A DNA stretch of 64,000 nucleotides from Dehalococcoidia bacterium. Its GTDB lineage: Bacteria; Chloroflexota; Dehalococcoidia; UBA2979. The notes under the pieces are model-generated. The model was not told the origin of the DNA, made no database searches, and worked only from the letters and a program-made list of their open reading frames with translations. Position numbers and translations under genes: made by a program. The stretch covers positions 512,001-576,000 of the forward strand of contig OZ244720.1 of the NCBI GenBank assembly GCA_965219085.1, given 5' to 3'. This document shows, piece by piece, positions 1-64,000 of the stretch. Within the stretch, counting starts at the first letter, position 1; every line of letters begins with the position of its first letter.

Positions 1-528
1 CGCGCCCTCGCGCGCGAGCCCGCGCACGAAGCCGATCGCCGCCTCCTTCGAGGTGCCGTAGTTGACCAGCCCGAGGCGGCCCGTCTCGCCGACGATCGAG
101 GCGATGCAGACCACGTGCCCGCCGCCGGCCTCGCCCATCGCCCGCCAGACCGGGCTCGTCACGTTGTAGAGCCCGTTGACGTTGGTATCGATGACCGTGT
201 GCCACTCCTCGGGCGTCATGCGCGCGACCGTGCGGTCGGCGGTGGTGCCGGCGTTGTTGATCAGCACGCGCACCGGCCCCAGGTCGTTCACGACCGCGTC
301 GACCATCGCCTGGCACTGCTCGAGGTCGGAGACGTCGGCCTGGTAGGCGCGCGCCGTGCCGCCCGCGCCCTCGATCTCGCCGACGACCCCCGCGGCGGCT
401 TCGGCGTTGGCGACGTAGTTGACGGCGACCGCGGCGCCCTGGCCCGCGAGTTCGAGCGCGATCGCGCGCCCGATGCCCCTCGATCCGCCCGTTACCAGTG
501 CGACCTGTCCGTCCAGCGCTCCAGCCAT
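1..528 (-). CDS. SDR family oxidoreductase (3-oxoacyl-ACP/acetoacetyl-CoA reductase-like), 3' end outside window
   Basis: Manual translation from ATG at 528: MAGALDGQVALVTGGSRGIGRAIA (TGxxxGIG), LINNAG, NYGTSK (YxxxK); GGAGG RBS upstream. Confidence 0.9.
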   Translation of the reverse strand, partial: MAGALDGQVALVTGGSRGIGRAIALELAGQGAAVAVNYVANAEAAAGVVGEIEGAGGTARAYQADVSDLEQCQAMVDAVVNDLGPVRVLINNAGTTADRTVARMTPEEWHTVIDTNVNGLYNVTSPVWRAMGEAGGGHVVCIASIVGETGRLGLVNYGTSKEAAIGFVRGLAREGA

Positions 529-766
529 GTGTTGCCCTCCTCGGTGTCGTGTTGCGTTGCCGCGCGCACCGTACCGCACCGGGGCCGCTGGCGGGGAGTG
601 GGGAGGGCCGCCACCACCTGACGACGCGAGGCCGTATCCTGCGTGCACGGCCCGGGACCGATGCCCGTTCCGGACCGGCCTCCGAGCGCCCGGCGTGCGT
701 CCCGTTGCGCGAAGGCCGCCCCTGGGGCCGCGCGACCGCCCGCGGCGGCGGTGAGTTGGAGCCTGC

Positions 767-2203
767 ATGCTCTCCCGCTCGTTCGTCGTGCTGTGGATTG
801 CGATGGCCGTTGCGGTCATGGGCATCGCCATGGTCTCGCCGTTGCTCCCCGTGTTCGTACGCGAGGAGCTGCACGGCCCCGAGTTTGCCGTAGCGCTCTC
901 GTTCTCGGCGATCGCGATCAGCCAGATCGCCACGTCGCCATTCGTGGGGCGGTTCGCCGACAAGTTCGGGCCGAAGCCGTTCATCGTGCTCGGCTTCTTC
1001 ATCTACGCCGCGGGCGGCGTCGGCTTCATCTTCGCGCAGACGTGGGAGATGGTGATCGTCTTCCGCGTCGTCTCCGGTGTCGGCGCCGCCTCCATGTTCC
1101 CGACGACGATGGCATACGTCGGCCGGCTCGCTCCGCCTGGGTTCGAGGGCCGCTACATGGGCGCGTTCTCGATCTCGTGGATCGCGGGGTTTGGCATCGG
1201 GCCGCTGTTTGGTGGCACCATTCGCGACTTCGTCTCCTCGGACGCCGCGTTCGCGACGATGTCATTCATGCTCTTCGCGGTCGGCGTGGCGGTGTTCCTG
1301 CTGCTGCCCAAGGGCCGGCCCGGTGCCGGCTCCGGGCGCGAGGACGACGAGGAGGTCCTCGAGCCGGGACTGCCGATGATCGAGGTGCTCAAGCGCCCGA
1401 TCGTCCACGCGGCCATCGGTGGGCACATGGTCGTCTCGCTCGGGTGGGGCGCGGGCTTCACGTTCATCGCCGTCTACGTGGTGAGCGACGATGGCCTCGC
1501 GACGGGCAGCGCGACGTTCGCCGGCGTGCTGCTGGCCTCGCGGGCGCTGCTGACGGCGACGGCGCAACTCGTGACGGGGCCGCTCGCCGACAAGATGGAC
1601 CGCGTATTCCTGTCCGTGCTCGGCTTCGGGATCGCGGGAACCGCGCAGTTCTTCGTGCCGGACATACCCGGCGTCAGCGCCACGATCGGGATATTCGGCG
1701 GCGAACTCGTGATTGTGCCCTGGCTGCTGCTGCTCTTCGTCTTCGTGGGACTGGGCGAGGCCATCGAGTTCCCCGCGCAGCAGGCGATCTTCGTCGACGC
1801 CGGCCGCACGGTGGGTATGGGCACGATCATGGGCATCATCCAGACCGCGGGCGGGTTCGGCTTCCTCGCCGGGTCGATGTTCGGTGCGCTTGTCGTGAGC
1901 ATATGGGGGCTCGACGCGGTGTTCCGCTACGCGGGCCTCGCGATGTTCCTCGGCGGCTTCGGTTTCTGGCTGCTCATGCGGCGCGCCAAGCGCGACTTCG
2001 CGATGCTGGACGCGGCCGCCGCGGCCGACCTGCGCACGCGTTTCACGGCCAACAGGCTCGATGGCGCTCGTGCGCTGACCGGCGGCAACGGCGCGCAGCC
2101 CGACGGCGTGCAGCCCGATGGCGTCACGCACCGCGGCATGGCCGACACGCTCCAGGTGGATCGGCCACGGCAACCCGCGGTGGCGGCTGTCGACGGCGAC
2201 TGA
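767..2203 (+). CDS. MFS transporter (DHA1-like) with extended C-terminal tail
   Basis: About 12 hydrophobic segments; motif A GRFADKFGPK; tail contains VTHRGMADT. Confidence 0.9.
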   Translation: MLSRSFVVLWIAMAVAVMGIAMVSPLLPVFVREELHGPEFAVALSFSAIAISQIATSPFVGRFADKFGPKPFIVLGFFIYAAGGVGFIFAQTWEMVIVFRVVSGVGAASMFPTTMAYVGRLAPPGFEGRYMGAFSISWIAGFGIGPLFGGTIRDFVSSDAAFATMSFMLFAVGVAVFLLLPKGRPGAGSGREDDEEVLEPGLPMIEVLKRPIVHAAIGGHMVVSLGWGAGFTFIAVYVVSDDGLATGSATFAGVLLASRALLTATAQLVTGPLADKMDRVFLSVLGFGIAGTAQFFVPDIPGVSATIGIFGGELVIVPWLLLLFVFVGLGEAIEFPAQQAIFVDAGRTVGMGTIMGIIQTAGGFGFLAGSMFGALVVSIWGLDAVFRYAGLAMFLGGFGFWLLMRRAKRDFAMLDAAAAADLRTRFTANRLDGARALTGGNGAQPDGVQPDGVTHRGMADTLQVDRPRQPAVAAVDGD

Positions 2204-2258
2204 GTCGCGTTCTGGCCGCGAGGTGCGCGTTAGCGCCATCCCTTGTCACACTGTCGGC

Positions 2259-3227
2259 GTGATCGGGATCGTACTCGCCAGCGACCAGGGTCTCCTGCAC
2301 GTCCTCCCCGGTGCGGACGCGGAGATGGCGCTGCCCGGCGTGCGCTGCACCTCGCTCGACTACCGCGACGGCGTCGCGATTGCAGCGGCGCCGGAGCGCG
2401 GCGTGTGGATGAACGACGGCGGCGGCTGGGAGCGGGTGTGGGAGGGCAATGCCCACGCCGTGCGCCTCGCCGGCGACGGGGTGTGCTACGCGGCCGAGAC
2501 GCCGCCGCGCCTGCACCGCTCGCGCGACGGCGGCGAGACGTGGGCCGAGCTGCCGAACGTGCCGAGCATCGTGCGGGCCCACAACGCGCGCCGTCCGGGC
2601 GCGCCCCGCAGCGAGGTCGAGATCGTCGGCATCGCGTTCCCGCAGGGGCAGCTACTGCTCGGGATGCGCGGCATGGGCACGTGGCTGTCGCGCGACGGGG
2701 GCCAGTCGTGGATGCGCGGCGATCAAATCGAGCTGTCCGCCCGCTCCGAGCCGCTGCAGGCGGTGGCCCTGGGGGAACACCTCAACGGCATCTGGGACCA
2801 CCAGGAGCGTAACGACCGCCTCTACGCGGCGTCGCGGCGCGGCTTCTTCCGCTCCGATGATGGTGGCTTCACGTGGCAGCGCACCCAGCAGGGCCTCGAC
2901 CGCTTCAACGCAAATGGTGTCGCGGTGCTCCCAGGCACGCCCGACGCGCTGCTGCTCTCGATCGCGTCGAGGGGTGTCGATGCGGAGGACGGGGCCGACG
3001 CGGCGCTGTTCCGCTCGGTCAACGGCGGCCTGATGTGGGATCGGGTGACGCTCGGCGACGAGGACGTGTGGCCACGGCCGCCCCTCGTGAGCGCCGTCAC
3101 CGGCGGCATGGACATGCTGTTCGCGCACGCCGGCGCGAGCATCTGGGCATCGCACGACCGGGGCGCGCGCTGGCTCCCCATCGCCGACGGGCTGCCGCCG
3201 GCGATCGCGATGGTGGCCGCGCTGTAG
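2259..3227 (+). CDS. BNR/Asp-box repeat beta-propeller protein (WD40/YVTN-like)
   Basis: Repeated Asp-boxes SRDGGETW, SRDGGQSW, SDDGGFTW, SVNGGLMW, SHDRGARW; GTG start 6 nt after a CACACT -10-like hexamer. Confidence 0.8.
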   Translation: MIGIVLASDQGLLHVLPGADAEMALPGVRCTSLDYRDGVAIAAAPERGVWMNDGGGWERVWEGNAHAVRLAGDGVCYAAETPPRLHRSRDGGETWAELPNVPSIVRAHNARRPGAPRSEVEIVGIAFPQGQLLLGMRGMGTWLSRDGGQSWMRGDQIELSARSEPLQAVALGEHLNGIWDHQERNDRLYAASRRGFFRSDDGGFTWQRTQQGLDRFNANGVAVLPGTPDALLLSIASRGVDAEDGADAALFRSVNGGLMWDRVTLGDEDVWPRPPLVSAVTGGMDMLFAHAGASIWASHDRGARWLPIADGLPPAIAMVAAL

Positions 3228-3336
3228 GAGCGTGCAACCCTGGACGGTTCCCCTTACTCTGTCCACGCTGCTCCCACGGTAGCTCCCGCCCGTCGCCGAT
3301 CCCACGGCGATCGGACGGAAGGTTGGCGATGCCCTC

Positions 3337-3681
3337 ATGACTGCATTCAACGACGCGACTGCGACAAAGGGCGACCTCCGAGAACTGGAGGCGCGGCTGG
3401 AGTCGCAGACGAAGACCGGCCTCCGGGAACTGGAGGCGCGGTTGGACTCGCAGACAAAGGCGGACCTCCGCGAACTGGAGGTCCGCCTCGAGTCTCAGAC
3501 CAGGGCGGACCTCCGCGACTCGGAGGCACGCCTTGAGTCTCATTTCCGGGACATGTTCGCGACGAAGGCCGATCTCTTCCAGATGGAGACTCGCATTACG
3601 CGCTGGGTGGTGGGTGCGGTCATGGGAAGCATCGGCGCTGCTACGGCGATTGCCTTCGCGCTTGCCCGCTTCGTCTCCTGA
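3337..3681 (+). CDS. DUF1640/CCDC90-like coiled-coil protein with C-terminal membrane anchor
   Basis: ATKGDL/TKADL motifs, 15-aa repeats, C-terminal hydrophobic helix WVVGAVMGSIGAATAIAFALARF. Confidence 0.75.
   Translation: MTAFNDATATKGDLRELEARLESQTKTGLRELEARLDSQTKADLRELEVRLESQTRADLRDSEARLESHFRDMFATKADLFQMETRITRWVVGAVMGSIGAATAIAFALARFVS
3364..3543 (+). repeat. Four in-frame 45-bp tandem repeats (15-aa unit TKADLRELEARLESQ)
   Basis: Units start at 3364, 3409, 3454 and 3499. Confidence 0.9.
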
Positions 3682-3687
3682 CGGGCC

Positions 3688-4620
3688 CTACCCGCGCCCG
3701 CCCTCGAGGAACGTGCGCGGCGCCTCGATCAGCATCGCCTCGATGTCGGACGCCGGGATGCCTGCGTCGGTCAGCTTCGGGCGCAGCTCGTTCGCGATGT
3801 ACGTGAAGTCGCTCGGCGAGTCGTGCGCGCCGTGGCGGCGGAACGAGTTCTGCTCCGGCGCGTAGTCGTGCGCGAGCATGATGTGGTCCGCGCGCCCCTC
3901 GGCGCAGAGCGTGGCGATTGCCGCGATCACCTCGGACTCGATCTCCGGCCGCCAGCGGAAGTGGTCGATGGAGAGGTAGTGCCCCGCCTCGAGCACCTCC
4001 CGCAGGTACTCGACGTCGCCGGTGAAGGAGTGGCCGATGGCGACGAGGTGCGGCGCGACGCCGGTGTCGGCGAAGACGCGCATCTGCTCGCGGCCGATGG
4101 TGTACGGCCCGGTGTGGGTGGTGACGGGGACACCCGTGCGCGTTGCCGCCTCCGCGGCGCCGCGGAGGATGCGCTCCTCCTCGTTGCCGATGCCCGGCGG
4201 GTCGCTGTTCGCGACCTTGATCACGCCCGCGCGGATATCGGTGCCGCCGACGCCGACCTCGATCTCGTGCTGGAAGATGTCGGCGTACTCCACGGCGGTG
4301 GCCGTGCTCAGCGCGCGCGGGTGGTCGAGCCAGATGCCCGTGGCGACGACAACGTTGACGCCCGAGCGCTCCGAGACCGTGCGCATGAGCTCGGGCTGAC
4401 GGCCGAGGTCGGGCGTGGTCACGTCGACGATCGTGCGCACGCCGGCCTCTCGCGCCTCGATGAGTTCGGCGGTGACGTGGTCCAACTCGGCCTCGGTGTC
4501 GAAGAGCCACGGGTAGAACTCGCGCAGGCCCGCCGAGGAGACGAAGAGGTGCTCGTGCCCGTGCGTCAGGCCAAGCTGATCGCCGGGCACCGGCCCGAGC
4601 GCCGTCTGGACATCGACCAT
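3688..4620 (-). CDS. Phosphotriesterase-related protein (amidohydrolase, PTE family)
   Basis: MVDVQTALGPV...LTHGHEHL, DVTTPDLGR, AGVIKVA, TTHT, AIGH, LAHDY; GGAGG RBS before ATG 4620. Confidence 0.9.
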   Translation of the reverse strand: MVDVQTALGPVPGDQLGLTHGHEHLFVSSAGLREFYPWLFDTEAELDHVTAELIEAREAGVRTIVDVTTPDLGRQPELMRTVSERSGVNVVVATGIWLDHPRALSTATAVEYADIFQHEIEVGVGGTDIRAGVIKVANSDPPGIGNEEERILRGAAEAATRTGVPVTTHTGPYTIGREQMRVFADTGVAPHLVAIGHSFTGDVEYLREVLEAGHYLSIDHFRWRPEIESEVIAAIATLCAEGRADHIMLAHDYAPEQNSFRRHGAHDSPSDFTYIANELRPKLTDAGIPASDIEAMLIEAPRTFLEGGRG

Positions 4621-4634
4621 CGCTGCCTCCTGAG

Positions 4635-6086
4635 CTACGCGCCGGAATCCGCCATGCCTGCATGCGTGAGTCGAGCGCGCCCGGCTGCCCCGGGCGCTCC
4701 GGGCGCACCGTCGAGCGAGGAGGGCGCGGATGGCGTCGACGCTGCTGCGGCCAGGGCCGCAACCGCTGCGGGAGCGGGGGCCGTGGGAGACGCGGGGACC
4801 GCCACGGGGCCGAGCGCCCTCGCGGCCTCGATCTCGTTCCAGATCGGCCGCCGCACGAGCACGACGAAGATGGCGCCGGACGCCGCGACGAAGGCGTAGA
4901 TGGTGAAGATTCCCTGGTACGTGCCCGTTTGGTCGAACACGAAGCCCGCCAGGACCGGGGCGACGATGGTGACGGGCGTCTGGAAACTGCTCGCCAGCCC
5001 TCGCAGTGTCGCGAAGCGCAGCGTGCCGAAGTAGTCGGCGATGAGCGTCATCTGCACCACGAGCCACGCGGCGTGCCCGAAGCCGAACGCGGCGTAGTAA
5101 AACGGGATGAGCCACAGCCGGCCCGGCTCGAGCTGCACGAACATCAGCATCCCGATGCCCTGGAGCAGGAAGCCGAGCGCGTAGACGCGTCGCCGCCCGA
5201 GCGCGTCGGCGATCCAGCCGGCGAAGATTCGTAGCAAGACCTGGAACGCGCCGTAGAACGCGACGACGAGCGCCGCGCTGCCGGTCGAGAACCCCGCGTG
5301 CTCCAGGTGCGGCACCTGGAGCACGACCCACGCGACGATCGCGAACGTGCCGCAGGCGTTGGCCAGCGCGAGCAGGTAGAAGGCCGGGATCCGCAGCCCG
5401 CCGCCCACCGTGAACCCGGTGAGTGTCGGCATCGCGATCGGTGCGCCCGAGGGCTCCTCGGGCGCTTCGCCGTCCGGCAGGTAGCCGTAGGGTTGCGGCC
5501 GGTTGCGCAGCAGCAGCGCGAGCGGCACGCCGAGCGTGAAGACGATCGCGGCCGCGATCAGGAGCGTCTCGCGCCAGCCGAACCAGCTCACGAACAGCGC
5601 GACGACCGGGACGACGAAGTAGCCCGCGCCGTTGCCCGCGTTGAGCACGCCCATCGCGCGGGCGCGCTTGCGATCGAACCAGTTCATGACGGCGGCGGAG
5701 AACGCCATCAGCGAGCCGATGCTGTTGCCCGTCGCCATGAGCAAGCTGGCAAGGTAGTAGACCTCGAGCGAGCGCGCCTGCGAGAAGAGCACCAGCCCGC
5801 CGCTGAGCACGATCACCCCGGCGACGGCCATCTTGCGCGGGCCCAGCTTGTCGAGCATGAAGCCGGAGATGGGCGCCACCAGTCCCTGCTCGAGGCTCCC
5901 CAGGGAGAAGCCGAGCGAGATCGCGGCGATGCTCCAGCCCAGCTCGTCCCGCATCGGGCCGATGAAGACGCCGAAGCCGAAGACGGCGATGCCGATGGTG
6001 ACGAAGTTGCTGAGGGCGCCGCCGTAGGCGATGTACCAGCCGTAGAAGAAACGTTGGCGCGGTCGGGCCGCTGCGGCGTTGGTCAT
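4635..6086 (-). CDS. MFS transporter (OFA/MCT-like) with C-terminal tail
   Basis: FFYGWYI N-terminus, GFMLDKLGPR, NWFDRKRARA, ADYFG; tail ends LTHAGMADSGA. Confidence 0.9.
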   Translation of the reverse strand: MTNAAAARPRQRFFYGWYIAYGGALSNFVTIGIAVFGFGVFIGPMRDELGWSIAAISLGFSLGSLEQGLVAPISGFMLDKLGPRKMAVAGVIVLSGGLVLFSQARSLEVYYLASLLMATGNSIGSLMAFSAAVMNWFDRKRARAMGVLNAGNGAGYFVVPVVALFVSWFGWRETLLIAAAIVFTLGVPLALLLRNRPQPYGYLPDGEAPEEPSGAPIAMPTLTGFTVGGGLRIPAFYLLALANACGTFAIVAWVVLQVPHLEHAGFSTGSAALVVAFYGAFQVLLRIFAGWIADALGRRRVYALGFLLQGIGMLMFVQLEPGRLWLIPFYYAAFGFGHAAWLVVQMTLIADYFGTLRFATLRGLASSFQTPVTIVAPVLAGFVFDQTGTYQGIFTIYAFVAASGAIFVVLVRRPIWNEIEAARALGPVAVPASPTAPAPAAVAALAAAASTPSAPSSLDGAPGAPGAAGRARLTHAGMADSGA

Positions 6087-6161
6087 CGGCTCTCCCTGAC
6101 GCGCGCCGTGCGCACGGCGCGCGCGCGGCCTGCGCCGAGTATAGGCGGGTCGCGAGGAGCG

Positions 6162-7664
6162 TTAGCGCTGTTGGGCCGGAACGGTGGGATTCTGGCCCAC
6201 GGGGGGGGCGTCGCCGCCGTTCGCCGATGCGGGGACAGGCCAGGCGCTCTCGCGCCACTGGACGGTCTCGGCCATGCCGGCGTGGGTGACGCCGTTCGCG
6301 TACGCGCCGTTGGCGCCGTTGGCGCCGGCGCCGTTGGTGGCAAGGGCGGCCAGCCCGTGCGGGGCGACGGGTACGGGCATCGGCGCCGCGGCCGCCGACT
6401 CGGGGAGCTCGGGCTTCTTCGCGAAGGCGAAGAAGACTCCGCCCGACAGCGCGAGGATCGCGAGGATGATGAAGCCGCGCTGGTAGGAGCCTGTGAGGTC
6501 GTAGGAGATGCCTGCCACGACTGGGCCGATGATCATGCCGGCCATCATCACCATCGACGAGAAGCCCATGATCTTGCCGAAGGACTGGCGCCCGAAGTAG
6601 TCGGCGCGCATCGCCTGGATGAGTGGACCGCGGGTGCCCATCGCAAGCCCGTTGATGACCACGAACCCGATGACCATCACGACGTTGAACGAGAACGCCA
6701 GCAACAGCATCGCAACCGTGTGCCCGCACATCGCGATGATGATGACCATACGCTTGTTGAGGCGATCTCCAAGGATGCCGCCGATGACGACCTGACCGAT
6801 GACCATAAAGGCGGTCATGAGCGCTGACATCAGCCCGAAGAACGCGAGCGAATACCCGAGGCCCAGCGTGAGGTGCGACGCGAAGTACACCATCACCGCG
6901 CCGATCACGAGCAGCGAAGAACTGTGGCCCAGCGCGATCAGCCAGAAGGCGCTGGTGCGCAACGCCTGGGTGGTGGTGAAGTTCACCTCAGGCGGTTGCT
7001 CGTCCCCGTGGCCGGGCAAGTCGCCGTCCGGGAGCATGCCGTGGTCCTCAGGACGGTGCCGTACGATCGCCGCGAGCGGGAGGCCAATGACGAGGACGAA
7101 GATGCCCGAGGCGGCTGCCATGCCGCGCCAGCCGAGACTCTCCAGTAAGGCAACGACGCCGGGTTGCACCAGGCCACCAGCGGCGAACCCGAGCGAGACC
7201 AACGCCAGCGCGAGCGCGCGCCGCTTGTTGAACCAATTAACAACCGCGACGGTAACCGGTAAGAACGAGCCGAGCACCGAACCGAGGGCGATCAACAGGT
7301 ACGCCAGGTAGAACGTCAGGATCGAGTTGATCTGGCTCAGCGCCAGGAACCCCAGCGCGAAGATCACGAGGCCCACCATCATCACCCTGCGCGGCCCGAA
7401 GCGGTCGATCGCCCAGCCCTCGATGGGACCGAGCAAGCCGCTCTCGACGCGCTGCAGGGCGAAGGCCAGGCCGAAGGTGGCTTGGCTCCAGCCGAAATCC
7501 TCCTCGAGCAGCACCACGTAGGCACCGAACGAGTGGAAGACAAGAGCCCCGTTGAAGGTGTTCACGATGAACCCGGAGCCGACGATCCACCAGCCGAAGA
7601 AGATGCGCGAGCCGCGCTCAGTCACGGCCTGCTGCTGCTCGCGGAAGTTCGTCATCGCCGTCAT
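6162..7664 (-). CDS. MFS transporter (OFA/MCT-like) with C-terminal tail
   Basis: IFFGWWIV, GWAIDRFGPRR, NWFNKRRA, ADYFGR; start at 7664 or 7655; tail contains VTHAGMAET. Confidence 0.9.
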   Translation of the reverse strand: MTAMTNFREQQQAVTERGSRIFFGWWIVGSGFIVNTFNGALVFHSFGAYVVLLEEDFGWSQATFGLAFALQRVESGLLGPIEGWAIDRFGPRRVMMVGLVIFALGFLALSQINSILTFYLAYLLIALGSVLGSFLPVTVAVVNWFNKRRALALALVSLGFAAGGLVQPGVVALLESLGWRGMAAASGIFVLVIGLPLAAIVRHRPEDHGMLPDGDLPGHGDEQPPEVNFTTTQALRTSAFWLIALGHSSSLLVIGAVMVYFASHLTLGLGYSLAFFGLMSALMTAFMVIGQVVIGGILGDRLNKRMVIIIAMCGHTVAMLLLAFSFNVVMVIGFVVINGLAMGTRGPLIQAMRADYFGRQSFGKIMGFSSMVMMAGMIIGPVVAGISYDLTGSYQRGFIILAILALSGGVFFAFAKKPELPESAAAAPMPVPVAPHGLAALATNGAGANGANGAYANGVTHAGMAETVQWRESAWPVPASANGGDAPPVGQNPTVPAQQR

Positions 7665-7855
7665 GGCTGCGGTAGGTTCCTCGTCACGCCGGGTGCGGCG
7701 AAGCGCACGGATCGGTGCTGCCGGATCATCACCCCGCCACGTGATGGGCACGGGACACGAAGGTGCGTTCGGCACCCGAGAAGCTAAGCATGCGCGAGCA
7801 GGAGTGCGGTGTCCAGCACCTCACGTGAGGGGAAGCGATTCTCCGCCCAGGATCG

Positions 7856-10510
7856 CTACGCCGAGGCCACCGATTCGTCGTCGCGAGGCCTCCACGGCCC
7901 GCCGTTCGCGAGGTCGGCGGTGTGCTGCCCCGCCTCGGGCGCTGGCGAGGCCGGCGCCCACGGCGTGGCGCTCATGCGGAACGGCGCGCCGGGCCAGCGG
8001 ATGCGGCCGACGCCCGGCTGCTCGGCGTCCGCCCAGTAGTCGAGCGCCTCGAGGTGCGGGTCGCGCAGCATCGCGCCCGTCGGGTTGACCGGCGCGGCCG
8101 GGATGCCGCGGCGCTGTGCCTCCTTGCAGAACGTGTCGGCGTCGTAGCGGCCGGCGAGGCTGTCGACGTACGCCTGGACCTCGTCGTCGTACTCCTTGCG
8201 CACCATCGAGGAGGCCCGGAAGCGCTCCTCGAGCACCCCCTCGGCGCCGGTCTCCTCGTGGATCCATGAGGCGAGGGCGTCCCAGTGGCCGACGGTGAGC
8301 GCGAGCAGGCAGACGAGGCGGTCGCTGCACGTGTAGTAGCCGTATGGACTGGCGCCGAGCGCGCTGCTGCCGGTGCGTCGGCGCGGGTTGGCGTCCTCGA
8401 TCAGCGCCGGCAGGCCGGTCCCGCCCTGTGCCGTCGACACGAGCACCTCGTGGGCCGAGACATCGGCCAGCTGCCCGCGACCGGTGTGTGTGCGCGCGTA
8501 GAGCGCGGCGAGGGCGGCGATGGCGCCGACCTCGCCGACGAAGTAGTCGGCGAGCAGCGCGCCGGGGATGAGCGGCCGCCGGTCGGGGTACCCGGTGAGC
8601 TGCAGGATGCCGCTCAGCGCCCACAGCGTGAGGTCGTCGGCGGCCCACGTGCGGTACGGCCCCGTCAGTCCGAACGGCGTGACAGCGACCGTCGAGAGCT
8701 CGGGGTTCGCCGCGCGCGCGGCCTCGGCGATGGCGACCGCGTCCTCGTCGGCGGTGTAGACGAGGTCGGCCGTTGCGCACAGCTCCTCGAACGCTCTGGC
8801 GTCGGCGGGGTCGCCGAGCGAGAGCGTGACGGAGCGCTTGCCGCCGTCCATGTAGAGCTGCAGCAGGCTGCGCCCGCCCATGAGCGGCCCGCCCATGAGC
8901 GGCCCGCCCGTGAACGGCCCGTCCGCACGGATCGAGGCCCCCTCGGGCGGTTCGACGCGCACGACGTCCGCCCCGAGGTGCGCGAGCAGCCGCGCGCCGT
9001 ACGCGCTCATCCCGTCGCTGAGGTCGACCACGCGCATGCCGTGCAGCGGGCCGTGGTCGAAGGTTCGCGGCTCGCGGCCCCGGCCGGCGATCGCCATCAG
9101 GTGGCGCGTCCGCGAATCGCGCATGTCGCGGATGAGCTGCGCCGCATTGAAGGCGGGAGGCTGCTTTGGCATGTCGGCCTCGCGGCTCATGCGCAACAGC
9201 GGGAGCGCCCAGTCGAAGTACGGCCGCTCCAGCGTCGCATCGCCCGGCGGAGCGTCCGCGGGCGGGCTCACCGCGCCGGCCTCTGCCAGCTCCTGAATGC
9301 GGTCGACGCTGAGGTTGGCGAGGTCGATGAGGATGTCTTCGTTGTGCTCGGCAAGGGCCGGGGAGGCGTGCTCGTGGCGCACAGGGGTGTCCGTGAGGTG
9401 GATCGGGAGGCCGTCGATGAGGTCCCCGTCGAGCCAGCGGTGGCGCACCAGCCGCCAGAAGCGGCGAGCGCGTAGCTGCGGGTCGGCGAGGTGGTCGAGG
9501 TGGTCCTGCACGGGCGCGGCAGCGACGCCCGCGGCCTGTAGCACGAACGTCGCCTCCTCGCGCGTGCGGCGGGCGCACCACTCCGCGAGGGCGGCTTCGA
9601 GCTCCTCCTCGTGCGCGCGGCGGCCCTCGAAAGTCTGGAAGCGGGGATCGTTGGCCCACTCGGGGCGTCCGACCGCGCGCGCGAGCGCGCGCCACTCGTC
9701 GTCGTTGCGGGCGGAGATGGCGACCCAGCGGTCGTCGTCGATGGTGGGGAAGACGCCGCGCGGCGCCGCGCCGGGGCTGCGGTTACCGCTGCGGTTCGGC
9801 TCCTCGCCGCCGAGCGCGACCTGCCCGATGTACGGCCCGAGGCAGGCGACGGCGGACTCGAACTGCGAGATGTCGATCCACTGCCCGGGGCCGCCGCGTT
9901 CACGGTGCAGCAGCGCGCTGATGATCGCCGTCACCGCGTGGTAGCCCGCGATGTAGTCGGGCAGTGGCACGGGCGTCATCGCCGGCTGGCGGTCGGGGTC
10001 GCCCGTCAGGTAGTCGAGGCCGGAGAACGAGGAGAGGTTGGGGCCCCACGACTTGTAGTCGCGGTACGGGCCCTCGCCGCTGCCGTAGCCCGGCATGCTC
10101 ACGTAGACGATGTCCGGGTTCACCGCGCGCACGTGCTCGTAGTCGATCCGCAGCGAGTTGATGGCGGGCACGCTGAAGTTCGTGAGGAACACGTCGCTCT
10201 GCTCGATGAGGCGGTCGAGGAGCTCACGCCCCTCGGGCGACTTGAGCTCGAGGCCGACGCCGCGCTTCTGCGCGTTGAACGTGTTGTTCCCGGCGAGCAT
10301 GTCGCCGCCTGCGAGGCCCACGTCCGGCGGCGCCCATGCGGGCGCGCGCGCGCCCATCGCGGCGCTGCGCGAGCGTGACTCGACCTTGATCACGTCGGCG
10401 CCGAGGTGCGCGAGGTAGCGCCCGGCCAGCGGCCCGGCGATCGCCACGCCGCACTCGACGACGCGCACCCCTTCGAGCGCTCGTGGCGGGTCGGTTGCTG
10501 GTGCGGTCAT
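7856..10510 (-). CDS. Family III (CaiB/BaiF) CoA-transferase with two fused domains
   Basis: Two LAHLGADV(I/V)(K/R)VE motifs followed by NAQKRGV and GGKRSV; start MTAPATDPP at 10510. Confidence 0.9.
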   Translation of the reverse strand: MTAPATDPPRALEGVRVVECGVAIAGPLAGRYLAHLGADVIKVESRSRSAAMGARAPAWAPPDVGLAGGDMLAGNNTFNAQKRGVGLELKSPEGRELLDRLIEQSDVFLTNFSVPAINSLRIDYEHVRAVNPDIVYVSMPGYGSGEGPYRDYKSWGPNLSSFSGLDYLTGDPDRQPAMTPVPLPDYIAGYHAVTAIISALLHRERGGPGQWIDISQFESAVACLGPYIGQVALGGEEPNRSGNRSPGAAPRGVFPTIDDDRWVAISARNDDEWRALARAVGRPEWANDPRFQTFEGRRAHEEELEAALAEWCARRTREEATFVLQAAGVAAAPVQDHLDHLADPQLRARRFWRLVRHRWLDGDLIDGLPIHLTDTPVRHEHASPALAEHNEDILIDLANLSVDRIQELAEAGAVSPPADAPPGDATLERPYFDWALPLLRMSREADMPKQPPAFNAAQLIRDMRDSRTRHLMAIAGRGREPRTFDHGPLHGMRVVDLSDGMSAYGARLLAHLGADVVRVEPPEGASIRADGPFTGGPLMGGPLMGGRSLLQLYMDGGKRSVTLSLGDPADARAFEELCATADLVYTADEDAVAIAEAARAANPELSTVAVTPFGLTGPYRTWAADDLTLWALSGILQLTGYPDRRPLIPGALLADYFVGEVGAIAALAALYARTHTGRGQLADVSAHEVLVSTAQGGTGLPALIEDANPRRRTGSSALGASPYGYYTCSDRLVCLLALTVGHWDALASWIHEETGAEGVLEERFRASSMVRKEYDDEVQAYVDSLAGRYDADTFCKEAQRRGIPAAPVNPTGAMLRDPHLEALDYWADAEQPGVGRIRWPGAPFRMSATPWAPASPAPEAGQHTADLANGGPWRPRDDESVASA
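8872..8916. repeat. Three 15-bp in-frame tandem copies within the CoA-transferase (PFTGG/PLMGG/PLMGG)
   Basis: gcccgcccatgagcg x2, then gcccgcccgtgaacg. Confidence 0.8.
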
Positions 10511-10617
10511 CTGCGATCCCCCGTGGCGCGCAGCGTACCAGCGTCGTCGAGGCCTCGCCGCGTCCGCAGCGGGTCGAGGCTGTAGACTCCAACACCGCGA
10601 ACACACCGGGAGGTCAC

Positions 10618-11067
10618 ATGCCAAGCCGCGACGAACTGATCGAGGGATTCCAGGGCCTGAACGCACGCATCGATGCGCTCAGCGACGCCATCATCGCCAA
10701 CCCCGAGGCCCCGCTGCCCGAGGGCGAGTGGCGCGTGCGCGACGCGCTGAGCCACCTCGCCGCCAGCTCCAACCCCGTCCCGCGCATGCTCGAGCGGGCG
10801 CAGGGCGGCGAGGCAGGCGGGATGCCGAGCAACGACGAGCAGGTCGCCGAGCGCTCCGACGTCAGCGCAGCCGACCTCATCGCCGAGGTGAAGACCGGCC
10901 ACGAGGCCTCGATCGCAGCCATCGGGGGCGCCGACGAGGCGCTGTTCGCCGTGGAGGTCCCGCTCGGCTTCCGCCCCGGCGACATCGCCGTCGGCGACCT
11001 GTTGGGGATGCTGGTGACGAGCCACGAGTCCGGTCACATCGATGACATCGAGGCGGCTCTGGCGTGA
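10618..11067 (+). CDS. DinB / maleylpyruvate-isomerase N-terminal-like protein
   Basis: WRVRDALSHL and C-terminal HESGHIDDI (HxxxH); GGAGG RBS. Confidence 0.8.
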   Translation: MPSRDELIEGFQGLNARIDALSDAIIANPEAPLPEGEWRVRDALSHLAASSNPVPRMLERAQGGEAGGMPSNDEQVAERSDVSAADLIAEVKTGHEASIAAIGGADEALFAVEVPLGFRPGDIAVGDLLGMLVTSHESGHIDDIEAALA

Positions 11068-12218
11068 GCTTCGCGGGGGCCGACGCCGCGATCGTCGAGC
11101 GGGCGGCCGCTCTCGCCGCCGTCGCGCGCAGCGAGGCCGAGGCGATCGAGCGCGACCGGCGGCTGCCCGCCTCGCTCGTCGAGGCGCTGCGAGATGCCGG
11201 GCTGTTCCACCTCTGGGCGCCGGCCGAACTCGGCGGCCTCGACGCGAGCGTCGCGACGTTCATGGAGGTCGTGCGCACGCTCTCCGAGGGTGATGCGGCG
11301 GCCGGCTGGGTCGTGATGATCGCGGCCGAGACGAACGCGCTCGCGCAGTGGATGCCGCGCGACTCCGCCGAGGAGATCTTCGGCGGCGGCGCGCGCCCGA
11401 TCTGTGTTGGCACGCTCAACCCACCGGCCGGGACGTTGCGCCCCGCCGAGGGCGGCTACCTCGCCGAGGGGCAGTGGCCGTTCGGCAGCGGCTTCCCCAA
11501 CGCCGACTGGCTGATCAGCCGCGCACGACTCCTCGACGCCGACGGCAGCCCGGCGCTCGACGAGCGCGGGCAGCCGCGGATGCGCGCGTTCGCCGTCCCC
11601 GCCGCGCAGGCCGAGCTCGTCGACACCTGGTCGGTGCCGGGCCTCGCCGGCACCGGCAGCTTCGACTACGCGATGCACGAGGTGCGTGTGCCGGCGGAGT
11701 TCGTGTTCGAGTTCGCGGCGCCGTGGACGAGCGGGCCGCGCTCGACGCTGCCGCTCGGTCCGCACTTCCAGATGGGCCACGGTGCGCACGCGATCGGCGT
11801 CGCCCGGCAGGCGATGGAGGCATTCGCCGGGATCGCCTCGAGCGACGCGTGGAGCCAGCGGCCCGCCGCCGAGGTGGCGCTCGCGCACCACGCCCGCGGC
11901 GAGGCGGAGGCGCTCGTTGCGTCCGCCGAGGCGTGGCTCGATCGCATCCTCGGCGAGATCTGGCAGCGCGCCGAGGACGGCGAGCCGCAGCCGCCGGAGG
12001 CGTTCAGCGCGCTCCAGCTGGCGGTCGCGCACACGGTGCACGCTTGCGTGCGCGCGGCGGACCTGCTGTTCGAGGCCGCCGGGGCGCAGTCGCTCTACCG
12101 CTCGAACCGCCTCGAGCGCGCGTGGCGCGACCTGCGCGCCGCGGGCCAGCACCTGCACGCCAAGGGACGGCACTACGCCGACGGTGGCCGGAGGCTGCTG
12201 GACGCGGAGTCCGCGTAG
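11064..12218 (+). CDS. Acyl-CoA dehydrogenase-fold flavin-dependent monooxygenase (HsaA/IacA-like)
   Basis: RRLPASLVEALRDAGLF, GQWPFGSG, DTWSVPGLAGTGSFD, LERAWRD. Confidence 0.85.
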   Translation: MSFAGADAAIVERAAALAAVARSEAEAIERDRRLPASLVEALRDAGLFHLWAPAELGGLDASVATFMEVVRTLSEGDAAAGWVVMIAAETNALAQWMPRDSAEEIFGGGARPICVGTLNPPAGTLRPAEGGYLAEGQWPFGSGFPNADWLISRARLLDADGSPALDERGQPRMRAFAVPAAQAELVDTWSVPGLAGTGSFDYAMHEVRVPAEFVFEFAAPWTSGPRSTLPLGPHFQMGHGAHAIGVARQAMEAFAGIASSDAWSQRPAAEVALAHHARGEAEALVASAEAWLDRILGEIWQRAEDGEPQPPEAFSALQLAVAHTVHACVRAADLLFEAAGAQSLYRSNRLERAWRDLRAAGQHLHAKGRHYADGGRRLLDAESA

Positions 12219-12234
12219 CGGCCGGGACGCGCTG

Positions 12235-13209
12235 TCAGGCCGCGTCGAGGAGCCCTCGAAGCTGAGCGAGCGTGATGTTCGCGCCGCTCAGCACCAGCAC
12301 GACGCGACGATCGCGCAGGCGCTCACGCGCCTGGTGAGCCGCCGCGAGCGACGCCGCTCCCGCCGGCTCGACGAGGAGATGCGCGCGCTCCAGCAGCTCG
12401 ACGACGGCCGCCCCGATGTCGGTGTCGTCGACGAGCAGAAAGTCGTCGAGGCGGTCGCGCAGGATCGACTGCGTGTACTCGAAGCCGGTGGCGGTCGCGA
12501 GGCCCTCGGCCGTCGTCGTGTTGGGACGTTCGACGACGCGGCCCTCGCGCCACGAGTCGTGGGCGGCCGGGGCCTGCGCCGACTGCACCGCCCAGACCTC
12601 GCACTCCGCCTCGAGGCCGTCGCGCGCCACCACCCAGCCGCAGGCGCCGGAGCCCCCGCCGAGCGGCACGATCACGAGGTCCGTGTCCGGCTGCTGACCG
12701 CCGTCGGGGTCGAGCACCTCGAGGGCAGCGGTCGCCACGCCCGAGATCAGCAGCGGCTCGTCGACCTCGACGAAGCGCATCGCGCGCTCGGCGGCGAAGT
12801 CATGCGCGGCGGCGTTGGCGTCGTCGAAGCGCGCGCCCCCCTCGCGCACCTCTGCGCCGAGGCGGCGTATCGAGGCGATCTTGTCGGGGTTCGCCCCTTC
12901 CGGGACGAAGATGACGGCGTCGAGGCCGTGCAGCCCCGCGCCGTAGGCGATCGACTGCCCGTGGTTCCCCGTCGACGCGGTCACGAGGCCGTTCGGGCGC
13001 TCGCCCGCGGCCAACTCGCCGGCAAGGAACACGCCGCCGCGCAGCTTGAACGCGCCGATCGGATTGGCGAACTCGAGCTTGAGCGAGACGTGCGCGTCGA
13101 GGCGCTCCGAGAGCGCCGGTGAGTAGACGAGGGGCGTGGGCAGCGAGAGCCGCCCCGCGAGCGCGTCGGCGGCGCGCCGGATCTCGTCGATGTCCGGCGG
13201 CGCCGCCAT
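12235..13209 (-). CDS. PLP-dependent threonine/serine dehydratase family protein
   Basis: KLEFANPIGAFKLRGG, ASTGNHGQ, VPLGGGSG, VEPAGA, LSGAN. Confidence 0.9.
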   Translation of the reverse strand: MAAPPDIDEIRRAADALAGRLSLPTPLVYSPALSERLDAHVSLKLEFANPIGAFKLRGGVFLAGELAAGERPNGLVTASTGNHGQSIAYGAGLHGLDAVIFVPEGANPDKIASIRRLGAEVREGGARFDDANAAAHDFAAERAMRFVEVDEPLLISGVATAALEVLDPDGGQQPDTDLVIVPLGGGSGACGWVVARDGLEAECEVWAVQSAQAPAAHDSWREGRVVERPNTTTAEGLATATGFEYTQSILRDRLDDFLLVDDTDIGAAVVELLERAHLLVEPAGAASLAAAHQARERLRDRRVVLVLSGANITLAQLRGLLDAA

Positions 13210-13250
13210 GGTGTCGTGCCCCGTCACGGGAACGGAGCCCGTCCCGCCGG

Positions 13251-14099
13251 TTACCGCGAGCGGGGGCCGCCGGGCTCGGGGATGAACTTGCCGTCGCGCA
13301 TCTTCAGGAACGCGCCGAGGCCCTCGTTGCGCTGCACCTCGTACATGTCGGCGACCTCCTCGGCGTCGGTCGAGGCGTGGGCCAGGATGGAGATCAGGCC
13401 GCCGGTCTGGATGGCGTTGCGCAGCCCCATCGCGTGGAGGCCGAAGGTCGTCAGCTTCTTGTTGAGCCGCACGGAGTCGGACGGCACCATCGCGAGCCGC
13501 TTCGCCATCTCGCGGGCGCGCGGCATGAGCTCGTCGTGCGGTACGACCTCGTTGATGGCGCCGATGCGCACCGCCTCCTCGGGGCCGAAGTGGTCGCCGG
13601 TGAGGGCGTAGCGCGCCGCCACCTTCCAGCCGACGAGGGCCGGGAACAGGAACGAGGTGTTGGACACCATGCGCACCTCGGGCTGGCCGAACGTGGCCTG
13701 CTCCGACGCGATCGTGATGTCGCACGCGAGCGTGTACCAGAACCCGCCGCCGAGCGCCCAGCCGTTGACGGCCGCGATGACCGGCTTGTCGAGCTCCATG
13801 ATGTGCATGACGTGGTCGGTGTGGGCCACGTCGGTGGGCATCCACTCGGCCAGCGCCGCGCTGCGCGTCGTCGGCGCCTCACGCTTGCGGCCGAGGTCGT
13901 AGCCGGCCGAGAAGGCGCGACCGGCGCCGGTGAGGATGATCGTGCGCACCGACTCGTCGGCGGCGGCCTCGTCGAGGGCCTCGTGGAGCTCGCGCTCGAG
14001 GTCCGGGGAGATGGCGTTCATCTGGTTCGGCCGGTTGAGCGTGATCGTCGCAATCTGGTCGTCGTCGGTCTCGTAGAGGAGGAACTCGTAATCGCCCAC
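13251..14099 (-). CDS. Enoyl-CoA hydratase/isomerase family protein
   Basis: ITLNRPNQMNA, GAGRAFSAGYDL, KPVIAAVNGWALGGG, FGQPEV; GTG start at 14099. Confidence 0.9.
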   Translation of the reverse strand: MGDYEFLLYETDDDQIATITLNRPNQMNAISPDLERELHEALDEAAADESVRTIILTGAGRAFSAGYDLGRKREAPTTRSAALAEWMPTDVAHTDHVMHIMELDKPVIAAVNGWALGGGFWYTLACDITIASEQATFGQPEVRMVSNTSFLFPALVGWKVAARYALTGDHFGPEEAVRIGAINEVVPHDELMPRAREMAKRLAMVPSDSVRLNKKLTTFGLHAMGLRNAIQTGGLISILAHASTDAEEVADMYEVQRNEGLGAFLKMRDGKFIPEPGGPRSR

Positions 14100-14207
14100 T
14101 TCGGGCCCCCTTCGGTATGCGCGGTACGTCGCGAGTTGATGCCACGCATCATAGACGGCGCACCGTCGCGCGACGCCTCCGACGGCGAGCAACGCGCCGC
14201 GACGCAA

Positions 14208-14313
14208 TGCATCAGAAGTAGGTGTTACCGGGGGCCTCCTCTGTGCATCAAAACCCTGTTACCGAGGACCTGTGCGTTGGGGGGCTGCAGTGCATCAGAA
14301 GTGCCTGTTACCG
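14208..14313. repeat. Three imperfect direct repeats TGCATCA(G/A)AA-N3-5-TGTTACCG
   Basis: 14208-14230 tgcatcagaagtaggtgttaccg; 14244-14264 tgcatcaaaaccctgttaccg; 14291-14313 tgcatcagaagtgcctgttaccg. Confidence 0.85.
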
Positions 14314-14525
14314 CACCCCGGTCTGGCTGCGTCACGAATCGCGATGAGATCTGCCCGGGAGGAGCGTCAGGTGGCTCCGGAACTGGTGGCCGAGCTGCGT
14401 GAGCCGTTCGGTCGGCCTTGGCGGATGCTGGAGCACCCGCAGGGCACGCATGGGCGGGTTGGCCGTGAGGTCTGCCCAATCGTTCCTGGCGAATGGTGGC
14501 ATTCTGAGGCAGGCTCAGTGGCGCG

Positions 14526-14843
14526 CTACGACAAGCGTGCGTTCAGCAGTCGGTTCAGGCTCACGCCCTCCTCGGCCGCCTGTGTCGCGAGTTCACGGTG
14601 GATCTCGGGCGGAACGCGGAGCAGGATGCGCCCGGAGTAGGGGCGGCTTGCCAGCGGCTCCGGAACAGCCTCGCCGGCGGACTGCATGTCCTGCACCGCA
14701 TCGGCCACCGCACACCGGATGCCGGCGAACGCATCCTCTGGTTGCGGCGCCAGCCAGCTGAGGAGCGGGAACTCCAGGCACAGGCCCACGTACTCCCCAT
14801 CCTCTTCTGACCAGGTGACGCGGTAGGTGTAGTGATCACTCAT
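14526..14843 (-). CDS. hicB: HicB family antitoxin
   Basis: YTYRVTWSEEDGEYVGLCLEFPLLSWLA...YSGRILLRVPPEIHRELA...EGVSLN. Confidence 0.9.
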   Translation of the reverse strand: MSDHYTYRVTWSEEDGEYVGLCLEFPLLSWLAPQPEDAFAGIRCAVADAVQDMQSAGEAVPEPLASRPYSGRILLRVPPEIHRELATQAAEEGVSLNRLLNARLS

Positions 14844-15086
14844 CGCCGGCCTCCAACCTGTCGATGGCCCTCAGTACCTGTCTCACCTGGTACGCCTTGG
14901 CCGCGCCCCTGTCGTTCTGGATGTTGACCCTCGGGTTTTCCGGCGAGGGCGTGCGATAGACCCAGTGGCTGCCGCCCGTCCTCGGGCCGGCCCGAAGTAG
15001 TGGTCGCAGACCTTCACCAGGTCGGCGAAGCGAGCGCCGCGCGGGTTGGTGCGCATCTGCCTGACAATTGCCGCGACGCTGGCCAC
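14836..15086 (-). pseudogene. hicA: HicA-like toxin, frameshifted near 14981
   Basis: N-half MASVAAIVRQMRTNPRGARFADLVKVCDHYFG and C-half GGSHWVYRTP...RVNIQNDRGAAKAYQVRQVL lie in different frames. Confidence 0.8.
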
Positions 15087-15092
15087 ACGAAA

Positions 15093-15113
15093 ATGATACC
15101 ACTATCGCTATCA
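15093..15113 (-). promoter_or_regulatory. hicAB -10 box (TATCAT) overlapping a TGATA-N10-TATCA inverted repeat (candidate HicB operator)
   Basis: tgataccactatcgctatca at 15094-15113; TATCAT lies 6 nt before the GTG. Confidence 0.55.
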
Positions 15114-15162
15114 CTTACCAACCGAGGATAGCGCCCTGCCGACCGGGCAAGCTTCCAGCGCC

Positions 15163-15519
15163 CGCTACGGCATCCACCACCTGCCGCGCGTGATTGGCTT
15201 CTCGGCCGCGAACTACGTCCTGCTCACGGCCGACCGCATCGAGCCGGACCAGGCCAAGGCGTTCGGCATCGTCACCGAGGTCACCGAGCCGGACCAGCTG
15301 ATGGTCCGCGCCGAGGAGATCGCGCAGATGATCGCCTCGAACGCGCCGCTCCCGATCGAGGGCGCCAGGTCGGTGGTCCAGGCCTGGCGCAAGGCCGGCA
15401 TCGACGAGTCGCTGCGCACCGCCGAGTGGATGAACCAGGTCGTCCTGGCGTCCGCCGACGCGAAGGAAGGCCCGGCCGCCTTCGCCGAGAAGCGCGACCC
15501 GGTCTGGACCGGCGGCTAA
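15163..15519 (+). pseudogene. 5'-truncated enoyl-CoA hydratase remnant
   Basis: Only the C-terminal part is present: HLPRVIGFSAANYVLLTADRI...SADAKEGPAAFAEKRDPVWTG. Confidence 0.8.
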
Positions 15520-15554
15520 CCCACCACCCAGTCTCGAATCACCGGCGGCGCCGG

Positions 15555-16277
15555 TCACCCATCGAGGTGGCCGGCGCCGTCTGCGTGTGGCTCCTCGGGC
15601 ATGTCGACGTAGAGGCTCATCTCGGAGAGGTCCGGCGGCATCACGAGCCACGGCCCGGTGACGGCCTGGACCTCGCGGGGCGTCACGCCCGGAGCGACCT
15701 CCCGGAGTTCGAGGCCTCCGGGCGTCACCGCGATCACGGCGAGATCCGTCACGATCAGGTCGACGCAGCCCGGGGCCGTGAGCGGGTAATCGCACTCCCG
15801 CACGATCCTCGGCGACCCGTCCCGCGTCCGGTGCTCCATCGCCACGATCAGCCGGCGCGCGCCGACCGCGAGGTCCATCGCGCCGCCGATGCTCCCGCCG
15901 CCGCGCTCCGGCACCGACCAGTTCGCGAGGTCGCCGCGCGCCGAGACCTGCAGGCCACCGAGCACGGCCACGTCGACGTGCCCGCCACGGATCATCGCGA
16001 ACGACGTGGCGCTGTCGAAGAAGCTCGCGCCCGGCCGCAGCGCGACGGGCTGGCCTCCCGCGTTGATGACGTCGGGGTCGAAGTCGTCGTCGAGGATCGC
16101 GCCGTAGCCGAGGATGCCGTTCTCGGCCTGGAACAGCACGTCAACGCTGGGTTGGAGGTGGTTCGCTACCTGCGTCGGGAGCCCGATGCCGAGGTTCACG
16201 ACCATGCCCGCGCGCAACTCGCGCGCGACGCGCAGCGCGATCAGTTCGCGCGGGATGCCGACGGGGCCGTCAACCAT
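15555..16277 (-). CDS. 3-oxoacid CoA-transferase subunit B (ScoB/AtoA-like)
   Basis: VNLGIGLPT, QAENG, SFAMIRGGHVD, GDLANW, GGAMDL. Confidence 0.9.
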   Translation of the reverse strand: MVDGPVGIPRELIALRVARELRAGMVVNLGIGLPTQVANHLQPSVDVLFQAENGILGYGAILDDDFDPDVINAGGQPVALRPGASFFDSATSFAMIRGGHVDVAVLGGLQVSARGDLANWSVPERGGGSIGGAMDLAVGARRLIVAMEHRTRDGSPRIVRECDYPLTAPGCVDLIVTDLAVIAVTPGGLELREVAPGVTPREVQAVTGPWLVMPPDLSEMSLYVDMPEEPHADGAGHLDG

Positions 16278-16962
16278 CCCAGCGCACCGGCAGCGGATCG
16301 CAGCGCACGATCCGGTCGACGTAGACGGCGGGCGTCCCGACCCGCTCCGGGTCAATCGCGCCCACCTCGACGATCTCTTCCACCTCGGCGACGACGGTGT
16401 CCGCCGCGGTTGCCATCAGCGGGTTGAAGTTGCGCCCGGCCGCCCGGTACTCGAGGTTGCCGAGCCGGTCGGCGCGGTGCGCTTTCAGGAAGGCGTAGTC
16501 CGCCCGCAGCGGCCGCTCGAGGAGGTAGCGCTCACCGTCGATCTCCATCAGCTCCTTGCCTTCGGCGACCACCGTCCCCACGCCCGTGCGCGTCAGCACG
16601 CCGCCGAGGCCCGCCCCGCCGGCGCGGATGCGCTCGGCGAACGTGCCCTGCGGCACGAGTTCGAGGGTCACGTCGCCCGCGCGGTACTGCTCCTCGAAGC
16701 GGCTCCCGCGGCGGGAGGAGGCGCGGATCGCGAAGGTCGCAATGACGTGGGCGAGCTGGTACGCCTCGCACAGCTCGTCGAGCTTGTCGCCAAGGCCGAT
16801 GTTGTTCGCGATCGCCGTGTGGCCGCGCGTGCCGAGGCGTTGTAGCGCGAGGATGAGGTTGCTCGGCGTGCCGGCCGAGACGAAGCCGCCGAACATGATC
16901 GACGCGCCGTCCGGCACGTCGGCGATGGCGTCATCGGGCGTCGGGAAGACCTGCGCGACCAC
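16270..16962 (-). CDS. 3-oxoacid CoA-transferase subunit A (ScoA/AtoD-like)
   Basis: DGASIMFGGF, PQGTFAERIRAGGAG, ADRLGNL, RNFNPLMATAA. Confidence 0.9.
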   Translation of the reverse strand: MVAQVFPTPDDAIADVPDGASIMFGGFVSAGTPSNLILALQRLGTRGHTAIANNIGLGDKLDELCEAYQLAHVIATFAIRASSRRGSRFEEQYRAGDVTLELVPQGTFAERIRAGGAGLGGVLTRTGVGTVVAEGKELMEIDGERYLLERPLRADYAFLKAHRADRLGNLEYRAAGRNFNPLMATAADTVVAEVEEIVEVGAIDPERVGTPAVYVDRIVRCDPLPVRWDG

Positions 16963-16973
16963 GGGCGGCCTCG

Positions 16974-17756
16974 CTACTGCGCCGTCCAGCCGCCGTCGAC
17001 GGAGATGGCGGCGCCGGTGATCTGGGTGGCGGCGTCTGAGCACAGGAACACCGCGATCTGCGCGACCTGCTCGGGCTGGACGAACTCCAGCGAGGGCTGC
17101 TTCTCGGCGAGCAGTGCGCGTGCGCCCTCCTCGATCGACACGCCGAGGGTGTCCGCGCGCGCCTCGATCTGCCGCTCGATGAGTTCGGTGCGGACCCAGC
17201 CGGGGCAGATCGCGTTGCAGGTGATCGCCGACTGCGCCGTCTCAAGCGCCACGACCCTGGTCATGCCGACGAGGCCGTGCTTGGCGGCGATGTACGCGAC
17301 CTTCTCGACCGAGGCGACAAGCCCGTGCGCCGAGGCCGTGTTGATGACGCGGCCCCAGCCCGCCTCGCGCATCCCGGGCAGGAGGAGCCGCGTGGTGTGG
17401 AAGGCCGCGGAGAGGTTGACGGCGATGATGTCGTCCCAGCGCTCGACCGGGAACGCCTCGATCGGGGCGGTGTGCTGGATGCCCGCGTTGTTGACGAGGA
17501 CATCGACGCGCCCGAAGCGCTCGAGCGCCTCCCGCGCGAGCGACTCGATGGCCGTGGAGTCGCGCACGTCCGCGCCGCTGAACGCGACGTCGACATCGTA
17601 GTTCGTCTCGAAGTCGTCGCAGAGCTCGCGGATCGCGGCGGGGTCGCCGAGGCCGTGCAGCATGACGTTCGCGCCCTCGTCCGCGAGCGCGCGGGCGATG
17701 GCGAGCCCGATGCCGCTCGTGGAGCCCGTGACCAGGGCGGACTTGCCAGCCAGCAT
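16974..17756 (-). CDS. bdhA: 3-hydroxybutyrate dehydrogenase
   Basis: TGSTSGIG, NNAGIQH, SAHGLVAS...AYIAAKHG, ICPGWV, LLAEKQPS. Confidence 0.88.
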   Translation of the reverse strand: MLAGKSALVTGSTSGIGLAIARALADEGANVMLHGLGDPAAIRELCDDFETNYDVDVAFSGADVRDSTAIESLAREALERFGRVDVLVNNAGIQHTAPIEAFPVERWDDIIAVNLSAAFHTTRLLLPGMREAGWGRVINTASAHGLVASVEKVAYIAAKHGLVGMTRVVALETAQSAITCNAICPGWVRTELIERQIEARADTLGVSIEEGARALLAEKQPSLEFVQPEQVAQIAVFLCSDAATQITGAAISVDGGWTAQ

Positions 17757-18015
17757 CGATCCCCCTCGAGGCGATGGCGCGCCGGCCGGCGCAACGCGAC
17801 CGGGCGCGTTGCGGGAGCGCGTGGGGGACAAGCATGCCCGTCCCGCCGCCGGCCGTCATCCGGCGGGCAAGGATGTGGGGTGCGGGGCTAGTCTGAGTCG
17901 CGCGAGCGGCGGTCCCGGCGGCAGCGCGATGTTTGCGGGTCGTAAGAATTGACGCGTTATTTGCCGGGGGCGGGGAATTGGCCATCCCGCACGGGTGGGC
18001 TCGGCGGCGTGGGGG

Positions 18016-18387
18016 TCAGGCGTCGAGGGCTCGGAGCATGCGCTTCAGGGCCTGCATCCGGTAACTGTCGACGAGGTGTTCCTCGATCTCATCCCAGTCG
18101 ATCGGCTCGGTGAGGGGCAGCGTGAGCCAGCCGTGGTGGTGCATGTACGGGGTGGGGAAGTAGCGCCCGTCCTCGAGCAGCAGCTCGCGTGCGAACGGGT
18201 CGGCGCGGAACGAGACGCCCGGCACACCGTCGCTGACGCCGAAGATGGCGAACGGCTTCTTGCCGGCGCGGAACCACGGGTTGCCGAAGTTGATGGTCTC
18301 GCCCGCCTCGGGCAGCGCGAGGCAGATCGCGCGCAGCTCGTCCAGCAACTCGTCCCAGGGCTCCTCATCGAGTCGTTCGTGGACCAT
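18016..18387 (-). CDS. MmcQ/YjbR family protein
   Basis: LRAICLALPEA, FRAGKKPFA, PYMHHHGW, SYRMQA. Confidence 0.85.
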   Translation of the reverse strand: MVHERLDEEPWDELLDELRAICLALPEAGETINFGNPWFRAGKKPFAIFGVSDGVPGVSFRADPFARELLLEDGRYFPTPYMHHHGWLTLPLTEPIDWDEIEEHLVDSYRMQALKRMLRALDA

Positions 18388-18429
18388 GCGCCGATGCTAC
18401 CTGGCGCCGGTAGGCGTGGCACGCAACGA

Positions 18430-18456
18430 CGGAGGCCCGCCGACGGTGGGCCTCCG
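18430..18456. terminator. GC-rich stem-loop downstream of the HAD gene
   Basis: cggaggcccgcc-gac-ggtgggcctccg. Confidence 0.5.
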
Positions 18457-18479
18457 AGCGCGCGGATCGATGTCCGGAG

Positions 18480-18839
18480 CTATTCCGAGTTGGTGAACTC
18501 CAGCCAGGGCTCGAGTTCGGCCTCGGTGTGCCACCAGAAGCCGAAGTCGTTCTCCTTCGCGGCGCTTTCGTCCGTGTCGCGGTCGCCCATGTGGTAGTAG
18601 GCCTCGGCTTCGTCGAACTGTGCCTTGACCAACCCGAGCTGGTGCTTCGAGGCGACGAAGTCGGGCTCGATGTCGAGCGACGCCCACATGCGGCGCTGGC
18701 TGCTGAGCGGCCGGTCAGAGCAGCTGCCGACGATGAAGCCGAGGTCAATCGCCCGCCGGACCATCTCGATGGTGACGCCGCCGGGAGGATCTCCCAGTTC
18801 GAGCGTTCCGTCGATGTCAAAGCTCAGTAGGATCGCCAC
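18480..18839 (-). CDS. Minimal HAD-superfamily hydrolase
   Basis: SFDIDGTL (motif I), GSCSD, HMGDRDTD (motif IV). Confidence 0.8.
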   Translation of the reverse strand: MAILLSFDIDGTLELGDPPGGVTIEMVRRAIDLGFIVGSCSDRPLSSQRRMWASLDIEPDFVASKHQLGLVKAQFDEAEAYYHMGDRDTDESAAKENDFGFWWHTEAELEPWLEFTNSE

Positions 18840-18959
18840 TCAACACTCCCTGCCCTCGCGCACGTCGGACGAGTATCCCTAAGGAACCCGTAGGTCGCAA
18901 ACGGGGCGCGCCCCGATGTAGCGGAGCGCGCCCCGAATATCGTCGCCGAGAAACCGGCC

Positions 18960-20255
18960 CTAGTCGGGGCTGGTGCTGAACGCGATCGCCGCGGCATTGC
19001 TCGGGAGCACGCCGATCGTGACGGCGACCTCGGCCTTGATGTCGACCTGGCGGTCGCCGGCGCGGCCCTGCAGCTGCTCCATCGGGTCGGTGATGAAGAC
19101 CGTGCGCATGCGCCCCGTGCCCATGTTGCCGCCGCCCGAGTTGAGCGGGTTCGGCCCCTTGAGCGAGATGTCGTCGGCGTAGAAGTCGTGGGCTTCGCCA
19201 CGCTGCACCCCGCGCCACCCGAAGGCCTCGAGGAAGTACTGCGTGAACACCGCGAAGCCGTCGTACGGCGCGAACACGTCGATGTCCTCGGGCCGCAGAC
19301 CGGAGCCCGCGTACGACCGCTTTGCCTGGATGTCCGTCCACGCCTCGGTGTCGTCGAGGGTCTGGACCAGGCTGCGCGGCGTGAACGCGCTCTCGGTGTG
19401 GTCGAGGATGTAGACGGGCGTCTGCTTCATGTCCTTCGCGCGCTCGGCGGTGGTGATGATGTAGCAGGCGCCCGCCTGCACGGGCCGGTCGCAGTCGAAG
19501 ATGCTGAGATCGCGGGCGATCCAGCGGCCGTTGAGGTAGTCCTCGGTCGTGAACGGGCCCGGCTCGTGCTGCGCGTAGTAGCTGTAGGGCCAGAGCAGGC
19601 CGTTGGCGTGCTCCTGCACGACGAACGGCGCCATGCGCTCGTGGTTCGTCCCGTACTTGCGTCCGTACTGCTCGAAGACGAAGCCCTGACCGGACAGTCC
19701 CCAGCCCCACGGGCTCGACCATTGCGCGGGTCCGGGCGCGTCGAGGCTCGGGTTCTGGTGGTAGCGGCCCTCGATGTTGCCGTTCGGGTAGGGGACCAGG
19801 CAGACCTCGCAGCGGCCGTCGCCGACGGCCTGCGCGGCGAGGCCGATCAGGTTCCACACGGTCTCGCCGTGGGAGTTCAGGTAGGTGACGTTCTGCAGGT
19901 TCATCTGCTTCTGCACCCACTCCGCCGTCACGTACGTGAGGCCGTCCTCGCTGTCGTACGGGGCGTCGAAGAAGGGCCGCAGCGGCCCCCACTGCGAGCC
20001 GAGGCTCATGTGGGCGGGCTGCCCGCCGGCCGAGGTGACGATGCCGTCGATGTCGTCAGGTGTGATGCCGGCGTCGTCCATCGCGGCGCGGGCAGCCTCG
20101 ACGACGTAGGCGCCCAGCGACCTTTCCATGCTGACGCCGTCCCAGCGGCGGTCGGTGTTCTTCGTGTGGCCCGCGCCCGCGAGCACCACCTTGCCGCGGT
20201 GCTCCCAGATGCCGACCGGATCCTCGTTGCGCTCCCAGTGAATCGCGCGTGCCAT
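18960..20255 (-). CDS. Thiolase-like protein (SCP2/Ltp2-type)
   Basis: DAGITPDDIDG, IFDCD, PYDGF, NSGGG; AGGAGG RBS before ATG 20255. Confidence 0.85.
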   Translation of the reverse strand: MARAIHWERNEDPVGIWEHRGKVVLAGAGHTKNTDRRWDGVSMERSLGAYVVEAARAAMDDAGITPDDIDGIVTSAGGQPAHMSLGSQWGPLRPFFDAPYDSEDGLTYVTAEWVQKQMNLQNVTYLNSHGETVWNLIGLAAQAVGDGRCEVCLVPYPNGNIEGRYHQNPSLDAPGPAQWSSPWGWGLSGQGFVFEQYGRKYGTNHERMAPFVVQEHANGLLWPYSYYAQHEPGPFTTEDYLNGRWIARDLSIFDCDRPVQAGACYIITTAERAKDMKQTPVYILDHTESAFTPRSLVQTLDDTEAWTDIQAKRSYAGSGLRPEDIDVFAPYDGFAVFTQYFLEAFGWRGVQRGEAHDFYADDISLKGPNPLNSGGGNMGTGRMRTVFITDPMEQLQGRAGDRQVDIKAEVAVTIGVLPSNAAAIAFSTSPD

Positions 20256-20317
20256 GACTTGTGTCCTCCTGCGCTGCGTCTTTGCGTTGCGTGGTCCCGG
20301 CTGGCGGGCCGCTAGCT

Positions 20318-20728
20318 TTACTCGACGACCTTCCACTCCGGGATGAGCTGATCCGCGGAGACCTCGATAAAGTCGACCTCGACGGTTGCCCCAACGGGGA
20401 CCTCGCCGACGGGGACGCCGGGGAGGTTGGAGAAGAAGTTGATCTCGGGGTCTTCCTCGAGGGCCACGACGGCGTTGTTGAACGGCTGCTCTTCCTGCCA
20501 CGCCATGATCCGCGAGTCGTACGTGATCGAGTAGCCGACGATGGTGCCGCGGCCGCTGGTCTCCTGCCACTCGAGGTGGAACTGCCAGCCGCATTCGCGG
20601 CAGGTCGCCTCGGGCGGGTGTTGGTTGCGCTCGCACATGGTGCAGCGCTGGATGATGAGCCGGCGCTCGTTGCAGGCGTCCCAGAACGGCTTGCTGATGG
20701 CGTCCGCCACCGGAATCGGTCGAGGCAT
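20318..20728 (-). CDS. DUF35 Zn-ribbon/OB-fold protein
   Basis: PFWDAC, QRCTMC, PPEATCRECG, SGRGTI. Confidence 0.9.
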   Translation of the reverse strand: MPRPIPVADAISKPFWDACNERRLIIQRCTMCERNQHPPEATCRECGWQFHLEWQETSGRGTIVGYSITYDSRIMAWQEEQPFNNAVVALEEDPEINFFSNLPGVPVGEVPVGATVEVDFIEVSADQLIPEWKVVE

Positions 20729-20841
20729 GCTGCCCTCCTCGCTCGCTAGTACGTGCGAGGGTACAGCGCCGCAAGGGGTCGCGTCACATCGTCGAAGTGG
20801 TGACTGAGATCAGGCAGGCGTCACGCCCACGGTGTTCGAAG

Positions 20842-21060
20842 TCAGGCGGGGAGGACCCTGGCTTCGTACAGGTCCATTCGAGGGTCGCGCGTGACGAGCA
20901 GCAGGTTGTGGGCGAGCGCCTGGGCGATCAGCATCCGGTCGAACGGATCCCGATGGTGATCCGGCAGAGAGCCGGCCATGCGGGCGTCGGCGTGGGTGAT
21001 CGGGAGCGGCTCGAAGCCATCCGGGTGCAGGTCAAAGATGGCATCGTAGACGCTCAGCAG
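20842..21060 (-). pseudogene. vapC: VapC PIN toxin, C-terminal remnant
   Basis: LPITHADA...LPDHHRDPFDRMLIAQA...LVTRD present; the N-terminal LLDTH-type motif and a start codon are absent. Confidence 0.75.
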
Positions 21061-21260
21061 TCGGCCTGCCCGCCACCCCGAACGTCGAGGTTCCCCTCGA
21101 AGGCGGCGATGATGTCCTCGGGCGTGTCGTCGAAGTCCGGGTCGATCCGGATCTTTCCTGCCAGGCGGCCCGGCGTCCGGCGCTGCTGCGGCTTCGGGTG
21201 CGGCGCCAGCCGGCTTATCAGCTTGTCGGCCGTGCCCATCACCAACTCTTCCCGGGTCAT
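21054..21260 (-). pseudogene. Degenerate Phd/YefM-type (VapB) antitoxin
   Basis: RRTPGRLAGKIRIDPDFDDTPEDIIAAFEG tail typical of these antitoxins; N-terminus eroded. Confidence 0.65.
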
Positions 21261-21286
21261 CCGTCACACCCCCTGGCGGTCGATGG

Positions 21287-21844
21287 CTACTCGCGGTAGT
21301 CCGACAGTTGCACGATCCGGGCCTCATGGCCGTTCTCGTCTGTCTCCATGATCCCGACCATGCCCAACTCGCGGCGCTGGCGGGGGAGCGTCGGGCTGCC
21401 CGGGTTGACGAACAGGATGCCCTGGTGCCGCTCGACCATCGGGATGTGCGTGTCGCCGAAGACGACCGCCTCGACGCGTTCGCCGAAGAAGTGCTCCAGG
21501 TAGTCGGCCAGTGGCTCGTCATCGCCGACCTGGCGCTCCATGACGCCGGGCGCCACCTCGAAGCCGTGGCCCAGGATCACGAGGTCATGCACCAGCCCGA
21601 CCGGACGCCCGCCGACGTCGACGACGCGCTTGCGGGCGACCCGCGGATCGCCGAAGCATGGCGCGGGCGGCACCTCCACCGCGAGCACGGGCGCGATCTG
21701 CTCCAGCCAGTCCAGGCACATCGAGGAGTAGATGTCACCCGCGTGCAGGATCAGGTCTACGTCCGCGAATGCGAGCGCGACCTCCTCGGGCGGGTGCTTA
21801 CCCATCGCCGGGGAGTGCGTGTCCGAGATCAGGCCAGTCTTCAC
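21287..21844 (-). CDS. YfcE-type metallophosphoesterase
   Basis: ISDTH, LHAGD, VFGDTHIP, NPGS. Confidence 0.88.
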   Translation of the reverse strand: MKTGLISDTHSPAMGKHPPEEVALAFADVDLILHAGDIYSSMCLDWLEQIAPVLAVEVPPAPCFGDPRVARKRVVDVGGRPVGLVHDLVILGHGFEVAPGVMERQVGDDEPLADYLEHFFGERVEAVVFGDTHIPMVERHQGILFVNPGSPTLPRQRRELGMVGIMETDENGHEARIVQLSDYRE

Positions 21845-21953
21845 TGTGGCTCCTTACCGGGCCGCCGGCGCGTGGGTCTTGCAGTCCCCCACGAGGGCGG
21901 CCGTCCGCTCGCGGGTAGCTTCGCGTCCCGCGGGCGGACGCGCCACCGTCCCG

Positions 21954-22478
21954 CTACGCGTCCGGGAAGTCGTCGGCGTCGCGAATCGACCGGAACTGGT
22001 TGACGTGGTCGACGTCGTGGATGCGCTGGAAGATGTACCAGGCGCGGCAGTGCAGGTCGCCGAAGTTGCCGTGCGGGTGCGTCGGCTCCAGGTTGGCATC
22101 CTCGGGCAGCGCGGCCGCCAGCGTCCCGTACTGCGTGCCATTGCGCATCAGCTCGTCGCGCAGCTCCCCGAACGACAGCTCGGCGGGGTCCACCTCGTCG
22201 GCGGTGTCCGAGACCGTGACGCCCGAGAGGCGCTCGACGATGTGGAGCGTGGAGCGCGTGACGGCGATCTCGTGCCGGAGGCCTTCCATGATCGTCCACT
22301 CGTCGGCGGATGTTCGCGCCTCCGCCTGCTCGGCGGTGACGCCGTCGAGGGTCGCGATCAGGTCAAGGCGCGGGCGCGCCACGCGTGGCCACAGTTCGAG
22401 CCAGGAGTACTTCTCGCCCTGCCCTCGCAGGTAGTTGTGGACGTTGCGCTGTTCTTCGGTCAGTTCCATCGTGGTCAT
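21954..22478 (-). CDS. DinB family protein
   Basis: EWTIMEGLRH, HPHGNFGDL, HDVDHVNQ. Confidence 0.8.
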   Translation of the reverse strand: MTTMELTEEQRNVHNYLRGQGEKYSWLELWPRVARPRLDLIATLDGVTAEQAEARTSADEWTIMEGLRHEIAVTRSTLHIVERLSGVTVSDTADEVDPAELSFGELRDELMRNGTQYGTLAAALPEDANLEPTHPHGNFGDLHCRAWYIFQRIHDVDHVNQFRSIRDADDFPDA

Positions 22479-22579
22479 GGCAGTCTCCAGTAAACCGCTG
22501 AACGCGGGCGTGTGCCGCCCGCTTGTGCTGGCGCACTGATTCTAACCGCCCCGGAGCGCGTTCGTGCGAGGCGCGGTGT

Positions 22580-23623
22580 CTACCCGGCCACCTCGGCTTC
22601 CACCGCGGCGTTCAGGTCGAGCAGGCGGCCGAGGTCGTTCAGCATCTCGTCGATGTTGTCGCCGCGCAGGCCCACGCGCAGCGAGTCGATGCCGACGTCG
22701 CGGTACGCGCGGAGCCGCACCTTGATGTTCTCATCGTCGCCCAGCAGGTTGGTCTGGAGCGCGAGCGGGATCGGCACCAGGTCCTGCGCCTCGGCGCGTT
22801 GGCCGTTGATCCACAGCCGATGCACCTCGCGCACCTCCTCGAAGCCCTGCCGCGCGAACGCCTCGACGTAGAAGTTGCGGCCCGGCTCGCCCATCGCCCC
22901 GAACGTGAACGCGTAGCCGATGGCGTGCCGCTTCGCCAGCGCGTCGAGGTCGTCGTCGAACTCGAGGGTCACGGGGACCTGGAGTTCGAGGTCGTCGAGC
23001 GAGCGGCCGACGGACTCGGCGCCGGCCCGGATGTGGTCGAGGAATGCGCCGGCGGTCTCCGGCACGAAGCAGTTACCGATCCAGCCGTCGCAGAGCTCGC
23101 CGGTCATGCGCAGGTTCTGCGGGCCGACCGAGGCGACGTAGATGGGGAGGCGTCGTGCGCCGGCGCGGGTGCGCATCGGGCGCAACTCGTCGCGCAGCGG
23201 AATCTGGTGGATCTCGCCGTTGTAGACCACGCGCTCGCCGCTCTCGACGAGGCGGATGATCTCGATCAGCTCGCGCGAGCGGCGGATCGGGCGGGCGAAG
23301 GCGACGCCGTCCCATGCCTCCATGATCTGCGGCGTGCTGGTGCCGAGACCGAGCACGAAGCGGTCGTTGGTCATCGAGGCGAGCGCCATGGCGGTGCCCG
23401 CGGTCAGCGCCGGGCTGCGCGCGCCGATCTTCATGATGCTGGTGCCGAGGCGGATGGTGGAGGTCTGGCCGGCGAGGTAGGCGAGCGACGTGGCGCCGTC
23501 GAAGCCCCACGCCTCGCCGCTCCAGACGGAGTCGGCGCCGAGGCGTTCGGCCTCAAGCGTGAATGCGAGCGCGCTCTCCCAGTCATCGGGCGCGTTTCGA
23601 TGGAGGCCGACGCCAATCCGCAT
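22580..23623 (-). CDS. LLM-class (luciferase-like, probably F420-dependent) oxidoreductase
   Basis: AERLGADSVWSGEAWGFD, RLGTSI, RFVLGLGTS, GELCDGW. Confidence 0.9.
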   Translation of the reverse strand: MRIGVGLHRNAPDDWESALAFTLEAERLGADSVWSGEAWGFDGATSLAYLAGQTSTIRLGTSIMKIGARSPALTAGTAMALASMTNDRFVLGLGTSTPQIMEAWDGVAFARPIRRSRELIEIIRLVESGERVVYNGEIHQIPLRDELRPMRTRAGARRLPIYVASVGPQNLRMTGELCDGWIGNCFVPETAGAFLDHIRAGAESVGRSLDDLELQVPVTLEFDDDLDALAKRHAIGYAFTFGAMGEPGRNFYVEAFARQGFEEVREVHRLWINGQRAEAQDLVPIPLALQTNLLGDDENIKVRLRAYRDVGIDSLRVGLRGDNIDEMLNDLGRLLDLNAAVEAEVAG

Positions 23624-23913
23624 AGCTGGCTCCTGACTGCAATCGAGGGTGCTCGCGGCGATGATACAGGCGTCGCGCGGCGGCTGCGTCGGTGGCCCCC
23701 CCGTCTCACTCGTGTCGAGCGTTGTCTGGTTGACGCCCACCTCCGAGCCAGTCCACGGATGATCCTCGGCAGCATACCTGACGAAACCTCGATAAACCTC
23801 GCACTACCTCCAGAGCGTAGGTTGCACTAATATGAGTAAGTAGTCTCTACTGTGTTGTGACAAGAGTCAGAGCACGCCGTGCAGAGCGGCGACACGTATC
23901 TGGGTGGGTAGTC

Positions 23914-24981
23914 ATGACATTGAAAGTAGCCGAGTCGAACCTACTGCGCAGCCTGAGGCCGCGCGTGCTGCGGCGCGCCGCGCTCGGGTTGCTCATCGTG
24001 GGCTCCATCGCCGTAGCTGCGTTCCTGGTCGCGAGTTGCGGCGAAGACGATCAGACGGTCACGGTCTACTCGGGTCGCAGCGAGGCGCTGATTGGCCCGG
24101 TGCTTGAGCAGTTCGCGGAGGAGACCGGCATCGAAGTGGCTGTCCGCTACGCAGGTACGGCCGAACTCGCCACGCTGTTGATCGAGGAAGGTGACCGCTC
24201 GCCCGCCGACGTCTACATCGCCCAGGACGCGGGCGGACTCGGCGCGGTGCAGGCGGCGGGACTGTTCGCGGAACTCGACGAGGCAGTCCTCGAGCGAGTG
24301 GCGTCCGCCTACCGTTCCCGCGAGGGCCAGTGGGTCGGACTGTCGGGCCGTGTACGGGTCGTGGTCTACAACACGGACGCCGTGGATCCTTCGGAGCTAC
24401 CGGACTCGATCCTCGGCTTCACCGACCCGAAGTGGAAGGGGCGCATCGGCTGGGCGCCCACGAACGGCTCGTTCCAGGCCTTTGTGACGGCGTTGCGCGT
24501 CCACCTTGGCGAGGCGGGAGCGCGCGCGTGGCTCGAGGGCATCCTCGCGAACGATCCCGTCGAGTACCCGAAGAACACCCCCATCGTCGAGGCGGCGGGA
24601 CGGGGCGAGATCGACGTGGGGTTCGTGAACCACTACTACCTGCATCGCTTCCTTGCGGCGGAGGGGGAGGGTTTCAGCGCGCGCAACCACTACACGGGGC
24701 CGGGAGACGTCGGCACGCTTGTGAACGTGGCGGGCGCCGGCGTGCTGCGCAGCTCGCAGTCCCCTGATGCGGCGCAGCGCTTGATTGAGTTCCTGCTGAG
24801 CGAGGCTGCCCAGCGCCACTTCGCTGAGGAGAACGCGGAATACCCCCTGGTCGCCTCGGCGCCGGCGAGCGCAGATCTCCCGTCGATCGCCGCGCTTGAG
24901 CCGCCGCCGATTGACCTGAGCCGTCTCGAGGACATCGCGGGCACGCTGGAGCTGCTCCGCTCAGTGGGCGTGCTGCCGTAG
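23914..24981 (+). CDS. Fe(III)-type ABC substrate-binding lipoprotein (FutA/AfuA-like)
   Basis: Lipobox VASC, VTVYSGR, EEGDRSPADV, NHYY, EYPL. Confidence 0.85.
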   Translation: MTLKVAESNLLRSLRPRVLRRAALGLLIVGSIAVAAFLVASCGEDDQTVTVYSGRSEALIGPVLEQFAEETGIEVAVRYAGTAELATLLIEEGDRSPADVYIAQDAGGLGAVQAAGLFAELDEAVLERVASAYRSREGQWVGLSGRVRVVVYNTDAVDPSELPDSILGFTDPKWKGRIGWAPTNGSFQAFVTALRVHLGEAGARAWLEGILANDPVEYPKNTPIVEAAGRGEIDVGFVNHYYLHRFLAAEGEGFSARNHYTGPGDVGTLVNVAGAGVLRSSQSPDAAQRLIEFLLSEAAQRHFAEENAEYPLVASAPASADLPSIAALEPPPIDLSRLEDIAGTLELLRSVGVLP

Positions 24982-25140
24982 TCGGCGCGATCCGGCGGGC
25001 AGCGCGCCGGCGCCCGCCCGGATCAGGTTGGCGGCAGGCGCGGCTTCGTGGGGTTGAGCGCGGCGCGGCGGCTCTCGGCCACCCAGCACGGCGACACCGG
25101 GTTGCGGGTGACGGGGATGGCGGCTATGTTCCCGCTGGAA

Positions 25141-25152
25141 CCCCCCCCCCCC
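25141..25152. repeat. C12 homopolymer in intergenic region
   Basis: Twelve consecutive C residues. Confidence 0.9.
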
Positions 25153-25318
25153 GCAAGCACCGGACGCTGTGGTACGAACGTCGCGCGATCCGGTGCGGCG
25201 TGGGTGGAGGAAGAGACCTGCAACTCACCGCCCGAGTGTCGAGTCGTATGCCGCGCATACATCTTCGGCACGTCTGCGAGAGCCGCGGTCCCGGACCACT
25301 GGGTCGCCAAGGGGGGCC

Positions 25319-26458
25319 TTGAACAAGCTGCTGTCGACTCAGGGGAGGACGCTCCCGCGTCCCATTCGGGCGGCTCTTGTCGCGGTGATGCTGTATTTCT
25401 TTCTCGCCGGCGTCGCGGCGCTCGAACGGGGCATCAATCGACTCGGGGCCGATTTCCAGCACGAGCTGCTCGCGAGCGTGGACAACCCGCTGGCCGGCTT
25501 GTTCGCGGGGCTCCTCGCGACCGTGCTGGTGCAGTCCTCATCCGTGTCAACCTCGACGATCGTCGGGTTGGTGGGCGCGGGCGCGCTCACGGTGGACGCC
25601 GCCGTGCCGATGGTCCTCGGGGCGAACATCGGCACCACGATCACCGCCGCCCTGGCGTCGCTTGGATCGATCACCAGGACCGATGAGTTCCGGCGTGCGT
25701 TCGCGGCAGCGACCCAGCACGACTTCTTCAACATCATTGCGGTCGCCATCCTCCTGCCGTTGCAACTCACCACGGGATTCCTCTCGAATTCGGCGTCCTG
25801 GCTCGCCGACCAACTCGGCGGGAACATTGGCGGGGGCAAGACGCGCAGCCCTCTGAAGGAACTCGTCCGGGAGCCCGTGAACCAGATCGAGGCGCTGGTC
25901 GGCAGCATCGTCGATAGCGATCGTGTGTTGGGAGTGGTGTTGCTCGCGTTCGGGCTGCTGCTGATATTCGGGGCCCTGGCGTTCCTCACCATCAACCTGC
26001 GGCGATTGTTCGCCGAACGGATGGAGCGCTCGATCAACACAGCCGTCGCCCGTGGCAGCGGGCTTGTCGGGATGGGGATCGGAACCGTTACGACCATCGC
26101 CGTACAGTCATCCAGCATCACGACGTCGATGCTGATCCCGCTGGTCGGATCGAGAGTCCTGACCCTGCGCAACGCCTTCCCGATCACGCTCGGGGCCAAC
26201 CTCGGCACCACGGTTACCGCGCTCGTTGCGTCGCTGGCGGTCGACTTGCGCGCGGGCCTGGTGGTGGCGCTCACGCACACGTTGTTCAACATCACGGGGA
26301 TAGCACTCATCTACCCAGTGCCTGCGATTCGCGAGGTGCCGATCCGGCTCGCCGAGGGGCTCTCGAGTGTCGCGGCAACGCGGCCCCTGCTGGTCGCGGG
26401 GTACGTCGGCGGAACGTTCATCGTCATTCCGCTGCTTGGGATCATTCTCCTGCGGTAG
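25319..26458 (+). CDS. Na+/Pi cotransporter (NptA/NaPi-II family); start uncertain
   Basis: Two QSSS motifs with GANIGTT and GANLGTT; HDFFN. Confidence 0.9.
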   Translation: MNKLLSTQGRTLPRPIRAALVAVMLYFFLAGVAALERGINRLGADFQHELLASVDNPLAGLFAGLLATVLVQSSSVSTSTIVGLVGAGALTVDAAVPMVLGANIGTTITAALASLGSITRTDEFRRAFAAATQHDFFNIIAVAILLPLQLTTGFLSNSASWLADQLGGNIGGGKTRSPLKELVREPVNQIEALVGSIVDSDRVLGVVLLAFGLLLIFGALAFLTINLRRLFAERMERSINTAVARGSGLVGMGIGTVTTIAVQSSSITTSMLIPLVGSRVLTLRNAFPITLGANLGTTVTALVASLAVDLRAGLVVALTHTLFNITGIALIYPVPAIREVPIRLAEGLSSVAATRPLLVAGYVGGTFIVIPLLGIILLR

Positions 26459-26566
26459 CGCTCGATCGCGGGTGCTAACGGGCGCTGTGGGTGACGGCGA
26501 GCCACGGAGCCCGGCGGCATGGCGTGCCCGCATCGATCGCCGCGGGCGGACAGCGCCCGCGCCTGC

Positions 26567-27769
26567 TCAGACCACCACCAGCGGCACGCGCATCTCCGAC
26601 GGGGTCAGCCCGGCGTGGTGCGAGCGCTGCTGCAGCCCCTGCCGCGAAGCCCGCGAGGGGTAGAAGCCCAGCACCGTTGCGCCCCGCGAGATCGCCATGA
26701 AGTCGCCGAGCCGCTGGGTCGTCAGCGGGGCGAGCGGCTCGGGGCCGAGCAGCCCCAGCTCCTCGACCTCGGCGGTGGTGAGGAGGAAGAAGTGCTCGCC
26801 GAAGCTCGCACGGAAGCGCTCCTCGAAGCGCTCGTGCTCGCGCGGGCGCACGTGGAACTCGAGGACTCGGGCGTCGCCCGACGGCGGACTGGCGAGGAGT
26901 TCGGGGATGCCGTGGGAGTCGCGGATCATGAGGCGCTCCTCGGGATCCACGCCGAGGTGACCGTGGTCCGCGGTCACCACCACCGCGGTCGACAAGCCGA
27001 GCTCCGATTTGAGGTCCGCGACGAGGCGGTCGATCGCGACGATGCCGGCGCGGGCGCCGATGCTCTCCGGCCCGCTGTGGTGCGCTTCGTTGTCGATGTG
27101 CGGCACGTAGACGTAGACGAACGTGGGCTCGTCGGCCCCCATCACCGTCTCCATGATCGAGCCGAACGTGCCGGCCAGGGACCGGTAACCGGCGGCGGCC
27201 GGGCCACCGGCCCAGTAGCGCGAGTAGACGCTGCGCGCGATATTGCGGGGCATCAGGAAGTGGCAGAGCCGCCGCATCCGCGGCGCCATGCTGGGCACGG
27301 GGAAGGCCTCTTCGGGCCGCACGCCGAGGTCGATGAGCGAGCGATTATCCGACCGGCGGCGGTACTGCAGGATCGTGGCCGGGCCGCCGATCTCCTCGAT
27401 GTGCGTCCACCAGCCCGTCACCGCGTGGCGAGCGGGCCACTCGCCCGTGGCGAGCGAGGTCAGCGCGACGGCCGTCGACGCGGGGAATACCGTGCGAATC
27501 TCGTTTCGCAAGTGGTCGCGCAGCGTGCGGGCCGCCTCCTCGCGCTCCAGCATCTCGAGGCCGAGCCCGTCGGCGAGGATGAGCACGAGGTGCTCGCGCT
27601 CGGCGAGCGAGCCCGCGAGTTCGCTCGCGAACGGCGAGAGGGAGAGCCCGCGGGCGCCGCTGGCGGCTGCCACGGCGCGTGAGACGTCGACGAGGTTGGG
27701 CAGGGCGGGGTCGGGGCGCAGCAGCGTGCCCGCGTCGAACGCGGCGAGCAGTTCGGCGGCGTCGGACAT
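26567..27769 (-). CDS. Alkaline phosphatase superfamily protein (NPP/type I phosphodiesterase-like)
   Basis: LILADGLG, TVFPAST, DNEAH, TADHGH, HHAGLTPSEM. Confidence 0.88.
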   Translation of the reverse strand: MSDAAELLAAFDAGTLLRPDPALPNLVDVSRAVAAASGARGLSLSPFASELAGSLAEREHLVLILADGLGLEMLEREEAARTLRDHLRNEIRTVFPASTAVALTSLATGEWPARHAVTGWWTHIEEIGGPATILQYRRRSDNRSLIDLGVRPEEAFPVPSMAPRMRRLCHFLMPRNIARSVYSRYWAGGPAAAGYRSLAGTFGSIMETVMGADEPTFVYVYVPHIDNEAHHSGPESIGARAGIVAIDRLVADLKSELGLSTAVVVTADHGHLGVDPEERLMIRDSHGIPELLASPPSGDARVLEFHVRPREHERFEERFRASFGEHFFLLTTAEVEELGLLGPEPLAPLTTQRLGDFMAISRGATVLGFYPSRASRQGLQQRSHHAGLTPSEMRVPLVVV

Positions 27770-27834
27770 CCGCGCAACTCCTGCCTGGGCTGACGCTATC
27801 ATGAAGGGCGCCGGACGTTACGGCCCACGACGAC

Positions 27835-30066
27835 GTGCAGGCGGGCCTGCCGCCCGCGAATGCGATTGCGCCGATGCCTCCTCCGGACGCCCTCGACGCC
27901 GATAGCATCGCCGCTCAACTCGGGGCGGCCTATGCGGCGATCGACGCCGGCGAGCGCGTGCGGCACCCCGACCTGATTGCCAACATCCGCGAGCGGGGCG
28001 ATATCGCCGGCGAGTCACGGCCGCTCGCCGGCGGGGCGCACGCGGTGACCGTCGCCGCGGCTGATGTTCCGGGCGCGCTTTCGCTGATCGCCGGTGCGCT
28101 CACCGCCCACGGCTTCGACATCGGGACGGGCGACCTGTTCACGGTGCGTCGCCCCGTCGCGCAGCGAGCGATCCCGCGAGCCGGGCGCTTCGGGCCGCCG
28201 CGCGGGCGCCCCGGCATGCCGGCGGGCCGCCCGCCTGTGCGCGGCCCGAGCCAGCCCACAGAGTTGCTGCTCGACCGGTTCGTGGTGCGCGGGACCGTCG
28301 GCGCCGGCCCGTGGGACGCGATCCGCGCGGACCTCGGGAGCGCGTTCGCGCTGCTCGCGGCCGGTGACGCCGAGGCGGCGCAGACGCTCATCATCGAGGG
28401 CATCAGTGACACGCTGCCGCGCGCCGCAGCGCCGGTGCGCGCGATGGACCCGGTCGCCATCGAGATCGACACTGCCTCGGATCCCGATGCGACGATGCTG
28501 ACCATCGCCGGCGTCGATGAGCGCGGCTTCCTGTTCGAGTTCGCGAACGCGCTGGCCATGCTGCAGGTGTCGATCCGGCGCGCCGAGGTCCGCACCGAGG
28601 GCAGCGCGAGCCACGACACGTTCTGGGTCACCACCCGCGACGGCTCGAAGCTCGAGGACCCCGCGCGCCTCGAGGAGTTGCGCGTGGTCGCGGTGCTGAT
28701 CCGCCAGTTCACCCTGCTCCTGCCGCTGGCGCCGGACCCCGGGCAGGCGCTGCGGCAGTTCGGGGCCCTCGTGCGCAGCATGCTCGCGTTCCACGAGCGG
28801 CGCGAGGCGATCGCGACGCTCGCCGATGAGCGCGTGCTCGAAACGCTGGCGGCGGCGCTTGGGGTCAGCCGCTACCTGTGGGAGGACTTCCTCCGCTTCC
28901 AGTACGAGAACCTGTTCCCGGTGCTCACCGACCGTCCGGCCCTGGACGCGGGCAAGTCCGTGGACCAACTGCACGAGGAGTTCCGCGGCGCGTCGCCGGG
29001 CGGCGGCCCGCCGGACGCCGCGGCGCTCAACGCGTTCAAGGACCGCGAGTTGTTCCGCATCGACCTGCGGCACATCAGCGGGCGCACGGGGTTCGTCGAT
29101 TTCTCGCGCGAGCTGTCAGACCTCGCCGGGGTGGTGGTCGGCGAGGCGGCCGCGCTCACCGAGCGGGCGCTGAGCGAGCGCCACGGCGGGCCCCGGCTCA
29201 CCTCGGGCGCGCCGTGCCGGTGGTCGATCGCCGCGCTCGGCAAGTTCGGTGGCCGCGAGATCGGGTTCGCGTCGGACCTCGAACTGCTCACGGTCTACGA
29301 GGGGCCCGGGACCAGCGACGGCGCCGCGGCGATCCCGAACGCGGCGTGGTTCGAGGCGTTCGTGCGCGGGGTGCGGGACGCCATCCAGGCGCCGCGCGAG
29401 GGCATCTTCGAGCTCGACCTGCGGTTGCGCCCGTACGGCGACAACGGGAGCCTGGCCAACTCGATCGACCAGTGCCGCAACTACTACTCGAAGCGCGGTG
29501 AGGCCCGGCAGTTCGAGCGCATGGCCCTGGTACGCCTGCGCCGCGTCGCGGGCGACGTCGGACTGGGGCGCACACTCGAGGCGCTCCGGGACGCCTTCGT
29601 GTACTCGGGCGCGCCGCTCGACATTGCGGAGCTGCTGCACATGCGCGGGCGGCAGGCGAGCGAGCTGGTCGCGGCGGGCGAACGCAACGCGAAGCACAGC
29701 TCCGGCGGCCTCGTCGACATCGAGTACTACGTGCAGACGCTCCAGATCCTTGCAGGAGCCACAGAGCCCTCGGTACGCACCCCCAACACGGTCGATGCGA
29801 TCGCCGCGCTCGCGGTGACAGGCCACGTCGGCTACGAGGACGCGGCGAAGCTGCCGGAGGCCTACTCGTTCCTGCGGCGGCTGATTGGTGCATTGCGCGT
29901 GGTGCGCGGAAACGCCCGCGACCTCACGATCCCGCCGGTCGGCTCGCGCGAGTTCGAGTACCTCTCGCGCCGCCTCTTCTACGAGACGCCCGAGGCGCTC
30001 GCGACAGCCATCGACGTGCGCATGGAGTACGCGTCGTCGCTGTGGAGCCGGCTGCCGGTGGAGTAA
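27835..30066 (+). CDS. GlnE-type adenylyltransferase domain fused behind two GlnD-like ACT domains
   Basis: ALGKFGGREIGFASDLE, DLRLRPYG, GGLVDIEY; ACT-like DERGFLFEFANAL...HDTFWVT. Confidence 0.8.
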   Translation: MQAGLPPANAIAPMPPPDALDADSIAAQLGAAYAAIDAGERVRHPDLIANIRERGDIAGESRPLAGGAHAVTVAAADVPGALSLIAGALTAHGFDIGTGDLFTVRRPVAQRAIPRAGRFGPPRGRPGMPAGRPPVRGPSQPTELLLDRFVVRGTVGAGPWDAIRADLGSAFALLAAGDAEAAQTLIIEGISDTLPRAAAPVRAMDPVAIEIDTASDPDATMLTIAGVDERGFLFEFANALAMLQVSIRRAEVRTEGSASHDTFWVTTRDGSKLEDPARLEELRVVAVLIRQFTLLLPLAPDPGQALRQFGALVRSMLAFHERREAIATLADERVLETLAAALGVSRYLWEDFLRFQYENLFPVLTDRPALDAGKSVDQLHEEFRGASPGGGPPDAAALNAFKDRELFRIDLRHISGRTGFVDFSRELSDLAGVVVGEAAALTERALSERHGGPRLTSGAPCRWSIAALGKFGGREIGFASDLELLTVYEGPGTSDGAAAIPNAAWFEAFVRGVRDAIQAPREGIFELDLRLRPYGDNGSLANSIDQCRNYYSKRGEARQFERMALVRLRRVAGDVGLGRTLEALRDAFVYSGAPLDIAELLHMRGRQASELVAAGERNAKHSSGGLVDIEYYVQTLQILAGATEPSVRTPNTVDAIAALAVTGHVGYEDAAKLPEAYSFLRRLIGALRVVRGNARDLTIPPVGSREFEYLSRRLFYETPEALATAIDVRMEYASSLWSRLPVE

Positions 30067-30127
30067 GCGCGCGTTCGGGCGCGCCGTTCGGCGCGCATGG
30101 ACTCATCGAGCGTGCACGGGGGAATGC

Positions 30128-30204
30128 TGGCGACCCCGATCGGATTCGAACCGACGCTCTCCACCGTGACAGGGTGGCGTGTTAGACCGCTACACTACGG
30201 GGCC
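30128..30204 (-). tRNA. tRNA-Asp(GTC)
   Basis: GGCCCCGTAGTGTAGCGGTCTAACACGCCACCCTGTCACGGTGGAGAGCGTCGGTTCGAATCCGATCGGGGTCGCCA; cloverleaf with encoded CCA. Confidence 0.97.
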
Positions 30205-30302
30205 GCGGAACGTATTGATGGTAGGGGCCGCCGCCAGCGAGGGCAATCGCGGGGGCGGTTCTCTCACGCGCGCGGCGCTGGTACGCTCGCCGGGGAGCCG
30301 AG

Positions 30303-30578
30303 ATGCCACAACGACCACGCAGCAGGCGCACCCGCAGTCGCCGTATCCAGCGACCGCGCGTCCCCGACGCGGCAGCCCTCGCGCCGCCCGGTGCGCCCGG
30401 TGCGCCCGCCGCACCCCAGCGGCAGAGCGCGCGCGCGACGGCCGCGAGCGAGCGTCCGGCCCGCCAGGTGGAGCGCGACACACCGTTCGTGCGCGGCGAG
30501 CTCATCAGGATCGGGATCGTGAGCGCTGTCTGCATGGGGCTGCTGCTCGCGCTGGTCGCCATCGACCGGCTCGGCTGA
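30303..30578 (+). CDS. Small membrane protein with Arg-rich N-terminus and one C-terminal TM helix
   Basis: GGAG RBS; FVRGELIRIGIVSAVCMGLLLALV. Confidence 0.6.
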   Translation: MPQRPRSRRTRSRRIQRPRVPDAAALAPPGAPGAPAAPQRQSARATAASERPARQVERDTPFVRGELIRIGIVSAVCMGLLLALVAIDRLG

Positions 30579-30597
30579 GCCGGACCGTCGGCAGGCG

Positions 30598-31098
30598 TCA
30601 GGCGACGCGGTTCCAGGCGACGATCACGCCGATCACGAAGAAGACGGCCCCCGCGACATCCCTGAGCACCAGGTCGAAGTCGCCCGAGATCACCAGGCGG
30701 ACCCCGAAAGCCCCGGCGATCGCCCCCGCCGCGAAGAGCTGCATCGCCATGCCGCGCTTGCGGTTCGTCGCGCGGTCCAGCCCGGCGGCCACGCCCGAGC
30801 CGGCCGCGGCCCCGCCGATGAGGCCGAGCACGAGTCGAAGCAGGCCCCCGAAGGGCGAGGGCGGCAACAGGATGGCAGCGATGAAACCGATCAGGGCGGC
30901 GGCGGGAATCGCGACCGCCGCCGCACGCAGGTAGTGGCTCAGCTCCAGCTCGTACATCGGCGGTCGGCGCATCTGCGCGCAGTCCGGGCAGCGGATGCCG
31001 CCGGGGGCGTGGACCATGCACTGCGGGCAGATCGGCGTCTCGCAGCGGCCGCAACTGAGCTCGGTCTCCGTGCGCGGGTGGCGCTCGCAGTACGCGAT
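30598..31098 (-). CDS. B-box-like Zn-finger membrane protein, apparent ATC start
   Basis: IAYCERHPRTETELSCGRCETPICPQCMVHAPGGIRCPDC followed by about 4 TM helices; in-frame TGA just upstream of the ATC. Confidence 0.75.
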   Translation of the reverse strand: MAYCERHPRTETELSCGRCETPICPQCMVHAPGGIRCPDCAQMRRPPMYELELSHYLRAAAVAIPAAALIGFIAAILLPPSPFGGLLRLVLGLIGGAAAGSGVAAGLDRATNRKRGMAMQLFAAGAIAGAFGVRLVISGDFDLVLRDVAGAVFFVIGVIVAWNRVA

Positions 31099-31148
31099 GG
31101 GTCAGCTCCTCGCGCCTCGTTCCGGGCGAGGCCGCTACGGTCGGGCGC

Positions 31149-32006
31149 TCAGCTCACGGGCTCCGGTACCCGGCATCCCCGCTGGCGGGCGGCGTCGAGG
31201 AACGCGTCGACGACGGCGTCGGGGAGCGGGATCTCGCCCGGCTGGTGCTCGTCCTCACGCTCGATGCCGTGGTGGTCCGACCCGCCGAGCGCGAACACGC
31301 CGAGGCGCTCCGCCAGCGCAACGAGGCTCGCGACCATGACCGGGTCGTAGTGCTTGTAGTAGGCCTCGAGGCCGAACAGGCCGGCGTCGGCGAGCTCGCC
31401 GGCGATGCGCTCGTACTCCTTCGTGAAGCCGGGGTGTGCGAAGACGGCGATGCCCCCGGCGTTACCGATCATCTCGATCGCCTCGGGCGGCTCCAGCTTG
31501 GAGCGCTCGGCGTAGGCGGGGCCCTCGCGGCCGATGAAGCGGTCGAACGCCTCGCCGAAGGTCTCGATGTGGCCGGCTTCGAGCAGCGCCTGCGCGATAT
31601 GCGGGCGGCCCACGGACGCCTCGCCGGCGATCTCCTGCACGCGCTCCCACGTGATGGGCGCGCCGAGGCGTTCGAGCGCGCTGATGATGCGCTGCGCGCG
31701 GTCGATGCGGCCGGCGCGGAACGTCCCGAGTTGCTCCTGGAGCCGGGCGTCGTTGCGGTCGATGAAGTAGCCGAGGACGTGGACCTCGGTGCCGGGCACG
31801 TCGCAGGACAGCTCGACGCCGGGCACGAGCAGGAAGCCGGGGTGGCGCGCCGCCGCAGCCTCGGCTTCATCGAGGCCGTCGAGGGTGTCGTGGTCGGTCA
31901 GCGCCATGACGCGCACGCCGTGTTCGTAGGCGAGGTCGACGAGCTCGGTGGGCGAGCGGACGCCGTCTGAGTTCGTCGAGTGGGTGTGGAAGTCGCCCTT
32001 GCTCAC
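31149..32006 (-). CDS. PHP domain phosphoesterase (YciV/TrpH-like)
   Basis: DFHTHSTNSDG, LTDHD, GVELS, GRPH, GGSDHHG. Confidence 0.92.
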   Translation of the reverse strand: MSKGDFHTHSTNSDGVRSPTELVDLAYEHGVRVMALTDHDTLDGLDEAEAAAARHPGFLLVPGVELSCDVPGTEVHVLGYFIDRNDARLQEQLGTFRAGRIDRAQRIISALERLGAPITWERVQEIAGEASVGRPHIAQALLEAGHIETFGEAFDRFIGREGPAYAERSKLEPPEAIEMIGNAGGIAVFAHPGFTKEYERIAGELADAGLFGLEAYYKHYDPVMVASLVALAERLGVFALGGSDHHGIEREDEHQPGEIPLPDAVVDAFLDAARQRGCRVPEPVS

Positions 32007-32040
32007 GCTCGAGGTCCCGGCGGCTGCGCTGGCGCCTGTG

Positions 32041-32817
32041 TCACCACAGCGGCATCTCCCGGTCCACGCGCTCGACGCCGGTGGCGAGGCCGCTGGCGGG
32101 GTCGATCTCGATCAGCACGGAGTTGAACACGCCCGTGTCGCCCTCGGCGACCGGGAGGCGCGTGGGCATGCTGGTCACGAAGCGGCGGATCACCGAGTGC
32201 ACATCGTCGCCGATCACCGAGTCGAGCACGCCGACCATGCCGAGGTCGCCGACGGCGGCGGTGCCGCCCGGCAGCACGCGCGCATCGGCGGTGGGGACGT
32301 GCGTGTGCGTGCCGACGACCGCCGAGACGCGGCCATCGAGGTACCACGAGAGCGCCTGCTTCTCACTGGAGGCCTCGGCGTGGAAGTCGACGACGACGCT
32401 GCTCCCGGGCGGTATCTCGTCGAGCAGCTCGTCGGCGACGCGGAACGGGTCGTCGACGGGGGCGGGCATGAAGACGCGGCCCATGAGGCTGATGACGGTC
32501 AGGTTCTGGTGGTGGAACACGCCCCGGCCGGGAACTTCCCGCGGATAGTTGGCGGGCCGCAGCACGGGCCAGTCGCGGTCGAGCATCGGCACGAACTCGC
32601 GGATGTCGAAGATGTGATTGCCCGACGTGATCACGTCGACGCCGGCCTCGAACAGCTCGTTGGCGGTGCGCTCGGTGAGGCCGCGGCCGCGCGCGGCGTT
32701 CTCGCCGTTGGCGATGACGTGGTCGATGCGCAGCGTGTTGCGGAGTTCGGGCAGCACCGCGCCCACGGCGTCGCGCCCCGGCCGGCCGACGATGTCGCCG
32801 ACCATCAGGACGCGCAT
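32041..32817 (-). CDS. ymdB: YmdB (TIGR00282) metallophosphoesterase
   Basis: GDIVGRPGR, NGEN, SGNH, DFHAEASSEK, GTHTHV. Confidence 0.92.
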   Translation of the reverse strand: MRVLMVGDIVGRPGRDAVGAVLPELRNTLRIDHVIANGENAARGRGLTERTANELFEAGVDVITSGNHIFDIREFVPMLDRDWPVLRPANYPREVPGRGVFHHQNLTVISLMGRVFMPAPVDDPFRVADELLDEIPPGSSVVVDFHAEASSEKQALSWYLDGRVSAVVGTHTHVPTADARVLPGGTAAVGDLGMVGVLDSVIGDDVHSVIRRFVTSMPTRLPVAEGDTGVFNSVLIEIDPASGLATGVERVDREMPLW

Positions 32818-32819
32818 GA

Positions 32820-34373
32820 TCAGCGCGCGACCGAGGTGGCGCGCGTCTCCCGCACAACCGTGACCTTGATCTGGCCCGGGTACTGCAACGTCTCCTCGAT
32901 CTTCTTCGAGACGTCGCGGGCGAGGCGCGTGGCGGCGAGGTCGTCGACGCGCTCGGGCTGGACGAGCACGCGCACCTCGCGTCCGGCCTGGATCGCGAAC
33001 GAGTGGTCGACGCCCTCGAACGAGTTGGCCACGTCCTCGAGCGCCTCGAGGCGCTTCACGTACTGCTCGATGGAGTCGCGGCGGGCGCCGGGGCGGCTGC
33101 CGGACACGGCGTCGGCGATGATGACGATGAGCGCCTCGGTGGTCTCAGGCTGGATCTCCTCGTGGTGGGCGGCGATGCAGTGCACGATGTCACCCTCGAC
33201 GCCGAAGCGGCGCGCGATCTCCGCGCCGAGGGCGGCGTGCGTGCCCTCCATCTCGCGGTCCACGGCCTTGCCGAGGTCGTGGAGCAGCCCGCCGATGCGC
33301 ACTGTCTCGACATCGGCGCCGAGCTCGTGCGCGAGGGCGACCGCCAGCCACGACGTCTCGATGCAGTGACGCAGCTGGTTCTGACCGTACGAGTAGCGGA
33401 ACCGCAGCTTGCCCAGCGTCTTCACGACCTCCGGGTGCAGCGTCGCGACCTCGGCGTCGACGAGCGCCTGCTCGCCGGCCTCGACGACCATACGCTCGAC
33501 CTCGTCCTGGGCCTTGCTGACGGCTTCCTCGATGCGGCTGGGCTGGATGCGCCCGTCCTGCACGAGGCGTGCGAGGGCGACACGGGCGATCTCGCGCCGC
33601 ACCGGCTCGAAGCCGACGACGGTGACCATCTCGGGCGTGTCGTCGATGAGCAGGTCGCAGCCGGTCGCGGCCTCGAAGGCGCGGATGTTGCGGCCCTCGC
33701 GGCCGATGATGCGGCCCTTGAGGTCGTCGGAGGGGATGGGCACGACGGAGACGGTGGCTTCGGCCGTGATCTCCGAGGTCATGCGTTGCATCACCGTGGC
33801 GAGGATCTTGCGCGAGCGCATGTCCGCCTCGGCGCGGGTGGCGGCCTCCATCGTGCGGACGCGGCGCGCGGACTCCTCGCGCAGTTCGTCGTCGAGGCGG
33901 ACGAGCAGGAGGTCGCGCGCCTCGTCGGCGCTCATGCCCGCGATGCGCTCGAGCTCGTCGCGCAGGCGTCCGCGGTCCGCCTGGAACGCTTCGGTCTCCT
34001 GCCTGAGTGTGTTCTCGCGGCCGTCCAGGTCGCCGGCGCGGTTGCGCAGGGACTGTTCGCTGTGCTCGAGGCCTTCGGCGCGCCGCTCCAGCGACTCCTC
34101 GCGCTGCTCGAGACGGCGCTCGACGCGCGTTGCCTCTTGGCGCTGCTCGCGCAGTTCGTCGTCGATCTCCTCGCGGTAGCGGATGGCGCTCTGCTGGGCG
34201 ACGAGCTCGATCTCGCGCGCGCGGCTCTCGGCCTGCTCGCGCACGAGGTCGGCGGCCTCGCTCGCGCGGCGGCGCATGTCACGCGCGGCGATGCCGAGCA
34301 CCGCGTAGCCGAGGAACGCGCCCCCGACGAGCGCGATCACGCCCACGAGGGCGCTCAGCGCGATTGCCTCCAT
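32820..34373 (-). CDS. rny: Ribonuclease Y
   Basis: N-terminal TM, coiled coil, KGRIIGREGRNIR (KH), LLHDLGK (HD), AIQAGREVRV. Confidence 0.96.
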   Translation of the reverse strand: MEAIALSALVGVIALVGGAFLGYAVLGIAARDMRRRASEAADLVREQAESRAREIELVAQQSAIRYREEIDDELREQRQEATRVERRLEQREESLERRAEGLEHSEQSLRNRAGDLDGRENTLRQETEAFQADRGRLRDELERIAGMSADEARDLLLVRLDDELREESARRVRTMEAATRAEADMRSRKILATVMQRMTSEITAEATVSVVPIPSDDLKGRIIGREGRNIRAFEAATGCDLLIDDTPEMVTVVGFEPVRREIARVALARLVQDGRIQPSRIEEAVSKAQDEVERMVVEAGEQALVDAEVATLHPEVVKTLGKLRFRYSYGQNQLRHCIETSWLAVALAHELGADVETVRIGGLLHDLGKAVDREMEGTHAALGAEIARRFGVEGDIVHCIAAHHEEIQPETTEALIVIIADAVSGSRPGARRDSIEQYVKRLEALEDVANSFEGVDHSFAIQAGREVRVLVQPERVDDLAATRLARDVSKKIEETLQYPGQIKVTVVRETRATSVAR

Positions 34374-34560
34374 GTTGGGGCCTCGATTCGAGACCCGCGC
34401 CGCCGCCTGAGCGGGTCGCGGGTGGCAGTCGTTGTATGGCCGGCGCCCGGTACGAGTCTGAGTGCCGGTTCCCGACCGACAGTTTAGCATTGCGTGGCGC
34501 GCGGGGGCGACCGCCGCCGGGACACCTCGGGCGCCCGGAGCGGTTCCGCAGAGGCCCCGC

Positions 34561-35079
34561 TCAGTCGGCCAGGGCGAACGCCGTCTGCTGCTCCGCGAGC
34601 CTCGACAGCGCCCGCTCGATGGTGTCACGGCGGAACCCGCGGCGGGCGAGCGCGGCACGGAGGCGGCGGTCCCGCGCACCCGGAGCGCGGCCACGGCCAC
34701 TGCGACCGAGGCGACGGGCTGCGGCGACCGCCGCCGCGTCGTCGTCGTGTGCGAGGAGCGCTACGGCTGCCGTGTCCGCCTCGATGCCGTGGTCGCGGAG
34801 CTCGACCTGCAACATGCGCGCGCTGCGCTCGGTGGAGCGGGTGCGCGCGACGTAGCCGGCCGCCCAGGCGTCGTCGTCGACATAACCGAGGTCGGTCAGC
34901 CGAGCGATGGCGGCCCCGACAGCTGCCTCGTCGAACCGGTCGCCGAGGCGATCAAGCAGGTCGGCGGCGGTACGCGGTCGCTGCGCGATCAGCGCCAGGC
35001 CGCGCTGCACGGCCAGCGAGGCGTCCGTTTCGAGGACGCTCGCTGGCTCGGGCGGGCGCAGGTGGCGCCGGCGTGGCAC
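34561..35079 (-). CDS. recX: RecX regulatory protein
   Basis: Directly after recA; LGYVDDDAWA, ELRDHGI, LARRGF. Confidence 0.85.
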   Translation of the reverse strand: MPRRRHLRPPEPASVLETDASLAVQRGLALIAQRPRTAADLLDRLGDRFDEAAVGAAIARLTDLGYVDDDAWAAGYVARTRSTERSARMLQVELRDHGIEADTAAVALLAHDDDAAAVAAARRLGRSGRGRAPGARDRRLRAALARRGFRRDTIERALSRLAEQQTAFALAD

Positions 35080-35082
35080 GTG

Positions 35083-36246
35083 CTACGCGTCGAGCGGGAG
35101 TTCGCCGGAGGCGGACGGCTTGTCGTCGGATGCAGCGGGCCCGGCCGTGAGCGCCTCGGCCTCCGCGACCGCCTGCGTCGCGTCGCCCGGGTCGGGGACG
35201 CCGGCGGCGGCGCGTACGGCGGTCTCGATGTCGGCGGCGACGTCGGGGTGTTCACGAAGGTAGGCCTTGGAGGCCTCGCGGCCCTGGCCGAGGCGCTGGT
35301 CGCCGAGGGAGTAGTAGGCGCCGAGCTTCGTGACGATCTCGTACTCGACGGCGAGGTCGAGGATGTTGCCGATGCGGCTGATGCCGTGTTCCTCGGGCGT
35401 GAACATGATCTCGAACTCGGCCTGGCGGAACGGTGGGGCGGTCTTGTTCTTGACCACCTTGCAGCGCACGCGGTTGCCGATGATGTTCTGCCCCTGCTTG
35501 AGCGACTCGATGCGGCGGATGTCGATGCGCACCGAGGAGTAGAACTTGAGCGCGCGCCCGCCGGGGGTGGTCTCGGGGTTGCCGAAGACCACGCCGATCT
35601 TCTCGCGCAGCTGGTTGATGAAGACGAGGGCGGTATTGGAGCGGGCAACGGCGCCGGTGAGCTTGCGCAGGGCCTGCGACATGAGCCGCGCCTGCAGGCC
35701 CGGCAGCGAGTCGCCCATGTCGCCCTCGATCTCCGCGCGCGGCACGAGCGCGGCGACGGAGTCCACTACGACGATATCGACGGCGTTGGAGCGAATCAGG
35801 GCTTCGCAAATCTCGAGGGCCTGCTCGCCGGTATCAGGCTGGGAGATGAGCAACTCGTCGACGTCGATGCCGCACTGCGCGGCGTACTCGGGGTCGAGCG
35901 CGTGCTCGACGTCGATGTAGGCGGTGGTGCCTCCGAGGCGCTGGCCCTCGGCGATGATGTGCTGGGCGAGCGTGGACTTTCCGGCCGACTCGGGCCCGAA
36001 GATCTCGGTGACGCGGCCGCGCGGGATGCCGCCGATACCGAGCGCGATGTCCAGCCCGAGCGCGCCGGTGGGGATAGCCGAGACGTTGGCAACGGCGCCG
36101 TCGTCGCCGAGGCGCATGATCGCGCCCTTGCCGAAGTCCTTCGTGATCTGTTCGAGTGCGCGGTTGAGGTCGTCGGTGCGGCGTTGCTCGGGATTGTTGG
36201 ACTGTTTGCGGCTGGGCTGCTTGCCACTGGGCTGCTTGGAGGCCAC
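35083..36246 (-). CDS. recA: Recombinase RecA
   Basis: [48 protein letters not shown]. Confidence 0.99.
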
Positions 36247-36281
36247 GGGCGGGTCCCTTCGTGGACGGGGGCGACGTGGGG

Positions 36282-36310
36282 ACGATAGAACGAGCGTTCG
36301 TATAGGTCAA
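36282..36310 (-). promoter_or_regulatory. recA promoter TTGACC-N17-TATCGT with a LexA box (GAAC-N4-GTTC, 36288-36299) in the spacer
   Basis: Minus strand reads ttgacctatacgaacgctcgttctatcgt. Confidence 0.85.
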
Positions 36311-36351
36311 CCCCCCGGTCCGGGAGTGCTGAGCGAGGGTCTCGGAGAGCC

Positions 36352-36579
36352 CTACGACCCCAGGTCGTAGATCACGCTGTCGATGTCATCGACGGGGTCG
36401 ACGTCGACGAGGGAGCCGACCAACTCGTCGAGGGGGTCGGGTGAGTCGACGAAGTAATGGGGGAGAAAGGCTCGGACTGCGTCGCGCACGATCGCGGAGC
36501 GCGACGTGCCGAGCCGGGCAGCCTCGGCCGAGAGAGCCTCGTAGATGTCGTCGTCCACGTAGAACTGGGTACGTCGCAT
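36352..36579 (-). CDS. CopG/RHH antitoxin-like protein with no adjacent toxin
   Basis: MRRTQFYVDD...SRSAIVRDAV...DPLDELVG...IDSVIYD. Confidence 0.75.
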   Translation of the reverse strand: MRRTQFYVDDDIYEALSAEAARLGTSRSAIVRDAVRAFLPHYFVDSPDPLDELVGSLVDVDPVDDIDSVIYDLGS

Positions 36580-36633
36580 CGGTTCCAGCCGTCCGTCGCT
36601 GGATTCAGCATGCAACAACGAAGCGGGATGCGG

Positions 36634-38787
36634 CTACTCCGCAGCCGCAGCCGCCACGCCGTTGAGTTCGTCCACCACCGCCAGCAGGTCGCCCACGCGG
36701 TAGAAGTTCACCGCCACGAGGTTCGGGAGCTGGCCACGTTCCGCCTCGCACTCACGCAGCCGCGGCAGCAGCACGTCACGCGCGTTCAGCAACTCGGCGT
36801 CCCCGGGCGAGGGCGAGATGTCCTCGATCCAGTGGTTCACGAGGAACAGTGATGCGTCGGCAGGCCCGCGGTTGCGCTCGCAGCTGAGGTCGTCGACGGA
36901 ATGGAACCGGAACGGCGTCTCCTGCACCACCTCGAACCCTCGATGCAGCCACGGGACGGGCGCGTCCGGCGCGTTCTCCGTCATCACGACCAGCCGCTCG
37001 TTGCGTTCGATGAGTTCGCCGAGGGTCGGCCACGGCGCGGCGACGCCGGGGTGCGCGTAGGCGTAGCGGTCGAGGCCGGCCTCCTCGAACGCCGCGGCGA
37101 TGTCGGCTGCGGGCGCCTCGTCCTGGATGAACACGATCAGCACCTCGGCCGGGTTGGTCACGAGGAAGCGACGGATCGCGTCGAGGCCATCGCGCAGCGG
37201 GGTCGCGCCCAGCTCGCAGAAGCCGTGGCAGAGGTACAGTTCACGGCCGCTCGTCGGGCCGAGCCGCGCGGCGATGCGCTCGCGCGTCTCGACGGCCTCG
37301 ATGCCGTAGCGCTCGACCATCACGTCGCGGTCGCCGCCGAGCAGCTCGGTGGAGACGCCGTTGCGGGCTGGCGAGCCGAACCAGACATCGATGAGGAGGC
37401 CGCGGATGCCGTGGTCGAGCTGCTCGGCGATGTCGTCGCGGTGGGTGGCGAAGAACCAGCCCTCGGAGGCCGCGGACATCGAGTTGTGCGTGGCGGCGAA
37501 GGCCACTTCGTTGAGCGGCCGGTTGCAGAGCTCGGCATGGCCGTTGCAGACGCGCAGTGCGGCTTCGGTGTCGCGGTCGTCGCCGCCGAGGACGCCGAGG
37601 CCGGAGAGCAGGACCACGATGGTGACGACACCGGCGACGAGCAGGGCCGCCACTGCGGCGACGCGCACGGCGGGTGAGAGCCGCGGTCGAGGCGCGGCCG
37701 AGGCGGCCGCGCGGGCAAGGTCCTCGGCGGTGGTGGCGCGCTCGACCCAGAGCAGGCGGATCAGCTCGGCCAGCCCGAGGTAGACGGCCGCGAGGCCGAG
37801 GAGCGCGACGGTGATCTCGATGAGGTCCCGCGGGCTCACGAGTGCGGCCCAGCCGACGAAGACCGCGATGACGGCACGCACCAGCCGTCCGGCGTTCGAG
37901 CCGGGCGCGGTCATGAGTCGCCAGAACCGTTCGGGGGCCTGCGAGGGGCTGAACCCGGCGAACCACGGACTCGCCGCCGTCGCCATCACGGCCCCGCCGG
38001 CCGCAATCGTGACGTTCCACGACCGCAGGTCGCCGAGGAAGGCGTCCCACACGCCCTCGACGGCCGCGCCGGGGCGCCCACCACCGACGAGGGCGGCGAG
38101 CGCGGCCCTCGTGACGTCGAGGAGCACGATCGTCAGTACCGCGACGATGACCAGCGCGATGCCGATGCGCATCACGGCGCGCCGTCGCCCTCGCGCGATC
38201 CCCCACGAGGCCACGAACGCGGCGACCGCGAGCAGCGGCAACACCAGCGAGAGGATGCGCACGCGCTCAGAGACCGTGAGCAGGTCGTGGAGGTAGTCGG
38301 AATCGGCGATCTGGAGTACCTCGGTATCCAGGTCCGGGATCGACTCGGCGAGCTCGGGGTTGAAGTTCGCGAGCGTGGGCTTCACGACGACGGACGCGTC
38401 GACGATCTGGAGCACGATGGGGTCTTCGGAGAACAGCGTGCGGTGCGTCTCTCGCAGCGCGGTCTCGTAGAGCTGCCCGAACGCAGCGCTGCCGATGACG
38501 GCCTGCACGGCCGCCTCGATGAGTGGTCGGGCCGCGATCAGGTCGGGCGAGCCCTCCTCGATGAGCCCGTCGACGATGACTGCCGAGACGTACTCCTGCA
38601 CGTCCTCGTCGTCGAGGGCGCGCACGGCGCGCTGGCTGAAGCCATCGGCGTCGAACAGCACCTCGTCGGCCCAGAGTACCCACTCGGCGGCGACGAGCAG
38701 CAGCGCGCCCGCCACGAGCAGCAGCCACGACGCGACGGGGCGAGGCGCGCTTCGCGTGCGTCGTAGCGCCTCGCCGGCGCGGCTCAC
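36634..38787 (-). CDS. Multi-pass membrane protein with a C-terminal PI-PLC-like phosphodiesterase domain
   Basis: CNGHAELC, ATHNSMS, QLDHGIRGLLID, LCHGFC, PNLVAVNFY. Confidence 0.75.
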   Translation of the reverse strand: MSRAGEALRRTRSAPRPVASWLLLVAGALLLVAAEWVLWADEVLFDADGFSQRAVRALDDEDVQEYVSAVIVDGLIEEGSPDLIAARPLIEAAVQAVIGSAAFGQLYETALRETHRTLFSEDPIVLQIVDASVVVKPTLANFNPELAESIPDLDTEVLQIADSDYLHDLLTVSERVRILSLVLPLLAVAAFVASWGIARGRRRAVMRIGIALVIVAVLTIVLLDVTRAALAALVGGGRPGAAVEGVWDAFLGDLRSWNVTIAAGGAVMATAASPWFAGFSPSQAPERFWRLMTAPGSNAGRLVRAVIAVFVGWAALVSPRDLIEITVALLGLAAVYLGLAELIRLLWVERATTAEDLARAAASAAPRPRLSPAVRVAAVAALLVAGVVTIVVLLSGLGVLGGDDRDTEAALRVCNGHAELCNRPLNEVAFAATHNSMSAASEGWFFATHRDDIAEQLDHGIRGLLIDVWFGSPARNGVSTELLGGDRDVMVERYGIEAVETRERIAARLGPTSGRELYLCHGFCELGATPLRDGLDAIRRFLVTNPAEVLIVFIQDEAPAADIAAAFEEAGLDRYAYAHPGVAAPWPTLGELIERNERLVVMTENAPDAPVPWLHRGFEVVQETPFRFHSVDDLSCERNRGPADASLFLVNHWIEDISPSPGDAELLNARDVLLPRLRECEAERGQLPNLVAVNFYRVGDLLAVVDELNGVAAAAAE

Positions 38788-38860
38788 GGCCGTGCGGCTC
38801 GCATCGGGCTAGTAGAAGCGGCCGCAGCGTCAGTCACGGCGAGGCGACCTCGTGCCCGCA

Positions 38861-39742
38861 TCAGCCGGACGTGCCGTACGCCTCTGCGAACGCGGTCATC
38901 GCGTCGATGTGCTGCTGCGGCGTGCGCAGCCCGGCGTTCATGCCGTTGAAGGTCGCGTGGGTCGCGCCCAGTTCCTCCCAGCCGCGCGCCTCGGCCACCT
39001 GCTCCTCGATCGGCCCTGTGGCGGCCGCGGCGCGTCCGATGAGGGCGATGGCGTCGGGGTCGCGACCGGCATCGCGGGCGTGCTGGCGGATCCGTTCGAG
39101 GGGCGGCAGGACGGTCGCGCGTAGCTCCTCGGGCGAACCGCCGACATTCGTCAGCCAGCCGTCGCCGTACTGCCCGATGCGGCGCAGCACACTGTCGGCG
39201 CCACCGCCGAACCAGATGGGGATGCGCCGCTCCGGACGGGGGTGGATGCCGGCATCGCGGATGGTGTCGAACTCGCCCTCGAAGGTGACCAGGGGCTGCT
39301 CCCAGAGCTGGCGGATGAGCTGCACCTGCTCCTCCGAGCGGCGGCCACGCGTGCGGAAGTCCTGCCCGAGACCCTCGTACTCGACGTGGTTCCAGCCGAT
39401 GCCGACGCCGAGGGTGAGCCGGCCGCCCGAGAGGACGTCGACCTCCGCGGCCTGCTTCGCGACGAGCGCCGTCTGGCGCTGCGGCAGGATGATGATCGCC
39501 GTCACCAGCTGGATGCGCTCGGTCAGCCCGGCCATGTAGCCGAAGAGCACGAACGGTTCGTGGAACAGCGACTCGTGGGTGTAGGGGCCTCCGAGCTGGT
39601 GCTTCGAGGGGTCGGCGCCGAGCACGTGGTCGTAGGCGACGAGGTAGTCATAACCCGCACCCTCGGCGGCCTGGGCGAAGTCCCGGATGGCGCCCGGGTC
39701 GGTGACGAACTCGTTCTGTGGGAAGGTCGTGCCGATCTGCAT
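38861..39742 (-). CDS. LLM-class F420-dependent oxidoreductase (Rv2161c-like)
   Basis: YDHVLG, PQRQTALVAKQAAEVDVLSGGRL, GIGWNHVEY. Confidence 0.9.
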   Translation of the reverse strand: MQIGTTFPQNEFVTDPGAIRDFAQAAEGAGYDYLVAYDHVLGADPSKHQLGGPYTHESLFHEPFVLFGYMAGLTERIQLVTAIIILPQRQTALVAKQAAEVDVLSGGRLTLGVGIGWNHVEYEGLGQDFRTRGRRSEEQVQLIRQLWEQPLVTFEGEFDTIRDAGIHPRPERRIPIWFGGGADSVLRRIGQYGDGWLTNVGGSPEELRATVLPPLERIRQHARDAGRDPDAIALIGRAAAATGPIEEQVAEARGWEELGATHATFNGMNAGLRTPQQHIDAMTAFAEAYGTSG

Positions 39743-39834
39743 ACGTGGCTCCTCACGATGGGTCGGGTCGGGGTTCGCTCATGCTATCGCCGCGCCACGT
39801 GCGGAGATAGCATCGGCGCCACCGAGGGGGAGCC

Positions 39835-40605
39835 GTGAGCGCGCTGCTCGAGGTCGAGGGGCTGATCAAGCGCTTCGGCGGCCACTACGCCGTCGACGGC
39901 GCGACGTTCGGCGTCGAACGCGGCTCCATTACCGGGATGATCGGCCCCAACGGCGCGGGCAAGACGACGTGCTTCAACTGCATCGCCGGCTCGCTCAGGC
40001 CCGACGGCGGGCGCGTGGTCTTCGACGGCGAGGACATCACCGGCCTGCCCTCGTACCGGGTGTTCCGCCGCGGGCTGACCCGGACGTTCCAGATCCCGCA
40101 GGAGCTGAGCGCGATGACCGTGCTCGAGAACCTGATGGTCGTGCCGGCCGGGCAGTCCGGCGAGCGGGTCGTCGACAGCTGGCTGCGCCCGTGGCGCGTC
40201 GCCGCGCAGGAGCGCGCGATCGCCGAGCGGGCGTTCGAGGTGCTCGCCGAGGTCGACCTCGCGCACGAGGTGCACAACTACGCGGGCAACCTCTCCGGCG
40301 GTCAGCGCAAGCTGCTGGAGCTGGCGCGCGCGCTCATGTCGAACCCGAGCATGATCCTGCTCGATGAGCCGAGCGCCGGCGTGAACCCGACGCTCACGCG
40401 TCGCCTCGTCGACCACATTCGAGGGCTCCGCGATCGGTTCGGGATCACGTTCTTCGTGATCGCGCACGACATGGACTTCATGATGCGGCTCTGCGAGCGG
40501 CTGATCGTGATGGCCGATGGTCGCGTGCTCGTCGACGGGGAGCCACTGGCTGTGCTCGAGGACGAGACCGTGCAGGCCGCCTACCTCGGGACGGTGACGC
40601 CGTGA
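39835..40605 (+). CDS. livG: Branched-chain amino acid-type ABC ATPase (LivG-like)
   Basis: GPNGAGKT, RTFQ, LSGGQ, LLDEP. Confidence 0.9.
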   Translation: MSALLEVEGLIKRFGGHYAVDGATFGVERGSITGMIGPNGAGKTTCFNCIAGSLRPDGGRVVFDGEDITGLPSYRVFRRGLTRTFQIPQELSAMTVLENLMVVPAGQSGERVVDSWLRPWRVAAQERAIAERAFEVLAEVDLAHEVHNYAGNLSGGQRKLLELARALMSNPSMILLDEPSAGVNPTLTRRLVDHIRGLRDRFGITFFVIAHDMDFMMRLCERLIVMADGRVLVDGEPLAVLEDETVQAAYLGTVTP

Positions 40606-41348
40606 GCCCGTTGCTGGAGGCGGAGAACGTCACTGCGGGCTACGGCAGCGTGATGATCGTCCACGAGGTCTCGATCCAGCTCGAAGCGGGCGAGCTGGTG
40701 ACGATCATCGGGCCAAACGGGGCGGGCAAGTCCACGCTGCTGAAGGCGATCTTCGGCCTGCTGCCGATCAGCGCCGGCCTCGTGCGGCTAGGCGGAGACC
40801 TCGTGACGGATGAGGCGCCCTCGCGCATGGTGCGGCTCGGCGCCTCCTTCGTGCCGCAGACCGACAACGTGTTCCCGTCGCTGACGATCCGCGAGAACCT
40901 CGAGATGGGCGCCTACCAGCGTAGGCACGGCGTCGCCGAGCGCGTCGACGAAGTGCTCGAGCTGTTCCCGGAGCTCAATGAGCGCACCGGCGAGCAGGCG
41001 GCGCGGCTCTCCGGTGGGCAGCGGCAGGCGCTGGCGATCGCGCGGGCGCTGATGCTCGACCCGAAGGTGCTGCTCCTCGACGAGCCGACGGCCGCGCTTT
41101 CGCCGGTGCGGCGGCAGGAGATCTTCGGACGGCTGATGGCGATCCGCGAAGGTGGCGTGGCGCTGCTGATGGTGGAGCAGAACGCGCGCGAGGCACTCGC
41201 CATCTCCGACCGCGCCTACGTGCTCGTCGACGGCCGGAAGGCGCACGAGCAGCCGGGCCCGGAGATGCTCGCCAACCCCGAGGTCGGCCGCCTCTTCCTC
41301 GGCCTCGACAGTATCGAGGACGGCGAGATGGACGCGGGCGACGCGTGA
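40602..41348 (+). CDS. livF: Branched-chain amino acid-type ABC ATPase (LivF-like)
   Basis: GPNGAGKS, LSGGQ, LLDEP, MVEQNA. Confidence 0.9.
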   Translation: MSPLLEAENVTAGYGSVMIVHEVSIQLEAGELVTIIGPNGAGKSTLLKAIFGLLPISAGLVRLGGDLVTDEAPSRMVRLGASFVPQTDNVFPSLTIRENLEMGAYQRRHGVAERVDEVLELFPELNERTGEQAARLSGGQRQALAIARALMLDPKVLLLDEPTAALSPVRRQEIFGRLMAIREGGVALLMVEQNAREALAISDRAYVLVDGRKAHEQPGPEMLANPEVGRLFLGLDSIEDGEMDAGDA

Positions 41349-42265
41349 TGGACATCCTGCAGCTCGTGATCATCGGCATGGTCGTCGGCTCGATCATCGG
41401 GCTCGGCGCGATGGGGCTGACGCTGACGTTCGGGGTGCTGAAGTTCGCGAACTTCGCGCACGCGGACCTGATGACGCTGGGGATGTACCTCGCGTTCTTC
41501 GTGATCGTGGACCTCGGCTTCGTGGGCGGACGCGTCGAGCCGTTCTCGTTCGGCTGGGGGATGATTGCGGCGGTGCTCTTCGCGTGGGCCGGGGTTGCGG
41601 GCGTCTCGGTTGTCGCGGACCGATTCATCTTCCGTCCCCTGCGAGGGCGGGGGACAGACTTCCTGAGCATCGGGATCGCCTCGCTGGGCATCGCGATCGC
41701 GTTGCAGGCGGTCGTGCAGGCGATCTGGGGCTCGGCGCCGCTGCGTTACCACAGCGAGATCCACCAGGCGTGGACGTTCGCCGGAGGGCTCAAGATCAAG
41801 GCGGACCAGGTGCTCATCATTGGGCTCACGCTGGCGATGGCGATCGGCCTCTACCTGCTGCTGCATCGCACGCGCCTCGGGACCGCGATGCGCGCGACGT
41901 CCGACAACGCCCCGCTCGCCGAGGCGAGCGGCATCGACACGGAGCGCGTGCGCACCGCGACATGGATCATCGCGGGCGCCATGACGGCCGTGGCGGGCGT
42001 GATGTTCGCGCTGCAGTCGCAGCTGCGCTTCGATGCCGGGTTCGAGTTCCTGCTGCTGCCGATGTTCGCCGCGGTCATCCTCGGCGGCATCGGGAACCCG
42101 TGGGGCGCGCTCGCCGGCGGGCTCATCGTCGGCATCTCGCAGGAGCTGTCGACCGAGTGGATCAACACCGGGTTCAAGCCCGGCGTGCCGTTCGCGCTGC
42201 TGATCGTGATCCTGATCGTGCGCCCGCGCGGGCTCTTCGGGTCCGAAACGCAGTGGTCGACGTGA
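41348..42265 (+). CDS. livH: Branched-chain amino acid-type ABC permease (LivH-like)
   Basis: ANFAHAD, TRLGTAMRA, ILGGIGNP, RPRGLFG. Confidence 0.9.
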   Translation: MDILQLVIIGMVVGSIIGLGAMGLTLTFGVLKFANFAHADLMTLGMYLAFFVIVDLGFVGGRVEPFSFGWGMIAAVLFAWAGVAGVSVVADRFIFRPLRGRGTDFLSIGIASLGIAIALQAVVQAIWGSAPLRYHSEIHQAWTFAGGLKIKADQVLIIGLTLAMAIGLYLLLHRTRLGTAMRATSDNAPLAEASGIDTERVRTATWIIAGAMTAVAGVMFALQSQLRFDAGFEFLLLPMFAAVILGGIGNPWGALAGGLIVGISQELSTEWINTGFKPGVPFALLIVILIVRPRGLFGSETQWST

Positions 42266-43371
42266 TGTTGCCGTTCGACGTGCTGACGCCGCTCGCCGGG
42301 GAGGCGCCCGGCCTGTTGCCGCCGCTGATCACGTTCAGTGGTGGCGTGAACTGGACGGTGGGTTTCCTGACGACGGCGGCGATCTTCGCCATCGTCGCGC
42401 TCGGTCTGAACGTGCAGTGGGGCTACACCGGCACGATCAACTTCGGCGTGGTGGCCTTCTTCGGCGTCGGCGCGTACGCCAGCGCGCTGCTCACGCTCGA
42501 CGCCCCCGGGGACTTCGAGAACTACATCGGCGGCCTCGAGTTGCCGATCCCGATCGGCTGGATCGGCGGGATGGTCGCGGGGGGCGTGCTCGCGCTGCTC
42601 GTCGGCTTGCCGACGCTGCGGCTGCGCGACGACTTCCTCGCGATAGCCACGATCGGCATCGCGACGATCCTGCGCAGCATCGCCAACACGCAGGAAGGTC
42701 TGGTCAACCGCGCGCGCGGCCTCAACGGCATCCCCCGACCGTTCGAGGGCCTGTCGAAGGACCTCGGCATCGACTACGACTGGCTACTGCTCGTACTCAC
42801 CTCGCTGGTGCTGCTGGCCGTGTTCCTCGTGGTGCGGGGCGCGACGGCGTCGCCGTGGGGCCGCGTCTTGCGCGCCATCCGGGAGAACGAGGCGACCGCG
42901 CAGTCGGTCGGCAAGATGACGACGAGCTACCGCATCCAGAGCTTCGTGCTGGGCGGGGCGCTGATGGGCCTCGCCGGGGCGATCTGGGCGCACCGCATCG
43001 GCACGATCGCGCCCGACTCGTTCGACAACCTCACGACGTTCCTCGTGTGGACGATGGTGATCGTGGGCGGCAGCGGCAACAACCGGGGCGTGATGCTCGG
43101 CGCCCTCGTCGTCGGGTTCGTGTGGTTCGGGTTGCCGCTGATCCAGGAGCAACTGCCGGACTTCCTCGGCACGCGCGTGTTCATGCTGCGGCGGATCGCG
43201 ATCGGGCTGCTGATCATCGGCTTCGTGCTGTCGCGGCCGCAGGGCCTGCTGGCCGAGGAGGCGCGCGTGAGCCGTTTCGCGCCTCGAGGGGACGGGGGTG
43301 GCGGCTTATGGCCCGGCGGGCTGTGGTCGCGCATCCGCGGGCAACCCGGCGGCGGCGCGGCCTGGCGTTGA
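42265..43371 (+). CDS. livM: Branched-chain amino acid-type ABC permease (LivM-like)
   Basis: LNVQWGYTG, LRLRDDFLAI, SPWGRVLRAIRENE, RPQGL. Confidence 0.9.
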   Translation: MLPFDVLTPLAGEAPGLLPPLITFSGGVNWTVGFLTTAAIFAIVALGLNVQWGYTGTINFGVVAFFGVGAYASALLTLDAPGDFENYIGGLELPIPIGWIGGMVAGGVLALLVGLPTLRLRDDFLAIATIGIATILRSIANTQEGLVNRARGLNGIPRPFEGLSKDLGIDYDWLLLVLTSLVLLAVFLVVRGATASPWGRVLRAIRENEATAQSVGKMTTSYRIQSFVLGGALMGLAGAIWAHRIGTIAPDSFDNLTTFLVWTMVIVGGSGNNRGVMLGALVVGFVWFGLPLIQEQLPDFLGTRVFMLRRIAIGLLIIGFVLSRPQGLLAEEARVSRFAPRGDGGGGLWPGGLWSRIRGQPGGGAAWR

Positions 43372-43386
43372 CCGGTACGCGAACGC

Positions 43387-43416
43387 GAAGCGGGCGGCCG
43401 TGGGGCCGCCCGCTTC
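43387..43416. terminator. Perfect 13-bp stem-loop between convergent genes
   Basis: gaagcgggcggcc-gtgg-ggccgcccgcttc. Confidence 0.7.
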
Positions 43417-43435
43417 CGTCCTCCCGAGCCGTCCG

Positions 43436-44686
43436 TTAGCCACCCAGGTCGAAGGGCACGCTCTCGATGGTCTCGAGGCCGTCGCCGCTGAACTGCCAGA
43501 TCTCGATGAAGCCCGACGGCACGTCGCCATTGGCGTCCCAGTCGACCGAGGTTGCTGCGCCCTCGTAGTTGATGTCGTCGCCGTTGCGGATGGCTTCCAG
43601 GGCAGCCTTGACGCCCTCGGCTCCAGCGATGAAGACCTCACCGCCGGGCCCGCCGATGCGCGCGAGCTGATCGCGGATGGCCGCGCCGTCCGTCGAACCC
43701 GCCGCCTCTGCCGCCAGTGCGATGGCGATCACCGCGTCGTACGTCTCGCGCGCGAACGGCAGCGTCGGCTCGGCGCCGTACTCAGCCGCGTAGGCTGCAT
43801 TCCATGCGACCGTCGAGGCCGCTTCCGGGTTGCTGCCCGGGGCCGTGCCCTTGAACCCGTCGAGCGTGTCGGCGCCGATCGCCGTGATCAGGTCGACGCT
43901 CTTGTTACCGTCGCAGAACAGGAACTTTGTGAAGATGTCGTTCTCGATCGCCTCGCGCAGGAACACCTCGGTCTCCTGGAAGCCGATTGCGAGCAGTACG
44001 TCGGCCCCGTCGGCGGCCGCTTGCTGCAGCTCCGCGAGGTACGACGGTTGCCCGTCGGCCGAGTAGGAGACGAGCGTGCTGGTCCCGCCGAAGGCCGCGG
44101 CGAACGCATCGGCCAGCCCCTGGCCGTACGGATCGTTGCGGTAGATCACGCCGACGTTGGTGAAGCCCTCATCGGTCGCGAGTTGCGCCAGCACCACGCC
44201 CTGGGCGGCGTCGGAGATGGTGGTGCGGAACAGGTAGCCTTCGTCGCCGAGCGTGGTCAACGCCGGCGACGTGGCCGAAGGCGAGATCTGCGGGACGCCG
44301 CTCGCACTGGTCACGCTCTCAGCCACCGCGAGCGTGGCGCTGCTGGCGAGCGGCCCGACGATGGCATGCACACCCTCGACATCGACGAGGCGCCGAGCCT
44401 CCTCGACGGCCTGGATCGCGTCAACGCGTGTGTCGCCGGTGACGAAGGTCACGTCCTTGCCGTTGACGCCGCCCGCCTCGTTGATGTGCTTGATCGCCAG
44501 CTCGACGCCCGTCTGGGTGAACCGCCCGTACTCAGCGAGCGGACCGGAATAGTCGACCAGGAAGCCGATCTTCAGTGCCTCGCCTTCATCCTCGCCGCCA
44601 CATGCCGAGACAGCGAGGCTGATCGCGGTGACCACCGTGAGGAGTAATCCCAGCGGGGATCGCGCGCGGGACCATACAGTGCTCAT
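43436..44686 (-). CDS. Liv-type ABC substrate-binding lipoprotein
   Basis: Lipobox VSAC, INEAGGVNG, QISPSATSP, FRTTISD, YDAV. Confidence 0.9.
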   Translation of the reverse strand: MSTVWSRARSPLGLLLTVVTAISLAVSACGGEDEGEALKIGFLVDYSGPLAEYGRFTQTGVELAIKHINEAGGVNGKDVTFVTGDTRVDAIQAVEEARRLVDVEGVHAIVGPLASSATLAVAESVTSASGVPQISPSATSPALTTLGDEGYLFRTTISDAAQGVVLAQLATDEGFTNVGVIYRNDPYGQGLADAFAAAFGGTSTLVSYSADGQPSYLAELQQAAADGADVLLAIGFQETEVFLREAIENDIFTKFLFCDGNKSVDLITAIGADTLDGFKGTAPGSNPEAASTVAWNAAYAAEYGAEPTLPFARETYDAVIAIALAAEAAGSTDGAAIRDQLARIGGPGGEVFIAGAEGVKAALEAIRNGDDINYEGAATSVDWDANGDVPSGFIEIWQFSGDGLETIESVPFDLGG

Positions 44687-44818
44687 CAGGTGCCCCTTTC
44701 GACTGCTATACGAAGCGGCTTCATACCTCCAGACTATATTCCACGGGAGCGGCATATTGCATCCGCGATGGCACACGCGCACCTCGTCGCTGGCGAGGTG
44801 CGAAGCTACCCTCGCGCC

Positions 44819-45337
44819 ATGACCGACGAACGCACCGAACAGCACGTACCGGGTATCGAGGCGTTGCATCGCGACGACGTCGCTACCGTCGGTGCGCGCG
44901 CCGACGTGGTGCAGGCGCACGGCAACGAGTCGCACTGGTGGAACCACGCCTCGTTCATGCTGCCGTTGATCGGGTTCGTGGTGCTGACGGTCGCTGGCCT
45001 GCTGTTCGGGTGGGCCGAGGCGACTGGGTTCGGGCTGTTCCTCGGCGTGGTGCTGGTGCTGCAACTCCCGGTGGTGTGGTTCACGTGGCGCGGCACCGCG
45101 ACGGCGATCGTGCTGACCGAGGACGGCGCGCTCGCGCTGCACCGCGGCGTCGTGCGTCGCGAGCTCCGCTGGACCGAGCTCGACCGCATCGACCGTGTCG
45201 AGACGTTCGGGAACGTGCGCTGGAAGCTGGTCGAGCGCGGCGGCGAGCACATCAGCATCGAGGGCGAGATCGCGGACATCCCGTCGCTGATCGAGCGTGC
45301 GAGCGAGCTTTCGGGCGTCGCGCCGGACGGCGCGTAA
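44819..45337 (+). CDS. Membrane protein with 2 TM helices and a putative bacterial PH-like domain
   Basis: Two TM helices, then IVLTEDG...ELRWTEL; TACCCT 6 nt before the ATG. Confidence 0.6.
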   Translation: MTDERTEQHVPGIEALHRDDVATVGARADVVQAHGNESHWWNHASFMLPLIGFVVLTVAGLLFGWAEATGFGLFLGVVLVLQLPVVWFTWRGTATAIVLTEDGALALHRGVVRRELRWTELDRIDRVETFGNVRWKLVERGGEHISIEGEIADIPSLIERASELSGVAPDGA

Positions 45338-45415
45338 CCCATCGGCCGCTGCGTGGTACGGCTGCGATGCCGTGGTATAGACTGTGTCATGTGGTAAATC
45401 GAATCGAGGTGCCAT

Positions 45416-45664
45416 GTGCCGCTGGTCGTGACCAAGGTCGATAAGAACGGACGTGTGTTCATCCCGGCGGAGTATCGGCGCGAGCTCGGGCTGAAGCCGG
45501 GCGATCGGGTGGTGGTGGAGCTGTGCGACGAGGAGTTGCGGATCGTCCCCCACGCGGAGGCGCTTCGGCGAATGCAAGAACTCATCGCGCGCTATATCCC
45601 CAAGGAGCGTTCGCTTGTCGATGAGTTGATAGCGGAGCGACGCGCCGAGGCCGCCCGTGAGTAG
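45416..45664 (+). CDS. vapB: AbrB/MazE/SpoVT-type antitoxin
   Basis: KVDKNGRVFIPAEYRRELGLKPGD...SLVDELIAERR; overlaps the toxin gene. Confidence 0.88.
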   Translation: MPLVVTKVDKNGRVFIPAEYRRELGLKPGDRVVVELCDEELRIVPHAEALRRMQELIARYIPKERSLVDELIAERRAEAARE

Positions 45665-46049
45665 TTGGGTGCTCGATGCATCAGCGGCGCTGGCTGTCCT
45701 CCGCAGGGAACGTGGAGCGGCTCGCGTGTCAGAGGCGCTTTCGACTGGCGCGCTCATGAGTACGGTGAACGTCGCGGAAGTCGCGGCAAGACTAGCCGCA
45801 GACGACTTTCCAGAGTCAAGGATTCGCGACGGAATCGAGCTCCTGGAGGTCGATATCGCACCTTTTGACGAGGCCGACGCGATCGCCACTGGCCTTTTGC
45901 GACCGGCGACTCGCTCTCTCGGCCTCTCGCTCGGTGACCGGGCCTGCGTGGCGCTCGCAATCAGAACCGGGCTACCGGCGCTGACGGGCGACCGGGCCTG
46001 GCGCGACATCGCTTCCATCCTCGACGTGGAGGTCGAAGTCTTCCGCTAG
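45657..46049 (+). CDS. vapC: VapC PIN-domain toxin (intact)
   Basis: VLDASA, VNVAEV, LSLGDRAC, LTGDRAW. Confidence 0.9.
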   Translation: MSSWVLDASAALAVLRRERGAARVSEALSTGALMSTVNVAEVAARLAADDFPESRIRDGIELLEVDIAPFDEADAIATGLLRPATRSLGLSLGDRACVALAIRTGLPALTGDRAWRDIASILDVEVEVFR

Positions 46050-46083
46050 TACGCCTATTCGCGCACGCGCGCTCACAGATAGA

Positions 46084-46109
46084 CGAACGAGCGTTCGTTC
46101 GGCTATCAT
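46084..46109 (+). promoter_or_regulatory. LexA box CGAAC-GAGC-GTTCG (46084-46097) and -10 TATCAT upstream of recQ
   Basis: The 13-mer GAACGAGCGTTCG is identical to the recA box; TATCAT at 46104-46109. Confidence 0.8.
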
Positions 46110-46115
46110 GCCGCC

Positions 46116-48476
<2,361 letters not shown>

Positions 48477-48550
48477 CGCGCACTGAGCACAACCCTCAGG
48501 CGTAGCCGTGTCGCGCCAGGCGCGCACCGGCCCGGATCACGGAGGTTTCG

Positions 48551-48901
48551 ATGGAACTGACCATGACTGTCACCGAGGACGCGGCGCAGCGGCTCGGGCT
48601 GATCGTCAACCAGCAGCGCGAGGACGACGCGCAGGGCCTGCGCATCTTCGCGCGCGGCGGTGGCTGCGGCTGCAGCGGCCCCTCGTTCGCGATGGGCATC
48701 GACTCGCCGACCACCGAGGACAACGTGCTCGACCTCCACGGCGTGCGGTTCATCATCGACCCGGTCACCGCGCCGGACCTCGAGGGCGCCTCGATCGACT
48801 ACACCGAGGAAGACCTGATGCGGAAGGGCTTCATCATCGACGCCCCGAACGCACAGGCCGCCGGCGGCGCCTGCGGCTGCGGCGCGGGAGGCGGCCACTA
48901 G
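48551..48901 (+). CDS. HesB/IscA Fe-S cluster assembly accessory protein
   Basis: GGGCGCSG, GASIDY, PNA...CGCG. Confidence 0.9.
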   Translation: MELTMTVTEDAAQRLGLIVNQQREDDAQGLRIFARGGGCGCSGPSFAMGIDSPTTEDNVLDLHGVRFIIDPVTAPDLEGASIDYTEEDLMRKGFIIDAPNAQAAGGACGCGAGGGH

Positions 48902-48935
48902 GCCCGCCACCCGGTTCCACCAGAGGGCACAATCC

Positions 48936-48963
48936 CGGACGGCCGCCGCGAGGCGGCCGTCCG
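48936..48963. terminator. 12-bp stem with GCGA tetraloop after the HesB/IscA gene
   Basis: cggacggccgcc-gcga-ggcggccgtccg. Confidence 0.6.
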
Positions 48964-49080
48964 TGTTGCCCGAGCGTGTTGCCCGGGAGCGCTGAGGCCG
49001 CGGCGCTCGGCCCGCCACCCGAATCGCGGTCGTGAGCGCCTCTTGTCCGCGAGCATCCGACGCCGCACGCTGGCCTGACG

Positions 49081-49680
49081 GTGCTGCACGACCTTCGCGA
49101 ATGGCTCATCGCATGGGCGGACAGCCCCGCGGGGCCGATCGCGCTCGCGCTGATTACCGCGTCCGAGGCGATCTTCTTCCCGATCCCGCCCGACCCGCTG
49201 CTGATCGCGCTCGCGCTCCGCAACCCTGACACCGCGCTGCTGCTCGCGGGCCTCGCGACCGTGGCCTCGACGGCAGGCGGGCTCGTCGGGCACTGGCTCG
49301 GCGCGCGCTTCGGGAGGCCGCTGCTACAGCGCATCGGCGGCGAGAGGGCCGGACGCGTCGAGACGATGTTCGCGCGTTACGGCTTCTGGGCGGTCGTGGT
49401 CGCGGGGCTGACGCCGATCCCGTACAAGGTCTTCACGATCACCGCCGGCGTGCTCGGCCTCCCGCGCGTGCCGTTCGTGATCGCCTCGCTCGTGGGACGC
49501 GGGCTGCGCTTTGGCGCGTTCGGCGTGGCGATCTTCCTCTGGGGCGACCGCGTGCAGTCGTTCCTCGAGCAGCAGTTCGACGTGGTGGTGTTGGCGCTCG
49601 CGGGGGTGCTCGTTGCCGCCGCCGCGGCCTGGCTCTTGTGGTCGAGGCTGCGAGGGAGGCGTTCCGCCGGTCGCGTATGA
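49081..49680 (+). CDS. YqaA/DedA (VTT domain) membrane protein
   Basis: SEAIFFPIPPDPLL, GLTPIPYKVFTITAG, GRGLRF. Confidence 0.9.
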   Translation: MLHDLREWLIAWADSPAGPIALALITASEAIFFPIPPDPLLIALALRNPDTALLLAGLATVASTAGGLVGHWLGARFGRPLLQRIGGERAGRVETMFARYGFWAVVVAGLTPIPYKVFTITAGVLGLPRVPFVIASLVGRGLRFGAFGVAIFLWGDRVQSFLEQQFDVVVLALAGVLVAAAAAWLLWSRLRGRRSAGRV

Positions 49681-49704
49681 TACCGACGTTGTGAGAGTCG
49701 ACCC

Positions 49705-51384
49705 TTGACCAACGAAGCTCCACTTGCGGCTGCGCCGCTCGAAGTCGACGCGCGAGCGCGGCGGCTGATCGTCGTCGGCGCGATGCTCGCGCTCTTCCTC
49801 GCCGCCATCGACGCCACGATCGTGGGGACGGCCGTCCCGAGCATCGTCGGCGACCTCGGCGGCATCGACCTGCTGGCGTGGGTGTTCACCGCCTACCTGC
49901 TCACGTCGACGGTCACGCTGCCGCTCGCGGGGAAGTTCGGGGACCTGTTTGGCCGCAAGCCGCTGTTCCTGGTGGCGGTCGTGGCCTTCGTCATTGCCTC
50001 GGTAGCCGCGGGCCTGGCGCCCTCGATGGAGGCGCTGATCGGCGCGCGCGCGCTGCAGGGCATCGGCGCGGGCCTCATCTTTGCGACGACCATGGCGGTC
50101 ATCGCCGACCTGTACTCGCCGCTCGAACGCGGGCGCGTGCAGGGCGCGGTCGCCGGCGTGTTCGGGATCGCGTCGGTGATTGGGCCGACGCTGGGCGGCT
50201 GGATCACCGACGTATCGACATGGCGGTGGATCTTCCTGATCAACCTGCCGATCGGCATCGTCGCGTTCGTCGCGATCCTCGTGCTGATGCCGTGGACGCG
50301 CCTGGCGCGCGCGGGCGAGGCGCGCATCGACTTCCTCGGCGCGATCCTGCTCAGCGCGGCGGTCGTGCCCTTCCTGCTGGCGATGGTGTGGGGCGGCGAG
50401 CGCTACGAGTGGCTCGGCCCCGAGACGCTGGGCCTGATCGCGTTCTCGCTGGTCGCGCTCGCCGCGTTCGTGGCCGTCGAGGCGCGCGTGCCGGAGCCGC
50501 TCGTGCCGCTGTTCCTGTTCCGCAACCGGGTGTTCGCCGTGTCGGCGGTGCTCCTGCTCCTGACCGGCGCGGGGATGTTCGGCGCGCTGACGCTGCTCCC
50601 GCTCTACCTGCAGGGCGTCACGGGCGCGTCGGCGCGGCTCTCCGGGACGCTGATGACGCCGATGATGCTCGCGATCCCGGTCGCAGCGGCCTTCTCGGGA
50701 CAGATGATGAGCCGTACCGGCCGCTACAAGTACCTGCTCATCGGCGGCGTCATCGTGATGTCGGCGGGCATGTTCTCGTTCGCCACCGTCGACGCGTCGA
50801 CGGGCCGGTTCGAGGCGATCCTGCGGATGATCGTCGTGACGCTCGGCCTCGGCGTGACGCTGCCGCTGCTCCAGGTGGTGGTGCAAAACGCCGTGCCGTT
50901 CAGCGTCGTCGGCGTCGCCACCGCGAGCGTGCAGTTCTTCCGGCAGATCGGCGGTACGCTCGGCGTGGCGGTGCTGACCGGCATCATGGTCGGGCGATTC
51001 CGCGACGGTCTCAGCGAGGTCGCCGCGGGCCTCCCCGCCGTGCTCAACAACCCGAGCGCGCTGCTCAACGAGAACGAGGTCGCCGGCCTCCAGCAACGCT
51101 ACGAGGCGACAGCCGGCGAGGCCGCACCGGCGTTCGAGGTGGTCCTGGCGGCGGCTCGCGTCTCGCTGTCCGAGGCGATCGCGCTGGTATTCGTCATTGG
51201 CGCGGTGATCGTGGCATGCTCGCTCGTGGCGGCGTTCGTGCTGCCCGAACTGGAGCTGGAGAGCGCCTCGCCCGCCGAGCTGGCTCGACGCGAGGCGGCG
51301 GCCAGCGCCGCGCCGGAGCCGACCCACGTCGCGATGCACATCGTCGATAGGCCTGTGGGAGACGAAGGAGGACAGCATGCATGA
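49705..51384 (+). CDS. DHA2 (EmrB/QacA-type) MFS transporter
   Basis: DATIVGTA, GKFGDLFGRK, WRWIFLINLP, FFRQIGG. Confidence 0.92.
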   Translation: MTNEAPLAAAPLEVDARARRLIVVGAMLALFLAAIDATIVGTAVPSIVGDLGGIDLLAWVFTAYLLTSTVTLPLAGKFGDLFGRKPLFLVAVVAFVIASVAAGLAPSMEALIGARALQGIGAGLIFATTMAVIADLYSPLERGRVQGAVAGVFGIASVIGPTLGGWITDVSTWRWIFLINLPIGIVAFVAILVLMPWTRLARAGEARIDFLGAILLSAAVVPFLLAMVWGGERYEWLGPETLGLIAFSLVALAAFVAVEARVPEPLVPLFLFRNRVFAVSAVLLLLTGAGMFGALTLLPLYLQGVTGASARLSGTLMTPMMLAIPVAAAFSGQMMSRTGRYKYLLIGGVIVMSAGMFSFATVDASTGRFEAILRMIVVTLGLGVTLPLLQVVVQNAVPFSVVGVATASVQFFRQIGGTLGVAVLTGIMVGRFRDGLSEVAAGLPAVLNNPSALLNENEVAGLQQRYEATAGEAAPAFEVVLAAARVSLSEAIALVFVIGAVIVACSLVAAFVLPELELESASPAELARREAAASAAPEPTHVAMHIVDRPVGDEGGQHA

Positions 51385-52270
51385 GGCCCTGCGCGTGCTC
51401 GACGAAGTGCGCCAGCTACGCGACCCGGTGCTCATCGCGGCCTTCTCCGGCCTCAATGACTTCGGCGGCGCCGCCCTCGCGACCATGGAGCACCTGGTCG
51501 AGGCGTGGGGCGCGCGCGACCTCGCCGAGATCGAGCCCGAGCCGTTCTTCGACTTCACCGTGCAGCGCCCGACCGTGCGCCTCGAGGGCGACGAGCGGCG
51601 CATCGTCTGGCCGATCCCGCGCTTCAGCGTCGCCTCGCCCGAAGGCTCGAACCGCGACTTCGTGCTGCTGTCGAGCGCCGAGCCGCACCTGCGCTGGCGC
51701 ACGTTCACCGAGATCGTCGCCGAGGTCATGGAGGCGACCGGCGCGACTACCAGCATCACCATCGCCGCGCAGGCGGCGGCCACGCCGCACACCCGCCCGA
51801 TGCCGGTGACGCTCTCCGCCTCGCACGACGACTTCGAGCAGCAGTTCGGCCTCGAAGTGCCCGAGTCGCGCTACGAGGGGCCGACGGGGATCGTCGGCGT
51901 GCTCAACCTCTCGCACCGCTCGCGCGGGTGGCGCAACGCGAGCCTGTGGGCGCAGGCGCCGCATTACCTCTCGACGGGGCCGAACCCCGGCGCCATCACC
52001 GCGCTGGTCGAGGTCCTCGACCGTGGCTTCGGGCTGCAGACGTCGATCGAGGCCGTGGAGGCGCAGACCGCGGACTTCGACGAGCAGGTGCGGCAGGCGC
52101 TGGAGGAGTCGAACGAGGCCGCCGACTACATCAAGAACCTCGAGGAGCAGTACGACGCGAACCAGAGCGCGCCGTCTGCGCCGGACGAGGGCGCCGCCGA
52201 GTTGCCGTCGGCCGAGGACCTGCTGAGCGACCTCGAAGGCTTCCTCCGCGACCAGCGCGACGACGCCTAG
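51377..52270 (+). CDS. PAC2 family (proteasome assembly chaperone-like) protein
   Basis: AAFSGLND, FDFTVQRP, EPHLRW, PHTRP, YEGPTGI, PHYL. Confidence 0.9.
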   Translation: MHEALRVLDEVRQLRDPVLIAAFSGLNDFGGAALATMEHLVEAWGARDLAEIEPEPFFDFTVQRPTVRLEGDERRIVWPIPRFSVASPEGSNRDFVLLSSAEPHLRWRTFTEIVAEVMEATGATTSITIAAQAAATPHTRPMPVTLSASHDDFEQQFGLEVPESRYEGPTGIVGVLNLSHRSRGWRNASLWAQAPHYLSTGPNPGAITALVEVLDRGFGLQTSIEAVEAQTADFDEQVRQALEESNEAADYIKNLEEQYDANQSAPSAPDEGAAELPSAEDLLSDLEGFLRDQRDDA

Positions 52271-52296
52271 GGCGTTCCGTCGCCGGGCTCCGTCGG

Positions 52297-52716
52297 CTAG
52301 GCCGAGACCTCGCGCAGCGCCACGACCGGTAGCTCCCGGTCGGTCCGCGACTGGTAGCCCTCGTAGCGGTCCGTCACGGCCGTGATCCGCTCGAAGCGGT
52401 GACGCCGCTCCGCCCCGATCAGGGGCTCGGCGCGCATCGAGCGCCTGCCCGCGCGCGTCTCCACCTCGACCGTGGGGTTGGCGACGAGGTTGTGGTACCA
52501 GCCCGGGTTGTACGGCCCCCCGTTGTTCGAGGCGATGACCAGCACGGCGCCGCGGTCTTCGACGTAGAGCAGCGGTACCGTCCGCCGCCTCCCCGACCGC
52601 CGACCCGTGGTCGTGAGCAGCAGCACGGGCATGTCGAACTTGCCGAGCAGGCGTCCGCCGGTCAGGCGGAAGACGAAGATGTGGAATGGGACGAAAAAGC
52701 GAAGGAAGAACCTCAT
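52297..52716 (-). CDS. Deazaflavin (F420)-dependent nitroreductase family protein (Ddn-like)
   Basis: LLTTTGRRSG, IASNNG, PGWYHNLVANP, YQSRTDRELPV. Confidence 0.92.
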   Translation of the reverse strand: MRFFLRFFVPFHIFVFRLTGGRLLGKFDMPVLLLTTTGRRSGRRRTVPLLYVEDRGAVLVIASNNGGPYNPGWYHNLVANPTVEVETRAGRRSMRAEPLIGAERRHRFERITAVTDRYEGYQSRTDRELPVVALREVSA

Positions 52717-52825
52717 GTCAGCCTCCCGCCCTTCGAGGTCTGGCTGGCGCGTTCTCTGGTCAGTCTATCCGACCGGGGAGCCACGACGCTTGCTACCACG
52801 ACAGCGGGCAGAGGCCCGCTGCCCA

Positions 52826-54475
52826 TTACGGGGAGGGATCATCCGAGTCGTCAATGGCGGACGCGAGAGGCCCGAATCGCGATCTCACCCACTCCAAGGC
52901 ATCGTTGTCGTCACTTATGAGTCGCAAGACGGCTTGCTCGTAGTCTGATCTGGATTGGAATCTCAAGCGCGTTGCGATGACATTGAGGGCGCCTGTCTGT
53001 CGAATCGAGTAGCGCTCCACAAGCGTCTCGAGGTCTCCCTCCGCGATCGCCGCCTTCAACTCAGTGCGTTCTTGGTCATGAATGGCGGGAACATTGACCG
53101 GCGGGAGCGCCATGACTGTACGGAGGTCGATATCTGTCGGGATGCCCTCTCGGGCCTTCCGCCGCGCCCGCTCGGTCGTGCGCTTCTTGACGATGAGTTC
53201 AGCTTGCTGGCGGATCCTCTTGAGCGCTCCCATGCGTGCGCTCCCGAGATCCGCTGCAGCGTCGCCGCCGATCGACGCCACATGCCTCTCGGCTACTCTC
53301 CGCTGAATCTCCGGGTGGTAGTAGATCGACTCGACGGAGTACCAGCCTAGGGCGAACACGCCATCCGCGCGCAGGTCCGCAACCTCCTCGGCAGACCGGT
53401 TGTCGCGATCCACGATGCCAAACGCCTCAACCCAGGCGAGGTCCCGAGCGTTCCTGAGTCCTTTCACGGCGCGCAGGACCTGAGCCTGCCCCCCTTTGGG
53501 AATCACTGACACTCCGGGGAATAGGAGGGTATAGAGAGGTTGGTCGAGGCTAGCTGCGGACTTCCCTTCCACAAACAGAATCTTGCGGCGAGCTCCGAGG
53601 ACATCTCGCTGAAGCTGCTCGTCGAGCGAATGAGAGGGTTCCAGAAGGTCGGCATGCCAAGACGTAGGTCTACCATCGATGAAATGACACCCCCGCACTA
53701 GGAGTGCCTTCGATTCAGGGAAGTCTAACGGCAGGCCCACCTCGTGGGTCGAGATCACGAACGTGCAATCGTTACGCTCCGAAATTAGTGACTGCAGCAG
53801 TGGCGTGATAATCGATCGGTGCAGGTGGCGCTCGGGCTCGTCGACGAGGAACAACGTGCCTGCTGTGGCGGTCAGGACCTGTGAGGCTAGGAGAGCGGCG
53901 CTGCGCTCTCCATCCGACATCTCCGCCATGCTGTAGGGCGAGAGCCCGACGCGCCGGGCACGAATTTCCTCGCCGTCGGCAATCGATATGGAAACGGGCA
54001 GATTCGACAACTGCATCAGGCGGTTGATCTTCTCTAGAGGAGAATCTTCGTCTGCCAATTCATGTGCACGGTTGTCGTCGCGGGCTCGAGCCGCGTCCCT
54101 GATTTCCCGGAGCGTTGGTGTTTCCGAATTAATCAGGTTGTAGAGCGCCATACGTGGGCGCACGTCGTTGCGCTGGCCTTGCCATCGTGATTCTGGTTGC
54201 GCGTCCATAACCTGGACTTCTGACTCCTGCTGCCGCATCGTCTGCGGCGTTAGGTCGACTGTGCTTGACTGCAGCCAAGTCTGCCGGTGCGCCGAGATCC
54301 TGATTGCGCTTGTGCTGTAGGCGCTGGCCAAATGCTGAATAAAGGCTGACTTCCCGGTTCCATTTGCTCCCAGAACGAAGAGAATCTCTCCGGTGTGGAT
54401 CCGGATATCCAGGGGGTCGCGTTCGGGCCTCGGTAGGGTGGTGCCAAAGGCCACGGCATTGGTCCCTTCGCTCAT
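52826..54475 (-). CDS. ABC-type ATPase fused to a TOPRIM/DUF4435-like domain (fused PARIS AriAB-like or OLD-like)
   Basis: GANGTGKS, MSDGER, VDEPERHLH, ISTH; then LFVEG, GIVDRD, YSVESIY. Confidence 0.75.
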   Translation of the reverse strand: MSEGTNAVAFGTTLPRPERDPLDIRIHTGEILFVLGANGTGKSAFIQHLASAYSTSAIRISAHRQTWLQSSTVDLTPQTMRQQESEVQVMDAQPESRWQGQRNDVRPRMALYNLINSETPTLREIRDAARARDDNRAHELADEDSPLEKINRLMQLSNLPVSISIADGEEIRARRVGLSPYSMAEMSDGERSAALLASQVLTATAGTLFLVDEPERHLHRSIITPLLQSLISERNDCTFVISTHEVGLPLDFPESKALLVRGCHFIDGRPTSWHADLLEPSHSLDEQLQRDVLGARRKILFVEGKSAASLDQPLYTLLFPGVSVIPKGGQAQVLRAVKGLRNARDLAWVEAFGIVDRDNRSAEEVADLRADGVFALGWYSVESIYYHPEIQRRVAERHVASIGGDAAADLGSARMGALKRIRQQAELIVKKRTTERARRKAREGIPTDIDLRTVMALPPVNVPAIHDQERTELKAAIAEGDLETLVERYSIRQTGALNVIATRLRFQSRSDYEQAVLRLISDDNDALEWVRSRFGPLASAIDDSDDPSP

Positions 54476-54798
54476 CCGTCGGCTGTCCTCGGTGTGCGTG
54501 CCGATACTCGCCGGTCACTCCGGCCGGCGCAGCCCGACAATCGTATGGGGAGGGGTTGGCTGGCCAAAGAAGACTGTACTGCGAACTTTCGAGTTGGTGG
54601 TGGGGCTGTAGGCTCGGTGGGTGAGGACTGGCCGTCCCCCTCGAGCGGGCGATCTGCAGCGTTCGGTTCGCCCACCACCTCACGACTTAGCTGCTCCGTC
54701 CCACCGTCTTGGCGCGTTCCGGGGCTGCCAGCCCAACATTGGCACGTAGCTGGGCCCGCGCGAAACGGGCGAACGAACCACCACCCTCCGCTGTCGTT

Positions 54799-57700
54799 CT
54801 AAGGGTGCGGGCCGCCACCTCGCGGGGCGAGGTCATCCCGCAGATTCGCAAGGGTGATCACGGGCACGGGGAGCTTCCGCAAGGCGGGCGTGAAGACCTC
54901 GCTGCTCACCACAACCAGCTGCTTCACTCGCCACTCGCCTGCTGCGCTGCCATCGATGTCGAGCCCGCGCAGCGCGTCCCGGAGGTGGGCGCGAAGCCAA
55001 GTGAACCGCTCGCCGTGCGTCTTCAGTGCCTTCCGCAGTTTCTTCTCTTCGTTGCTGAACTCCGCCGGCGTGCGCGCTGCAGAGAAATCCTTCGTTTCGA
55101 CCAACAGCAGCTCCTTCGACGAAGGGGCAGCGACGAGGACATCGATGTCTCCCAGCGGCTGCCCCGGCTCGCGCTCGATGTTACGGCCAGCGATCGACGC
55201 CACACGTCGCCGCACGATCAGTCCTTGAACAGCCTCATAGGCCTCGGCGACTCGGTCGTTGAACACCTCGCCAGAGTGGTTGGTGATTCTGCCTTGCAAT
55301 GAACGCATCTGATCGCTCTGCCCCTTGAGACGACCCTCGACCAACTGGTGGAAGAGGTACTCAGTGGCGCGAATCAACGCTCGCGTGCCCCACAGGAGTT
55401 CAGGTGCACCACCGCACATCTCCCTTCGCAGCAGCGGGCGCCCCAGGTACGACAACCGGCGATTGAACGCCCACGGGTAGAGATCCCGCCGGGCGAACCC
55501 GGGAGGTGGATCAAGAAAGGCGGCGCGGGGCTCAAGGGTGAGAAGGCTGAATGCCGCATCGAGCTCGATCTCTGACCACGGAAGCAGGGACGCCACCCGC
55601 TTGCGTACCTCCATCTCCGGGAGACACTTGGTCGGCCCCGGCTGCTCGGCTCCGACCGCGACGAGCGCTTCAAGGAACTCCGCGATCTGCGTGATGCTGA
55701 CCCCGAACTCCGCCTTCGTAGCTGCGTCGAAGTCTGAAGCTGAAATGGGCGGGTCGGGAGCAGGGTCGGTCTGGCCTTCGAACATCGAGGGGAAGGCCGC
55801 CGATGAACGCATGATCTGCTCCGCCCTCGCTCGCCCGGCAAAGCCTTCGACGGCCGCCTCATACTCGGTCGTGCTCCGTCCTAGCCGGCCGGACCCAAGA
55901 ACTGTCAGCCGTGTATCGGCGAGGCCGTAGTGGATCGTGTCACTGTCGAGTCCCCAGCCAACAATGAGGACAGCCAACGCGATGAGCTCATCGTACGCCT
56001 CGAGGCTGAACGGTCTGAGCCCAGTTGGGGGCCGAGCCGCTACATACTCGGTCACGAACCGATGCGCTACCGCAGTGGTCGAGAGGATGGTGCCGCCCCG
56101 CTGCAGCTCTTCCACTACTTCCTGGAGGTTTCCGAAGCAGGCGACCTGCGTGGGAGTCAGTCTTCGCTCCCGTTCCTGCCTCTGAACCAGGCGCTCTCCA
56201 TAGGCAACGAGTGCCTCTATCACCCCTTCTGGACTGAGGGTGGCGACCAAGTGCTCGAAGCGTCTGAAGTACTCCGCGACCATGAGCTTGAGCGTTGGTA
56301 CTCGCTGCCCCGGTGCGATCGGGCCGAGCGGTAGCTCCATGCGATCTAGGAGCTCCTGTTCGCCATCACGCCACTCATCGAGCACCGCGTGCTGAAGGGG
56401 CCGGTACGGCGGAAGGTCGCTCTCGTCTAGAACCGCACTCACTTCCCCGCCGATCAGGAAGAACTTCTTCTTGAGCCCGAGGGGCGCATACTGGTCCAAC
56501 GCCTGAGCGATCGAGTTCTCGGATGGTCGGTCGTCCGCTCCAACAGCATCCCGCCCACCGTCGTGCAACGCCTCTAGGAGAAGACGCACGATCTCGCGCT
56601 CGCCGGCGTTGTCGCCGCCACGAAGCAGCGCCGAGGTTCCCTCCTTGAACGTCAGCTTGAAGCCGTGATCGATGTGTTCGACCTCCAAGGGATCGGGGGA
56701 AGCAGGGTGCTCGGCGAACCATGTTTCTGATTCGACGACATCCACCTTTATCACCATTGGATCGAATCGCTCGGCCAGTCGCCCCAAGGTTTCGCGGAGG
56801 TGCGGTTCGAACTGCCAGGTCCAGTAGGCGATCATGTCGACGAGTCTCCGCACAAGTTCCTCAAGGCGAGGGTCATCGGGAGTCCGGGTGGCCTCGACCC
56901 AGAGAATCAGCGGGAGTCCTTCGACGACCAGGGAGAACGTGGCGACTGATCCCGGCCGCGACACGTAGATGGGTACATCCGGCTTGTCGAACCGGACGAC
57001 CTCCACAGTGCTGTGGCCGTTGGCCGCTGGCACCCCATGGATGTCGAGAGCGTCACGCGCCTCGATTCGCATATCGATCGCTGACCCCGGAGTGATGATG
57101 ACGCCCGTCGGCCGACGCTCGTCTGACATGTAGTACGTGAAGCCGCTCTTCCGCCAGACCGCGAATTCATCTATGGGGTCGAACACAAAGACCCTCGCGT
57201 AGTCACGGAGCCGGCGCTTGGCCTTCGCGTACTGCCACAATAGGAGGCCGTGACCCTGCTCGGTGTGTGCGATCACCTCAAGATCCGTGGGCGATAGTAG
57301 GAGTGTGTGGGCGAACCGGGTCTCGCTGAGTCCCAGGAGGACGCTCCGCCCCAGAGATTCGAACGCGACTAGTGCGAGCACACCATTTGGCGGGTTTGTG
57401 CTCGTAACCATCCCTTCTTCGAGCGCACGGATCTCCATTTCAAGCCGATCGCTCAGCGTTGCCTGGGACCAGTCGCCGTTGATAGTGGTCGGGTCGAAGT
57501 GCTCGAGCGGATCCGTCAGGAGGAGCAGCTCCAGCACCTTGTCGCTGTCAATGCTGTACAGCGCGCGGGTGGCCGGGAACGCGGGATCGTTCGACACTCG
57601 CGGACCATCGAGCCGAGAACACCCAAGCAGATTCAGCGCTCGATCGACACTCTGGAACGCCGTGCCGCGGAACCGCTCTGCGACAGCCGGCAGATCGCCG

Positions 57701-58509
57701 CACTCAGACGCTTTGGAGAGGATTGCATGTGTCAATGCTGCTGGCAGCGAGCCAGGCGCGATGAGCACGTAGGTCCCATCGATCCGGAGGATCGGCCTTC
57801 GGTAGACGGGGAGATCATCAAGGCTGACCGTGGACGCCATGGCGGTACCTGCGTCCATCGTCAACAAAGAGAGGGCCTCCACGTCCACGCCTAGGCGCGA
57901 GAATTGTGCCTGGAGTGTCGCCGATGAAAACGTCACCGCGTCTCGGAGCTGCACGCGCCGCTCCCCGTTCGGCTGGACGATCTCGTCGGTCGGGAGCGTT
58001 TCCGCCTGCTCATCGCGCTTCAGGCCGGCCTTTGCTGCACACTCGTTGCTAAGCGTGAGTGCAGCGAGCGCCAGGTCCTGAGCCGACCGGACGAATTCGT
58101 CGGAGAGCACTGCTGGTGCCATGCGATCGCCGAGGAAGATCGCGCGAAGCAACATCTGAAGTAGGGGGGCGGAACGCTCGCCCATCCCTGGGAATACTGT
58201 GTACGTACCACCGAAAAAGACGACGGCCTCGGTGAACGGGTTGCAGGCAGGGTCTTCAGCGGGTTTGACATGCTGACCGCTGAAGGGCTCCGCTCCGAGC
58301 CACCTTCGCCAGCGCCTAGTGCTGATCGTGGGCAGGTCGCGTGCGGCGGGAAGCGTCGACACAACGCTGGCTGCCAACTCGAGCCGGAGGACGTTCGCCC
58401 CATTCTCGGCCATCAGCTGGAGCGCACCGACCCGTTGGCTCAGGTCGAGGCGGTCGAATGGCCTCAGCGACTCCGCCGCAGCCGAGATCTGGACATCGAG
58501 TGAGTCCAA
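54799..58509 (-). CDS. 1236-aa hypothetical protein with a C-terminal PD-(D/E)xK nuclease domain
   Basis: Long ORF in lower-GC DNA; GEVFN...GDIDVL...LLVETKD; TTG start uncertain. Confidence 0.75.
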   Translation of the reverse strand: MDSLDVQISAAAESLRPFDRLDLSQRVGALQLMAENGANVLRLELAASVVSTLPAARDLPTISTRRWRRWLGAEPFSGQHVKPAEDPACNPFTEAVVFFGGTYTVFPGMGERSAPLLQMLLRAIFLGDRMAPAVLSDEFVRSAQDLALAALTLSNECAAKAGLKRDEQAETLPTDEIVQPNGERRVQLRDAVTFSSATLQAQFSRLGVDVEALSLLTMDAGTAMASTVSLDDLPVYRRPILRIDGTYVLIAPGSLPAALTHAILSKASECGDLPAVAERFRGTAFQSVDRALNLLGCSRLDGPRVSNDPAFPATRALYSIDSDKVLELLLLTDPLEHFDPTTINGDWSQATLSDRLEMEIRALEEGMVTSTNPPNGVLALVAFESLGRSVLLGLSETRFAHTLLLSPTDLEVIAHTEQGHGLLLWQYAKAKRRLRDYARVFVFDPIDEFAVWRKSGFTYYMSDERRPTGVIITPGSAIDMRIEARDALDIHGVPAANGHSTVEVVRFDKPDVPIYVSRPGSVATFSLVVEGLPLILWVEATRTPDDPRLEELVRRLVDMIAYWTWQFEPHLRETLGRLAERFDPMVIKVDVVESETWFAEHPASPDPLEVEHIDHGFKLTFKEGTSALLRGGDNAGEREIVRLLLEALHDGGRDAVGADDRPSENSIAQALDQYAPLGLKKKFFLIGGEVSAVLDESDLPPYRPLQHAVLDEWRDGEQELLDRMELPLGPIAPGQRVPTLKLMVAEYFRRFEHLVATLSPEGVIEALVAYGERLVQRQERERRLTPTQVACFGNLQEVVEELQRGGTILSTTAVAHRFVTEYVAARPPTGLRPFSLEAYDELIALAVLIVGWGLDSDTIHYGLADTRLTVLGSGRLGRSTTEYEAAVEGFAGRARAEQIMRSSAAFPSMFEGQTDPAPDPPISASDFDAATKAEFGVSITQIAEFLEALVAVGAEQPGPTKCLPEMEVRKRVASLLPWSEIELDAAFSLLTLEPRAAFLDPPPGFARRDLYPWAFNRRLSYLGRPLLRREMCGGAPELLWGTRALIRATEYLFHQLVEGRLKGQSDQMRSLQGRITNHSGEVFNDRVAEAYEAVQGLIVRRRVASIAGRNIEREPGQPLGDIDVLVAAPSSKELLLVETKDFSAARTPAEFSNEEKKLRKALKTHGERFTWLRAHLRDALRGLDIDGSAAGEWRVKQLVVVSSEVFTPALRKLPVPVITLANLRDDLAPRGGGPHP

Positions 58510-58596
58510 GCATCCGTGTCCATCTCAGGGGAGCAGGATGATCATACCCGAGCCGAGACCCTCCTCCGTCAATGTGCTCTCGCGCACTTCGTGTAG

Positions 58597-58862
58597 GGTA
58601 TGAACACCGGGGCAGGCCAGCGCTCCATTGGGGCCCCACCGGCGTCCCGGGTTCGCTGACTTGGGCCCGCTGATCTCAGTGTGGGTAATCCGCAGCTCAA
58701 CAGAGTCTTGGACCGCCTAACCGAATTGGGAGCTACGTCGACCGAGGATGTACGCCGCTCCCTCGGAGGCGGATCGACTGAACCACCGCGCGCGTAGACG
58801 CCGCATCCCGAAGTCCAGCGCCACCCAGAATTGCCGGCTCAACCGACCGAGGTGTTCATACC
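58597..58862. repeat. 266-bp segment bounded by perfect 12-bp inverted repeats
   Basis: ggtatgaacacc at 58597-58608 and ggtgttcatacc at 58851-58862. Confidence 0.55.
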
Positions 58863-58909
58863 GAGGCCTTCGAAGAAGCTCGCCTTGGGAACGCGCACGG
58901 TGCGATCGG

Positions 58910-60027
58910 TCAGACCTCGTCCCAGGTGACGGAGATGCCCAGCTGGTCGAACGCTTCGACGATCTGACTCTCGCCGGGGCGGTGCCGTTCCCGTCGGAGT
59001 CCATCACCTGCGTCCAGCGACCCGCCTGATGGGCGAGCTCGCCCCAGAGGGTCGAGACCGCTGCGCCGTCCTCCTTCATCACGGGGGTATCGCCACCCGC
59101 TTCCTGACCGTCGAAGACGAGCACGCGCGCGTTCTCGGGGACGCTCAGTCCGCCAAGCGCCTCCTGGACGGACGGCAAAGCCACCGCCTGCTTCGGGCTC
59201 TTCACGAGGTGGTAGAGCGTGAGCAGGGCGTGCGTCTTGCCGCCGCCAAAGGGGGTCTGCACCTCGGTCACCGCCGCGCCGTCCCTGCCGTTCAGGCGGT
59301 TCACGACGTCGCGCGTCATCTGAGTGAGGTTCTCGGTGAAGTAGGTGTGGGAGAGGAAGAGCGTCGGGTCGAGGTACTCCTCACGCGCGGCGTCGGCGAA
59401 CACGCCCCCGAGCGTGGCAGCGAACAGACCCTCGTCGACCTGCCCCGGATCGCGGAAGCCCTCGCGCGGCTCGCACACCTGCCACCAGTAGGGAAGAGTG
59501 CCCTCCTTGGTGAGCGGTGTTTGCGGCGTCGGTGCGGGCGGAGGTTCCGCGGTAGGCGCTTCCTCGATGTGGAGGACGCGCTTGCGGATCGCTTCGACCT
59601 CCTCCGCCTCGGGCAGCCCAGCCATCGCCAGCAGCCGTGCCATCGCGTTCAGGGCGTATTCGGCGTCGTCGGCGAGGATGTCACCGCTGCGGGGATGCGC
59701 CCAGTCGTTCCGCGCCTGCACCGCGGCGCTGAGGTACGAGTCCGCCGCCTGGAACTTCGGGAAGTCCCCCTCGAATACGCCCCGGTTCCGCGCCACGATC
59801 GTGCGGAAGTGGGTCGGTTCGAGTAGTTCCGCCTGATGGACCCCGGGATTCCGCTCCCTGTCTAGCTTGAGGCTGTCGGACTGGCGCCGCGGGAGCGCGC
59901 GCAGGACACCCTGCTCCCACCAGTTGTTGGGCATGGCTGCGGCGAGCCGTTCCCGGATCAGCCGGCGCATGGTGTCCGTGTAGAGCTTCAGTCCCTGGCC
60001 CAGCGCCTCGTGGTTAGTCGGCGCCAT
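58910..60027 (-). pseudogene. Swt1-like HEPN + DUF499 ATPase with a large internal deletion
   Basis: RNDWAH (HEPN RxxxxH), YWWQVCEPRE, TYFTENL, PFGGGKTH; the sequence stops looking like DUF499 after GNGTAP (residue 351) with no Walker B. Confidence 0.8.
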
Positions 60028-62857
60028 CGGCGTCCTCCATCGAGAAGGCGAACTGCGGAGTTGGTGGCGGTTCCACTCCTCGCACGGTGGCGCCCAGCAG
60101 TCCGAGGATAATGCGGCGGTCCTCGTCGCCGTCAGGTAGGCACTCGGCGACGGCCTGGCCCAGTGTGAGGAGCGCCGTCCAGCGCGACTCGCCGAGGGCT
60201 CCGCGGTACTCACCGAGCCTGTCGCTCTGGTTCTGGCCCCAGAGCCAGGCCGCGCGCTGGAGTTCGTCGATGAGCGGCGCTGGGCGAGCTGGCGTACCCA
60301 TCCCGAGGTCGTCGTCTTCGCGAGCGCGCTCCGCGATGGTGCGAAGCTTGACGACCTTCTTGCTCCTCTCTCGTGCCGCCACAGCGATGGAGTGCTCGCG
60401 CGTGAGGTCGTCGAATGGAGCGCCGGTGGCAAGACAGAGGGCGAGTGCCTCGCCCGAGTCGAGGGAAGCGCGCGAGTAGCTCCAGACCCATGTCACGTAC
60501 TGTCGAGTGATCGGGTCGACCATGCCCAGGTCCGCGCCGTGCAATACCTGCTCCAGTGCCACCGTTGTTGATTCGCGCCGGACGATGTCAAGGAAGTCCC
60601 GTACCGAGACCTCGATACCGTCGGGCCGGAGCACTCTACGGTGCCGTCCGAAGACCGAGAGGGCAGGACCGATCGCGCTGATGAAGAAGTCGGCACCGCG
60701 GATGCCTTGGCCCCAGAACGCGAGGAGGCGCTCCCGGATCACGGGCCGCATCTCCTCAATGACGTCGCCGAGGAACGCTTCGTCTGCCTTGTTCTCCCTC
60801 CTGCGGCAGGCCATCCATACGGAAGTCCTCAGCCGCGCTTGGCCCAGACCCGTCGTCTTCGTTTCCATCTCGGTGTCAATTGGCCAAGAAGCGTGTGGGA
60901 CGAGCCCTGCTCCCAGGAGGCCCTCGATGAGAGTGCTCCATGCGTCGGGGTTGGTATGCGCGAACACCACACCGGTCAGCCCACCGACCTCCAGCGAATC
61001 AGCCATCGCCCCAAACGCCTGAGCCATGCCCTCTACATAGTGGCGGACTGCTGGCTCTCTCTTCATCCTGTCTTGGCTAGGGCCGTCGGCATATACGTTC
61101 ATCACGGTCTGCTCGCGCTTTGGCGTCAGTGGAAGGGAAAGGAGCTCCGGATGAAGAAAGCCAATCGACCGTTTCAGCCACACGTAGAAGAAGTCAGACA
61201 GGTCTGCGTAGTTGATGGCGTCATAATATGGCGGGTCTGTCAGCACCAAGCTGACGTCACGATGTGCTGCGCTCTTGGCATCTGCCTGCGAAACAGATGC
61301 CGTCTTTTGGGAGACGTTGGCGACATCAATAGCGCTAGCGACACGATCGGCCATCGCCACGAAGCTCCCCCCAGCCGCGCCCGTGGCCACATGTTCCGCG
61401 TAGTCCCAAACCATCGGGAGTGCTTGACGTGACATGGCTCCTACGACAGATTCAGCATCAACCTTCCATCTGGCCAAGGCGCAAGCGAAGTCTGTATAGC
61501 GCGTGAGTGTGAGGCCCAAGTACGTCGTTATGGCTCTAGCGTATTCCTCGTCGAGCCCCCGAGCCTGCATGGCTGAGTGAGCTTCGGCAACAAGGCTCGC
61601 AAAATTCGTGAGCGCTACAAGCTGGCGCTCGTTGAAGAGCTTCCCCCATTCATCAAGGCCGTACTCTCTGACAAGCATATATTGGCGGTGGTACGCCACT
61701 GGTTCGTCGGGAATGGCAGGCAGGCCTTGGAGTGACTGCGATGTGAGCTCTGCGGCCCTGAGTTCAACTGAGGGGATAGTGCTCAGGTCAGTCTCCGTAA
61801 CACCGCGGTAGCGCTTGCCGCCCTTACCGTCCGGCGCGAGGACCACAGCAGTCATCCGTGCACCCATATCTCCGGCGCGCCCGATCTCGTGCACTTGTGC
61901 TGCCTTCACGACTTGGCCGCAGACGAGGCACTGTGTGTCCCCGCGGGACGTCGTTGCTTTCTCTGGATTGCCGGTCACATCGGGGCCCTCGACCACTTTG
62001 AAGTCCACGCGCCCGCCTTGGCGGTCGATCACGGGATCAAGAGCGACCTTCTTCCTGGACTTGCGGGCAAGCCAGTACTGGCGGATCAGGGGCATCTCGG
62101 CCCGGCAGCTCGGGCACGGGATAGTGCGGCTCCAGAGATATGCCACAGGGACGCTGCCGTCGGGGTCGGGCGGATAGAGGTCCGAGAGCTCCTCACGGGC
62201 GCGCTCCAACACCCAGTGACCCCAGTAGCGCACGTCGGCGGCTAGCGGGTTTTTTCGGTATTCCTCAGCCAGTTCGCCGCCCGCGAAACCGGACTGGGCA
62301 TCCTGAGCATCCACCTCACGAACGTAGTTGGGGACAGGCCGGCTGTCCGACTGGCCGTACTTCTGTGGGTACTCGAGTGTGCCCTTGAGGATGAGGACGG
62401 CTACGGGATTGAGATCGCTGGCCTCAACCTCACAGCCAAGGCGCAGCCCCTCGAGCGGGATCGCCCCTCCACCTGCGAAAGGGTCGAGCAGCTTGGGCGG
62501 CTCTCCACCGTTGCAGTCGAGGATGCGCCGGCGGGCCCGCTCCAGGAGTTGCGTTCCCGTCAGCCCGCTGCCGCCTTCCTCTTCTGAACGGACAACCCGG
62601 TCGGGGTGACGGACAGCGTCCCAACTCGCGAGGTCTGCCACCTCACGTAGGAGTGCCTCACGCTCGGGCTCAGTCTCGGGGTCGTCCACGAGCGACGCGT
62701 AGATGAAGGCGCGGCAGGCCGCGAGGGGACGGCGTGCCCACCAGATGTGGAGCGTGGAGATGTGGCCGTGGCGGACGTTCTTCTCGCGACGCGAGTGAGC
62801 GGAGACCTCCTCCAGCGGGAAGGCCACCTCGATCAGCCGCTTGCGCCGCTCGGTCAC
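60014..62857 (-). CDS. DUF1156-domain adenine DNA methyltransferase
   Basis: LHIWWARRPL, DPFAGGGAIPLE, DLNPVA, TDPPYYD, ADLSDFFYVW. Confidence 0.92.
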   Translation of the reverse strand: MTERRKRLIEVAFPLEEVSAHSRREKNVRHGHISTLHIWWARRPLAACRAFIYASLVDDPETEPEREALLREVADLASWDAVRHPDRVVRSEEEGGSGLTGTQLLERARRRILDCNGGEPPKLLDPFAGGGAIPLEGLRLGCEVEASDLNPVAVLILKGTLEYPQKYGQSDSRPVPNYVREVDAQDAQSGFAGGELAEEYRKNPLAADVRYWGHWVLERAREELSDLYPPDPDGSVPVAYLWSRTIPCPSCRAEMPLIRQYWLARKSRKKVALDPVIDRQGGRVDFKVVEGPDVTGNPEKATTSRGDTQCLVCGQVVKAAQVHEIGRAGDMGARMTAVVLAPDGKGGKRYRGVTETDLSTIPSVELRAAELTSQSLQGLPAIPDEPVAYHRQYMLVREYGLDEWGKLFNERQLVALTNFASLVAEAHSAMQARGLDEEYARAITTYLGLTLTRYTDFACALARWKVDAESVVGAMSRQALPMVWDYAEHVATGAAGGSFVAMADRVASAIDVANVSQKTASVSQADAKSAAHRDVSLVLTDPPYYDAINYADLSDFFYVWLKRSIGFLHPELLSLPLTPKREQTVMNVYADGPSQDRMKREPAVRHYVEGMAQAFGAMADSLEVGGLTGVVFAHTNPDAWSTLIEGLLGAGLVPHASWPIDTEMETKTTGLGQARLRTSVWMACRRRENKADEAFLGDVIEEMRPVIRERLLAFWGQGIRGADFFISAIGPALSVFGRHRRVLRPDGIEVSVRDFLDIVRRESTTVALEQVLHGADLGMVDPITRQYVTWVWSYSRASLDSGEALALCLATGAPFDDLTREHSIAVAARERSKKVVKLRTIAERAREDDDLGMGTPARPAPLIDELQRAAWLWGQNQSDRLGEYRGALGESRWTALLTLGQAVAECLPDGDEDRRIILGLLGATVRGVEPPPTPQFAFSMEDADGAD

Positions 62858-64000
62858 GCTGGCGCCTTCACCTGGTCGGCGGGTTCTGCGAACGCTCGGA
62901 GGTCGGCGACCCTGATGCGGTACTCGGTCACGCGCTCCGTTGCTTCGACGCCTCTCCCAACGGGGTCCTGAACGATCCGCATCTCCGGCTTCGTGAGCGC
63001 GTAGTCGACCTCGTAGATGAAGAACTCCTCACGCATCCGGTGGGCCAGCTGCCACTCCGTGTAGTAGAGCGTGATGTCTCCCGAGGCGGCGTGGCCCTTA
63101 ACCTCGATGTAGCGGACGCCGCCATCCGGGGCCACGCTCCTCACGTCGCAGCCTACGCCGGTCTTCGACACGTCCTCGGGCGCGCGGCCGTGGGCGCGCT
63201 CGTAATCCATCGCGACCTGCATCGCGGCCATCTCGACAGTCGTGTTGTCGCCGCCGCGGCCTTCCTCGATCACGTGCGGCACCGGGCCGGGTATGGCGGC
63301 CGCGACACCCACGACGCGCGGGGTCTGGATGGAGACAACCTTGCGCCGCTCCAGTTCCTGCCGGCGACGGCGGAGCTCCGAGGTGAGACTGTCGATCTGC
63401 TCGTTGGTCGTGTGGATGGCGATCCGCATGTCCTTGCCGGCGGCCTCGTCCTCGTGCTGGCGTTCCAGCTGGCGCTGAAGCACCGACAGATTGTCATCAA
63501 TCGACCGTTGGAGCGCCTCCTGAACGATGTTCGCGCGACGCTTCTGCTCGTCCGCGACCTCGTCGAGGTAGTCGTGGGTGTAGATGGCGCTCGCCTCGGC
63601 CACGGCCGCGTCGCCGTCGGCACGACTCCGGAGCGCATCAGGTATCGCCGGGGCCGTCTCGGCGGGAGGCAGGTCGAGCAGCACGCCGGGCGTGATGCGC
63701 TCGAAGGAGTCGCCACGCTGGCGGAGCGCCAGCAGCCTCCTGTGGACCTCCTCGTTCTCGCCGTTCACCGCCGCCGCTTCCAGAAGCCAGACGAGGTACG
63801 GCTCGCGCGCCTCCTTGTCTATGAAGACGGTGCCCCTCGAAAGGACGGGACGCCCTCGGTCGAGGATACGAGCGAGAACAGCGTCGAAGAGCGGGTGCCC
63901 TGGCGCGGCGAACTCGGCGGGCGGGTCCCGCCGCAGGCGCTCCTTGTTGAACGTGACGATGCGGCCACCCTCGCCGAACTCGCCCGTGTTGGCGGCCCGC
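62854..64000 (-). CDS. C-terminus of an SNF2-like helicase with DUF3883 (NO VEIN) nuclease domain; 5' end outside window
   Basis: Frame open to the window edge (TFNKE...AEFAAPGHPLF); VEMAAM...YE...GCDVRS...YIEVKG; the helicase motifs themselves are not in the window. Confidence 0.8.
   Translation of the reverse strand, partial: RAANTGEFGEGGRIVTFNKERLRRDPPAEFAAPGHPLFDAVLARILDRGRPVLSRGTVFIDKEAREPYLVWLLEAAAVNGENEEVHRRLLALRQRGDSFERITPGVLLDLPPAETAPAIPDALRSRADGDAAVAEASAIYTHDYLDEVADEQKRRANIVQEALQRSIDDNLSVLQRQLERQHEDEAAGKDMRIAIHTTNEQIDSLTSELRRRRQELERRKVVSIQTPRVVGVAAAIPGPVPHVIEEGRGGDNTTVEMAAMQVAMDYERAHGRAPEDVSKTGVGCDVRSVAPDGGVRYIEVKGHAASGDITLYYTEWQLAHRMREEFFIYEVDYALTKPEMRIVQDPVGRGVEATERVTEYRIRVADLRAFAEPADQVKAPA

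Follow-up and report, generated by a model that had tools for sequence, protein, structure and literature searches.

The window analysed here, a 64,000-nucleotide stretch of the genome of a Dehalococcoidia bacterium (G000; 3.3 Mb, 2663 predicted proteins, 46 of them called as MFS), contains four MFS transporter genes, three of them clustered near a beta-propeller gene and a hydrolase gene:

767..2203, + strand: DHA1-like MFS transporter of 478 aa; its C-tail is long and of low complexity (Pfam MFS_1, E 1.6e-50)
2123..2149, + strand: motif copy 1, VTHRGMADT, with core THRGM at 2126-2140, in the 767..2203 MFS
2259..3227, + strand: BNR/Vps10-type beta-propeller, a weak candidate for a protein reading the motif and a duplicate that only part of the genus possesses
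3688..4620, - strand: phosphotriesterase-family (PTE) hydrolase (Pfam PTE, E 1.5e-57), directly 3' of both OFA-like MFS genes
4635..6086, - strand: OFA/monocarboxylate-like MFS transporter of 483 aa; its C-tail is disordered and rich in Ala/Pro
4644..4670, - strand: motif copy 2, LTHAGMADS, with core THAGM at 4667-4653, in the 4635..6086 MFS
6162..7664, - strand: OFA/monocarboxylate-like MFS transporter of 500 aa; its C-tail is rich in Asn/Gly/Ala
6264..6290, - strand: motif copy 3, VTHAGMAET, with core THAGM at 6287-6273, in the 6162..7664 MFS
49783..51384, + strand (start codon approximate): fourth MFS transporter of the window, DHA2/EmrB-like (TIGR00711, 278 bits against a cut-off of 230)
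51322..51336, + strand: THVAM, a motif variant that the fourth MFS carries in its C-tail

All three clustered MFS genes exceed the Pfam cut-off for MFS_1, confirming the host proteins as MFS, and the DHA1-like gene shares 21-27% identity with the two OFA/MCT-like genes. The original prediction had described three divergent MFS transporters ending in copies of one motif; their divergence, and the coordinates and codons of the copies, are borne out. The count was too low, as the fourth MFS of the window carries the variant THVAM, which is missing in the orthologue of that gene in a related genome, G014. The top NCBIfam matches of the 767..2203 product were drug:H+ antiporter families, every one under its cut-off. 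No link to the motif was found for the PTE hydrolase, and a 70% orthologue of it is also present in a motif-negative genome, G006. As judged by eye, a signal peptide is not obvious in the BNR propeller. Among the papers searched, no description of the motif or its context was found.

Within G000 the conserved core was found to consist of five residues, [TS]-H-x-[GA]-[MLIF], present in 24 of the 46 MFS under a relaxed pattern that was broadened post hoc, after inspection of the data. The G-only form, [TS]H.G[MLIF], occurs in 19 of the 46 (shuffle mean 0.71, maximum 5, 2000 shuffles) and is missing from all 107 remaining multi-pass membrane proteins of G000. Counted per tail, and with similar residue totals, the motif is found in 20/75 MFS tails versus 0/107 other multi-pass tails; the genome search and shuffle test that had been proposed place its enrichment in MFS proteins beyond chance. 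Searching the whole 3.3 Mb genome in six frames for TH.GMA[DE] returned four matches, every one in an MFS tail, and TH.GM occurs in 10 of the 2663 predicted proteins, nine of which are MFS. Within MFS genes, the relaxed pattern yielded 24 in-frame matches versus two across the other five frames. An unbiased word search of MFS tails ranked the motif first in both G000 and G014, and did not recover it in G006 or G004. Among 56 pooled instances, His is the sole fully invariant residue, preceded by Thr/Ser in 56/56 (partly by pattern definition); the last core position is occupied by Met (40), Leu (10), Ile (4) or Phe (2), and Asp/Glu lies two residues past the core in 31. The motif is short and degenerate in the manner of short linear motifs (SLiMs): [TS], H, [GA] and a hydrophobic position are constant, and the middle position is free. 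The nine-residue C-terminal motif originally proposed is real, but its core is five residues long and is found also in N-tails and central loops, and a single tail carries two tandem copies.

The 24 motif-bearing MFS carry the motif in 14 C-tails, eight N-tails and two central loops. All of these locations are on the cytoplasmic side in the established topology of MFS proteins. The non-orthologous hosts span deep subfamilies, a convergent recurrence typical of SLiMs, and the motif lies 7-149 residues away from the closest hydropathy-called helix. Close paralogues can differ in the end that bears it, as for genes 516635 (C) and 3144302 (N), and for genes 1338307 (N) and 2764719 (C). Variants are also shared across unrelated subfamilies, with THGGM in three and THRGM in two. 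An AlphaFold model of the 4635..6086 protein shows an MFS helical core with the tail as coil (pLDDT <50 at residues 466-483), while a second model places the motif in a low-confidence N-terminal helix (pLDDT 48-63). Together with the low-complexity linkers around the motif, which contain insertions and deletions, these predictions place the motif in the disordered setting expected of a SLiM.

Comparison of orthologous codons revealed that the T, H, G and M positions differ in amino acid in 0/84 codon pairs in each of two genes, whereas 49% and 35% of codon pairs in the linkers of these genes do so. For copy 2, compared across seven genomes, 29% of the T/H/G/M codon pairs differ synonymously. 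Shared residues have a codon identity of 0.66 versus 0.59 expected from codon usage, and motif-positive MFS did not differ in codon bias from motif-negative ones (p 0.70). The constancy of T, H, G and M supports purifying selection on these four motif positions, with the middle position free. The proposal that selection acts on the peptide, and not on a DNA repeat, is upheld by the same contrast: the motif is invariant where the linker drifts.

The motif is confined to a seven-genome branch of one Dehalococcoidia genus, the remaining 12 of 19 genus genomes being negative. G006, the closest genome outside this branch, possesses counterparts of 19 motif-bearing genes and shows the motif in none of them: 31 orthologue pairs link G000 and G006, and in 19 of these the motif is on the G000 side, with 0 of these 19 having it on the G006 side. 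The motif-free orthologues are 62-85% identical to their motif-bearing counterparts. In the three window orthogroups the motif was gained on the common branch (SH-aLRT 98-99). Among the 14 nearest database proteins, 11 retain copy 1 and three have it deleted; outgroups lack it, and the residue after His varies among its relatives (R/H/Y); the three deletions indicate that single copies are dispensable. The seven nearest database proteins all have copy 3, and the next 17 all lack it. One orthogroup contains THTGM also outside the G000 and G006 group (P0021, P0025) and a degenerate form in P0053, so the history of the motif is not one clean gain. With orthologues outside the branch lacking the motif, and the motif fixed on drifting linkers, the proposal of a lineage-specific SLiM on a flexible tether holds. 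Pattern matches also seemed in excess in G052 (17) and G096 (19), and G087 gave 10; the check by MFS position covered the first two, and both excesses were rejected: a single G052 match coincided with an MFS match, at its first helix region, and 10 of the 17 sites were inspected, all falling in unrelated proteins or shadow frames, while one of 19 in G096 lay near an MFS, about 100 codons upstream. A 20-row motif profile searched against 1.84 billion representatives gave three repeat-driven or unrelated matches, the motif being too short for such a search, and the ESM Atlas gave no usable match to the tail.

We lean towards a reading in which the motif would be a docking tag recognised by a single cytoplasmic protein common to these transporters, hereafter the reader. 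The occurrence of the same variants in unrelated subfamilies is what one pocket, and not many, would predict. Outside MFS, an amino-acid ABC ATPase carries an N-terminal THAG[VA] in 4/4 motif-positive genomes and 0/2 motif-negative ones, which suggests that the reader is perhaps not tied to the MFS fold; the non-MFS copies were chosen from 16 loose matches and lie in terminal segments that are fairly conserved overall. A generic reader leaves the near-exclusive MFS range (none of the 107 other multi-pass proteins) unexplained.

Nine candidate readers were searched across genomes, and none follows the seven motif-positive genomes. ClpS, P-II and CoA_binding_2 proteins are each present in 19/19 genus genomes and PP2C in 18/19; HPr is found in 0/19 (control rings in 7/14). 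A 73-aa zinc-ribbon protein adjoining one motif-bearing MFS occurs in 17/41 genomes, including 11 motif-negative genus genomes. Hanks kinases are patchy (7/19), with Pkinase in 3/7 motif-positive genomes, the four without it being fragmented assemblies 90-92% complete, and in 4/12 motif-negative ones. A second Usp protein and a close copy of the window BNR propeller are both present in all seven motif-positive genomes, yet also in motif-negative G006; the other 11 genus genomes possess only an ancestral BNR paralogue of about 45% identity. Subtraction of the G006 protein set from that of G000 leaves 278 single-copy, native-looking candidates, more than could be narrowed down, in a reader profile based on one motif-negative genome in depth (G006, reduced; 2.4 of 2.49 Mb). 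Co-folding of an MFS core with the tail peptide (score 0.00, mark 0.32), run without folded controls, counts neither for nor against.

Several other explanations of the motif were weighed. It is unlikely that one writer enzyme modifies the motif covalently, as phospho-His or as phospho-Thr/Ser, with membrane-proximal charge tuning each transporter. The invariant His and the Thr/Ser before it would fit such a site, as would resemblance to the His loops of the G000 pyruvate phosphate dikinase (PPDK; TSHAAV) and succinyl-CoA synthetase (GHAGA), in which the His is presumably the phosphorylated residue. Set against this are the missing HPr and the distribution of Hanks kinases and PP2C given above, while PPDK and NDK are common to motif-negative G006 and the Thr may merely be a helix cap. 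The tails have also been proposed to form a His/Met metal-binding switch, and more broadly the His might bind a metal ion or proton, making the tails pH or metal sensors or clustering transporters via shared metal ions. Despite the invariance of His and the frequent Asp/Glu past the core, this is quite improbable: non-ligating Leu/Ile/Phe replace Met in 16/56 instances, which argues against the His/Met switch in particular, the tails are not His-rich, one His per tail makes for weak metal binding, and the fixed order Thr/Ser-His-x-Gly-hydrophobic would be needless for this purpose.

An arrangement dispensing with any other protein, in which the motif folds back onto a common MFS surface, either of the transporter bearing it or of one next to it, and acts as latch or oligomerisation hook, would account for the confinement to MFS tails, and the cytoplasmic face is reachable from all three locations. 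We regard it as rather unlikely, given that variants are not sorted by subfamily, that no core substitution parallels motif gain in 11 motif-positive pairs, and that a similar segment occurs in the ABC ATPase; the low motif confidence in the two single-chain AlphaFold models also counts against it, if weakly, because the tail is covered by few rows. Finally, the peptide might be without function, a footprint left by a DNA element or by recent gene-to-gene copying. The motif of the 767 gene did arrive within an inserted segment, the 767 and 6162 tails can be aligned past the motif, and P0247, a basal 6162-gene orthologue, ends as the 4635 gene does. The excess of in-frame matches, codon identity near expectation, synonymous change with zero amino-acid change in one orthologue set, and a confinement to MFS unexpected for a mobile element make such a footprint highly improbable. 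The idea that the tails derive from a recent shared DNA insertion is largely refuted as a function-free account, while the inserted segment stands and earlier copying of DNA from one gene to its neighbour may be one route of spread.

Returning to the docking tag, a binding pocket would have been present in the lineage first, with the motif then arising time and again in disordered stretches of numerous paralogues, mostly via point mutation and small insertion and perhaps sometimes via copying between neighbouring genes. The Thr/Ser would cap a short helix, and the His and Met/Leu anchor would enter the pocket; the tethered partner might then act on the transporter in a manner resembling inducer exclusion, such that one reader could turn on, turn off or slow roughly half of all MFS transport in the cell together. 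Control of transport activity, as opposed to stability or location, is doubtful as the specific outcome. We consider it possible, if tentatively, that a PTS-lacking lineage evolved its own global transport switch, combining a new reader, about two dozen MFS and an ABC ATPase with repeated birth of a five-residue tag, within the species divergence of one genus. Disordered placement and turnover fit the model of ex nihilo motif birth, as set out in a SLiM review (PMC4654906).

Bacterial transporters are usually under transcriptional control or that of a few dedicated partners; here, along one short branch, a single motif has come to be carried by roughly half the members of a transporter superfamily. 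The motif-free orthologues at 62-85% identity represent natural controls, rendering both the birth of the motif and a post-translational control of uptake, in Dehalococcoidia rich in MFS genes, directly testable by means of a short bait peptide. The reader, if real, would be an undescribed regulator of solute uptake, and the motif a portable tag to switch transporters.

Among known systems, P-II control (GlnK-AmtB, SbtB-SbtA) involves a small soluble protein blocking a transporter from the cytoplasmic side, in one-to-one pairs that are usually co-encoded. Here, by contrast, P-II is present throughout the genus, and all three Amt-like proteins of G000 (Amt identity by eye) are without the motif. 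In-frame coding repeats of the Rickettsia-palindromic-element type show DNA-level homology between copies and insert into unrelated gene classes, whereas the present motif has codon identity near the codon-usage expectation and lies in frame almost only in MFS genes. The phosphorelay that PTS inducer exclusion calls for did not emerge from searches for HPr and the PEP-utiliser His motif: HPr was found in none of the 19 genus genomes, and the His motif was detected in G000 only in a 907-aa PPDK-like protein. EIIA-Glc inducer exclusion acts on LacY, MelB and MalK, with MelB's C-terminal tail helix implicated, as one report describes (PMC10942615). The likeness lies in one soluble cytoplasmic protein controlling several MFS and an ABC ATPase, the partner here being inferred; the MelB site, by that account, comprises three residues on one face of the tail helix and is not a movable linear motif (PMC10942615). 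Expansion of MFS paralogues in SAR202 Dehalococcoidia, with 42 MFS genes in JH545 (PMC10444878), parallels the 46 called in G000, both genomes having about 40 or more; the portion of that paper available describes no tail motif or shared post-translational control (PMC10444878). SLiMs offer the closest parallel in form. According to the review, they are compact, degenerate, located in disordered regions of non-orthologous hosts, and subject to gain, loss and turnover among paralogues; they may be born ex nihilo, and their use in bacteria, exemplified by the sliding-clamp binding motif and RNase E motifs, is thought to be lower than in eukaryotes (PMC4654906). The present motif shares these features and differs in being undescribed and concentrated on one transporter superfamily in one branch of a bacterial genus, and might, if such a global transport switch did evolve, represent a eukaryote-style motif network just formed in a bacterium.

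On re-reading the window sequence, the original prediction of three nine-residue peptides held for both position and codons. Pfam and NCBIfam searches likewise bore out the assignment of their hosts (genes 767..2203 (+), 4635..6086 (-) and 6162..7664 (-)) as MFS transporters, one DHA1-like and two OFA/monocarboxylate-like, although all three score under the NCBIfam cut-offs for every named substrate. A fourth window MFS bears the variant THVAM. The surrounding genome (G000) is a single 3.3-Mb contig of 70% GC in which a codon model called 2663 genes, 46 being assigned to the MFS via Pfam search (two Pfam MFS matches without a called gene were left out). Nine of the 10 predicted proteins containing TH.GM are MFS. 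The strict motif, [TS]H.G[MLIF], occurs in 19 of the 46 MFS, in 0/107 non-MFS proteins with at least six hydrophobic segments, in 8/660 proteins with one to five, and in 19/1850 soluble proteins. Enrichment over shuffled sequences was evident (19 MFS observed; shuffle mean 0.71, maximum 5 in 2000 rounds), and tail length does not explain it, because 3261 MFS tail residues contain 20 matches and 3645 tail residues of other multi-pass proteins contain none. A relaxed pattern, broadened after the data were seen, yields 25 instances in 24/46 MFS, located by protein in the C-tail (14), N-tail (8) or central loop (2). As an independent check, a blind gapped-word search of MFS tails ranked TH..M and H.GM top in G000 and the motif-positive relative G014, with no such word among the top matches in the motif-negative genomes G006 and G004.

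An MFS gene apparently split by a frameshift in the assembly (G000:C1:1683551-1684796) retains THALM in its C-tail, as do intact relatives (P0310, P0350, L103). Two helicase-like proteins (G000:C1:558116-560476 and 574854-578237) contain HAGM and HGGM within folded domains; their likeness to a phosphate-binding loop of SF2 helicases is probably coincidental.

A back-translated pattern gave 10-16 matches in each of seven genomes (G000, G003, G007, G008, G014, G016 and G018) and 1-8 in the remaining 34 of 41; in a wider set of 99 genomes from the order, these seven had 17-21 each. The other two high counts (G052 and G096) were set aside, their matches not being traceable to MFS tails. When the 30 top-ranked MFS loci of each genome were examined, the motif was found in 17/32 ORFs of G014, in 1/29 of G006 (a loose match in a loop) and in 4/29 of G004 (none in tails); over 2.4 of the 2.49 Mb of G006, 32 MFS ORFs yielded only that one loose match. 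Of 31 G000-G006 orthologue pairs, 19 are motif-positive in G000, two of these having one G006 partner in common. In database-protein trees (quick method, midpoint root), orthologues carrying the motif grouped, for each window gene, into one clade whose sisters lack it. Two observations speak against the motif having been gained cleanly in one event: it has been deleted from the 767 orthologue in three close relatives, and another orthogroup has THTGM outside the G000+G006 group with a degenerate form nearby. It may have been present earlier in one paralogue.

As predicted, the motif is more conserved than its linker. In seven genomes, whose codon pairs are not mutually independent, the four motif positions T, H, G and M in the 4635 gene differ in amino acid in 0 of 84 codon pairs (linker 49%, core 8%) and synonymously in 29%; in the 6162 gene they differ neither in amino acid (linker 35%, core 6%) nor synonymously. 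By alignment, all four positions were kept in 14 of 16 G000-G014 orthologue pairs, the other two comprising one motif-bearing but misaligned pair and one without the motif. Matches in MFS genes numbered 24 in frame versus 2 across the other five frames, and codon identity between instances was 0.66 versus 0.59 expected from codon usage. This frame-specificity and near-expected codon identity make a DNA repeat unlikely as the source of the copies, and we regard a functionless DNA footprint as highly improbable. Conservation, frame and codons thus uphold the proposed selection on the peptide, although older copying between neighbouring genes may have occurred: the tails of the 767 and 6162 genes can be aligned past the motif, and the end of database protein P0247 resembles that of the 4635 gene.

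Pooling 56 distinct instances gave the consensus [VL]-[TS]-H-x-G-[ML]-x-[DE], with Gly in 47 and Met in 40. By established topology, MFS proteins have their two ends and their middle loop in the cytoplasm (for MelB, see PMC10942615). In AlphaFold models, the C-terminal copy is a low-confidence coil and the N-terminal copy in P0017 begins a low-confidence helix, with Thr capping. Motif position differs among close paralogues and identical variants reappear across subfamilies, a pattern that a single external pocket would impose; it also fits a review's account of how motifs arise and turn over within disordered regions (PMC4654906). We consider it somewhat probable that one shared cytoplasmic reader binds the motif. 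That the motif is instead a modification site seems unlikely, a self-latch slightly more doubtful still, and a metal or pH sensor quite improbable.

Nine candidates for such a reader were rejected, their distribution being mismatched to the motif's range, and subtraction against G006 leaves 278. The BNR/Vps10 propeller (window 2259-3227) is a duplicate with 8-residue and 5-residue insertions relative to its ancestral paralogue, and adjoins the DHA1-like MFS in G000 and G006. Both this duplicate and a second Usp-domain protein (G000:C1:3159679-3160821; the other 11 genus genomes have a single Usp) belong to those nine; they occur in 7/7 motif-positive genomes and otherwise in G006 alone, and are weak leads. 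Between the propeller and PTE genes lies a 114-aa ORF (window 3337-3681) that matches no Pfam family, contains a repeating coiled-coil unit and has a hydrophobic segment at its C-terminus; short ORFs resembling it are numerous and dispersed through the genome. Adjacent to one motif-bearing MFS, visual inspection indicates a group of genes for a proteasome-type protease, a transglutaminase-like protein, an alpha-E protein and a circularly permuted ATP-grasp protein (G000:C1:3226375-3230430); its presence in G006 too means that it fails to follow the motif. A 73-aa zinc-ribbon protein, found in 17/19 genus genomes and 0/22 others searched, lies immediately upstream of an MFS gene (G000:C1:2530999-2531220; L119:2873-3094).

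Similar segments have been gained by three non-MFS proteins in the motif-positive branch, and count as suggestive only.

Non-MFS proteins with similar segments (negative genomes: G006, G004)
G000:C1:289184-289972, L289-L291: amino-acid ABC ATPase; N-terminus MTTHAG[VA] in 4/4 motif-positive, 0/2 negative
G000:C1:1323191-1324009, L293-L297: ParA-family protein; C-terminal extension, segment in 4/5 motif-positive, 0/2 negative
G000:C1:1490147-1492342, L285-L288: 7TM-HD (PgpH-like) protein; segment in 2/4 motif-positive, 0/2 negative

The ParA-family extension contains SHGG[YF] in G000, G007, G008 and G014, has SNGGY in G018, and is absent from G004 and G006. For the 7TM-HD protein, the ending LTH[DR]GA is found in G000 and G018 and is missing from G014, G008, G006 and G004.

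No description of the motif was found in the literature searched, whose reach excluded supplements and most subscription journals. Short linear motifs as such are already known; what appear to be new are the motif itself, its concentration on a single transporter superfamily and its within-genus origin; the docking or control mechanism is putative. The nearest working analogy to the proposed reader, differing in that no HPr was found in the 19 genus genomes, is EIIA-Glc, an inhibitor of LacY and MelB that also binds MalK (PMC10942615).
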